DNA from: Squalus acanthias | Taxonomy: Eukaryota | Reading direction: 5' to 3' | DNA length: 64,000 bases | Assembly: GCA_030390025.1 (NCBI GenBank) | Contig: CM059434.1 | Coordinates: 25,234,001 to 25,298,000, forward strand | In this document: one piece after another, positions 1-64,000 of the stretch | Layout of the letters: each line of letters starts with the position of its first letter | How positions within the stretch are numbered: the stretch's first letter is position 1 | Position numbers and translations under genes: made by a program | Notes under the pieces: generated by a model | What the model saw: the letters and a program-made list of their open reading frames with translations, nothing else | What the model was told of the DNA's origin: nothing | The model's database searches: none

Positions 1-426
1 AGATAAAACTTAGCAGGTTTTGGTATTTTATTTTATAGTTCAGAAACAGCTGTTTCATTTGGAAAGATGACTGGCCATTAGATTGTTACCAGTCTATTTT
101 CAGAGCTGCCCCAATTTTTGTCATAAATGGAGGGATAGGCAGAGAAAACAAAGAGCAGAGGCAAAAGTGGTTACACACCCTCTACAAGAAAACCTATGAA
201 AAATTGGAACTGAAAACAGCCAAAAGACATGTAGTGCAGTGATATTTTTGCACAGGTGTCTGTGCTGTGTACCTGCATGGACGGTCCTCCTGGTTTGATC
301 CTTGATCCTGTCTAACTGCAACAAACCTCAGACTTCAAATGATATAGGGTGACTCCACTTTGCTAGTGTAAATGTGATAATGGCTGATGGGGGTTAGTCA
401 GTGCCCAGAAGCTGCATACGATCATT

Positions 427-1343
427 CATAAGAACATAAGAAATAGGAGCAGGAGTAGGCCCTTCGAGCCTGCTCCGCCATTCAATGAGATCATGGCTGA
501 TCTTCTGCCTCAACTCCATTCACCGGCCCTATCGCCATATCCCTTGATGCCCTTACTAGTCAGAAATCTATCGACTTCTGTTTTGAATATACCCAATGAC
601 TGAGCCTCCACAGCCCTCTGGGGTAGAGAATTCCAAAGATTCACCACCCTCTGTGTGAAGAAATTTCTTCTCATCTCAGTCCTGAATGGCCTACCCTTTA
701 TCCTGAGGCTGTGGCCCCTGGTTCTAAACTCCCCAGCCAAGGGAAACATTCTCCCAGCATCCAGCCTATCAAGCCCTGTAATAATTTTATATGCTTCAAT
801 GAGATCCCCTCTCATTCTTCTGAATTCAAGAGAATACAGGCCTAGTTTACTCAATCTCTTCTCATACGACAGTCCCGCTATCCCAGGAATCAATCTCGTG
901 AACCTTCGTTGCACTCCCTCTATGGCAAGTATATCCTTCCTTAGGTAAGGAGACCAAAATTGGACACAGTACTCCAGGTGTGGTCTCACCAAGGCCCTAT
1001 ATAATTGGAGTAAGACTTCTTTACTCCTGTACTCAAATCCTCTTGTAATGAAGGCCAGCATACCATTTGCCTTCCTAATGGCTTGCTGCACCTGCACATT
1101 CACTTTCAGTGACTCATGTACAAGGACACCCAGGTCCCTTTGAGCATCTGCATTCCCCAATCTTTCGCCATTTAGGAAATACTCTGCCTTTCTGTTTTTT
1201 CTACCAAAGTGGATAACTTCACATTTATCCACATTATATTCCATCTGCCATGTTCTCGCCCACTCACTGAGCCTGTTGAGATCCCTTGAAGCCTCTTTCA
1301 CATCCTCTTCGCAACTGACACTGCCACCTAGCTTTGTATCATC
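427..1343 (-). mobile_element. CR1-type LINE, 5'-truncated 3' end (RT C-terminal half plus 3' tail)
   Basis: ORF 510..1301 has CR1 ORF2 motifs ([47 protein letters not shown]). It is truncated at the DDTKLGG motif (~1343). The 3' tail reads TTCTTATGTTCTTATG on the minus strand. Confidence 0.93.
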
Positions 1344-2157
1344 ATGGTTGTATAATCTTCATATGGTTGCTGCCATTTACGTTTTCCACATGTATTGTTT
1401 CTAGATTCTGACTGCTCTGACAGGAAGTGTTGTAACTCAGCGATCCAAACCCTGAAAACCGAGGGAATTGAGACTGAAAGAGGGCACAGAGTTGCAAGAT
1501 GCAGAAAGTGTTAGATTTAGTGAAATGTGAGTTCCTTCTGCCACATTCAGGGCTAGGCACAGGGGAATAACCCAACTAGGGTCAGTGTTTGAAGCACAAA
1601 TCATGACTGTGTTTGTCAACATTAATCTTTTTGGGGGTGGGAGTGGGGGAGGGGCACATGGAGAGAAATGTCACGTGTACGAAAGGCAAATAAAGACCAC
1701 TTGAAAAGCAAGCTACTATTTTACAGAATAGACTGATTCAGTCATTGAGACATACAGCAGCCTGATATCCTCTGCCTTTCCTTTATTAAATTGGGATTTG
1801 ATATGAAAGACGCTGCCGAAGTCATTGCTAAAATATCTTTATGAAAGAATTTTTACAAACTCTATCCCCAGGCAATAACCCATAGCAGGAAATGAGCCTG
1901 GAATTGCTGAGCGTCTGTATCTATACAGTAGCTGCCACTTGTGTCCAACCTAAAGAAATACAATCCCTTAAGACTATTGGTATTCGCACTGAGTGGTGTT
2001 TCTGGACATCAAAGCAAGATTCACCAAAGATTTAATTTAAATACTGAGGTCACTCTCTTTTGGATACACAAAGGGAACATGTGGTTTATAAACTGTAAAA
2101 CTATAGGCAAATACAGTTGGCTTATTTCTCATGTTTAAATGGGAAAATACAGTTTAA

Positions 2158-2406
<249 letters not shown>

Positions 2407-3534
2407 TAACAAATCAGTGAAATATTTGTGCCCCCTCTGGGTATCCTGCCAACGGAAATCTGTTTCTCACATCACATCATAGTTCTATGTAAGGTACAGC
2501 ATAAAAAAATAACATGCATGTACAGGTAACACAAATATATATCGGAGATCTATTTTGTGCACCAATTTGTGATGACATGAGACTCTAGGCAGTTGGTTAT
2601 TATTTCTTCCACTACCAAACAGCTTCTCCTGCTCTCCACTATCCTGTTCTACTCTTAAATGGCTGCTTCTGCATAGAATTTGATTAACTTGCAGTACATG
2701 TGTGGTATTCATGCTAAGGCCAACACTCTTGTACTTGGCAAAATAGTTCACCGATGTAAGTGAATTGTTACCTTTTACCAAAACTGTATTGTGTTTCAGT
2801 ATCATGCAAAAATGATATTATCATTGTCCTATTAGGATACACACTTGTCCCTCCCCCATACAATGGGATAGATACTGATGAATTGCTGCTACCAGTAACC
2901 CCTGCAGTACATGGATGTGCATAAACAAGTGCTTGGCGAGACTTTGCCATGGTTCCACCCTCACCTTTACTTCAATTGGTGACTTATCACTGACCATTCA
3001 TGACCTCAGGCTACTTGTAGTGTTTTTAGAGAGGGAAAAAAAGAATGGGAGACAACTGAATACAACAACAGGCCTCAGAGGAGGGATGTGTGGGGGGTGC
3101 AGTGAAAAGGAAATGACAAATCGGAACTGGATTAAAAATTGCACTATGCTTGATTCAAAGTGTAATCTGAAGCTCCAGCATTCACTAGAAATTAATTCAG
3201 CTTTAGATAGACACAATCCAGTAGCTAAACCAGTTGCAGACTTCCTCATTCTAAATGCTGGCTTGATGATTTCACAAAACTAATGAGCAATTATCATCCA
3301 AGCCCACTGCAAATCAGCTTAATTCCACAAATCTCAACATGTGGTTGCAGCTATACTTTGTCAGGATTGTCAGCATTGAAAGGACTGACTGTTACAGTAT
3401 TTTTTAAGTGAGAAATAGTAGATGTATTCATGAAATAAATAAATAAAGTGCTTGTTTTATAAAGTACTTAAAGACAGTTGTTTTGTAAGAAATCAATTAA
3501 TCTTATTTCTAAGAAAATCCTCAGTTCCATATAG

Positions 3535-3640
3535 AAAGAAAGAAAGACTTACATTTATATAGCGCCTTTCACGACCACCGGACGTCTCAGCACTTTACAG
3601 CCAATGAAGTACTTTGAGGTGGAGTCACTGTTGTAACATA
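3535..3640 (-). mobile_element. DeuSINE (SacSINE1/AmnSINE1-like) 3' tail fragment
   Basis: Reverse complement matches the tail of the copy at 52576-52880 (AAGTACTTCATTGGCTGTAAAG...GTGAAAGGCGCTATATAAATGTAAGTCTTT). Confidence 0.8.
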
Positions 3641-4422
3641 GTGGAATAAGTTGGAATAAGAGACAAGAAGGGTCAGTTCGGGGATAGGAAGGGGAGGAGC
3701 AATGCAGAGAGTGAGCAGGATGGTGGAAGGGAAGAGAGGAATTGAGAGCGAAAGTGGACTGTAAAGTATGGGGGACTAAGGAAGGGAAGTATTCGTAGAG
3801 GAGAGTGGTTGAAGTGGAGGGATAGAGGATGAGCAGCAAGATGAATGGAGAAGGTGAATTCAAGGACAAGAGAACAGAGGGAATTATATATCACATTTTG
3901 GGGGTCAGTGTTTTACATTTTGGAGATTGAGGTATAGTGAATATTTAGAAAAGTTTGCTATTGTGTGTAAGAATCCACTTTCTCCCTTGTTTCTTCAACT
4001 TGCATTCAGGTTAGAGCAGCATTTAAAAAATGCTGTGCTGATGTCACTTATGGGGGGACCTCATGTTCGCCAAGTTACATTTCTGAAGCAGATCCAACAT
4101 TGACAAGCTAGTGTTCAGCTGAGATGCTACAGTGTTCACTTTTATTACGAGCCTTTGTAATGTGTCGTGTCTGTGTTAGGATTATCTTTAGAGAGAGGAC
4201 TGAAAGTCTTAGTAGTCACGTTTGAGGCACAGCAATGTACGTGTGTTCATTATATTTATTCAGGGGCTGAATGAGAAATTAGGCTAAGTTTGAACTCTGG
4301 TGGAGTAGGAAGGAGTACCTTATAGGAATAATAGTTCTGTTGTTGTTCAAAAGGGGAAAAGAAAATGCAATGCAGCATACAGTCAGTACTTATATTGCAA
4401 AGATGTTAAGAAAGGTAACAAT

Positions 4423-5157
4423 GGCCCAAAAATTAGTGAGGGCGCCTTCGTGCGAGGGTAAGGCTTCCCCGCGATCTCTCACTGCGCGCTGGCTTTTTCA
4501 GTCCCAGCTCGCACGAACTTGATGATCTGGACAGCAGCTGTGCAGGGCTTCCGTATCCCACAGGCGCAGTTAATTCATGCGAGCTGTGGGATCACGTGAC
4601 TCAGTTAGAGCCAATGGCAGCACCCCATCTTTCTTTCATAGCTTTCACATAAGTGCTGTGAAAGCTATGAATCTATACCCCCCAAAAGAACAGCTAAACC
4701 TCAATTAAATTTAAAAAAAAACCATCACATTAATAAAATAAGTATAGTTAAATAAATTAACCATTTTAAACAAAAAATTACATTTTTGAAAAAATTTAAA
4801 ATCTTTTAAAAAGTTATAAAAATAAACTTACCTGTCTTTAAAGTCTCTAAAAAAGATATACCTGTTAAAAAAATTCAAAATAATGCTTAATTAACTACTT
4901 ACCTTGTTAAAAGAGGGTCTTACGCCTCCTTTCTTTATGTCTAAAATGTTCCATGCTTACCTGCGCGTTCAAAGCACTAAGTGCACTGCGTGCGCGCAGC
5001 CTGTAGCGCGCACGCGGTTCACCTAGGAACCGCCCCCTTTTGAATTCACCAAGTGCCGGTTTTCAGCGCATGCGCATGCAGAAAACCAGCAATTGGAGAC
5101 AGAATAAGCGAGAGTACACAGTGCGTACTCTCGCGTAGCGGCACTAATTTTTGGGCC
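4423..5157. mobile_element. Non-autonomous DNA transposon (MITE), PIF/Harbinger-type
   Basis: Perfect 16-bp TIRs GGCCCAAAAATTAGTG (4423-4438) / CACTAATTTTTGGGCC (5142-5157). 3-bp TSD AAT on both sides. CpG-rich ends, AT-rich core. Confidence 0.85.
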
Positions 5158-8100
5158 AATAACATTTTAAACTGTCTTAATAAAGAGTGGCTGAAAAACT
5201 TTTTAGATCTAGATCATTTTAAATCTATAATCTTGACTATAATTTTATTTCAAAATTTAAGAAAATATAGGACAAAAATAAAAAAAGTAAACTAAATTGT
5301 GTTTCTGTGTTGTATTTTGTGTGTGGTTGGCTAACATTTACTGTAGCCAGTGGCGCATGTGTTGAATAAAATGAGATAGCTTATGTGTGAATGCTTAAAA
5401 AAAAAAAGCCCCAAAAATGCTAAAAAGTGAAAATGATGATGGTTCAAAACACTGAGCTTTCTTTCCCTTTAGGATGCAGACCAACCAACAGTTCAATTTC
5501 AACCTTTCCTGTTTTATTTCAGCTAGTGTAAAATGGCAGATGGTATTTGGCACACCTAGGAGAGGAAAACTGCTAGTTTTGTAAAAAAGGACAATTCAGT
5601 TTACTTGTTATAACATTAAATGGAGCATGAAGAAATGTACTGAAATCTGCTGGTTGAACTCCTGAGAGTTTCTGGTTTTCCCTCTGCCAGCAGGAGTTAG
5701 TGGATGGTGTTAATAAGCTCGACTGTTTGGCAGTAAATATACTTTTATTTAGCATCCGATTCTGTTTCTTAATGCTGCTCGTGAACAACTATGTTTTAGC
5801 AAGGTAATGAAGGCCTCCTTTGTACCTATGTAAACTGTTGTTTCTGGGGCTGGACTCGCAAAGATATTGCATTACTCAGAATATCATTTCCTAAAGTGAT
5901 TGATGTAACGGATGCAGGGTAGCAAAAGCAAGTAGTTGCACCCTTGACGGTGTAGGAAACTTGTAGTTTGGAGGAATATCATGCTGCTACGTTGGTTTTT
6001 TTCTCCACTGGACATAGACAGACTGGAAAAGAAATTAGTTTTTATAAGTTCCATTTATACAGCAGAATTATGGTTGGATCTAAATCAAGTAATACTTCAA
6101 ATAAAAATAGGTATAAACACAAGATCTATACAAATACTAGTATTGTTATGCACCAAATTTGACCTATACTCGCATTACAGGGGGTCACAAGTACAAGTCT
6201 GTTTTGACACATTTATTGCAGAAACATAGTGCTCCTCTCTCTTCACACAAATATTCCATTTATTTTGCACTATTCACCATCAGTTACAGGGGAACATAAA
6301 GTATGGGATTGTTTTCCTCATCAAGCTGGGTTCTTCAACTAGATTATGCACAATGTGTTCTCATGGATACTCTGCAACTTACTGCTGAAGGAGGTGATTA
6401 ATTACAAGTAGAGCTTTGAAGAAAACTATAAAATAGCTTTCTGAATTCAAAGTATTTAAACATAAACTCCAACTTTACACCGGTTGTCACCCGTGGATAA
6501 CATTTGCATAGTCCTAAAGCGACTTGTAGGATAGCAGCCATAGAGCATATAGCCATCTATGTGCATATTTATTCCTACCTCCACTGCTATGCCCGAACAG
6601 TGACCCTTTGTGGTTATCTCACCCGGTCCTGTTGAACTTGCCAGTGAGAATAGGATCTGATGTTTTGCAAACGAGGGGAACCTCATCATGTCGAGTGCGT
6701 GGGTGAGAAGACTACCAAGGAAGATTGGTTCCTTCATTTATACAGAAACTTATTTCTGACATATATGGTACCCAAGAACTTTGAGTGGGTTTATCCACGA
6801 GGAGTAATTCAAAATGGTATGTCGTTGATGTGGTATTTCCGGGAGATTGGGCTTACACGTCAAGAAAGGCACACTTGAGGGAGTAAACTACGAATGCAAG
6901 TTGTTTGTGAAATTTCATCAGTTAAACCATTTTTTCATCTGCCTTTATTTGAGCAACCGGTTTATCCAAGTTATCGCTCAGATTTTTATAAAGACAAAAG
7001 CCAGCAGCTTCTGAGTATTCTAGGAATGCTGGTATTTCTCATGAGTGAATAGAAATCTCAATCACAGCCAGTATAGTCCCCCTCTATCGTAGATGCCCAA
7101 TTTTGGATATCTCTGAACGTAGTCACCATATCACCTGTGATGTTTTGAAACTTTAACTCTCTCAGGAAGATGCAGAATGTACCCACAGTACTACTTCTGA
7201 CATATCATGCCATCTTTATTGTGTGACACTTTGTGATTAATGGACTAAACCTCCTTACATTGAGATCAACCATGAGGCAGTTGCATTAAATTAGTGGTTT
7301 CAAGATGCAATTAAATTGTCCTTGTGAACTCCACTGTCATTTCTTACTCTGGTGACAGATCTATTTTTCACCTTTTGAGGTTCTGGTCCAAAGGATGTGG
7401 TACAGCTACTTATAACTTGGTACATCAGCACTCTTGAACTTTCAGAAACGTGGCTGGGAATCCGAGACTTTTAACTTACATTTGACAATATTTAACTCAA
7501 CAGTTGCTACCTTTGCATAGCAAGTAGGAACTCCAATCAAAGAATGAGGAAGATCGCATCAAGACTAGTTAATCTAACATTTCACTGTAAGACATCTGTT
7601 GTCTATGTGTGACCTAAATGATCTACTTTGTTTTTGCATAGTAAAGTAATTACATTCAGGTGGATTTCTATAAATAATGCCAGCAACAAGGAAAAATATT
7701 ATTTTCTCCATTGTTTAAAGTAATTCTGCATGACATTGCATTCTTCAATCAAGGGTGAGCAATCAGTATACCAGCAACCTCTATCAATGCTACTCTACAA
7801 CTAACTGCAACAAGGTGTGTGAGAAGCTCAGGATAACTTACCACTCAGATTCGATTTTATTTAACCGCCGGTCCTTTTATGTCTGATTTCCCTCACACCC
7901 CACCCCCGCCTCAAAAAAAAAAGAGCTAGCCAACAGACTAAATTCAATTTGTTAGAAACTGAAGGACGAGCTGAAGTTCTGCCACTGTGTGGCACATTCC
8001 AATATTTAAGGAGTGAAGTTGAGCTTAGATGTCCACAGTGGTTCTTTTGAATACATGTGTTATAATTTGAATCTGTCGCAAACTCCACATAGCACAGATG

Positions 8101-8690
8101 ATGCAGATTACGGTATTTTTATTACCGTATTTCATTTCTTTCCAACAATGCTTAAATGCACAATAAATTGAGTGCAACATTATACATGTCATTTTTGGAG
8201 ACCTAAGTATTTGAATTAAAAGTTATAAATGTGATGAATGTTGTTGATATACTGTTACTAAAACTTAAATCACTCTGTTGTGACATAAAGCAGCTTATAG
8301 TATCTAATGTGGCTGTACAAAATTTGAATTGTGTTAAATAATTGACAAAGACACATGAGAATTATATTACGATTTGAAGCAAGGCTCCATTTTAAATTTG
8401 ACTCGTACTTCTGTGCATGAAAAACCTCCACTGCACAAGCATTGCACCTTCAATTGTTTTTAGTGGCAATTAACTTAAATATGTTACAAACAAAATGTAG
8501 TGGGGCTTCTAACTAAGTTTCTGATTTATCATAGAGTAATTAGTGAGAGCATATGCATTTTGGAAGGTAAAGAATTGGCCTTTAGCTCCTTAACAGTCAA
8601 TTAGCGTGATGCATACTTTGTATGTTTGATCAGTGAAAGCTCAGAATATAGGGTACAGATATTGTCCAGGCATGTTTTTGATGAGATATA

Positions 8691-9463
8691 GGGGTAAAAA
8701 TTGAGTCACGCCCCATTTGGGGCGCTAACCTCGCCGGGGCGCGACTTTTAGCGCCCCGAAAAAATTAGCGGCCCCGCGCCAGAACTTCAGTGGTTGCGCC
8801 CCAAGAGGTAAGCGGGGCGCCACTGGAAGCACCCCGCATCCCTCTTGGGGCGCTGCGAGTGAATATCCTGGCGCTACGTGCCGCAGCGCCACGCGCTGCG
8901 GCACGTCGCGCCGCGGTATTGCAGGCCTTCCTCCCCTTCTTAAAGGGGAGGGACCCTGCGCAGCGCGAACCGGGGCCCAGCTGGGCTCCCAGGGATCGGG
9001 AGTGCCGGCAAAAGAGCCCGGCACTCAAGAGAAGTGCCGGGCTCTTGGAGCGCAGCCGGCACTTCACGGTGGGGGGGCTTCACGGGGGCCGGGGACAGCA
9101 ACGGGGGCAGGTGCTGGCAGGCGGCCAGCAACAAAAATGGCCGCCTGCCACCTCCCCTTTAAATATCGCCGCCCCGGCCGCACGTACGCCTCCCTGAACC
9201 CGTCGGACATAGCGTCTGGCGGTAAATCAGGGGGCGCGACTGAAGATCACGGCCGGGGCGCGAGCGGGGTGCTGCGCACGGCGATGACGTCGTCGCCGGC
9301 GGCGCAGCGCCACAGGGCGCTACCGGCTGCCGCCGCCGCTAACCTCCCACTAAATTTTTCGGGAGGCGTGGGCGGCGCTGCGCCCGGGCGTTAGCTGCTT
9401 TACGCCCCATTAGCGCCCTCTTAAGGCGCTAACGGGAGGCGCAAGCAGCTGAATTTTTCCCCC
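8691..9463. mobile_element. GC-rich MITE, PIF/Harbinger-type
   Basis: TIRs GGGGTAAAAATTGAG / CTGAATTTTTCCCCC (13/15 match). TSD ATA at 8688-8690 and 9464-9466. Abrupt GC/CpG-rich block in an AT-rich intron. Confidence 0.85.
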
Positions 9464-10479
9464 ATAATGTTCAGGGTACCTGACCAGAACTGTTAATCAT
9501 TGGTACTAATTAGCCACAGGATCTTTGTTCGAATCTTATGGTGGATATCTCAAACTTTTGGTCTCTGTTGAGTATTGGTATTATATTTGTACTAATAAAC
9601 AATGCTATATTATAATAATACTGTGTTTCAGAAGTATGCAGGAGCAGTTGATGTTGCATTGTGTTTAGTATGAATTCAGTGAAATTTTAATTTCTGGTTT
9701 GATAAGAAAATGATGGCCAGGAAAAGACCAACCAGCCCATCCAGCCTGTCCCACACAGTTGTGCTGCCTTCTGCATAACATACATACATTCCTACCCACC
9801 TGGCGCCATGTAATCTCCTGGAAAAACCAGATTAAAAACCCAGGCCAATTAGGGGGGGGGGGGGGGGGGAACAGGAAAATTCCTCTCTGACCCCCTTCGG
9901 CAATTCAAACTAGTCCAGAAGAACACATTCATAGAATCATAGGTTGGCCCTGATTTCTGTTATAGGATACCTACCTCTTGTACTAATGTGACAGAAGAAC
10001 TTCAAAGTCAAGTCCCGAGTTGACTGCTAATCGCAACATTGAGGCACCCTCAGGGGAGGCTGTCTCACATCACTTAGGCATGTCATAACATGGAGTATAA
10101 CTCCAGTGCAATGTCAAGCTGTGTTTGAAAACAATTGTGCAGGTGGTCTATTGGACTCCTGGCTACTTTAAAAACTTAAGCAGAACTTATTTAAATTAAT
10201 TGAGAAAGCAGACGCTTCCGCTTACTCTTAATATATTTAAAATGTATCAACTGGGAGCAAAACATTGTGCAAATATATAAGTGCAGAGCTCTCTCCTAGC
10301 TCCAATAGTCTGACTCGCAGCCACACAGTATAAATCTGGTTGTACCGGTTGTGAATTAATACTGCTCCTAGCAATCGGGGATATGTCGCTAAAGTATAAT
10401 AGCCTAAGGGTTAAAATATTCAAGAAATTATTTAAGAATCTTAGTCATTTCGGTCAGGGAATTCCTTCCCTTCCCCCTC

Positions 10480-12722
10480 CCAACCCTATTTCCTTCTGTG
10501 TCCGCCACTGGGAAAAAAAGCTCTCTCCCAATTCACTTACAACTGCACTTTCAAAATCCCAACTGTCTAGCCTTTGGCCTCCATTTGCCACAACATTTCT
10601 GCAGCTACCAATCTGCTCAACCACACCCTCACCTCCACCTTTGATGTCCTAGTCCCCTTTAAAACCATTACTCTCTCACCCTAGACAATTCCCGCCGGTA
10701 CGGCCCTCATCTTTGCTCCCTTAAGTCCAAGGGACGCAGACTTGAACGGATATGGCGGATATCTGGTTTAGCCATTTACTGCCAGATCTGGCTGGACCAC
10801 AAAGCACCATCGAGTCCTGCCATCGTCTGCCAAAACTGCTCACTATTCCAGGATCATCCTGGAATGCACTGATAATCCCTGACTTTTCTCTACTGCAAAC
10901 TGTCTTAAACTCCTCTCCCCTGTCTCCTCCACCCTCACCTCCAACAAGTGCGAGGAGCTTATGGACTTCTTTATCACTAATATTGAGACTATACAATCAG
11001 CTGCCTCTGCCACTTCCCTCCCTTCCCTTAGCCCATTGGGCCAAACTTCCTCTAAGACTCCCCCCTGCCTTAGCCCTGAACTCGCATCTTTCTCCAGTTT
11101 CTCTCCTATCTCCCCTCATGCTCTCTCTGAGCCCAGCTTGTCCATGAGACCCACTTCTTGCTCCCTCGTCCCTACTCCCACTAAATTGCTGACTACCCAA
11201 CTTCCCTTCCTGGCTCCCATGTTAACTGACATTGTTAATGTTTCTCTCTCCTCGGGCATTATCCCTTTTCTTTAAAAATCTGCCGTCATCACCCCTCTTT
11301 TTTAAAAAAAAAAACAACCCTTGACCCATCCGTCCTTGCAAACTACCACCCCATCTCCAACCTCCCTTTCTTCTCCAAAGTCCTTGAATGTGTTGTCACC
11401 TCCCAAATCCTTGCTCATCTTTGAATCCCTCCAATCAGGTTTCCCGCCCCGCCACAGTACCGAAACAGCTCTTACCAGAGTCACAAATGACATCCTATGT
11501 GACTGTGACCGTACTAAACTATCCTTCCTCGTCCTTCTCGACCTGTCTGCAGCCTTTGATACGGTTGACCACACCATCCTCCTCCAACACCTCGCCACCG
11601 TTGTCCAGCTGGGTGGGACTGCACTCGCCTGGTTCCAGTCTTATCCATCAAATCGTAGCCAGAGAATCACCTGCTCTCTCTTCCCACTCCCGCACCGTTA
11701 CCGCTGGTGTCCCCAAACGATCTATCCTTGGCCCCCTCCTATTTTTCATCTACATGCTGCCCCTCGGCGACATCATCCAAGAACACAGCATCCGTTTCCA
11801 CATATACACTGACGACACACAGCTCTATCTCACCACCATCTCTTTTGATCCCTCCACTGTATCTAAATTGTCAGACTGCTTGTCTGACATCCAGTTCTGG
11901 ATGAGCAGAAATTTCTTCCAACTGAATATTGGGAAGACCAAAGCCATTGTTTTCATTCCCTGCCACAAACTCTGTTCCCTAGCCACTGACTCCATCCCTC
12001 TCCCTGGCAACTGTCTGAGGCTGAACCCCAGACTGTTTGCAACCTTGGTGTCATATTTGACCCCGAGATGAGCTTCTGACCACATACTGCGGCATCACTA
12101 AGACCGCCTATTTCCACCTCCGGAACATCGCCCGACTCCGCCCTGCCTCAGTTCATCCGCTGCTGAAATCCTCATCCATGCCTTTGTTACCTCTAGACTT
12201 GACTATTCCAACGCACTCTTGGCCGGCCTCCCACGTTCTACCCTACGTAAACTTGAGGTCGTCCAAAACTCTACTGTCCGTGTTCAAACTTGCACCAAGT
12301 TCACCCATCACCCCTGTGCTCGCTAACATACACTGGCTCGTGGTTAAGCAACGCCTCCATTTAAAAAAAAACTAAAAAAATTCTCATCCTTGTTTTCAAA
12401 CCCCTCCATGGTCTCGCCCCTCCCTATCTCTGTAATCTCCTCCAGCCCCACAGCCTTCTAAGATATCTGTGCTTCTCTAATTCTGGCCTCTTGAGCATCC
12501 CCGATTTCAATCGCTCCACCATTAGTGGGCATGCCTTCAGCTGCCAAGGCCCCAAGCTCTGGAATTCCCCCCCCATACCTCTCCGCCTCTTTACCTCTCC
12601 TTCCTCCTTTTAAGACGCACCTTAAAAACTACCTCTTTGACCAAGCTTTTGATCATCTGCCCTAATATCTCCTTATTTGACTGCATTAAAGGTGCTATAT
12701 AAATACAAGTTGTTGTGGTTGT
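10480..12722 (+). mobile_element. L2-clade LINE, 5'-truncated and frameshifted RT
   Basis: Motifs QSGFPPRHSTETAL, LLDLSAAFDTVDH, GVPKRSILGPLLF and YTDDTQLY are split over frames. 3' tail TTAAAGGTGCTATATAAATACAAGTTGTTG. 5' boundary approximate. Confidence 0.92.
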
Positions 12723-12915
12723 AAAGCTGTTGTTTAAATATTCCCTTAAATTAAGGAAAGTCTTTGTTTTGGACCTGTTAAACTCTTAGTTTTAAAGATG
12801 AACTTTGATTAAAGGAACCTGGTGCCACCTACATCATTTCTTTGAGTTATTTTGGAAACTGCTGGGCATCATCTTATTTGTGTAAATCTCAGTATTAACT
12901 GTTATGTTATAAAGT

Positions 12916-13200
12916 CTCCTGATGGCTCAGTGGGTAAATGTAGTCTCTGGTATGATACTGAGGCATACAAAGCAGGAAGATCCCAGGCTCGATTCCCTAG
13001 TCTCTGCTCTCTGATTTCTGCCGAGGAGGCAGTTGGGGCATTTATATTGGGTGACGACTGAATCTAGCTTGGTTAGAATGCTCTACTCCCGTCCCCCGAT
13101 AACCAGTGTCGTACGTGAAGGATGGGCTACTTGGATGAGCTTCTGGTGGGCTCCTGATACTTGTGAAACATATCCCAACACGAGTTAGCACCTTCCAGTG
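12916..13200 (+). mobile_element. Old tRNA-headed SINE-like repeat (copy 1 of 4)
   Basis: A-box-like TGGCTCAGTGGG and B-box-like GGCTCGATTCCC. Shares body motifs with 22545-22940, 36650-37030 and 38838-39190. Confidence 0.6.
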
Positions 13201-13461
13201 TGGAAGGGAAAGTTAAGAGGAAAACTGTGATCATTATAGCTTTGAAGTGCACAATACAGAGGATCCCTACACACCACTCACCAGAGTAATGACAGCGGTG
13301 CCACAGGAAATGTATAGACATTGTTTTCTTTGATTTTTGGGGCATGGCTGATGAATCAAAAGGTTCTTCAAACAACTTATAAATTTATAACTAGCACCTT
13401 TACAATGGATTCTCGACATAGAGGCACATCCAGGTGCAATATTACTACTGACCAATAAAGA

Positions 13462-13670
13462 ATTGGTTATAATGTGGAACCTGCTACCACAGGAAGTGGT
13501 TGATGCTTTTAAAAGGAAACTAGATGAGTACATGAGAGAAAAGGGAATAAAAAGATATGCTGAAAAGCTGAGGTGAAGTAGATGGAACGGGAGGAGACTC
13601 GTGTGGAGTATAAACTCCAGCACAGACTACTGAGTGGCCTGTTTTTGTGCTGTATGTTCCATGTAATTGT
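13462..13670 (+). mobile_element. Degraded CR1 3'-end fragment
   Basis: Encodes WNLLPQEVV..FKRKLDEYM-like terminal CR1 residues followed by a CR1-like 3' UTR. Confidence 0.65.
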
Positions 13671-14766
13671 AGGTAAGTATGACTTTAGGGAGTCTCAGTT
13701 TTTCTGAACCATAACGGTGGATCTTTTGTTTAAGCATGATAAATTAGGTGCTGATTGTGTCACCAGGATGTGATTTGTATAAAATTGTAACTCCATGCAT
13801 GAATGAAACATTCTCACACACAAATGCAAAAACAAACTGTTGTCTTGTAAATTGGCATATTATTTATATCCCTGATTATACCAATGTCAATTACAACTGC
13901 AGGAAAATATATTCTACCCTCAAGCTACAGTTTCTGAATCATAAGCACATGTGCTGGCAAACTTTACGCTAGTTTAGCTACAGCTGTGCATTCACCTGGA
14001 GACACTTAAATGCTGTTGAGACAATTTTGGTAATTTTGAAAATAAATCAGGTGAAGTTACTTTTCTAAAATCATACTTTTGAGTGGCATATTTAAAAGTT
14101 ATCCCTTTTTCTGTCATTTTTGTAGTTAACGGAAAATATTCAAAGTACAACCTAAATTATAAGTCTTGCAGTCGTTCATACGTTCTAGTGCATAGAAAAC
14201 TGTTCTTTCTTACAAGATACCCTAGCCCTGTTTAAATTGGAATAGTTTACTTACTAGCACAATACTCTGTCATAGTCTCACAGCACATGTTTTATTCTCA
14301 TGAAATTTAGCTCATAATTTCGTACAGGGCACAACCGCCCATCCTACCCATGGGGAATCCCATGACGAACACAGAACATCTTACTGGACCAATCATTCTC
14401 TCAAAATAAAATGAAAGTTGTGCGAGACCCCATGGGTAGACCCTTGTTCTCTATTTTAATGAAAATGGGGGAGTAAGTCAGGATGGAGGAATGGAAATGC
14501 AGCTTACAAAATATTACTCTGCCCCCCCCCCCCCCCCCCCCTGCCCCACTACCATTATGTATAGGTCATGCATATCTGATGAAGATTTCAGTGAGGAGCT
14601 CTGTGTGAGAAGTGTGTGCTTTTTCAGACTGTAGGAGAGCTGTGTCAGTTTCTGCTTGAAGACCTACAGCTAAGACTGTTTGCCAAGACAGCTTATTTCA
14701 AGTAACCAGGGCGGTCTATACAATATCACCCAGTGCACCATCTGTACACACGCTCGGCAGGTAACT

Positions 14767-15772
14767 TTTTTTTATTCACTTATGGGATCTGGGCGTCGCT
14801 GGCAAGGCCAGCATTTATTGCCCATCCCTAGTTGCCCTTGAGAAGGTGGTGGTGAGTCGCTTTCTTGAACTGCTGCAGTCCATGTGGTGAAGGTACTTCC
14901 ACAGTGCTGTTAGGTAGGGAGTTCCAGGATTTTGACCCAGCGACGATGAATGATCGGCGATATACTAAGTCAGGATGGTGTGTGACTTGGAGGGGAACTT
15001 GGAAGTGGTGGTGTTCCCATGCACCTGCTGCCCTTGTCCTTCTAAGTGGAAGACGTCGCGGGTTTGGGAGGTGCTGCCGACGAAGCCTCGGCGAGTTGCT
15101 GCAGTGCACCTTGTAGATGGTACGCACTGCGGCCACGGTACGCCGGTGGTGGAGGGAGTGAATGTTTAAGGTGGTGGATGGGGTGCCAATCAAACGGGCT
15201 GCTTTGTCCTGGATGGTGTCGAGCCTGGAGTGTTGTTGGAGCTGCACTCATCCAGGCAAGTGGAGAGTATTTCATCACACTCCTTACTTGTGCCTTGTAG
15301 ATGGTGGAAAGGCTTTGGGGAGTCAGGAGGTGAGACACTCGCCGCATAATACCTAGCCTCTGACCTGCTCTTGTTGCCACAGTATTTATGTGGCTGGTCC
15401 AGTTAAGTTTCTGGTCAATGGTGGCCCCCAGGATGTTGTTGATGGGGGATTCGGCGATGGTAATGCCGTTGAATGTCAAGGGGAGGTGGTTAGACTCTCG
15501 CTTGTTGGAGATGGTCATTGCCGTGCAGTGTGTGGCGCGAATGTTACCTGCCACTTATCAGCCAAAGCCTGAACGTCGTCCAGGTCTTGTTGCATGCGGG
15601 CATGGAGTGCTTCATTATCTGAGGAGTTGTGAATGGCACTGAACACTGCAGTCATCAGCGAACATCCCCATTTCTGACCTTATGTTGGAGGGAAGGTCAT
15701 TGATGAAGCAGCTGAAGATGGTTGGGCCTAGGACACTGCCCTGAGGAACTGCTGCAGCGATGTCCTGGGGCT
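14767..15772 (-). mobile_element. Non-LTR retrotransposon (CR1/L2/Crack-group, distinct family), 5'-truncated with poly(A) tail
   Basis: Minus-strand motifs QGSVLGP, AGQRLGIMRRV, YKAQVRSVMKYSPLAW, LDTIQDKAARLIG and KSWNSLPN. AATAAA plus A-run at the 3' end (T-run at ~14766-14773). Confidence 0.88.
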
Positions 15773-16142
15773 GACGCACTTTTTAGAAGAGCTGGGAAAT
15801 TCATCCAGCTTGACATGACGGCAAAGTAGCAACTTGATAGGGCCATACAGTTTGATCATATTTCTGTGTTCCCCAAAATGCAGGGTGTAGTAGATGGCAC
15901 GCACATAGCATTGTGAGCTTCCACAGTCAATACCCTCCTTTTTTTAGTGGAAATGGTTACCACTAACTGTCTAAAGTGTGCGTGACCCAAGAATCCTTCA
16001 CGTCAATGTCAGATTTGCTGGGAGTTGCCACGATGCCTTCGGCTTCAGGAATTTTGATACACGTGTTCTTCCAGGAAGATAGTCAATTGAACAAATGGCT
16101 TGTGGGTGATATGGCATACAGTTTGTTGCCGTGGATAATGAC

Positions 16143-16288
16143 CAGTGTTCCCTCTAAGCTGCGCAGCAATGCGACAATTCCCACTGGCTTCTCAATTGTA
16201 AGTACTGCGCGTACGTGGAAATTTAAAGGGACCGCACACTAAAAGAAACAGGACGTGCAGAACAAAGCGCAGCTTACAGGGAACATTG
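16143..16288. mobile_element. 146-bp hAT-type MITE
   Basis: TIRs CAGTGTTCCCTCTAAGCTGCGC / GCGCAGCTTACAGGGAACATTG. Perfect 8-bp TSD ATAATGAC at 16135-16142 and 16289-16296. Confidence 0.92.
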
Positions 16289-16889
16289 ATAATGACACCT
16301 CTGCGTGGCAAGAGCAACATTTGAGCAGTACTACTAAGAACCACATGCCTCTATTAGAGTTATGTTGGAGAGAATCATAAGGGCCTTTCGAGGGGTTTGA
16401 CGGATCAGGAGAGGCTATACAATATGCTTCCAAGCATGTATCCTGCATAGTTGCAGCTTGTTGTGCTCTGCACAGCTTTACCATCCAAAAAAGCAGAGGT
16501 GGCCCTAACTGCTTTAGAGGTAGAGGAGCGTGGAGTGGGTGATCAGGAGGATCCTCACTTGGAGGATTCTTGGATGATGGTTGCAAGGGACATCCAAAAT
16601 TAACTTATCAAATTCAGTATTCTCATCTGTTTAGTCGTCTACCTTTGTCACCATTGCCAGTTTCCCCTGCCTTCAGAGAAATCACAATTATTTCAATGAA
16701 GTATACATCTTAGAACCTCAGACCTGTTATGCTTCTACTTGACCCTACAAGTCTTTACAATCTCCATGAATATATGAGCACAAAATAAGTTCCACCTCTC
16801 TTGTATGGCTACATCTCCATGACTACATGAGCATGAGATAAATGCATCTTCTCTTTTATTGCAACCACTTCCAGAGGATTACTAACCAT

Positions 16890-18300
16890 CCTATTCCTTC
16901 ACACTGTCCTTCCCCTGGATGTCTAGAGGAGCCTTTCTTTCTCCTGTTCTGGTGCTTCTCTTAGTTACGACCTGTAGTCCAGTATCACAAGAGACGGTCA
17001 GCTTCTCTTGTGGTGCCAAAAGCTTTTGCAACTGACGTGGCCCTCCTCTCTTAGCAACTTGCTTCTGGGAAGGACCTTCTGTTGGCTGCATCTCTTGACC
17101 TCCTGCCTGAGCAGTCTGGTATCGCCTCCTACAAGCCACTTGTGTGGTGCTCTGAGGGGATAGGTCAGATGCCTGGCATATGCTGCTGTTCTGAGAAATG
17201 GCAGGTACATGCATGTCGACTATAGCTTTGCCATTTTTCTGGGCCGTGGATCTGTTGTCCACTGATCACTGGAATATCTGCCATCGATCCTGAAAGCCTT
17301 GAGAGAAAGTGGTCTGCCTCTCGAGCGTCTGAAAGCCTGATTGCAAGGTTCTGTCCATTGCAACCAGGGCTGTATGCTTCCATGGAGGAAGAGGCATCTA
17401 CTGGGCTCAGGCCACTTATGAGGAGGGGAACCGCCACAGACTCCAGAAAAACTGCTAAATGCCGTATTGATGCACGCAACAAAGAAAAGACTTCCCTGAT
17501 ACTGCAAATGAGGGCTGGAGACTCCAAAGTGATACCTATTAGTTGCCACACATCCTCTGAGACTAACCTCAGAGCCTCCATGTACATGTGACATTTTTCG
17601 AGCATCCTTCTCTTCAAGTACCTATGAGATCTGGATCCCACAACTCCAAATCCAAGAACAGCCTTTTCCGTACCCTCTGCTGGGAAGGTGGGATATCTTC
17701 AGCTACTCCCAGCTCCCTTGTGCTCTGTGAATCACCCAGTGCCACATCCTCATTAACACTACCTCCTCTACCCTCGCCCCACCCCCGTGAAAGAATCTGA
17801 GCCGGTGTGTGGGAGTGAGAAAGCAAATAAAGCTGGGGATGTTATTGGGTTAGAGGAATATGGGGCCCTGTCTTACTCCAGGGACTTGTGTGGCAGGTCC
17901 TCATCAATTTCCTCTTCATAGAATGACACAGCACAGAAAGAGGCCATTCAGCCCATCGTGCCTGTGCTGGCTCTTGGGTAGATCATTATAGTCCACCAGA
18001 AAAAAAACTTCCCACCCACTCATCAGCATCTTCGTCGTCCTCTACCCCACCTCCCCCCATTGCTGTGATGAATCTTCAGGAAATGAGGGCATAAGCTAAG
18101 AGTGAGTGAGCATAACCCCTTGAGATTAAGGAGACCGAGAAGGATGAGAAAGCATCTGGCTGTCCACTGCTTCATGGCGACCGTCTGGGTCCACACCCAG
18201 TAGCTTGTACTATCCCACCGATCTCGCATTCTCCCACAGCTAGAGCTGAGTGCCTATCCACCATCTCTGTGGTCTGATTTTTGTAGGGAGTCCTCCGAGT
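16890..18300 (-). pseudogene. Probable decayed second Harbinger ORF (Myb/SANT-partner gene), convergent with the transposase
   Basis: Chain of broken minus-strand ORFs (17614-17826, 17165-17641, 16891-17262 ending VVTKRSTRTG) directly downstream of the transposase in opposite orientation, a layout seen in Harbinger elements. The Myb domain itself was not recognised. Confidence 0.45.
17917..17976 (-). mobile_element. Short CR1 3'-tail fragment
   Basis: CATAGAATGACACAGCACAGAAAGAGGCCATTCAGCCCATC matches the CR1 tail at 32504. Confidence 0.7.
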
Positions 18301-18329
18301 ACAATACTACCAAAAGTAGATAAACTGCT

Positions 18330-18491
18330 CAATCGTCTCATTGCTGTTTGTGTTTGACCTTGCCAACAAAACAACAGTGACTACACTTCAAAAGTAATTC
18401 AGTACAATAATTCATTGTATGTGCACCATGTCATACATGGGATGTTTCTAAGAGACATAATAAGGTGCTATATAAAATGCAAATCTTTCTT
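18330..18491 (+). mobile_element. Degraded DeuSINE tail
   Basis: CATTGCTGTTTGTG...ACAACAGTGACTACACTTCAAAAGTAATTC...AGGTGCTATATAAAATGCAAATCTTTC. Confidence 0.7.
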
Positions 18492-20241
18492 GAGAGTTCT
18501 GCAGCCTACCTGTATTTGTTGTCTTTTTCTCTCTCACTCTGAGTTAGTTTTACAGTAGAGTTGTTAAAAATGACACACCAGGGTTATAGTACTTTGATTT
18601 TGATACATTTGGAAGAAATCTCATTAAATAATATCGCACAATATAATCTAATTTAGGAAATGCGAGTTATGTTAGTGTGGACCTCTTCATTCATATATTT
18701 TTTAAACTGATCATGTTTTGGAACTACTATGTCATGTTAGGCGACTTGAATGACCCCACAAATAAATTATGCTCTAAAATGGCATTGTTTTCTGTGGTAC
18801 CTACACTGGATCTCTTTCTCATACTCACATGAGAGAGCGAAGAACTAAAGCCTCCTTTTTACTGCAATGATACAGCAAATGAGTTTGAAAAGAAAGTATG
18901 CAAAAGCTCAAGACTGTTTTTAACCATACAAATATATATTGTGCACAAGTCTAGTTACTGTTGAGCACCATAGCTGGACAGTCTTTGAGAACCACTGCCC
19001 AACCTTATTCTTAAACACAATTAAAATCTGCATTCAGCCTGTTTAACAATCACTATCCTGAAGTATCAAAGAACCAAATTAGCACTAGCAGGCTTGCATT
19101 CAGTAGGAAGAGGATTTCAAACTGGTTTATTGGGCATTTTGGGACTAGGTCTGTTTTTTAACAATAGTTGTGGGAGATTGTGCAAAATCTGCTCAAACAT
19201 AAGCTGACCTTATTTTATCTTTTATTACAAGCACAAATCGACTAACATTTTTTGCATTCCTACTTAAATGATGATATCATGGAAATTCATCAAGAAAAAT
19301 CTCCCCTCCTGTCTAACTCACTTCAACAATCCCTACTTGCAAAGTGGTGAATGGCACTGTGTTGTACATTGGAAGATAACTGATCAATTGCAGTGGTTTT
19401 GCAAAGATCGTCTTTCCGTTAGAATGAGTGACATCTCTTAAGTGTAGGATAGCCAGTTAATGGGTTTCACTGATATCTATGTATGTGCTTCTAGATTGTA
19501 ACTTAAAAATCAGTTTTATTTGCTTTAACAGACTAAACCGTGCACTCATACTTCTAATTAACAGTTGGATGATGGTCTAAATACATGCACTAGCACAAAT
19601 CTTCCCTTGAAACGATCATTCTCATTAACTTGTAGTGTAACAGCTGTTAAAAGCCCCGAGTTTATTATGTGATGAACAGAAATGTATTCTGATGTGACAG
19701 AACCCCTGGTCTGAGTTTTGTCAGCAGAGAAGAAAAGTGAATGATCTTGTCAGAGGATTCCAGGGCTTTAAAGTTTATTGAAGTCTTGGGGGAGGACAGT
19801 TGCTTCTGACTTGGATTGCATGTTACAGAGCCATTTTTAAAGTCAAAGAGTAAAAACAGGTTTTAGTTTCTCAAGCAAGAAGAAATTGAATGCCGTTGAC
19901 TCTGCTAACTTGAGGGTGCCTAGTTTAGAAAGGAACATTCTGTTCACCTGTAGAGCTTCAGCTTGCATCTTAGGCCACATTTTCCTGGTCTAAAACCAGG
20001 TTTCTGGGGGACAGGGTTCTGGATATACAGAGGAGGAGCCATTATTGAAACCTAAATGCTGTGCGCGTTCAGGAAACCAGAGAACCCGCTCCTGCATTCA
20101 GGCAGCAATTGAAAATTGATTTTTTTTCTATCCTGTTACTGATTATCAAATTTACAGGACAGACCCCCCCCCCCCCCCCCCCCAAAAAAAAACCCCACAA
20201 CTGTCTAGTTCAAAAGCAGACAGGTGGTAAACCAACATATT

Positions 20242-20566
20242 GGCCCATATTTTCCGATGCCTACGGGTGTGTACGAGCTGTGTACACACCCGGAGGGACC
20301 TCGCAAGTGCCGGTTTCAGGCAGGTCTAAGCTGTCAAAAGTATGAAGGGGGATTCCCTTCTCCCATTGGTTCCCCATGGCCCATGTGATCCCAGGGACAT
20401 TTGCGAACCGCATGTGCCCCTGGGATACCGTGGCCCTGCGCATTTTGCCGTGGAGAGGCCCAGGAGCGGAACTGGCCGGACCTCTGGAGCCCTCAGATAA
20501 GGGCGTAGATTTTTTCCAGATTGGAGGCCTCGCATGCAGGAAGCCTCCAATCGGAAAATACGGGCC
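20242..20566. mobile_element. 325-bp MITE, PIF/Harbinger-type
   Basis: 17-bp TIRs GGCCCATATTTTCCGAT / ATCGGAAAATACGGGCC (1 mismatch). TSD ATT on both sides. CpG-rich. Confidence 0.87.
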
Positions 20567-20689
20567 ATTAATCGTCCAGCTTACACAGAATGCATATAGT
20601 TATAGTCTTTTTCAAATACTGTATTATTTGTCTCAAACGAAACCAATAAAGATTTACTAATTTGGCCAAAAAGTATATATTTTGTGTTA

Positions 20690-20970
20690 TTTTGGGAATG
20701 TAGACGCTGGAATAACTACATTTATTGCCCATCTCTAGTTGTCCTATGAAGATGGTGGTGGGCCACCTTCTTGAATCGCTGCAGCTTTGTAACAGTTGCT
20801 TTCTTTTTTACAACTGAATGGCTTTGTTAGTCGTCTTCAGGGGGCTTTAATAATAAAGCACGTAGTGTGGGACTGGAGTCACATGCATGTCAGACCAGGT
20901 TGGAGTTAGCAGGCTGCCTTCCCTGAAGGACCATAGTGAACTATGACAATCTGGCAGCTTTCATGGCTCA
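20690..20970 (-). mobile_element. Degraded short element sharing the 3' tail of the LINE at 14767-15772
   Basis: CATTTATTGCCCATCTCTAGTTGTCC...GGTGGTGGGCCACCTTCTTGAATCGCTGCAG matches 14811-14878. Confidence 0.65.
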
Positions 20971-21279
20971 TTTATTTGGTAAAACATTGTCATTTTTCAG
21001 CCAAAGAAAATTCAGATAAGCTAAAGACTCCTATTGCCATTTTTCCTTTTAAAGAGAGGGGTGCATGATTTTCCAAATGCGTGAAGATAGCATAGTTTCT
21101 AATCTAACCTCCTTCACTCTACTCTCTCTCTCACTGTCCCCGCTTCACCTCTAGGACCTGCTTAAAGTGTATGTTGAGGTATGAAGTATAGCATATTTCC
21201 AATTTTCCATGAACACCCTTTTCTGCAGAATCCCTTTTTTGTGTTACTCATGTTTCTAGTTACCAGACTAATAAAACTT

Positions 21280-21334
21280 TGTGAATCTTTCATAATGTGG
21301 TCTGCATGTGAATCTTTCATAATGTGGTCTGCAT
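21280..21334. repeat. Perfect 27-bp tandem duplication
   Basis: TGTGAATCTTTCATAATGTGGTCTGCA x2. Confidence 0.9.
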
Positions 21335-22544
21335 ATGAAATGAAAGTTAGTGGGAAACTGCATGCGCAAAAACATTGACAAAAGCCAGTTAATTACAGAT
21401 TCTGATTGAAGGGCAGCTGACTTGGTAATTATGATCCGGTCTGTCATGGTAAAGCCTATGTTTGTAATCATAAACTGATCCTTTAATCTACACAGTAGTC
21501 TTTGAAGCAATTAAGAGTCCATTAAACAGTGCTTTGGTTTGGTTCATGTGCTTGTTTTCTGTTTAGCTGTACTTTTTTTTTAAACATGCTAATGATAATG
21601 CTAAACAAATGCTGTAATCCTTGCTCAGACTTCTCATCACTTAACATTTTACAAATGACGTGCTGGTGTACAAGTCTAATTGTATGCAGCTGCTAATGAC
21701 ATATGTACTCCGCCTTTGATATTGAACTGCTTTTATATGAACTTATAAGTTAAGTATTCAACTGTTGGTGTTGTGAAGACTGTTAGAATCTGCTAACTTT
21801 CTTGTACCTCCGTAAGTTTCATATTGAGACAAGCGCTTTTCAATTCACAAGTATTCTCATGGCCACGAGCCCTGTCTCCTCATGTCTTAGCTGTAATTTT
21901 CTTAAAATGGGAGTGTTCGTGTTATTGAGGGAGGTGATGGACGCATTCAGTGCACAGCAAACCTTGCTTGTTGATTTTGTAGTTGCGCTCAAGCCCACCT
22001 GTTGAGACATACTACTTTGTGTCTCCATTGGGCTCTGTTTTAATGTCCTATTATTAGAATTATATTTTTAATTCATTTTGGCAGATGCATTTAGAAATTA
22101 TTTGTGAAACTTTCCAACTTGAATTTTGAGGTGGGACCAGTTTTTGTTAGATGTAGCAATTATGATTTTTTTTAAAATCATGCTTTGTTGATCACATTAA
22201 GCATTTTTTTTTTTAATGCTTTTGAGTTTAGCAGCCTGCTAGCTACTAGTCTGGGCAATAACCCCAGGTTCAAATGCTTGAAAAGATACTGAAGCTATAT
22301 TGTTATACCAGTAACCAGTGCGAGTGGACAACACCGGATTATACCACTCCCCTCACACTGCCATGTGGTCGCTTGGTGCTTCTGATGAGCAATCTGAACA
22401 TCAATGAATTGGATATAAACCATTTATATTGTATATTCTGTCTTGGTGAAATGTGAAACCACATGTATATGACACAAAATTAATGCTTTGCATGCGTAGA
22501 CTTTTCCTTGGGATCAGTTTGCAAATCCAAAAGAGGAGAATTGG

Positions 22545-22940
22545 TGCATCAGTGCTGTGTCTAGTGTGCTACTGAGTTCTGCAGACCAGGAAGATCCCAA
22601 GTTTGATACTGGTCTGTGCTGAGTTAGCTGACCTCATCTCGGGTGGGTGGTGGTGGAGCACCGCAGTTGGCTTCGGTGACCTTGGGGGGTGGGGGGGATT
22701 TTTGACAGTTCTCTGCTGATTGTTACCCAATGTCTCCTGCTGAAAAGTACTTGTGTGTGGACTTTGGATGAAGACAGTACAGTCTCAGCTATTCTATCCT
22801 TTACAGTTGAATAGCCTGATGGCATTTGACATCAGACTCAAACATGAAGACTAGGCATTTGGGTGAAGTACCAGAAGGCATACACTGGGCCTGTTCAGCC
22901 ATACCCCAACACAAGTCATTATCTTCAAGACATGAATGTA
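22545..22940 (+). mobile_element. Old tRNA-headed SINE-like repeat (copy 2 of 4)
   Basis: CAGGAAGATCCCAAGTTTGAT...GAGTTAGCTGACCTC, CATGAAGA and CCATACCCCAACACAAGTCA motifs are shared with the other copies. Confidence 0.6.
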
Positions 22941-23333
22941 GATAAGGAAGTGAGTGCAGAAATTACAGCTAGTTTTTTTTTGAAGGAAAAATGTAGACAT
23001 TATCCCCAGAAATGGCACTGAATTAGTCCATACTGCCCACCTGCCTGAGGAGGATAGCTTGCATATTGGAAGCTTAAAAAGCTAATGGATTGCAAAAATT
23101 GGCATGCAATAATTGTGATTTATTTTAATTCTTGTGACAATGTAATAATGGCGGAAATAAAATGTAAAATCTGATTTTGATGTTTATTTAACAAGTGTTG
23201 CACATGCAGAGTTGGTAAATTCAGGTCACTGGTCGATAATTTACAATGGATAATTGAGGTTAATAACTGGATCAATAGATTTTTCTATCCTAGATGAAGC
23301 CAGTAATAATGGTTGGAATTTCTGGTTGTGTAG

Positions 23334-23492
<159 letters not shown>

Positions 23493-23759
23493 TAATTCAC
23501 CTTAACATTGGAGTTAATACAGTTTTAATTAGTTCCTACTATATTGCCATCATTGATTAACAGGAAGAAATCAAGTTTCTAATGCATTTTACATTTCATT
23601 CCACAAAGATCCAGAACTTTGCTCCCTATAGTCTTTACAATAATGAGAGAAAAATCTGGTTTGCCAAAATTGTTAAAAAAAATAAAGTAGGGTTTGTCTG
23701 ATTTGTGAAGGAAGATCTGAAATTCAACAAAACAACACATTTAATTTTGGATGAAGGAA

Positions 23760-24330
23760 GGTATAAGTCAGTTTTCTGGAAAATCTGTGATGCCAAGAAA
23801 AGGAAAGTACAAATTGGAAATGACTACAGATCTCCAGGACAAGAGAAGTAGATGTAGAAATATTCAAACAAATTTAAAGGGCACCAAGGAAAATGGAGGA
23901 TGACTGTTATGAGAGAATTCTTGTTGCCATGATGTAGAGTGAAATGGGTAAACGGGCCTTTCAAAGAGAAGTTCATGAACTAATGCAAGACAACTTCTTG
24001 ACAACATGTCATAACCAAGAATAGCAAAGAATTAAGTATCTTAATGTTTAGTAGTGAGATGGAGATGGTGAAAATGTCAACAGTAGGTGAGCATTTGGGC
24101 ACCATGATCAAAATATCATTAAATTTGATATTGTGGTATAGGTGGTGTGACTATATGTCAGAGTTAATAAAATTACTACCAGATTTCAAGAAGACCGAAA
24201 GCCATAAGGATCAAAAGGGGAGACTAAATCAGGGAATACACCAAATTGAGGAAACATGCAAAACAAAAATGAACACTATTAATACCCTTGATTTCCTGTA
24301 GAATTTGGAGAATATACCATTTTTAAAGAG
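23760..24330 (+). mobile_element. Ancient CR1 ORF2 endonuclease-region remnant
   Basis: Decayed motifs IG..YRSPG, QDNFL..HV and VGEHLG in an A-rich sense strand. Confidence 0.55.
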
Positions 24331-24854
24331 AGGAGCATTTTACCTCATAATGCACAATGTATTATTCTGCTTGTGGGCAGCTGTGTATGACCTGACCAGT
24401 CTATTTAAGGCCAGCGTATCTAATTGTTAAACATGCTGAGGTGAATTCGAAGTTCTTGGGGACTTCCATAGGTCAGTATAAGGTAATTTTCATTGCTGGG
24501 GAAGTTTCTCCAAGTTGGAAATAATTAGCTTCCTTTTTTTAAAAAAATACTTTGTTTAAAAGTATTACACAGAAATGAGCATATATCACATCTAAAGTAT
24601 GACTGATGCTTTTCAAAACCTTATTTTAGTGGCTCCCTTGTGGCATTGCTCATGGTGTCAAAGAACATGCTGCTTTATAATGAAAAAGATGTTATGCTAT
24701 TTCATGCGCAATGTGTTATAATACAGTTGATCTCCTGTGCTGTTGCTCCTGGGGAAAAATAAAATGGTCTCTCTTTTTCTAATGCGTGTCTCATTCTTTC
24801 CTACTCTCTCTCGTTTTTTCTGTCTTCCTGTTTATCTTTATAATTTTTCTGCCT

Positions 24855-26625
24855 ATTAGGAAAAAGAGGGTGATCAGGAGCAATTTTGGCCCCTTTAAAA
24901 CTGATACTGGTGATATTGTCAATGATAAGGAAATGGCGAACATGTTGAATAATTACTTTGCATCAGTGCCGGAAATCCCAAGGAAACTAATATTGAACCG
25001 GGGACAGGGACTCAATAAAACTAATGTAAGCAAACTAGCAGTCATGAAGAAAATAATGGCACGAAAGAGTGATGAATCCCCAGGACCAGATGGTTTCCCT
25101 CCCAGGGTTTTAACGGAAGTAGGTGAGCACATTGCAGATGCCCTAACTATAATCTTCCAAAGTTCTCTCGATTCAGGAACCGTCCCTTTTTAGATTGGAA
25201 AATTGCACATGTCACTCTGCTATTTAAGAATAGTGAGAGAGAGAAACTAGGGAATTATAGACCAGTTAGCCTAACATCTGTTGTCAGGAAATTACCAGAG
25301 TCTATAATTAAGGATAGGGTGACTGAACACCTTGAAAATTTTCAGCTGATCAGAGAGAGCCAGCATGGATTTGTGAAAGTAGGTCATGCCTGACAAACCT
25401 GATTGATTTTTTTTTAAGCGGTGACTGAAGTAGTGGACAGGGGAATGTCTATGGATGATATTTATATGGACTTCCAGAAGGCATTTGATAAAGTCCCGCA
25501 TAAGAGACTGTTAACTAAGGTTGAAGCCCATGGAATTGAAGGCAAGTTATTGACCTGGTTAGGAAATTGGCCGAGCAGCAGGAGTAAGAGAGTAGGGATA
25601 ATGGGCAGGTACTATAATTGGCAGGATGTGACTAGTGGTGTCCCACAGGGATCTGTGTTGGGGCCGCAACTATTCACAGTATTTATTAACATCTTAGATG
25701 ATGACATAGAAAGGCACATGTTCAAATTTGCCAATGACATAAAGATAGACGGCATTGTAGGCAGTGTAGATGAAAGCATAAAATTACAAAGGGATATCGA
25801 CAGATTAAGTGAATGGGCAAAACTGTGGCAAATGAATTTCAATGTGGGCAAATGTGAGGTCATCCACTTTGGACCTAAAAAGGATAGAGCAGGGTCCTTT
25901 CTAAATGGTGAAAAGCTAAAAACAGTGGAGGTCCAAAGAAACTTGGGGGTCCAGGTACATAGATCATTAAAATATCATGAATAGGTACAGAAAATAATCA
26001 AAAAGGCTAATGGAATGCTAGCCTTTATATCTAAAGGGCTAGAATACAAGGGGGGTAGAAGTTATGCTGAAGCTATACAAAGCCCTGGTTAGACCACACC
26101 TTGAGTACTGTGAACACACGTTAGGAAGGATATATTGGCTTTGGAGGGAGTGCAGCGTAGGTTTACCAGAATGATACCCGGACTCCAAGGGTTAAATTAC
26201 GAGGAGAGATTACACAAATTAGGGTTGTATCCCCTAGAATTTAGAAGGTTAAGGGGTGATTTGATTGAAATTTTCAAGATATTAAGAGGAATAGATAGAG
26301 TAGATAGAGAGAAACTATTCCTGCTGGTTGGGGAGTCTAGGGCTAGGGGCACAGTCTAAAAATTAGAGCCAGACCTTTCGAGAGTGAAATTAGGAAACAC
26401 TTCTACACACAAAGGGTGGTAGAAGTTTGGAACTGTCTTCCGCAAATGGCAATTGATGCGAGATAATTGTTAATTTTAAATTTAAGATCGATAGATTTTT
26501 GTTAACCAATGGTATTAAGGGATATGGACCAAAAGCGGTTATATGGAGTTAGGTCGCAGATCAGCCATGATCTCACTGAATGGCGGAACAGGCTCGAGGG
26601 GCTGAATGGCCTCCTCCTGTTCCTC
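24855..26625 (+). mobile_element. CR1 LINE, 5'-truncated, disrupted RT
   Basis: SPGPDG, NYRPVSLTS, DFQKAFDKVPH, SGVPQGSVLGP and QRRFTRMIP motifs with stops and frameshifts. CR1 3' UTR (GGCTGAATGGCCTCCTCCTGTTCC). Confidence 0.94.
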
Positions 26626-26789
26626 TGTATGGCTCTGGTTCTTATTGTGTCTCTTTGTCTCTGAATCTTTTTCTCATTCTTTCTCTTACTTTTTGTGTGT
26701 GTTTTTCCGTTGCTGTTGCCTCCTCTTTACTATTTCTGTCCCAATCTGTATTACACTTGCACAAGTAGAGACCTGAAATATTGGGACTA

Positions 26790-27160
26790 TTTCCACTGGA
26801 ACAGAGCTGATTAAGAGGAAATTTAATTAAGCTTTTTTTTTACATTATGAAGGATTTTGATCGGGTGAATAGGGAGAGATTATTTCCTCTAGTGGGAAAA
26901 GTCAGTGATGAGGGGTCATCCAATTTAAAATAGTCACTAAGAAATGGAGGAGCGAGGTTAGAAGAATTTTACTTACACACCGTGCTGTTGGAGAGTAGAA
27001 TACTGAGCCACATGGAGTAGCCGAGGCAGAAACCATGACATCATTTAAGCCGAGTGGATAAATATTTTGGGAGTGAGCAAAGCAGCTGATTTAATTTTGG
27101 ATCGTTGTAGCAAAGGATCGACGAGCCAAGCGCCCTCCTTCTGTGCTGTAAGCATATGGT
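26790..27160 (+). mobile_element. Degraded CR1 3' fragment
   Basis: IMKDFDRVNRERLFPLVG-like sequence and a CR1-like 3' UTR (CCTCCTTCTGTGCTGTAA). Confidence 0.65.
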
Positions 27161-27939
27161 TCTCAGTTACTTTACCTGTATACTCAACTTTTATAAAGCC
27201 CAGAATACACAATAAGATGGTAGGTGCCATCTACTAGATTGAAGATAGATACTAGAATCAGGCAGACAGAGGCTGTCCGGAAAGTGGTGGATCACATGTA
27301 AGATAAAATGGGAGATGGGAACTTGAGCTGGAAAGGAGTGGAGACGCAGGATTCAGGGAGTGATAGAGCCACAGGTTGATGTGTAGGAGATAGTGGGCAC
27401 AGAAGAATGGGGCTTGGGAGAGGTTTGGGGGGAGGGGGACGAGGTGATTGCCATCTGGAAGTACTCCCTGGGGTATTGGGGTATCGGAGAACTATGGTCC
27501 AGGGCTTGGACCACTCGGTGGAGCTGGTCCTTGAGTGTAATTGCAGGGGAGATGGTATCCAGGATCTCTCAACGGGCAAGGGTGAAAGATGCTGGAGAGT
27601 AAACATTTTGTGTTGAGATGGTCTAGCAGTACTGGGAAGTGCTGAGGTTTAGAAGCACTCATGCATAGTCTGGGAGCACACTGAGGTAGATGAGGGATCC
27701 TAGAGTTTGGAAACACAGGGGTTTTGTGTATTTTGGAGCACTGGGAGAGTTTGGGGTTTTGGAGCTTCAAAAAGAAAAGTACTTTGACTGCCCAATTTTC
27801 TGCTGCTTACTTATTCCTCATTGGTATTTAATAACTGAATCAAACTGCTTTTTAGCCAATCACTAATTTTTGCTGTACAGAGCTGTGATGGGCGGGCACT
27901 GGATAGAAGCCTACTAATTATAATTGTACTTCGCTGACA

Positions 27940-28787
27940 TCCAGTAGTGGTTGAGCAGACATATCCTCCAATTAAATACTGGGAAGACCAAAGCCATTAT
28001 CTTTGGTCCCTGCCACAAACTCCGTTCCCTAGCCACCGACTCCAGCCCTCTCCCTGGCCACTGTCTTGAGGCTGAACTAGACCGTTCACAATCTTGGCAT
28101 CCTATTTGACACTGAGCTGAGCTACCGACCCCATATCCCCTCCATCACCAAGACCACCTTCTTCCACCTCTGTAACATCGCCCATCTTTGCCCTGCTGCT
28201 AAAACCCTCATCCATGTCTTTGTTACCTCTAGATTCAACTATCCCAAAGCTCTTTCTGCTGGCCTCCCACCTTCCACCCTCCATAAACTTGAGCTCATCC
28301 AAAACTCTGCTGCCCGTATCCTAACTCGGACCAAGTCCCGTTCACCTATCAGCCCTGTGCTTGCTGACTTACATTGGCTCCAGGTCTGGCAACGCCTCTA
28401 CTTTAAAATTCTCATCCTTGTTTTCAAATTCCTCCATGGCCTCGCCCCTCCCTATCTCTGTAACCTCCTCCAGCCCTACAACCCTCCAAGATCTCTGCGC
28501 TCCTCCAATTCTGGCCTCTTGTGTATCCCTGATTTTCATCACTCAGTTGGCAGCCGTGCCTTCAGTTGCCTAGGCCCTAAGTTCTGTATTTCCCTCCCTA
28601 AAGTTCTCTGCCTCTCTCTCCTTTTAAGACACTCCTTAAAACATACCTCTTTGACCAAGCTTTTAGTCACCTGTCCTAATAGCTCCTTGTGTGGCTCAGT
28701 GTTAAATTTTGTTTGATAATGCTGCTGTGAATACCTTGGGATGTTTTACTACGTTAAAGGTGCTATATAAGTGCACGTTGTTGTTGT
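27940..28787 (+). mobile_element. L2 LINE 3' fragment (same family as 10480-12722)
   Basis: Close similarity to 11890-12722 (LADLHWL...FKILILVFK..LHGLAPPYL). Tail TACGTTAAAGGTGCTATATAAGTGCACGTTGTTGTTG. Confidence 0.9.
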
Positions 28788-28789
28788 AT

Positions 28790-31226
28790 TCAGATAGAAA
28801 GTGCAAATTAAAAATGTAGCATCTAGAAGTTAAATATGGAAATTGAAGATCGTATAAGGGAAGATTAGAAATTCTTTAAAAGCTTTAAGCAGACTAGGGG
28901 ATGAGAAAATGGGAAAACAGGTTAAACTAAATTTTAAAACTGCTACATCGATAAGGGAAAATTGGTAACAGAATTTGCGAGGGCTATTAGGAGGAATTGA
29001 GTTATTTGGATGGGTTCAGAATAGATGAAGTATTTAAGAACAACTTGTCCTCTTCAAGGAAGGGGAAAAAGTGACTTGTAACATTGTCTTCTACTCTAGA
29101 AAATATTACATTTTTTTCCATTAATTGAAGGGATTGGAGGTGTGCCCATGGAGAACATGGGAAGATGATTTGCTATGAAATGGTTACTTTAATAAAAACT
29201 GCAGTGTTTGAATATTCATAAGATGATGGCGCGAGATGGAATTAATCCAGGAATAGTTGAGTGAATGAAGTTCACAGTGAACTGTATCTGATTTTTCTTT
29301 TACAAGTCATTCAAGGCAGATGTTGTAAATTGAAATCTAGATTAGTTAAATGGAAAGAAAAAAGGGTGGTGAACTGTTCTATCAGTCCTAATCGAAGTGG
29401 ACAGTTATGACCAGCGGCGTACCTAAGGAACAGCACTGGAGACTGCTGTTCATCATTTTGATAGATGGCCTTGATGAATATACTAAAAGTAGAATATCTT
29501 CAGTTTTTTCTGTGAGAATCAAGGTGTCAAAGTCCATGGTGCAGGACACCACATATGTTGAAATGAATAAAAGAGGTGAGGTAAATCAGGAAAAATTGAT
29601 TTGGTGATGCCAAACTTAAGTGTTTAAAAGCCTGAGGATTATACAACTGAAAGAAAGACTGGAAGAAGTAAGGAGTCTCAGCTTTGCAGTACTGAGAAAG
29701 AATTAATTAAAATTGCAGACTGTGAAATCAGCCTTGATTTCAATACTCTAAACGTAGGGAGGGGCAAGAAAATGTACAACAGTGTATTTCAAGCCTAAAA
29801 GGAACAAGAGAAAAAAAGTTAAAGGTGCACTAACATAGTAATATTGATAAACTAATGAATAGGAAGAAAGGTTGCAATGGGGGGGAAAAGAGAGAGATTA
29901 GAGTTAAGTCAGGGATCGCATATTGCTTTTTTACATCCTGTCCATGATTGCAAGAGAAATGCTAGAAAAGCCTCTGGTATATGGAAGCAGTATTCAAGTC
30001 TTGGATGGAGTTGGGCTTAATAGAATTGAAGTTTGTTAAGGAGAATACAGGTATTTGGCCTGATAGAGGAAACTAAGCTTGTTGGACACAGTTTTATCCA
30101 GTGGAGATAATAAGGCCAAGAATATCGATAGATGAAGAACGACCAAGGATAGACTCATCAGAAGTGGGGGGGTAACTTTCAACATCAGGTGTGGAAAACT
30201 GGTGCTATCCGATCGGCTGCCCAAAGTACACTCCGCCTGATTTTCTTTTCCACAGACTTCAATGGAAAGGAAAATCAGGCAGGGTTTATAACGAGCAGCC
30301 GATCCGATATCGGCAGTTTTTCAGCCCCGCCGAAGTTGAAAGTTAACTCCCTGCCCAGAGGTGTCTGTTTCTTAGACTTGCAAAAGACCTGAAGAAACTG
30401 CATTTTTACTTTTCAGTTATCGAGCTGTGTTGGAATTCAAGATGTTCACAGGAAACAAATTCAGAAAGATCTGAAACACGTAACAATCGGGCAGTTAATT
30501 GCAAATGAAATTTAATGAACAATGTAAGGTAACATGGATAACAGGTGTTAAAATAGAAAACATTACAGATAGATGGGTTTATCATTAAGTTGAGTCAGCA
30601 AAAAGATTTAGATGTAAATTTTCAGCAAACATTGGAAATATGATAATGTATAGCAATGGTTACAAACATGCAACTAGAATCTATTAGCAGATCTGCAACA
30701 TATAAACCCAAGGAAGTGTTACTGACACTTTATGAAGCATTAGTATGACCCCCGTAAGGAGTACTGTGATCAACAAGTTTAAGAAAAAATATAGGTGCAG
30801 CTAAAAGGATTTAGAGAAGGGCGATGAAAATTATTGTTTTTAGCACCAAACTGTTCAATGTATTCCTATTAGAAAACAGATTTAGGAGGATATGACTTCA
30901 GTTAGTTAAAATTATGAACAAAAAGGATAAAATGAATGAAGAGAAGTGATTTGTACAAAACCGAGAGGTAATCTAAGACGTGATTATAAACATAGAAAAC
31001 CTTTAACTTAAAAGGATACTCTCCTGATGCTGAGTCATCAAATTATGGAATAGCCTTCGATCTAGAACAATAAATGCTAGCTCTATTCAAAGAGCAGACA
31101 GTTTAGGATAGGAAATTAAATACATTTTTTAAAGTCTAGTCACATCCTGGAAAAAGGACCAAGATGATGGAGGAAGCTCACTAGGCTGAATGGCCATTTC
31201 TTGTTCCTTCATTCTTATGTTCTGTC
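28790..31226 (+). mobile_element. Highly decayed ancient CR1 remnants (patchy)
   Basis: TSGVP at ~29410, MKFN..CKV at ~30505, YCD/QRRAMK-like segments, and a CR1 3' tail GGCTGAATGGCC...TTCTTATGTTCT at ~31185-31224. Interrupted by a MITE. Confidence 0.5.
30167..30351. mobile_element. ~185-bp hairpin MITE
   Basis: Ends GGGGGGTAACTTTCAAC / GTTGAAAGTTAACTCCC. Internal self-complementarity (GATCGGCTGC/GCAGCCGATC; CCTGATTTTC/GAAAATCAGG) around a central ACTTCAATGG. Confidence 0.8.
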
Positions 31227-31389
31227 TGAAAATGGGAGGCAGTGAATAGGACATGTTTTGAGTATTTGAACAGTATGACAATGAGATGTATTCTCATGGT
31301 CATTTTATGAGATGTGAATCAGGAGAACTTCTACACTAGGAACAAAAACAGGATATAGTTCCTTTCATGTCATCATGGCGTCCTGTAGT

Positions 31390-31445
31390 ATTTCACAGCC
31401 AATGAATTACTTTTGAAGTGTAATCATTATTGTTATGTAGGTAAA
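31390..31445 (-). mobile_element. DeuSINE fragment
   Basis: ACAGCCAATGAATTACTTTTGAAGTGTAATCA matches the reverse complement of the DeuSINE tail. Confidence 0.6.
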
Positions 31446-31639
31446 TGAGACTTCTAATTAAAGCAAAAGTCACGGAACCCAGGATACAACATGGATCTAG
31501 ATAAGAAACTAGGAATATTGATGACAGAGTTACTCTTACTACAGTATTACCATTCATATTACCATTCATCTTCATCATTGATCTTCAGCCACCATATTGA
31601 AGGGCGATGGTGGGGTCTGCCAGAGGTCACATTCAAAGG

Positions 31640-31890
31640 AATAGAAAATTCGGGGAGGAGGTTAGAGGTAGAGGGTGAGGGCATGGTGGGATTTAAACAA
31701 GGATGGGAATTCAAATTTGAGGCATTGGGGGACTGGAGCCAATGAGGCCAGCAAGGATGGGGGTGATGGTTGAGCAGGACTTTGTGCAGGATAGAATATG
31801 GGCAGCAGAGTTTTGGATGAGCTGAAGTTTATGGAGGGTGGATGAAGGAAGGCCAAACAGAGCATTGGAGTAATTGAGTCTGAAGTTGAA
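31640..31890 (-). mobile_element. L2 LINE fragment
   Basis: RLNYSNALFGLPSSTLHKLQLIQNSAAHIL...ITPILA motif. Confidence 0.75.
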
Positions 31891-32503
31891 TGTAATATCA
31901 CAATTGGTGGGAATTGTTGAGTCGAGTCCCACAAGAGGCAAACCTTATACCCCTACTGTTTCTAATCCACATCGCTCACATAAATAACTTGGTTAAATGT
32001 ACTGCTTGTTTAAGAGGCTGTGGCAAACATTCTCCTTTTGCATGTGTTTAAATGCTCTTTGCATCGGAGTAGTAAGTGCAGGCAAACAATGTGCCGACTG
32101 GATATTCGAGTTAAAATGTTGTTATGCAAGTGCAGATTGTGAATATTCATACTCAGCATAACATTCTCCCAATAAAGCAGCCCCCATTTCTCCCCCCCGG
32201 AATACATACCTCTTAGTTAAAAGAGGACAGATCTGTGGGAGGTGTACTTTTGCTCGTATCTCCTTCGGCCTCACTTTATTAATTAGCTCCTGGTTGCAGA
32301 GAATCTGAAATTGAACAGTTGGCCTTCAGTCACCTTTATACTGGCATTTAGTGAATGCAGTTTCAATCCACTGACATTACTGAATTTTCGTAAGGAATGT
32401 GCAGATAGGGAACACAGTAGTTTGGCGCAATTTTCATAAAACAACACTGGTTCTTGTTTCCTTTCATGGGGTTCTGGTGTTCAGCGTGAATTGAGGCTTA
32501 CAA

Positions 32504-33222
32504 TCATAGAATGATACAACACAGAAAGAGGCCATTTGGCCCATCGCGCCAGTGCTGGCTCTTTGGTAGAGCTATCCAATTAATCCTACTCCCCTGCTCT
32601 TTCCCCAAAGCCCTATAATTTTTTCCCTTCAAGTATTTATCCAATTCCCTTTTGAATGTTACTATTGAATCTGCTTCCACCACCCTTTCAGGCAGTGCAT
32701 TCCAGATCACAACAACTCGCTGTGTTTAAAAAAAAATGTTTCCTCGTGTCACCTCTGGTTCTTTTGCCAATCATCTTAAATCAAGTCCTCTGGTTACCGA
32801 CCCTTCTGCCACTGAAAACAGTTTCTCTTTATTTACTCTATCAAAACCATTCATGATTTTGAGCACCTCTATCAAATCTCCTCTTAGCCTTCTCTGCTCT
32901 AAGGAGAGCAACCCCAGCTTCTCCAGTCTCTCGACATAACTGAAGTCCCTCATCCCTGGTACCATTCTAGTAAATCAGCTCGACACCCTCTCCAAGGCCT
33001 TGACATCCTTCCTAAAGTGTGGTGCCCAGAACTGAACACAATACTCCAGCTGAGGCCTCACCAGTGTTTTATTAAGGTTTAGCATAACTTTCTTGCTTTT
33101 GTACGCTATTCCTCTATTAATAAATCCAAGGATCCCATATGCTTTCTCAACTTGTCCTGCCACCTTCAAAGATTTGTGTACATGCACCCCAGGTCACTCT
33201 GTTCCTGTACCCCCTTTAAAAT
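32504..33222 (-). mobile_element. CR1 3' fragment with internal deletion
   Basis: [28 protein letters not shown] and WNALPERVVEA in minus-strand ORFs. ATTCTATGAT tail. Confidence 0.9.
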
Positions 33223-33785
33223 TGTCAATCAGTGCAGAGAAACAAAATCTATGCCAAACTCAATTGTTCCTCATGGATCTACTTCCTTACTTATTATTGG
33301 CCTCAGTGAAGCATGTATACTTCGACTAAATGTCACTCAGCAGTTCTTTACTACCAGAAGTTGATTCAAAAACTGGATGGTTTTGTTCTTTACCACCTTC
33401 TCCGTCTCCTGCCCGAACCGCCCCCCCCCCCCCCCACCTTGTTACTTATTAGCCATGATTTTTTTCATTCTTTTTGTTCATTAGTTTTCTTTCAGCACTT
33501 TTTTTAGTATCTTTATTTTCCATTTTTCTTCTGCCCTTAAGCACCTTTCCTTGCATTAATTTTAAGTTGCTTGGTGGGAGGACATAGTTACTAGGGTCAT
33601 TTTAAATCCAGACAGATCTGAATCGCTCAGCACACATGGAAAGTAATACGTGCCTAGCTACAAGAAGCTTGATCAAACTGCACATGATCAAAATTGTAGC
33701 TCAAAGAACATTTAAAATATTAAGTTTTAACAATTTTATGTTTAAAGTGTACAAGAATAATGAGCACCATATTAACTCTTAATAA

Positions 33786-34064
<279 letters not shown>

Positions 34065-34711
34065 TAAAATTGTACTAAAACTAAAATAGATTTAGATCAC
34101 TTTGGAATTTTATGTCTCTTTAGAAATTGAGAATGTAAATTTAAAATCTAATTACATAAATGATGCAGAAATTATTGATATGTCTTGTTTATCATAAAAG
34201 CTTTCAAACCTTATTTTTTTAAGTTTTTAATGTTGTTTTGTAAGTAGCAACTGTTGAAAAGGGACTTGCTTTGTAAAGTCCATATTAAGAGCATTGCAAC
34301 TTAGAAGGGTTTGTACAAAGCCACTTGGGTGCTATAAACTTTGTCACCTTTACAGTCTCTAAATATTCATAGAATCTGTCAGTCAACTTAATGAGAAAAC
34401 AGACGTAGGTTAATAAGGCCATATCAAAGTAGGGGAAGCAACATTTCATCACCTTATGATCGTACAGGCAACCAGTGCTTGTACAAGGCACCTAGAAGTG
34501 TGAAAACAATCATTAAATGGATTTTAATGGGTTGTCATCACACACTTTCAGTGAATGTGAAACCATTCTAGTAATTTTATTGACCTCTTGTGAGTTGAAA
34601 TATGCCTTAGTGAGCCAGATGGAACTCGAGCAAAATGTTCTGAAAGGATGGTGCTCTCACGTTACACTGCAGGCGTGCTTGAACATCTAGCTGGATTAAA
34701 CATGCCATTAA

Positions 34712-34822
<111 letters not shown>

Positions 34823-35538
34823 TAAGTGCTCCATTCCTCCCATGTATTTAACAGCTTGTGTCTGCCATTTCAGAAGTGCCCAAGAAAAACATGCATGACT
34901 GGTTCCAGATTTACAGCCCACTTGGAAAATGTTAGTCACTGCTTTCTGCGGAAAGGAAAGTTCTGTCCAAGTTTACCTAAATTAATGATGTAGGAATTGT
35001 TTGAATCCATTCACATTTGTAAGCAATAGTGTCCTAAGTTTCACAATGCCTTGCATAGTTTAGATGGGCAGGTGTATGTCAAAAAGATTCAGTGAGTACA
35101 TCAGAATGGGCGGAACCATGTTTGAGACTGAGATCCCAGTTTTATTTTATTTCACTGTTATAATTACTGGAGAGTCTAGTGCTTGTACTGTCCCTTCCAC
35201 CCTGTTGTGCGTGCCTGAGACTGCCTTAAAGACATGAACTCCATTAGCAGTTAAATTTCACCTTTCTTTACTACAAGCCTTACTGGAGAATAAAATATAA
35301 CTCTTATAACCACGGTAAAATAATTTAGCAGAAACTCGTGCATTCATTCAAATGGAATTTGTGAATATTTGCCTTTTCAGTGTCTCTTCAAAATATTACT
35401 GTTGAGATGCTGTACTGTTTAACTTTTAAAAGCATCAATGTAAAGAGCTTAAGGAATGCTTGCAATTTTATTGGTTACCATATCGGCTTTGTGATGACCT
35501 CTGGTTGTGCAGATGTTGTTCTGACAGTGTTTTATTAG

Positions 35539-35721
<183 letters not shown>

Positions 35722-36649
35722 AGTACTGGTGTTCAAAATTGTGGTCCCTTCAAGTGCACCATCCCTATGCTGCAAGACCTTGTTTCAGTAAGGACCAGCA
35801 GTTGTATGATTTGGAACTATTGATCTGGAATTCAAAGAGTCTTCTCCTACTTCTTTAATGGAGTTTATTAACTTAAGATGATGCAACTGCAGAAGAACAA
35901 TGCGACCTCTTTTTTTTAAAGCGTTGAATGTTACTGAATTGTAATGGTTCATCATGACAAAAAATGCTTTCCTGTTTTTAAATGACCGAATTTTAATGAT
36001 TCGTCATGACAAAAAATGTGTTATGAAGACTATTGAAGATCAAAAACTCAAACAGGACTCCTCACAATGCAGTTTGATTATGCCATTGCTCTGTCATTAT
36101 TATGACAGCATATCGAAAACTTCCTCTGTTGTTGGTTCAGACATCAAAAGGATTTGTTGCCTATTATGTTTCCAAACTAGCTAACATTGAATCATGTATT
36201 GACGAGCTCCATTTTTAATGTGCTTACAGTCATAATACTGCGTGCTTGCTGTGCCATTGTACCAGAATATGTCCATGTTGTTTATTCCCCCAGTATAGCA
36301 CTCAGTAATGTTTCAAATGAACTTGTTACTGTAGGAACACGATAAAATGTTTTCAGTCTACGCTGGTCATATTCAACATTGTAGCTGCAACATTCTCCTG
36401 AAAATACTGTGTCCTCCTCAAAACTTCTCAATAATTGTTGCTGATGATAATGGCAATACTCCCTTATCTTTGGTGTCTATATTTTATTTTCTGGTCATTT
36501 TAGCAGTATGGAATAATGGTTTTGAGAGTGCATTATTTTATTAGGAATACTGAGGTGATATATTTTAAATAATGTAATTAACCTATATTAGGTAGCATTT
36601 TGTCTCTCGACTTAATGATTGCAATCTTGTTAAAAAGAATAGTTTAGGC

Positions 36650-37030
36650 CCTTCCAGTTGCTCAGTGAGTCACACACTGTGCAGTGTGATAGTGAGCTGT
36701 ACAAACTGTGATGCTAGCAGGTTAGCTGATCTTAGCAAGAATGGGAGGGGGGCCGAGAGAACACAGTGTTCTTAAATTAAGGGTGGGGGGTCAAGCAAAA
36801 TCAGGCAGTGCTTCTTCTCACAATCACTATCCAGAGATCCTTGTTGGAATGTGCAGCCGCTTGGACATTGAATGGAGGGCATGATTGATTGATGCTTCCT
36901 CTCTTTCCTCCCCCCCCCCCCCCCCCCCCAAACCCCAAGTCAGATATCCTGCCAGTGTTTACGCGAGGTGCTGGAAGGCTGCTGCCGCCCATGTAGCCAT
37001 ACTCCAGCATGAATCATTGCCTTGAGGTGG
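36650..37030 (+). mobile_element. Old tRNA-headed SINE-like repeat (copy 3 of 4)
   Basis: TTGCTCAGTGAGT, GGTTAGCTGATCTTAGC and CCATACTCCAGCATGAATCATTGCCTTGAGG are shared motifs. Confidence 0.55.
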
Positions 37031-38234
37031 GGACAAAAGATCATTTAAAAATTAAAACCACGTTTTGCTGAATGACATTGCTACTGTAAATGTGCTCTGA
37101 TATTGCACAAGACCCGCACTAAAGCCCTGGGATTCTCAAAGCATGGGCCTCGCATGACTGGCTGCAAGCGGAATGTAAAACTGTTTGGGATTCGCTAGCC
37201 TAGTTGCCTGGAATACCCGTTTTTAGCGTATCTCCCAGGCTGCTGGTGATAGTAAGTCGGGCAGTTTTTGCATTTGGCGTTTGGGCAGTTGCATGAGACC
37301 TGTGCCGTGGGAAGCCAGCAGCACATGTGAAAGCACCTTAAGAAAACTTAAGATACTGACAGTATTGTATTGTACATCACACAATAAAATGAGGGATTTA
37401 GCAAATTCAAAAGTTACAGTGGACCATCTGGTGCAATCGGATCTTCCTGAGATAATACAGGCACCCAGCAGCTTTGGACTGGTGAAGCTTTTTGCACATT
37501 TTCTTTTTAATTAATATTTTCTTCCAAAGAGCAGCCTGTTGAACAGCACTTTGGTTATATTTGTTTTTTATTGATGACTGTTTATAGATATCATTGTTAG
37601 AAACCAAGAATGTTCATGATTTATAGAGCCATGTATACTGTGTAATAATTTCCAGCAGCTGTTTTATTCCATTTTAACACTACACAATCCAGCTATTAAT
37701 TGTCTAATCCTAGGAGTCGATTCTGCAGTAGTTTCTAAGCTGTGGTCCAGTACAGGGAGCGTTTAAGGTTAACTGAGTTTCATTTTTTGTTTCAAAGTTG
37801 TCGTGTAGTGTCAAGGCACAATGTGTTCCTGTCACAGGCCAGGGTAGTGCACAGTATTTCTGAGACAATTAATGGGTAAAAATCATTGAAGGCAAATGAA
37901 GAACAATACCATCCGTACCGTGCATTACAAGGGTCAAAATGTGGAGTCAATCTGGTGCTCAGTTTTTGATATTTATATACTGGCTCTATGAATGTTGTTC
38001 CCATATCAGACAACTTTTGTCAGTTGTTATTTTCTTGTTATCCCACTGTCAGTGACCAGCAGTACAGGTGCCTGCATAACTTGAGTTTATAGTGAATATA
38101 ATATGAATGTTAGCTAGAAACAATGTAAAAGAAAATACTAGTAGAACTTGTATCCACTGCAGCTTGCTATTATGAGTTGTACAACATTTCAGTTAACATA
38201 ATGCATTTCCATCACTTTGTAGCTTAAAAACTAC

Positions 38235-38330
38235 TTGTATTTATACATCTCCTTTCATATTCACACGTCAAAGTACTTTACATAAATGAACTACTTTTTG
38301 AAGTACAGTGACTTATGTAGGCAAACACAC
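38235..38330 (-). mobile_element. Degraded DeuSINE tail
   Basis: ATTTATA..CCTTTCA...AATGAACTACTTTTTGAAGTACAGTGAC resembles the reverse complement of the DeuSINE tail. Confidence 0.55.
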
Positions 38331-38837
38331 ATGCCATTCTGCACCACTAACCTCCCATCTGTTTTTAGGTGGCAGCGGTTGAAGGAGAATTGTTGGCTAG
38401 GAGAGACAAATATTTACAAAGTTGCTGACACTGTTTACAAGTTCTTTGATTACAAAGCTAATTGCATTTACAGGAATTTGTTCCAGAATTTTTGTAAAAA
38501 TGGCCCCCTCACCAAACCAATGCCAAATTGTAGGAATCTGAATTTAATGTCCTTTTTTTCTGCTATGTGTATCACTAAAATTATGTGTTATACCTGACTG
38601 TTACAATTACTCTTTTCTCTGAATCCTATTGAAGAACTATAGTTATTATTCAATGAAATCTTTAATAATAGCCTGGATTTCATACTGTGGTTTAGACACT
38701 TTAACCCCCTTATTTAGCAGACTGTGCATAAGAAGCGGTGTTTGAAATGTCACAAAATTAAGCAGCTATGTTTATAAAATCCCAATCCCGGATATATACA
38801 TTCAACCGTGCTCAACAATTAATAGACATATAAAGCT

Positions 38838-39190
38838 CCCCCGATGAGCCAATGGGTTACCACCTGGTATAGTACAAAGTCACCCAGGCCAAATGGTTGC
38901 AGTTTTGATTCCTGTTCTGTACCAAATTAGCTGATTTTAGCCAGAACAATAATTACCCCATTACAATTGATCTAAGCTGAGGAGAGGGGATATCAACCAG
39001 GTTCTTGTTCCTATCTGTTGATGCCTGCTGGAAAGTATATTTGTTGGAACTTGCTGTGAGGCCCACCCTGTATGAATGGCCTACTGAGCCATGTTGTCCA
39101 CGTTTAGGCATGAAGAATTGCCAGTTAGCCATTATAACAAAAGGCTGTTGGCATAACTGTAGCCAAGCAAGAGTTGGCATCTTCAGGGTA
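38838..39190 (+). mobile_element. Old tRNA-headed SINE-like repeat (copy 4 of 4)
   Basis: GTTTTGATTCC, ATTAGCTGATTTTAGCC, CATGAAGA and GAGTTGGCATCTTCAGG are shared motifs. Confidence 0.55.
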
Positions 39191-40917
39191 GGAGGGAAAT
39201 ACAGTTTTTTTTTAAAGGCTGACTTACTGATAAAAATCCCGTATTTTGAACTTGTATGGAATCTAACTGTCCTATTAAAAAGAGATGATTAAGACATTGA
39301 AGCAAAATGCACTGAGCACATTGTACAAATATGGCTCTAAAAAAAATGTAAACACTAGGTAGGCTTTTTCTGGGTGAGCTAAAATTGGTCAAATGGCTTT
39401 CCTCATCTGTATCTATCTTGTAAAGACTTGATTTAATCCTATGTTCAAACAGAAATACTGATGATGTTGCCAATGAGGAATGTACGATTGCACCTGTCAC
39501 TTGTCAGAAGTGGTGAACTTGGGGAGAGAGTAGAATGTCTTCCAACCGCAAGTTAGATGTGTCAAATAGGCAAAAGCCATGAACTCGTAGGCGATTCTCA
39601 AAAGTTGTTCAGTTATAAGATTGAGAACAGACCTGACACTAAGACCAAGTGATTTGCTAGACATTTACACATATCAGATTAAATAATTAGTGGTTCAGAC
39701 ATTTTTTCTGTGGAAATTGAATAGGTGCATAAAATATATGATCCACATTGAATCCTAAAATTGTACTGCTGGTTTGATCTTCACAAAGCATATAGATCAT
39801 CCATTGCTGCCGTTAATACAGTCTCTGCACTTCTGAATGGCAAAATCTATCTCCAGTATGGTCCTTTATCATTTTCAGTCTGTATTTTGCAGTTTATTTA
39901 TGCCAAATGTCATTGTAATTTTATTGTACTTTGTTATTTGTGACGAGTGCCTGTTAGTTAAATATAAATTACTGGTTGTGGGTATTTCATAAATGAACAG
40001 AACTGTCTCATGTAAGTCATTGAGTGGCCAGCTGTAAATGATTTATTAAATAAATTCACTTAATATTGCACCCAGTAATTAAGTTAGTTCTGTGATGAGT
40101 AGACCAGCTAATGGATGCATTTACCATAAGATAATTACAGGCCTGTAAGTATTTCTCCAATCTAACCTAACCAAGATGTTACTTTACATTAATGCTACAG
40201 CTGACAGTTTGCAGCCCAACTCCAGATGTGTTGACAGGAAATTATCTGCCATCAATTTGTGAAGCAGGCAATAATACAAAATTAATTCCATTTTCTCTTT
40301 TATGCGTAATGCAGTTTGCAGCATTGTTCACAAATTTGAACTACGCCTTATTTCTTAAATTGATAATCTTTAAATTGTACAGTTGAAGACAAATTATTTT
40401 CTTTCAAATGTTTATTAAAAAGTGAAGAATGTAGAAGGAATATTAATAGGTGCAGGTTACTATGTTTAACTTCCTTTGGAGAAGGCCTGTTTTTGTAAGT
40501 GACTACATTCAGGGTTACTGGTGTACATCTTCTGACACCTGTTGTTAATATAAGTTCTGTAATCCTTTCTGTACTCTGTCAGCAGTTCAGAAGGGCAGTG
40601 TTGGTATTTTTGTCCACTCCAATTAATGTGAGACTTCAGAGCTATCATGATCACATTTCATCACCATTCCTTGCAAAGAAAATCGTTTTTTCTTCAGTAG
40701 GAAAAAGACAAATTCTTTATTGGGTTATTGGTTATACCTGTCAAAACAATACACGCCATTCTGACCCACTCTGTTACAGTTTCCTAAGAAATTACATCTA
40801 TGCAAAACATTATTCCAAGTGCAATAACTTACTCATAAAACAATACAACACAGGCAAATTATGAGTTTGTTAAATTCTCACAGTAATGATGAACACTACT
40901 TTGGATGCAGTAACACT

Positions 40918-40924
40918 TTTTATT
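40918..40924 (-). terminator. Candidate ALX4 polyadenylation signal
   Basis: TTTATT (AATAAA on the minus strand) about 1.35 kb past the ALX4 stop. Other candidates exist (e.g. ~41233, ~40716, 40411, 40042). Confidence 0.35.
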
Positions 40925-42275
40925 GAATGTAACCTACTTGCACCCTTTCCTACAATTATATTTAAAACAAGGCAGTTAAAGCTAAAGGAGTTTACACGGT
41001 TAAAATATTTTACAACAAATTATAACAGTAATATTCTCGAGACTTCCTCTCGGCAAAGTACACAACACACCCAAACAGATATATTACTCTGAACTTCAAC
41101 CTTCTGCTTCAGTAGTATAAGTAATAACAATGGGCGTGATTGTTGCAAAAGATAATTACATTTAAAACTGCATAACATTTCACTTTTGGTATACTTAGCA
41201 TATTACACAATAAAAAAGATTTTTTTTTTTTGTTTATTTGTAAGACGTTTTCTTAACTTGTCTTTTTTTTTTTAATTGTGTAAACTGCAAGATCTTAAAC
41301 TACTGTTGCTACTATAGGTCAGTGCCCAGGACTAGACACACAGGTTTTTAACGTTTAAAGTCAAGTAAATATTTTTTAAAGGATTAACTACTTAATTGAT
41401 TTGAACTTGATATCCAGTTTACTTTAATAAAATGTTCTATTAAAACAAAATGAACTTAATAGATTGACAGTGGGGCAAGGAAACCAATTAGTCTCTGTAC
41501 CATAGTCAATATGGGGCACTCCTCAGACCCTGCAGCCAATATCACTTAAACCAAAGTAGTTTGGCAGGAACAAAAAAAAATCGGTTATAATCTGTATTCA
41601 GAAACCTTTGTTTAAAAAAAAAATTCATTTAATTATGAAAATTAGAATAAATTGATATGTTTACTAAAATTGCAGGATGTTCAGTATCTAATTGGAATAA
41701 TTCAAACCTACGCAGGACAAGGTGAAGGGGTTTTCTTGCATCATAACTCATTGGTACTGCAGTCTCGATGAGTTTGCCTTTTGTCATTAAGATCTTGTCA
41801 GAACAATGTCTTGTTAATCTATTCAGTGGGAGAATCATTTAAATTAGTTTACAAGCCATTCTATAAAATAAGTATGTGCTTTAAACTTCGGCCCATCGAT
41901 TGCCCTTATACACAATTTTATGTAAAACCGAAAGCTCTCTGCAATTTCCTCTGGAGTTTGGTGAATTCTAATTACAGATTTGGCCCTAAAAAGAAAAGAT
42001 GCCATTCTACCATAGACTTTTATAAGCTCGCCTGTTAAAAAGGATATCAATTTCAAATGAAACTTGGGATTTTGAATAGTTTTCAGGGTTGCTCTTGTAC
42101 AGTAAAGGGGTATAATATAAATATTTTTAAGTTGAAGTAAACCTCATTTCTAATCCTACCAACCTATAATAGGAAAAGTGCTGCATATAAATCTCCATGT
42201 TGCGTTATGTCCTTAGTCCAGCATTATGTAATAATTGTATTATTTTCAGTGTTTGAATATGTAATGTTATGTCGG

Positions 42276-42605
42276 TCATGTGGCCCAAGATATAGCGGCG
42301 CTGTGCTCTTTGGCTTTCATTCTTAAGGCTGCAATGCTGGATGATTTTCGATCTGGTTCATTACTGATGTCAAATGCGTTGATGGCAGCCCCTAGCCCGG
42401 CAGTGCCAAAGAGACCACCCATATGTGTCTGTCCCACATGGCTGCCAGGGGCAGAAACACCCAGGAAGTCAGACACCCCACCTGGTGCATGTGCATGTGC
42501 GTGTGCATGTGGGGACATGCAAGATGTTACCGTTTCACAGGGCACAACACAAGCTGGCACCGGAGAGGAGGCACCGTTGTTACTGATCCAAGATGGGTTT
42601 TGTAT
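42276..42605 (-). CDS. ALX4: ALX homeobox 4, last exon (OAR/aristaless domain)
   Basis: ttcttccAG acceptor at 42607-42606, 330 bp. Encodes IQNPSW...[26 protein letters not shown]. Confidence 0.97.
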
Positions 42606-43670
42606 CTGGAAGAAAAATAAACAGACCAAACGTTAATCGACCAACATAATATTCACGTTGGATTTTCTTTTCTCACTTATTTTTCTTCTGGTTAGTTTTA
42701 AGTGTGCTTTATTTTAATACTTTATAATCCTTTTTTTAAACTAGTTGTTCAACATCCTATTAGTGTGGATCACAGTCAATGTGCAGTATGTCCATTGCAA
42801 AGGAACACTTCTACCACTATAAGAGTCTGATTACTCTAGCAGTGCAGAATTCTTCTAAATTTTTAACACCGTCTTGGAAGACATGCTCACCTAAATATTG
42901 TACATTTTATATCATTATCTTCGGGTAAATATACATGCTCACTAGGTGCACTGGGTTTGAATAGTTTGACATCCCCTTGCCATGTGTTTTCAGAACCATT
43001 GCTGATGCATTATGAAGAAATAGAGCCTGTAGCATTACCCTGTCTCTGTGTGAAGTCCATGTTGTGTAGGATATCTGTGACTTTTTTAATGAGCCAAGTT
43101 TTTTTTTTTAAAAAGGACATAACGCAACATGGAGATTTATATGCAGCACTTTTCCTATTATAGGTTGGTATTGGGAGTGGAGCACTATTCCACTTGCCTT
43201 CAGTACTTGGGGTCAGTATTATGGGGCTAGGTGAAGTCTTTGTTCCTTAACCTGAATCGTAATATAGGACCTCCAGGTGCAGTACATTTTTTTTAATGTT
43301 TCATTAAATGTGGTTGCAGTTCCTGCCACATTGTGCCCAATTTTGTGTTATGGAAATGTGCCTCGTAGAAACTGGCAGAGAAGGGAGAGTTTCATTCCCA
43401 TAGTCTGGACTAGATTCAAGTTCTGGTCCAAGAATGAAAGGACATTGTTATAAAGCACTGTGCCATCTAGCCTTCATGACCAAAATGTTATAAATTTTAT
43501 GCAATATAGCTACAGAACAGGAAGTGGCCTTGGTGTTGGTATCCGAGCCAGAAAGAGGAATATCATTCCAGTAATGGGGATGGGGAGGGTACAAAGATGA
43601 TAATGTTGGATTTCTCCACAACAAGCTTCTGAAAGTGCTGATGGGGTTTACATAGGAACAAGAGTAGGCC

Positions 43671-45643
43671 ATAACCAGGGAAAGAGTAGGGCCCATTAGG
43701 GACCAAAGTGGCAATCTATGTGTAGAGCCGGAAGATGTAGGTGAGGTTTTAAATGATTATTTTGCATCTGTGTTCACTATGGAGAAGGACGATGTAGGCA
43801 TAGAAATCAGGCAGGGGAATTGTGATATACTTGAACAAATTAGCATTGAGAGGGAGGCGGTACTAGCAGTTTTAGCAGGCTTAAAAGTGGATAAATCCCC
43901 AGGCCCAGATGAGATGTATCCCAGGCTGCTGTGTGAGGCAAGGGAGGAGATTGCAGGGGCTCTGACACAAATTTTCAGAACCTCTCTGGCCACAGGGGAG
44001 GTGCCAGAGGACTGGAGAACAGCTAACGTAGTACCATTATTCAAGAAGGGTAGTAGGGATAAACCAGGGAATTACAGGCCAGTGAGCCTAACATCAGTGG
44101 TAGGGAAATTACTGGAAAAAATTCTGAGGGACAGAATTAGTCTCCACTTGGAGAGGCAAGGATTAATCAAGGATAGTCAGCATAGCTTTGTCAGTGGGAG
44201 ATCATGTCTAACCAATTTGAATTTTTCGAGGGGGGTGACTAGGTGTGTGGATGAGGGTAGTGCAGTTGATGTAGTCGACATGGACTTCAGTAAGGCTTTT
44301 GACAAAGTCCCACATGGGAGACTGGTCAAGAAGGTAAGAGCCCATGGGATCCAGGGCAATTTGGCACATTGGATCCAAAATTAGCTTAGTGGCAGGGGGC
44401 AGAGGGTGATGGTCGAAGGTTGTTTTTGTGACTGGAAGCCTGTGTCCAGTGGTGTACCGCAGGGATCGGTGCTGGCTCCCTTGCTGTTTGTAGCGTACAT
44501 TAATGATTTAGATATGAATGTAGGAGGTATGATCAGTAAGTTCACAGATGACATGAAAATTGGTGGAGTGGTAAATAGCGAGGAGGGAAGCCTCAGGCTA
44601 CAGGACGATATAGCCGGGTTGGTCAGATGGGCAGAACAGTGGCAAATGGAATTTAACCCTGAAAAGTGTGAGGTGATGCATTTTGGGAGGACTAACAAGG
44701 CAAGGGAATACACAATGAATGGTAGGACCCTAGAAAGGACAGAGGATCCTTGGTGTGCATGTACATAGATCCCTGAAGGCAGCAGGACAGGTAGATAAGG
44801 TGGTTAAAAAGGCATATGGGATACTTATATTCTATGCCTCGGCTAATGAAGGCAAGAGTGAGAAGTCGCACAACACCAGGTTATAGTCTAACAGTTTTAT
44901 TTGAAATCGCAAGCTTTCGGAGCTGCTGCCCCTTCGTCAAGCTCCGAAAGCTTGCGATTTCAAATAAAACTGTTAGACTATAACCTGGTGTTGTGCGACT
45001 TCTCACTTTTGTCCACCCCAGTCCAACACCGGCATCTCCGCATCATAGAATATAAGAGCAGGGAGGTTATGATGGAGCTGTACAAAACGCTAGTTAGGCC
45101 ACAGCTGGAATACTGTGTGCAGTTCTGGTCGCCACACTATAGGAAGGATGTGATTGCATTGGAGAGGGTGCAGAGGAGATTCACCAGGATGTTACCTGGG
45201 CTGGAGCACTTCAGCTATGAAGAGAGACTGGACAGGCTGGGGTTGTTTTCCTTAGAGCAGAGAAGGCTGAGGGGGGTCCTGATTGAGGTGTACAAAATTA
45301 TATGGGGCATAGATAGGGTAGATAGAAAGGAACTTTTCCCCGTTAGTAGAGGGGTCAATAACCAGGGGGCATAGTTTCAAGGTAAGGGGCAGGAGGTTTA
45401 GAGGGGATTTGAGGAAAAACCTTTTCACCCAGAGGGTGGTTGGAATCTGGAACTCACTGCCTGAAAGGGTGGTAGAGGCAGGAACCCTCACAACATTCAA
45501 GAAGCATTTAGATGAGCACTTGAAACGCCATAGCATACAAGGCTACGGACCAAGTGCTGGAAAATGGGATTAGAATAGATGGCTTGATGGCCGGCGCAGA
45601 CACAATGGGCCGAAGGGCCTCCTTCTGTGCTGTATGACTCTAT
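43671..45643 (+). mobile_element. CR1 LINE, 5'-truncated, in ALX4 intron 3
   Basis: KSPGPDEMYPR, GNYRPVSLTSVVGK, DFSKAFDKVPH, SGVPQGSVL, FTDDMK and [10 protein letters not shown] motifs. Tail TGTATGACTCTAT. Confidence 0.95.
44857..45046 (+). mobile_element. Penelope-like (PLE) non-coding 3'-end fold-back insertion nested in CR1
   Basis: Perfect 68-bp inverted arms (44857-44924 / 44940-45007). Same family as 60017-60588. Partial hammerhead motif, AATAAA, and terminus GTCCACCCCAGTCCAACACCGGCATCTCCGCATCAT. Confidence 0.8.
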
Positions 45644-48600
45644 TCAGCTCCTCCAGACTGTTCCACCATTCAATCACATCATTATCTACCTGCCTTGGTT
45701 CCTTAATAATTACCCTTGTTGGTAAATAATTAAAATATATTATTTTTCAATTTGGTATTCCTCTTTTAAATTTTTCATTTGAACCCTTGTCAACGTTTAG
45801 GTAAGAATTCAAAGAGGCGAGTTAATTGCTTACTATTTAAATTGTTCGGCCTTTCTTTTGAAAGTCGATTGGGTAACTGGAAGAGCCAAATAATTTGGAG
45901 AAACCACAAACCTGATTAGCAACAGCACCAGTGAGTGATTAACGTTTCCCTGGTAACTGGAATAGTCTGGCTATTTTGTTTGGGCTCTGCAGTACTCTTT
46001 TGATGCACACTAAACCAAATAAACTGTAACTAATAAAACATTAAATGAAACTTAACAAATTAAATTGAAATTTGGTTGGTTGGGGTGATAATGCACTCCA
46101 GTCCCTGCGGAAGGCCTCGAGCGTGCCGGCGGACACCGCGTGACCCATCTCCAGGGCCCCCGGGGCGCGTGGCTCGACAGTATGTTCGAAAAATAAGGCA
46201 GTAATTACCAATTTAACTTTACACTTTGGAGAAGGAGAATTCAGGTGAGATCTGTTACTTCCATTGATTGAGCAGTGCTCCTCTTTCACGCAAGTATTGG
46301 TTGATACGCAATTGGATTGTGATAAATGAGGCGGGTAGCAGCATATTATTCAGTGGGGGGCCTGATTTGCCAATAGAGAGAGAGTTTCTTTTTCAAAGCC
46401 GGTTGGTACACCCCATTGCCGTTACCGCGTGGTGGTAGGGTTGGGAATGTGATGCTGGGGCTCTTTAAACGGCGATGATTAAAGCAGAGAAAGGAAGCGA
46501 CGAAAAGCGGCTTGTTTCCTGAAGGCAGGGCTGATCACTCTCTGAGGGGCAGGAATTTTCTTGAGGCAGTAACTGTTAAAGTAAACTATCAATCATTGTC
46601 GGGATTAACCGGAGGAAAGGATTTGGCCTTGTACAGGTTGTTGGAACCTGGTACGTGGGGAATGTGGCACGGGGAGAGTTTGAGATGTCTAATTTATTCT
46701 CGGTGCAAATCAGCACCTCTAACGAAGAGTTCATGTGTGGGACTTTGTGCCTGACGCATAAACAAATGATTAATCTGACGGTACCCGGTAAGGTACTAAA
46801 CGGTGTGACTTTCTGCAACCCGTGCTAATGCTTGGAGAAAGGAAATGGTTTAGCCATTGGGGACTAGCCTGGGCCTGGAGACTCCCGATGCAATCTGCCG
46901 CAGGTAGTTTAACACTACAAGGAGCGGCCCATCCCACCTGTCCCGTCAGTAGCTCAACTACAGCAATGCACATTCAACCCGTGTCCCTGCTCTTTTTCTA
47001 CTTTTATTATATTCCTTTTTATCCATCGCCCTTTTAAATGATGCAGCCTTTGCCTCGAGTCACTTGTGATCAATCCTTGCATGTCATTTAGCTGCAGGTG
47101 TCCCTATTGATTTTCCAGGCGATGGTGCTGAAGGAAATTATGAAATAATCTTTCGTCCAGACTATTCTCTTTTGGTCACCACCGAAGTAAATAGAATTAT
47201 TTTGTCGAATAACGCTTATAAAAACGTATTTTGCAAAAGTATTAAAATTACTATATTTTGACCAGCAACAGAATCATTATTGCAGCATTTGGGGCCTTTG
47301 CAGGGGAGTAAAGTGCAACGAGACTGAGTTAGGGAAGGAATGCAATTTGGGCCTGGTACTGATGTTTGAAGGTCTTTGCATTCCTCACAATTCCCTCTGT
47401 ATTTGCCTTTTGTTCCTATTGTAAACTTTGACCTGAAATGAATTAATCTGAAGTGTGCTGTGTACTGGGGCAGTGTAGGAACTTTAATATTTACTTGGTT
47501 TGCTAGTTTACTTAGTTGCACTTTCCCTTGATTACACATTGGTGGCTAATTGCGGACCGTCTTGTAACTACAGTGATCCTGCTCTGTGTAATGGATGATG
47601 ATCGACGAAGAAATTCCTTTCATGTAACGGGGCTCGACATTGTACTGTGATCGCCGGTTTGGTAACACATTTCTTTATAACGGGTGATCAGATATATATA
47701 TCTGCGAAATAACACGAGCCAATATAAGCTTGCTTCTAAATAATGGTGTTTGAGTGTTCCGTGTGCATGTCAAATTGTGCAAATGTCAGTTTATTTTAAA
47801 ACTTCATCATGATAGGGTGGGCTCAGCAATTTATGAGGGGGAGTAAAATAAACGAAAGTGTTTTGTAGACGACCTAACCAAACCATGTATTTTTTAGCAT
47901 TAGGTCATCTTTAGTAAAGCTCATTACACACTCCGCATGTGTCAATCATTGTACTTTAGAGCAGTAACCTATTTTACGCATATCTCTGGAAAAATAAACA
48001 CAGCTCCTCCATATATTTTAATAGTGTTTGCAATCAGTCTCGATTTAGCTCATTTCAAACTCCCTCCTCGCATTTCTCTCAAACTCCGCACTAAATAAAC
48101 ATAAAACATGCCGTTAAGGTCATTAGCAGGTGTTTATTCAACTCCAGTGATTTTTTAATTATGCTTAATCTGAAAATGTGGGCAGCTTTTCCCGCTTTGA
48201 TTCTTTCTGTTTATGGCCGCAGAATTTATTCATCTCGATCTTCAGGCATCTAAATGGGATTTGCTGTTCAAATCCTGTATCCAATAGTAGATGTTGCTTC
48301 TAAAATAGCCAGTGTCGCCACCCTGGACATGTCAGTCAGCCCACCTGCTCCAACGAACTCGATAAAATGGTTCCTACGTTAGCCGAAATGGTTCTTTACC
48401 CTGTCTGCACCAACCCTGGGACTCGACTGTCAATCAGACCGCTGCAGCATCTTGAAAAGTTTAAATATTGCACTTTGCTGGCTCCCAATGCATTTGATTG
48501 GGGTGGGGGATATCTCCCCTGCACATCAAAACCATAAACGCTTTCCTCATCACAAGTTTCTTTATGGTTTCTTTTTATGTACAAATTTAGAAGTTCGAAC

Positions 48601-49662
48601 AGTTCGTTAGTGAGGGAAAACATGACTAAGATGGATGTAATATCCTAAAGAACCCTGCACATTTAACTCAAAAAATCCTTGTAGCCTTCGGGGAAATGTT
48701 TATCAGATTTACAAAGACTGTAATCTATATAATTAAAAACATACATGGACTATATATTGCTGTTTTATAGTAACACCCAGAGAGATCACAACTGTGACTA
48801 TTTAAAATCCCCATTGAAATGTAGAGTCTCATCTTTACATGTGTGCACCATTGTGTGGATCTCTTTTCACAAACCTACTCCACCAGTGTATTGGCTCTGC
48901 TGGTTTTGATTTTCAACTACTCATTACTAAGAGCATTCAGACTGAACGAGAGAAATGTTCTTCAAAATGGGACCTGGCTGCAAAATGCTGCAGTTCATTA
49001 AACACACAATCATTGTGTCATATTATCCAGCAGAAATAGCTCTACAAATATTTCTTTGGCATGAAATAGCTGCAGAATGTTTAGCCATTCCCTGCAGAAC
49101 CAAACTTTAGAATATCTTAATATCGTCCTTTTGTTTTCCATGATTTAATCTTATACTGCCCAGATATTTGACAACAACTCTATTTGCATAAAAAATATAA
49201 ACTGAAAACCAGTTTAGAAATAGTGATTTCTATTATGAAATTTTAGACAAAGTTTGAATAACAGCTGAACTGATGCTAACAGTAGAAATCAGGAGGGTAT
49301 TCAAATCTATTTGGTTTGAATTGGTACATTTCATGATCAATACTGATATGGGAAAGCTCTATCCCAAATTCCCACACTGCAAAGAAGCTATGGAAATAAT
49401 TGTGTGTTTGTTTCTGTAAGGATCTTGATTTATCAGTTGCCTAATAGCACAACTATTTTGTGATTAATTTTACAACTAGCTTTTTTGCATTTATTGAAAT
49501 TCTACGCCAGAGTGATTGTGTCCTGTTTATACCTGGAAAGTTAATGATTACTAACTTTGAAGCACACCAGTCTCTTGCAATTGGGTCTCTTCCTCAGCTC
49601 AACAAAGTTGCAGCAGCTTTCTCTTGTACTTTCACACACCAATGCAGCAACACTAAAGATGG

Positions 49663-50362
49663 TGAGGTAGAATTTCCGCTCTGGGCACAATTGGGAAACT
49701 GGACATACATTGCGCTTGAAATTGCGCTGTTTTTCCGAAGTGAAGTTATGGTTCAAGTTTCCGCCTGAACTCATTTGCATGATAAATGTAAAATCTTCCA
49801 TGAACCAGCGCAATCGGTCACCATAATAGAATGTAACTTTTTTTTTGCATTTAAAAAATATTCATTGATGCATTTAAGAATGGTATCCTGGTGCAGTTTT
49901 ATTACTACAGCTGAAAATGAGTTTATCACCAAAAAAGCATTTTTAATTAGTGACTAGTCATGCATCTGTGACCTTTTTATCACTGAAAATGAGTTTTTAA
50001 AAAACTATACTGAACCATTTACTGGCTTCATTGGTGTACACTAATCAGTGTCTTTAGTAAATTAAATATTTAATATGTAAAAACTTCTAAAATATGTCTA
50101 CTAGTGACTGTGCGGCTTAAAAAAACCAGTTCAATTTAAAGAGCCTCCTCGAATGACTGAAACGGGTGCAATCGGCGGACACTCGCTGATTATTTCGATC
50201 GGGGTGTGGGCGGGGCTGGCTTCAGCAAAATGACTTTAAACCAGCATTAAAGATTGCGGAAACACAATTTACATTTGATGTAACTTGCGTTTAAAATTCC
50301 CTGATCTTTTGCGCTAGTTTGGCCAATTTTGCGCTGTTAATACTCGCGGAAACTCAATCCCC
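49663..50362. mobile_element. Older ~700-bp Harbinger-like MITE
   Basis: Degenerate TIRs GAGGTAGAATTTCCGC / GCGGAAACTCAATCCCC. CpG-bearing ends and an AT-rich core, as in 4423-5157. Confidence 0.55.
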
Positions 50363-50729
50363 TGTGTGAGAGTATGGTCCATGGCAGATGGATTTGATCT
50401 CTCGACCTGACTGACTGACCCCAGCACCTGGTGGTTCAAACCTGAACTGCAGATCTCAAACTACAGTGTAAATGCAGTCTTTGCAGTCGGTGCCCCAAAA
50501 AGCAAAGTTCAGCCGGGCCATGCTGGATAAAAAATTTTAACATATCTGAAATCCTTCTTCATGGAATTCTCTTTCCTGGGATGATCATGTTAACGTGCAC
50601 AAAGTCACACTGCGAGGAATTATGATGAACTCAGATTGGATTTTGTTGTGAATGGTCCCTTTCGGGTGCGTTTACACCGTTCGTTTCATGCTCGTGTGAA
50701 ATGGAATTGGCTTCACCTGATGAATTTGT

Positions 50730-51800
50730 GTGGTGTAAATTGTGTCCAAGCCTGAACTGACAGCAATGTACAGTAAGACTTTCTTCCCTTGGAGTCTCAT
50801 TCCATTTTGCTCCAATTTTAGTTCCAGCCCAGACTGCAGATTCAGACTGCATTTTACACGCTGCCCAAATTTTCCGAGATCCCGTTGCACCAGCATGGCC
50901 TTGTATGCAGCAGACGGCTTATTGTAAAATTTCAAGCGCATGGCCTGTGATTTTGATCCATTGATTTCACTGAAAAGAAAATTGCAGGGATTTTCCGATG
51001 AGCTACCTACTACATACGAGGTCCCACTGGTGGCCCAAAAAATTCTCACTATAACTGCAGCATCAGTGCAAATGGGTTCATTTTGCACCGATAAAGCACC
51101 CTTAATTCAGAGTTGAGGCCTAACCTGATGGCAGAGTGAAGCCGTGAGACTCCTTGGAAGGCATAGTCTTGCACTGCTTGACTGATACCATATGGAATAT
51201 AAGGATGCATTCACATTAACTTCACACCAATGCAAAACTGGCAGTGTAAGGGTGCATTTACCCTACAAGTTTAACATTGGTGTGAAGCCGCTTCATCTGT
51301 GCACTAACAAACTTGTGTAGTGTAAATTGGGTGCTGAGGCCCAGATTGACACCAAAGCAGAGTACGACTCCATCCTCCAAGGAGTCTCGCTCCATTTTCT
51401 TCTGATGTCAGGTCAGGCTGTGACTGATTTTGGCTTCCATTACACTCTAACTGCAGTATTGGTGTGAAGCAAACCCATTTTTTACTGATGTAGTTGTATT
51501 ATAAATACACCCTGTATCCAGAGTCAGGGCCTAGAAGTAGAATCAGACTCCTTGGAGGGGGTGGTCTTGCACTGCTTGAGTTTGACTGCATATATTGCAA
51601 TGGTGCATTTAACTATTTCTGTAGCACCAGCGCAATGCAATTTTGCTTCTCATTGATGTTGCAGTTAGTGTAATTGGAGACTGAATTTAGTGTATGGGTT
51701 TGACCTCAATGAAACTTCCTGGAGAAAGTAATCTTCTTGGAGTAAGTTTGTGCCTTGACACCTGACTCTCTCAGTTTAGCATCAGTTCAAGCAATTTGAA
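50730..51800. repeat. Degenerate array of ~200-bp units in alternating orientation
   Basis: AGACTCCTTGGA..GTCTTGCACTGCTTGA at ~51147 and ~51545 (+). Its reverse complement CCAAGGAGTCTC occurs at ~51377, with a similar copy at ~50787. Confidence 0.55.
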
Positions 51801-52575
51801 CTTTGCACCAATACTAAACTTGCCGAGTGTCAATCCACCATTAATCCAGTGCAGCGTCAATCCAGCTTGGCAAAGTGCTTGGGGTGTTTTGGGCCTCTCG
51901 AGTACTTTTGGAAACATATCTGATCCTAATTTAAATGTTTACAGAGCATTTACTCTTGACATTTAAATTCCTGACTTTTGGGAGACTTGTGTGTTCTCCT
52001 AAATGGGAGTTCCAGCAAGGCATGAGCCAAGCAAGGTTCTGACTGGAACTCGAACTGCAGCTATTGATCCAAGACTGGTAGCTACAGTGTAAATGCACAC
52101 TTTAGGTTATAATGTACTGAACAAAGGTCATTCAAAATAAATTTGTTTCTGCTGTTTTTATTACCAATTATGTTACTGATTCATAAATTTGTAACATTGC
52201 TGTAAGTTTCTGAAAAATATTATCCTAGGAGTCAGATGTCTTGCGATAAATGTCTATCTCGATTTTCCACATTCATGATTGTTTATTTGTTTGTGCAAAT
52301 AAATCTACACCGACTGCATGCAATATAATTTATTTTATAACTCAATTAAAATGGAGGCTAGCAACTGAAATTTTGACTACATGTTAATTGTTGCGAATCA
52401 TAGTCTACATTTAACACTTTCACTGCCTGGGTTTGTCAATTCTTCTCCTATATGGAATATTCAATGTCCTACCATTTTAAAAAATGCTCTATTCACATCA
52501 GTTGGGAAATATGAACCCGTCTCCTAATGGCCAGGTCTCCCAACACAACACTGGCCACAACTTGACACCACGAGA

Positions 52576-52880
52576 CCGAGGCCTCATCTGCTCTCTCAGG
52601 TGGATATAAAAGATCCCATGACACTATTTCGAAGAAGAGCAGGGGAATTCTCCCTGTGTCATGGCCAATATTTATTTATCCCTCAATCAACATCACTAAA
52701 ACAGATTATCTGGTTGTTGTCACATTGATGTTTGTGGGAGCTTGCTGTGTGCAAATTGGCTGCCACGTTTCCTACATTACAACAGTGGCTACACTTCAAA
52801 AAATAAAGTACTTCATTGGTTGTAAAGCGCTTTGGGACGTCCTCTGGTTGTGAAAGGCTCTATATAAATGCAAGTCTTTA
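52576..52880 (+). mobile_element. DeuSINE (SacSINE1/AmnSINE1-like), Deu domain plus tail, head missing
   Basis: CTCAGGTGGATATAAAAGATCCCATG...GAAGAAGAGCAGGGG...CAACATCACTAAAACAGATTATCTGG...GCAAATTGGCTGCC...CTATATAAATGCAAGTCTTT. Confidence 0.88.
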
Positions 52881-53479
52881 TACTATCCTAGATTTCCTGT
52901 CTGGCATTGAATCAGAAACACCTTTGCAGAGACACAAGAACTGAGGGTTAGGGGTACAGATATATTGCACAAAGGGAACTGGGAGCAGTTTTTCTTTTAA
53001 CTTGTAAAGAGGCATGGGGTCCTGATTTGTACTGGCACTGCCAAGATCATGGAGTCAGAGTTTGAAGCCATTTCTCCACTCTATTCACATTTGAGGTTAG
53101 CGTGATGTCCTCGCAATGTTGCGTGTTTTAATGACATTTTAGTTTAGACCCTTAAATTCTGAAGACTGCATTACACTGTGCAAATAAATTCTGGCTTCCA
53201 CTGTGTAACTCCCAGCTGCTGCCACGCATTTGACTTTCATACTGAAATTTGGGTAAAGACGCACCAAAGCTGCAGCCCAGCATGTTCCATTCAGCGTTGG
53301 GTGTGGGACCACCTGGACTACATTACTTCAGCTTCACATTAGTATCTGTATAACCACAACCTGTGTGGAGCAATTTTTTTTAACTATTAAAGCCCTCTCG
53401 GCTCTTTGCTAATCTTAAAAATTTCACTGGCAGTTCAATACTGGTGCCCAGACACATGCATTTAACTACCAGGCTTAAA

Positions 53480-53870
53480 GCATCTCAGTTATGAGGTGGG
53501 GGGGATTGAAGAGTCTGTTATTGTTTACTTTGGCGAAGAGAAGGCTCCAGGGAGATAGTCAAGCATTCAACATCCTTCGGGGAATGGATAACTTGAACCC
53601 TAATACAATGCTGGAGATTACCAGAAGGCGAGGGGGAGGGGGTTTCCAGGCTAGAGCTTAGAAGGAAGGAGGTGCCCAAACATTTTTAATTTAACTGCTT
53701 CTCGCAGAGAAGATCAGTGAATATCTACCTCTATAACTCTTTACACAGATAATGTGGGGAAAAAATTAAAGAACAGTGAATTAATATTTGAGGGTGGGTG
53801 ACTGAGCAGTACAGATTTTGGGGCCTGCCAGATGAATTGCAGAGTATTTTCCAGTCCTGTACATCCCTAT
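53480..53870 (+). mobile_element. Ancient CR1 3' remnant
   Basis: LAKRRLQGD..AFNILRGMDNLNP-like segment and a decayed 3' UTR. Confidence 0.5.
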
Positions 53871-54136
53871 ACTAGGTTACAGTGCACCGAGCTCTACTTT
53901 CCCTGAATTTTGAGTGGTAGAACAAGGCAGCATTACTTTGTGCTTCCCCTTCTCCCCACTCTAAAACAGTTGTGTCAAACAGTAGTTGAAGTATAACTGG
54001 TGCTAGGGTATTAGGGTGCTTTTACATTTGGCACTTCTGTAGTTCACCTGAAATAGTGATGTCCATGCACTGGCTTCCCACATTTTCATAGATTTACAAT
54101 TTTGTCATCAGAATAATGGAGCCAGTTTTTGCAGTA

Positions 54137-54277
54137 GGAGGTGAAATTCATCTTGGACAGTGACCGCCCGTTTTGCACTCCACTCAATTATGGTAAAGAA
54201 AATAGGGCAGGCGTGTAAAATTGGCTACCAATGTGCTATCGCCGGTTTTGCCCCCATACAGTACTAAAACTAACTCC
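54137..54277. mobile_element. Decayed short hairpin MITE related to 30167-30351
   Basis: GGTGAAATT...GCCCGTTTTGCAC...GAAAATAGGGCAGGCGTGTAAAA...AACTCC architecture. Confidence 0.45.
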
Positions 54278-54979
54278 ATTATTCTGACGGCAGAATTGTA
54301 AATCCATGAAAATGTAGGTCTGCTATTTTAGCATCAGAACAGGTTTTAGAAATGTAAACGCAGGGAGAATATGTTTCAGAATGTGAACGCAGGGATGGAT
54401 CCTCTACATAGTGATCTCATGTGATCCAAGCTCTAGGAGGGTCAGTATAAAACCACCTTGATTGTCACGTCTCTATAGACGATAGCCCAAAGGGCTGAGT
54501 GGTTAAGAAAATGGTAACCACAGTGCCCCTGCAATACTAAAGTTGGAGTTTATGCCAATTGTTGGAGCAGAGTAGACCGGGCTTTATTCTACATCTGACC
54601 AATGCTACTCCTGACGAAGGATTGCTTGATGCTGACAGACTGTCAGAAATAGAATTATCCTTTCCCCAGCACAAACATCTCTCTCTTCGAGTGCAAAATT
54701 CAAACTAAACTCTGATTTTAATATATTTATGGTAACTCGCTTCCCCCAACTCTGTGAAGAAGCTTCGGTTTTGCAAATTCCATCCTGTGCGGATGACGAA
54801 TGTTGGCGTGCTGCTGGTTGGAAGGGAAATTCAATACTTAGCGTTATTATATCAGCTGCAATTTTATTTAACTTTGAAACCAACGCAGAGTCAAATGCAA
54901 TAAGTCTAAATACTGCAGCATTTCACAGAATTGAGGTACATTATAAAATCTGGAGTTAATTGGTAGTTCCCCTAATTCA

Positions 54980-55231
<252 letters not shown>

Positions 55232-58200
55232 CTAAGGCCAATAGAACAAAAGCATGTAAATTACTTCCATTTTCTACAGGATATGTACAAGTGGGAGATC
55301 GCGAACACATCAATCCCAAGACTATGCTTTGCTCGGATTACAGATTTGACCTGAGAAATCTCCGGCAGAATTTTTTTTTAGACATGAATTTTCAATAACT
55401 TTTACTTTGAAGTATAGGCTGTTCTTTATCACATTAATGCGACAAGCAGAAAATCTACTAAAAACGATAGGTTAAAGTCTTGATTTATGGGTCTTAACCC
55501 AGTTGCCCAGAGTTGCCACAGCTGAATCTGTATACATAACAGGCTCCAATTTCAAAATAATATTTTTATTATATTTCAACGGCCTGTTGTATCGGCTGAC
55601 GATTTTTCTATATATTATAAATTGAATAATGCAAATTACTGATCCCGCTACTCCGAAATGCTTTTCAAATAGGCAATTTTAAAATAAATCTGGAAATAAT
55701 TTGTAACCGTTTCATTTCGGAGAAGGCTGAAATTGCCACTTCGAAACGTTGAACAGTCCCATCAGTTAAAACAGTTTTTAATCAACGACAACTTGCACTT
55801 CTATAGCGATAGGAAAACTCCCAATGAGCTTCACAGAATGAAGAAATACATGAACACTGTTCAATGGTTGATTCGAGCTGGTTATCAATTCAATGCCGTT
55901 TGCAGATTATTAACTTCCTAATAGCGTCTTAACGTTGTCTCGCTCTTAACAAGAAAGATGTTGCCTTTGATGTGACTCTAAAGCCTGTCGCTGCCGAAAC
56001 CTTTTCACTGCGAGATGACTATAATATCCGTTTACTTTCACTATCACTTCATCTTCGGCCGGCTTAATATGAAGCAGAACTGGAGATGGCAAGATAACGC
56101 CGGTAATCCGATTTATCGCCGCGCGCAAAAGAATGGGGAAACGACTCATTTACAAGCAGAATCGAGACAAATGGAAGTTTAAAGGAATCTTGCAGTTTTG
56201 CTTACTAGCAATCACTGGCTTGACGTAAATCTGGAACATATAAAGATAAACTAGCGCTGTAGATGCAGTTGGAGCTCTGTCCTACTTGTCAAATTTATCG
56301 CATGGGAATCCAGCAGCTCGAAACCTGTTTCTATTTTCTGACTGAATAGTCCAGCCTCCAGTAAGTAAACGGTTGTAATAATACTGGGGGGGGTGGGTGG
56401 GATCTGGAGAAAGTTACAACCTGGGCTAATGCGCTGTTAACCATCAACATTTGCAACTTTAATAATGTGCAGTCGCGAGTTTCAAAAACCCTTGTGCACT
56501 TTCGAATCGACGCCACGCTGAACACTCTCCGTTCCATTAGCGTTATCTGAACTATTAAAACCCGGAACTTTCCCTGCCCTTGCAGCTTTTTCAGTTTATA
56601 ATCCCAGCACTGCCCCCCCCCCTCCCCCCGTTCGAAAAGCAAAACAAGAAAAAGCTTTCATGTGTTTCTAGAGTTTAAAAAAAAATCTATAATGTTGGCG
56701 GTGGTTTAAGCCCAGCTCATTGTTTATGTTTCATATGAAAAGATGATGCAGCAGAGATTGTGTTACCGTCTCAGTTCACCGATTTGCGGGCGGTCCGTTA
56801 ACTTCCTCCAACCCTGCGCTGCACATTTGGTGCATTACGGTTACATTCAGTGACTGTATTTTCCAGCAGATAATCAGCACGGCCCTTTGAGTTTGATTAG
56901 TGCTCTGATTGCCCCGCAGTGTTTGGGATGGAGATCCGAAGGCTTGAGACCTCAACCCCTGCTCATGTTTACGCTTTTTTTTTTGGTTTTAAAAAAAACA
57001 CGGTGAAATAAACTGCACTAAAAAGATCTCCTTTGTCGGTTTGATTAGAAATCGTGAAAGGTTAGATTTTTACGGGGGGGGGGGGGGGGAATCCAAAAGG
57101 AGAAGCCATGAAAATCGAGGCTGAAAGCAGATACCTTTTATCTCCAAAAAGATCGGAAATACGAGTACTTGATGGGAAAGTCCTAAAGCTGCAGTATGTT
57201 TTCATTGCATGTTTAATTTCCTGCCCTGGCTGCCCTTAATTCCCCCGTTTTGATGGAGTTCTATATATAGGCCTTCGCAAGCTGCATTATTACAATTTGT
57301 CCAAACACATCAGCACAGAGTCCGACTGTTTGGGCCAACTGGTGTCTGTAGAAAGGGGACTTTTTGTTTGCTTTCAAAAGCATTTTATGCAACTTAAAGA
57401 AATTGGGTCTAAAACCTGGTAGAGCGAATGTATAGTAAAGATGCTTATCGTTGCAAGGTCTATGAGAGAGGGGAGAACCCTCGGCTGTGGATCGGATTTT
57501 ATCTGAATTAATTTCGTATAGAATTGCCAATAGGAAAATTAATATAAAATATGTGCAACCGTAATAAAGATTCTGAGAGAATTTCCCGTCTTTCTGGGGT
57601 TTTTTTAGATATAGAGCGTCACTGTTTGTTCCAGATTGATTTGAGATTTAGTAAAGCAAAATCGTAATTAAGCAGTTTCTTAATTATCGCTGCCGAGATT
57701 CACTTGTATGTTACAAAATGTAGCTTCTGCGGACCATTCCCCCCATGCTATCTCTATTGGTTTCAACTGATACTGATGCGGATCCATCGGCTGTCCGATT
57801 CAATCAGGATCCTGTCCTTGTCCAATGCAGCATGACTTATGGAGCATGTCAGCACGCTCACATCAGCCCAGTGTTTTACATGAATATTTATAATGCGCTT
57901 TTATCAAACGGGAAGAAATTGACTTCCTACGAATGTTAAAACATTGGCGCTCAACCTTACTACCACAGTTCATACAAGTTACTCCAATGCTTCTTAACTC
58001 TTCCGAGTAATGTCCTATCCTTATCAGTCAGACTGATCTTCCTGGACAGTTCATGCTCGTAAAGCACATTGCAATAATGTGTGTCTCGCATTTGAAGTTT
58101 TTAAAAATCCCTATAAGGAATGACTATTGTACTTCGAGGTTTTTTTTAAAGCAGGCGCTCCATCACTTTTACAAATGATTTTTAAACTGCAAATTTCTGT

Positions 58201-58849
58201 GATAATCAATTAAAACATACCATAAGTTGCATTTTTAACTTTCCAAAAACTGACACCGGTAAGTTTGTAACTGTGACACAATTCAATTAGAGAGGCTATT
58301 TCAAAAACAGTTAAGAGTCAAGACCCGGGCAAAAAACTGCTAACCCTGCAGTCTGCCTCTTTCTCGTACACACAGTGACCTCTCCCTCAATAGCAAAGCA
58401 GCATTTTTGTATTGGGGGAAAAACACTGCAAGAACGACGCCCATCCCATAAATAACGCCACAGTTAATCCTTGAGCCGCATGTTGGTTATACTTCACGGA
58501 TTCTGCACAATTATCAATTTAAAATTGTTTACGACTTCGGTTGAATTATACAAACATTAACTGTAATTGCAGGGGAATCATGTAGAGTAAACGTAGGTAA
58601 TTTATCCAGTCCGGATTTGTTAATGCCGATGTGGAGAGTGATTGATTAATAGTGATGTTTCAATGTTTACTCGGGGAATACATGAATGGAACCGAAGATT
58701 CTCCTAGGACTGGCTCTTCATTATGCTAACGTTTTTTGTAACGGATCCCCGCTCAAATAACTGGTACTGTGTTTCCTTATGCTATCGACAAACCCCACTT
58801 TCCGTTCCCCATTTCATTAACTGGTGAGATAGCCCCGCTCACTCTTTAC

Positions 58850-59148
58850 CTGCACACGAGCTTCTGTCAGGTCAGTTCTCAGTGCGAGCTGTTCCCTGGC
58901 ATAAACGTCAGGATAATGAGTCTTTTGAAAAACCTTTTCCAATTCCTCCAGCTGGTAACTGGTGAAGGTGGTCCTGTTCCTGCGCTTCTTGCCCTTGTTG
59001 CTGTCGCTCTCGCCTTTGTCCATAGCACTGGACAGCTCGGTGTTGGCTCCTTTCATTGCCGCCTCTTTAACGCTGAGGTAGGGACTCTCCATCACGGCAG
59101 GGTCTGAGCTCTGGGGCAACTCCGACTCTCCCAGTGGGCTGTCTTTAG
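58850..59148 (-). CDS. ALX4: ALX4 exon 2 (homeodomain helices 1-2)
   Basis: gtgttcAG / GTaaag, 299 bp. Encodes [11 protein letters not shown]...[51 protein letters not shown]. Confidence 0.97.
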
Positions 59149-60105
59149 CTGAACACAAACAAGAGTCGAATTAACGGGAATACTTGAGAGTAAAATACTG
59201 TGCTTAATAATCGTTTCATCTCTTAACCCTTTCAAGTATAGGATTCCATTCCTTCCTCAAACGAATATTGCTGGGCACAATTAAAACAGCCAAATTCCGA
59301 TATTCAGGAAAGTACCATTAACGATTAAAAGTACCATAAATTCCAATACATTAAAAAATTGGGACCTCGTGAGAAAATATTGCACAAAAAATTGAAAGGC
59401 GATTACCACTTCAAGCTTTCCAAAGATTCGTACCTTTCCAATATCGTTTTTCCTATGTTTGCCCTTCTCTACAAATCTTCGTTTGGATGTCGTCAATAAA
59501 AATGGCGCCTGTTCTGTGTAGTACTAGTAGTTACATACTACATGGCGATTGCTCTCAGTGGGAATGTCCATTTAAAGTCAACCTTTACTGGTCCTATGGC
59601 CGCACATGCTACTCTACTTGGTGCACAGGAATGACTGGATAACGCAAAGCGTTTACTTGGCTGTTCTTGTGTACCACCACCTGAGTCTGTGTTCACTAAT
59701 GGTCTGGAATTAGAGCAATAAAGACTTTTGTTGCCTAAATTCGAGTATGTTCCTGTATGCAAAGGGACTCGTGTATCCGTGTCCCACATAGTTTATACGT
59801 TTTAAAATATTTCGCGAAAAATACTGATTGAATGCTTAACACCATCTTCCCATAGTTTTTCTTACATTTATTTCCATGTACATAAATGTTAGATTTATAA
59901 CTCTACGCAATGTTGTTGGCTAAAGCAAACTTGAAAGTGAAGACAGCTTTCAAACTCCTATTGCTGAACCGGCGTCTGTGGAGGATTGGACTAATGCACT
60001 GTCTGTCTTAAAACCCATGATGTGGAGATGCCTGCGTTGGACTGGGGTGGACAAAAATGAGAAGTCGCACAACACCAGGTTATAGTCCAACAGATTTATT
60101 TAATT

Positions 60106-60144
60106 TTACAAGCTTTCGGAGCAGTTCGCTCCTTCGTCAGGTAA
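60106..60144 (-). ncRNA. Minimal hammerhead ribozyme motif (left arm, ALX4 sense strand)
   Basis: Reverse complement reads UUAC-CUGACGA-A-GGAGC(GAACU)GCUCC-GAAA-GC-UU-GUAA. Confidence 0.7.
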
Positions 60145-60493
60145 GTTTAGCAGTGAGAGAATCTCCCAGAATTCACAATTTAAACACAGACAAAATATAT
60201 TCAAATCTTTCCCACATCAAAGAGCATAGCCAAGACAATGAGATGTGTCCCAGGCACGATACAGAACGTGACTTGACATCATGGCCGGTCTTCCCAGGTG
60301 TTTTTTTAAAAAAAAGGCTAACACAAGAACCTACACAGATTGACAGGATATGCAGCCAGCAGGTGTTTTGACACGTTGGACCCCCTGGGACACATCTCAT
60401 TGTCTTGGCTATGCTCTTTGATGTGGGAAAGATTTGAATATATTTTGTCTGTGTTTAAATTGTGAATTCTGGGAGATTCTCTCACTGCTAAAC

Positions 60494-60532
60494 TTACCTG
60501 ACGAAGGAGCGAACTGCTCCGAAAGCTTGTAA
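60494..60532 (+). ncRNA. Minimal hammerhead ribozyme motif (right arm)
   Basis: Stem I TTAC/GTAA, core CTGACGA at 60498-60504, stem II GGAGC/GCTCC, GAAA at 60521-60524, palindromic AGCT in place of stem III, UH at 60527-60528. Confidence 0.7.
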
Positions 60533-61344
60533 AATTAAATAAATCTGTTGGACTATAACCTGGTGTTGTGCGACTTCTCATTTTTGTCTTAAAACCGGTT
60601 TCATTAAGGAAACATATACGTGGATGTATATTCTATATAGACAGGTGTGCAAGTCTAAAATTGTTCGGTGACACAGATGAGTGAAAGCAAGACTGAGATT
60701 AAGACGGTCACTACCTGGGTACATCTGTACTGTGTGTGTGTGTGTGTGTATTGGCTTTCCACCTTTTTCGCTATTCCGCGACTCTGGTGTGTGAAAAGCA
60801 CGGGGCCCATACAAACAAGCCCCAGTCAAGAGCCTGCAGATAAATTGAACACCTTCCGGGTAAGCTAGTTCTTGGGAAGGGGATGTTGTTGCTGAATATC
60901 TCCATCAAATATTTCACTTTTAACTTGCTAACCTTTCCATGGAAATTCCCCACCACTCTCCAGTAGACATGAAAACGGAGTTCACTTATGCACCAACCAA
61001 TTCCACCTCCTCCCTCCCCCCCCCCCCCCCCAACAAAAAAAGTATCGCATCTCCTTGCAGACAAAGTTACTTCATAAAACGAGCTGGAGGAAAGGCGAAC
61101 TTCAAGCAATGATTGGACATTTCCACCTGACCCACAATGATGGCTTGTGCACAATTCTGCGCCTGTGTTTGGGTGGGTAGTTTAAAACCCAGCAAATGGG
61201 AAAGTTAGAGCGTTCTAATCATAACTTGGTGAGACTATTAACTTGTTTCGATTAAAGCAATGCCTATATGTAAACAACGTCTGCATAAATGGTGGGGGGG
61301 GGAGTATAATTGCAGCGGGAATGCGATGTAGCCCATAACTTGTA

Positions 61345-61386
61345 ATAAAAACAGAAGATGTTGGAAATACTCGGCAGGTCAGGCAG
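61345..61386 (-). mobile_element. 42-bp extremely truncated retroelement end (probably another Penelope-like family)
   Basis: ATAAAAACAGAAGATGTTGGAAATACTCGGCAGGTCAGGCAG flanked by an 11-bp direct repeat CATAACTTGTA (61334-61344, 61387-61397). Confidence 0.65.
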
Positions 61387-63677
61387 CATAACTTGTAGGC
61401 TGTTTTGTGCTATTGCATAAATGGTTCAAATCTTCACCGCACTGCACATTCCTGCGCTATAATAATCATGTACTATCTGAAACGTCCCTTTATATAAGTA
61501 TTACAGTCGTTAACAGCCGGCTCGGTCTTCAGTGCACCAACTCAGAAAGCAAGATCCCATCTTTTGTCTTCCTCTGCACATCGATTACTAACCTAGTGTG
61601 GGCCTTGGGTTTCCAGAGGAACAGTGCATGGACCTGTAACCTGTTGGAAAATAATGCAACTTGACGTCTGACAAACTTGGATTATTTTACGTGAAATATA
61701 AAAATTCTAGTCTATTCTCTTTCTAGCAAGTCTGTCAATGTATGGTATAAATTGTACATTGTATCCCATCCCACCCAAATTAATACATGTTGTAGTTATT
61801 TCGTACAAATTACAGAACGTGTTTGTCTTGAATCCAGTGAAGATACCACTAGTTACCGGTCCTCGCGTCTCCTGTCTAGCGTGGACTTGACCGATAATAG
61901 AGAAACTGCATAACTCAGCCAGTTGAACACTACCAGTTAATTTTCATTTATTCCTATCGCCTACCTTTCATTCCGTATTAATTATAATGCACTCATCAAT
62001 TATGAAATCTGCGTTTTGTTATGAAATGTTGAAGTTTAAACCATAGGTACAACTTTTTCCAACTTCTAATGTCTGATATACTTGCATTATAAGGGGAAAT
62101 CGGGCACACACTGTGGATGGGAAGAATTGGCTTTTCGCTGCTTGGCAAGACCTTCGGAACATGTTTTATTGTCTGAATAAATCTCTGTTGTTTACCAAGT
62201 AACGTCATTTCCTGCTAAACTGTTTCCTAACTAGTTTGGACGATGAATCTGCAACAGAAAGATTGCTCGGAAACCTTGAGCATGTGCAAGCCCTTTGAGA
62301 GCCTGTCTTTTTTCGTTCAGATGTTTTTGCAGCAGTTCATTATGTTATATCATTATCCAATGAAGGAAGGTCATCCTTTCTAGAGTGTCATTGCAAGTAA
62401 CATATGTTTTAACAAAAGCTGTGTGCTGACTTTCGGAGTCCCACTGCGTGCAGTCCGAAGTCCCAGCTCATTCGATTCATATTTAACATTCCATATTTCA
62501 CCAGACAGACGAATATTTATCATGGAACCACAAAACAGGCCGGCGGGGAGACGCAGTATGCAACAATTTATACTGATTACACTGTTGGCACAATGTGCGT
62601 GTGTTTAACCATGTAATAAAGTTATACTTCCTGAAGTATGTACAGATATATATCATTAATATAATTCGATTGCCTCTTATTGTCCTGATTATATATTTCA
62701 CGTTCTTTGCGAAACATCAGCATAATGATCTATAATGATATGCAAACGAAATGATGTGAACATCATCTGAAAATGTTTCCTTACATAGATTGAAATAAAT
62801 AAACTGATTGTAACCTTTGTTGGTGTCATTTCCAAAAGGATAAAATAGCATATCGTAAGGCGAAAACTAAAAGAAGGAAAGGGTACTTTAATTTCTAATA
62901 TAACTCTGCATCTAATTTCTGGCTTGCACACAGTTGGTTTGTCATACCTTGGATGTGTTAAACTATCCCAAATCTCCATTAGCCCTGCGAACGCTCGGCT
63001 TGTCTTGTCTTGACAGCGAGGAAGTGGCTGTGTTAAACTCTTGGGACATACAGTCTCATGCAGCGGGATTCCGGTTTTAAAAGTCCAGTATATAGTGGGA
63101 TGTTCTTGTTACTTACACCGTACGATTTGTTCTAGATTCTTGACCCTGGCCTGCGAGGCCCTACAGTTTATAACGCAATTTCTGCCTGGGTCGTGGTATA
63201 AATTCTTGCTTGATTTTGAATTCAAAAGGTGAACGCACAGGACAAAACCGATCGTAAAAGAGCGAAGCCCAACCCACCCGCCCCTACTATTTGCAGAACG
63301 ACCGACTTCATAATCTGCAGAACAAGGGGTCTGCCTTACCTTTCAGTCTGTACGGTAATTCTCATCAAAAAATCAAATAATCAAATCTCCGCGGCAGGGC
63401 GCAGCTGACCAGCTCGCCAGAAGTTCCGAAATTCCTTTTTTTTCTGTGCAAAGGCTGTGTGCGAGAGGAATCCCTGGGCAAAGCGAGCAGGAGTGAATGT
63501 GTGTTTTATCAGCGTTTTTTTTGAAGTGAAAGTGATGCCGGGAACTCGCTCGCCGCTCAGCCTATGATTTAAGGAGCGGAAAATGCCAAAAGAAAATGCG
63601 TCATTACCCCATGTGTCCTCAATCTCCCCAAAGAAAGGCACTCATCGCAACACCAGGAAGGACGTACAGCGCGGAGC

Positions 63678-63725
63678 CGCTCCCCAACCTCTGCTCTCAG
63701 AGACGCTCCCCAACCTCTGCTCTCA
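63678..63725. repeat. 22-bp direct repeat (period 26)
   Basis: CGCTCCCCAACCTCTGCTCTCA at 63678 and 63704. Confidence 0.85.
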
Positions 63726-64000
63726 CAGCCGCAACCGTTCAGAAGATTTTACAAAGAAAAAAGGATTTGTAGGTCTGTTTCAAAAACGGCATGAACGCTG
63801 TAGCCATGCCGGTTATAATGTGCAGTGACTCACATTCTGCAAGAATATGGGTGGATTGGGATTTACCATACTATCTTTTTTTTAGCGTGTGTTCATCCCT
63901 TTTAATTCAAAATCGACTAAGAATATACACCAGTCCAAATATTACCCCCCCCCCCTCCCCCTTTATTTTGCCAATGGGAATTCGGGTTATAAATCCTCAC

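What the first reader, a model, noticed from the sequence alone, without database searches (positions are those of the whole stretch)
60004..60596. Hammerhead-ribozyme fold-back element: 205-bp perfect inverted repeat with a ribozyme motif and AATAAA on both strands, inside ALX4 intron 1
Seen: two arms that appear identical (60050-60254, 60384-60588), a 129-bp spacer and a 12-bp TSD, with no recognisable coding capacity. Each arm has the full minimal hammerhead layout (stem I UUAC/GUAA, CUGACGA, stem II GGAGC/GCUCC, GAAA, palindromic AGCU, UH), followed about 6 nt later by AATAAA. Known: Penelope-like elements carry minimal hammerheads with palindromic stem III that are thought to act as dimers, and they often insert as inverted partial copies. 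Inference: this is a young, non-autonomous PLE/retrozyme-like family in a chondrichthyan, encoding a candidate self-cleaving motif whichever strand is transcribed.
Basis: partly seen in the sequence, partly recalled or inferred. Interest (0 to 1): 0.78.

Follow-up and report, generated by a model that had tools for sequence, protein, structure and literature searches.

The report
Truncated Penelope retrotransposon with inverted ends
The fold-back is a shortened, head-to-head insertion of a young, protein-coding Penelope-like jumping gene that carries a known type of ribozyme motif; the one new point is that all 30 such inverted copies examined have one short and one long end, which likely records how they integrate.

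Summary
The structure is real: identical 205-bp arms, a 129-bp spacer, a 12-bp target duplication and a minimal hammerhead plus AATAAA in each arm, inside ALX4 intron 1. It is not a dedicated non-autonomous element. It is a 5'-truncated, inverted insertion of an autonomous Penelope-like element (PLE; 3,015-bp unit, 888-aa RT + Zn-finger-like + GIY-YIG ORF, likely Neptune clade). Three intact copies match it at 98-99.6%. The spacer starts with the ORF's last five codons and stop. A missed 34-nt 'tail' ends in the ORF's ATG. The genome has 1,088 exact and 76,938 looser matches to the ribozyme motif. Inverted copies run from about 230 to 3,660 bp, mostly with their own duplications. Inverted arms, one-sided tails and opposite-strand hammerhead pairs are published PLE features. 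Cleavage from this locus is unlikely: each strand has one monomer, and the arm duplex is predicted to beat the ribozyme fold by 68 kcal/mol. Side result: 30 of 30 inverted pairs, not chosen for their ends, have one short and one long end. This points to paired priming at two RT start sites.

The parts
60004..60015 (+). Left copy of the target-site duplication (12 bp)
60016..60049 (-). 34-nt PLE 'tail', present at this end only; ends in the ORF start codon (60018-60016); one private change at 60033
60050..60254 (-). Inverted, 5'-truncated copy of the PLE 3' non-coding region (inverted pLTR)
60106..60144 (-). Minimal type I hammerhead motif, copy 1; AATAAA at 60100-60095
   Evidence: mirror of the + copy
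60255..60271 (+). Last five codons and stop of the 888-aa RT/GIY-YIG ORF
60255..60588 (+). Direct, 5'-truncated element body (spacer + right arm), 98-99% identical to intact copies; ends at the short site, no tail
60494..60532 (+). Minimal type I hammerhead motif, copy 2 (extra A at 60505; predicted cut after 60528)
60538..60543 (+). AATAAA followed by a GT/T-rich stretch; poly(A)-signal-like, function untested
   Evidence: sequence
60585..60596 (+). Right copy of the target-site duplication
58850..59150 (-). ALX4 coding exon 2 (host context); the insertion lies about 870 nt upstream of its acceptor

Best explanation
This is a 5'-truncated, head-to-head insertion of a young, autonomous Penelope-like retrotransposon (likely Neptune clade), likely made when both nicked strands of the target primed reverse transcription, and its two hammerhead motifs are predicted to be inactive at this locus. 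Shown: the parent unit is ATG - 888-aa ORF - 348-nt non-coding region (hammerhead, AATAAA, tail) - next ATG. The window holds the last 334 nt of one unit up to the short end and, inverted, the last 239 nt up to the long end, between duplicated host bases. Inferred: GIY-YIG makes a staggered cut about 12 bp apart. One 3'-OH primes about 35 nt before the ATG, the other at the ATG. Both cDNAs stop early and are joined by their truncated ends. From the literature, untested here: the hammerhead works as a dimer or with protein help on tandem transcripts, where motifs are 3,015 nt apart in the same orientation.
For: Copies: 40 of 40 scored candidates (of 1,152) match the arm+tail at 99-100%, 39 over all 239 nt and one over 203 nt. 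Exact 62-nt motif: 1,088 matches. Loose motif: 76,938 matches, reversed control 0. Parent: 3 of 5 fetched candidates (L081-L083) have an uninterrupted 888-aa ORF, a fourth has 892 aa and the fifth is broken; the window matches L081-L083 at 98-99.6%. ORF: RVT_1 E=2e-8; CX4CxxC, VVYLIRC..YIGET, Arg, His, Glu and Asn align with relatives, some annotated PF01541. The ATG follows the arm+tail directly in 27 of 30 N-terminus loci (one with ATA); two more keep only the last 8-13 nt and one is the query itself. Among the first 100 exact matches, 46 lie in 23 head-to-head pairs (counted by hand). Sizes were 233-3,664 bp in the 20 tallied, and a duplication of 10-15 bp was called in 19 of 23. End rule: 23 of 23 pairs have one short end (-30 to -42) and one long end (-4 to +12); 7 of 7 pairs from other subfamilies do too. 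Single copies split 9 short: 7 long, so chance would give about 8e-8 for 23 of 23. Ribozyme conservation: with the 8 core positions left free, 95 of 98 listed rows keep CTGANGAA and N7 takes all four bases (counted by hand; 2 junction rows dropped). 94.6% of cells pair, and one stem I pair changes on both sides (UA 22, CG 10). Fold-back: -428.0 against -359.7 kcal/mol with the ribozyme forced.
Against: No cleavage, priming or activity was tested. Covariation is thin: 1 of 9 pairs changes on both sides, probably one inherited event, and the pair-count controls are at shuffle level (499/500); the outer stem I pair fails in 11 of 35. Our Pfam copy did not hit GIY-YIG on the protein itself; that call rests on motifs. 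The clade is assigned by motif, not by a tree with named references. Frangieh 2024 saw no difference in start site between strands in vitro, which does not by itself predict a strict one-each rule. No read contig spans the whole insertion; flank contigs reach only about 20-22 nt into it, below the tool's 31-nt bridging bar.
Confidence: 0.85

Rival explanations
1. A dedicated non-autonomous fold-back or retrozyme-like family of about 570 bp that spreads as a unit.
For: The window copy has no useful coding capacity, and one other copy has a similar length (L002, 567 bp). Non-autonomous PLE derivatives exist.
Against: Lengths and inner breakpoints differ from copy to copy. The spacer is the ORF end plus 3' region, lying in either orientation in other copies. 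Retrozymes are defined as tandem arrays, and no tandem repeat was found here.
Confidence: 0.03
2. Same element, but the inverted arm and one-sided tail arise otherwise: by self-priming on an antisense template, or by endonuclease resolution of an intermediate.
For: Both are proposed in print (PMC3846280; PMC8557442). A resolution step could also give a one-each rule. One pair (L124) has a 15-nt palindromic junction.
Against: Most central junctions are short overlaps (1-5 nt in 17 of 23 by BLAST ends, rough), not hairpins, and the window's is blunt. Both outer ends fall on the same two sites used by single copies. The anole protein extends both target strands from two internal sites in vitro.
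Confidence: 0.35
3. The insertion acts on ALX4 RNA as a ribozyme, intronic poly(A) site, cryptic splice donor or dsRNA/editing substrate.
For: It lies 870 nt from the exon 2 acceptor. The ALX4-sense strand carries a consensus-like donor CAGGTAAGT (60500-60492), an AATAAA (60100-60095) and a 205-bp hairpin.
Against: All three signals sit inside the predicted duplex. The copy is very young and one of tens of thousands. No locus-specific RNA evidence was obtained.
Confidence: 0.07
4. Assembly fold-back artefact.
For: The arms are 100% identical, and no contig spans the insertion.
Against: It has a target duplication, a one-sided tail and a unique spacer. The same anatomy recurs at 30 other loci. 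Contigs from two samples run from the left flank into the tail, and one sample's contigs run from the right arm into the flank.
Confidence: 0.01

Closest known systems
EN+ Penelope-like elements, Neptune clade (Craig et al. 2021, PMC8557442; passages read)
   Same: [quoted passage not shown]
   Different: No named family for this shark element was found in my searches. The one-short/one-long rule holds here in 30 of 30, where the paper says 'often'.
Minimal PLE hammerheads (Cervera & de la Pena 2014, PMC4209133; parts 1-2 of 4 read, one supplement searched)
   Same: Type I, no stem III, palindromic 15-16 positions, extra base between 9 and 10.1, G10.1-C11.1, short stem I. The paper already reports pairs 100-700 bp apart on opposite strands.
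   Different: Stem II is 5 bp here, against 7-8 in schistosomes. The count (76,938 loose matches) exceeds their 4,000-9,000 in coelacanth and Xenopus, though the search methods differ. No shark term was found in the supplement searched; file 1 could not be searched.
PAc, Poseidon of Anolis (Frangieh et al. 2024, PMC11167929; parts 1-2 of 4 read)
   Same: Two internal RT start sites bracket the tail; both target strands are cut and extended; the ribozyme needs protein and is dispensable for insertion in vitro.
   Different: There the ORF starts inside the hammerhead and RT starts 111-118 nt into the ORF. Here the hammerhead is about 90-130 nt upstream of the ATG and the long site sits at the ATG. 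The paper's main text does not explain inverted copies.
Non-LTR retrozymes (bioRxiv 10.64898/2026.07.22.740005; parts 1-2 of 5 and passages read)
   Same: Type I hammerhead of PLE origin; present in a chondrichthyan.
   Different: They are tandem non-coding arrays; this is a single inverted truncation of a coding element.

Membership tests
EN+ Penelope-like element | Single ORF with RT followed by GIY-YIG endonuclease | tested here: met
   888-aa ORF in L081-L083; RVT_1 hit; GIY-YIG residues by alignment, relatives annotated PF01541. No direct Pfam GIY-YIG hit.
EN+ Penelope-like element | Partial-tandem pLTRs with the ORF start at the pLTR/tail end | tested here: met
EN+ Penelope-like element | Inverted 5'-truncated copy, 30-40-nt one-sided tail, target duplication | tested here: met
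Neptune clade | CX2-5CxxC motif between RT and EN, with C-terminal EN | tested here: met
   CX4CxxC; shared with Nematis
Neptune clade | RT phylogeny with named Neptune references | not testable with these tools
   No named PLE references were on hand; vertebrate PLEs are reported as Neptune or Poseidon.
Minimal type I hammerhead | Catalytic core, stems I and II, extra base 9/10.1, palindromic 15-16 | tested here: met
Minimal type I hammerhead | Covariation in stems | tested here: inconclusive
   One compensatory pair plus wobble changes; related sequences
Minimal type I hammerhead | Self-cleavage as dimer or with protein | not testable with these tools
   needs a bench assay
Rfam hammerhead families | Covariance-model hit | tested here: not met
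   No hammerhead hit at E<=10
Non-LTR retrozyme | Tandem array of non-coding hammerhead units | tested here: not met
Non-autonomous fixed-length family (MITE-like) | Many copies with the same ends and inner junction | tested here: not met
   Sizes 233-3,664 bp with differing junctions

The most novel reading that the evidence does not exclude
Inverted Penelope insertions are built by obligate paired priming: the two nicked target strands each prime reverse transcription, always one at each of two internal start sites about 35 nt apart. This shark family, with intact ORFs and tens of thousands of junctions, records that rule without exception in 30 of 30 pairs.
Probability: 0.5. Interest if true: 0.55.

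Novelty: new member of a known kind. Interest (0 to 1): 0.3.

Why it matters
The locus itself is ordinary transposon debris. The family is useful because how PLEs form inverted repeats and one-sided tails is stated as unresolved in the papers read. A young family with intact ORFs and over a thousand near-identical junctions lets that be counted genome-wide and rebuilt in vitro. It also shows that this genome carries tens of thousands of hammerhead/AATAAA motifs and many long perfect hairpins, at least one inside a developmental gene.

Tried and rejected
Rfam scan: no hammerhead hit. Tandem Repeats Finder: nothing at the locus. The first script on the loci failed because the window's tail has a private change at 60033; it was rerun with mismatches. 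Pfam found no GIY-YIG on the full ORF or on its last 161 aa. Sequencing runs: no RNA holder listed. Four runs guessed to be RNA cover the full element in contigs, but these show neither strand, ends nor expression. Whether an empty allele exists could not be settled: only contigs, and no piece spans the stretch. A stem pairing the tail with the sequence after AATAAA is predicted but not better than shuffles (z -0.65), so it is only a lead. Of 16 single copies, most are plain truncations with a duplication; one (L145) has a short inverted tail piece. L112/L113 face each other tail-to-tail, differ in subfamily and are both short; I left them out of the pair count as separate insertions. Lunse et al. 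(dimer cleavage) is not held; I saw only its title in a reference list. Searches for a printed twin-priming account of PLE inversions found none, nor one for this shark family. The library lacks most subscription papers and Repbase, and supplements of the preprint were not seen. The earlier-findings look-up was empty.

Full report
Observation. The two arms (60050-60254, 60384-60588) are 205 nt and exactly complementary, 129 nt apart. A 12-bp duplication flanks the insertion at 60004-60015 and 60585-60596; its first four bases are also the arm's last four, so 8-12 bp is the honest range. Each arm has the minimal hammerhead layout with an extra A after the core and AATAAA 5 nt after stem I. Rfam does not detect it. 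The host gene is ALX4 on the - strand: homeodomain and OAR exons, 94% identity to ray and shark ALX4, and coding exon 1 about 21 kb away. The element lies in the first coding intron, about 870 nt before exon 2.

What it is. A genome search with the element found 1,152 candidates; all 40 scored match the arm and tail at 99-100%. In the 29 other loci checked, 28 differ from the window only at 60033 and one at two sites. Longer stretches showed that the arm continues into a long ORF. Searching with the ORF's start showed the arm and tail directly before the ATG in 27 of 30 loci. Of five candidates fetched, three have an uninterrupted 888-aa ORF between two direct repeats 3,015 nt apart, one has 892 aa and one is broken. 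The window matches the three at 98-99.6%. The protein has an RT, a CX4CxxC motif and GIY-YIG residues that align with relatives, some annotated PF01541. The closest named relatives are shark proteins at 79-91%. By the criteria in PMC8557442 (passages) this is an EN+ PLE of the Neptune or Nematis type; Neptune is likelier because it is the one reported in vertebrates. The window's spacer begins with the ORF's last five codons and stop, and the tail ends in its ATG. So the insertion is the last 334 nt of a unit plus an inverted last 239 nt.

How common. An exact 62-nt ribozyme+AATAAA pattern has 1,088 matches; a loose one has 76,938, with 0 for the reversed control. Of the first 100 exact matches, 46 form 23 head-to-head pairs (counted by hand). 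All 23 were fetched. Twenty with both ends tallied run from 233 to 3,664 bp, and 19 of 23 gave a 10-15-bp duplication. The fold-back is therefore a routine insertion form, not a family of fixed size. PMC4209133 already reports minimal hammerhead pairs 100-700 bp apart on opposite strands. PMC8557442 and PMC3846280 describe the inverted copy, tail and duplication.

The ribozyme. With the eight core positions left free, 95 of 98 listed rows keep CTGANGAA (two junction rows dropped), and N7 is C 49, G 32, A 14, T 3 by hand count. Among 35 distinct variants, 94.6% of cells pair, stem II changes are nearly all wobbles, and one stem I pair switches U-A to C-G in 10 sequences. That is one event in related sequences, so covariation is suggestive only. 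Published minimal PLE hammerheads cut weakly and only as multimers or with protein. At this locus each strand's RNA has one sense motif, transcribed after its complement. The fold-back is predicted at -428.0 kcal/mol against -359.7 with the ribozyme forced, and stem II probability is zero (+ strand; the - strand folds into the same duplex). The two motifs are likely passengers here.

Mechanism. Element 3' ends fall at two sites: short (-30 to -42 from the ATG) and long (-4 to +12). All 23 pairs, chosen only by the ribozyme pattern, have one of each (L125's short end was read from BLAST, L133's tail has an internal deletion and L118 is complex). Seven of seven pairs from other subfamilies agree, as do L144 and the window. 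Sixteen single copies split 9:7, so independent choice would give 23 of 23 with probability near 8e-8. The anole PLE protein extends both target strands and starts at two internal sites that bracket the tail. I infer that both nicked strands prime, one at each site, and that the two truncated cDNAs are joined; 17 of 23 central junctions show a 1-5-nt overlap by BLAST ends. This step is inferred (about 0.55). Endonuclease resolution or antisense self-priming, both proposed in print, remain open. I found no printed statement of the strict rule, but the library is incomplete.

Artefact check. Contigs from two samples run from the left flank 22 nt into the tail, and one sample's contigs run about 20 nt into the right arm; none spans the element and these fall short of the tool's bridging bar. 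The recurring anatomy with separate duplications makes a fold-back artefact very unlikely.

Verdict. Real, young and a clear example, but a new member of a known kind. The end rule is the part worth following.

Noticed in passing
window 42157-42214 and 43113-43170: A perfect 58-bp inverted repeat, 898 nt apart, brackets the last ALX4 coding exon (one arm 65 nt past the stop, one in the intron). Unexplained.
   Followed up: partly
window 44853-45057: An older inverted copy of a related PLE subfamily (72-bp arms, tail on one side, hammerhead truncated), inserted in a decayed LINE-like RT within ALX4 intron 3.
   Followed up: partly
window 60138-60146 (+) and 60500-60492 (-): The antisense of stem I plus the core start reads CAGGTAAGT, a consensus 5' splice site (consensus recalled). 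Copies of this subfamily that keep the motif therefore offer a donor on the antisense strand.
   Followed up: no
window 60538-60588: AATAAA with a GT/T-rich stretch lies upstream of both insertion ends, so the template for integration would have to read through this poly(A)-like signal.
   Followed up: no
L118-L140, L141-L157: Target duplications often overlap the element's end by 1-4 nt, which may mean microhomology helps priming; not tested against chance.
   Followed up: no
P0019: A shark epn2 protein model contains a 94%-identical piece of this PLE ORF: exonisation or an annotation error.
   Followed up: no
L041:7572-8456 (-); window 60021-60368 (+): A stop-free frame runs antisense through the pLTR (116 aa in the window); probably incidental.
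   Followed up: no
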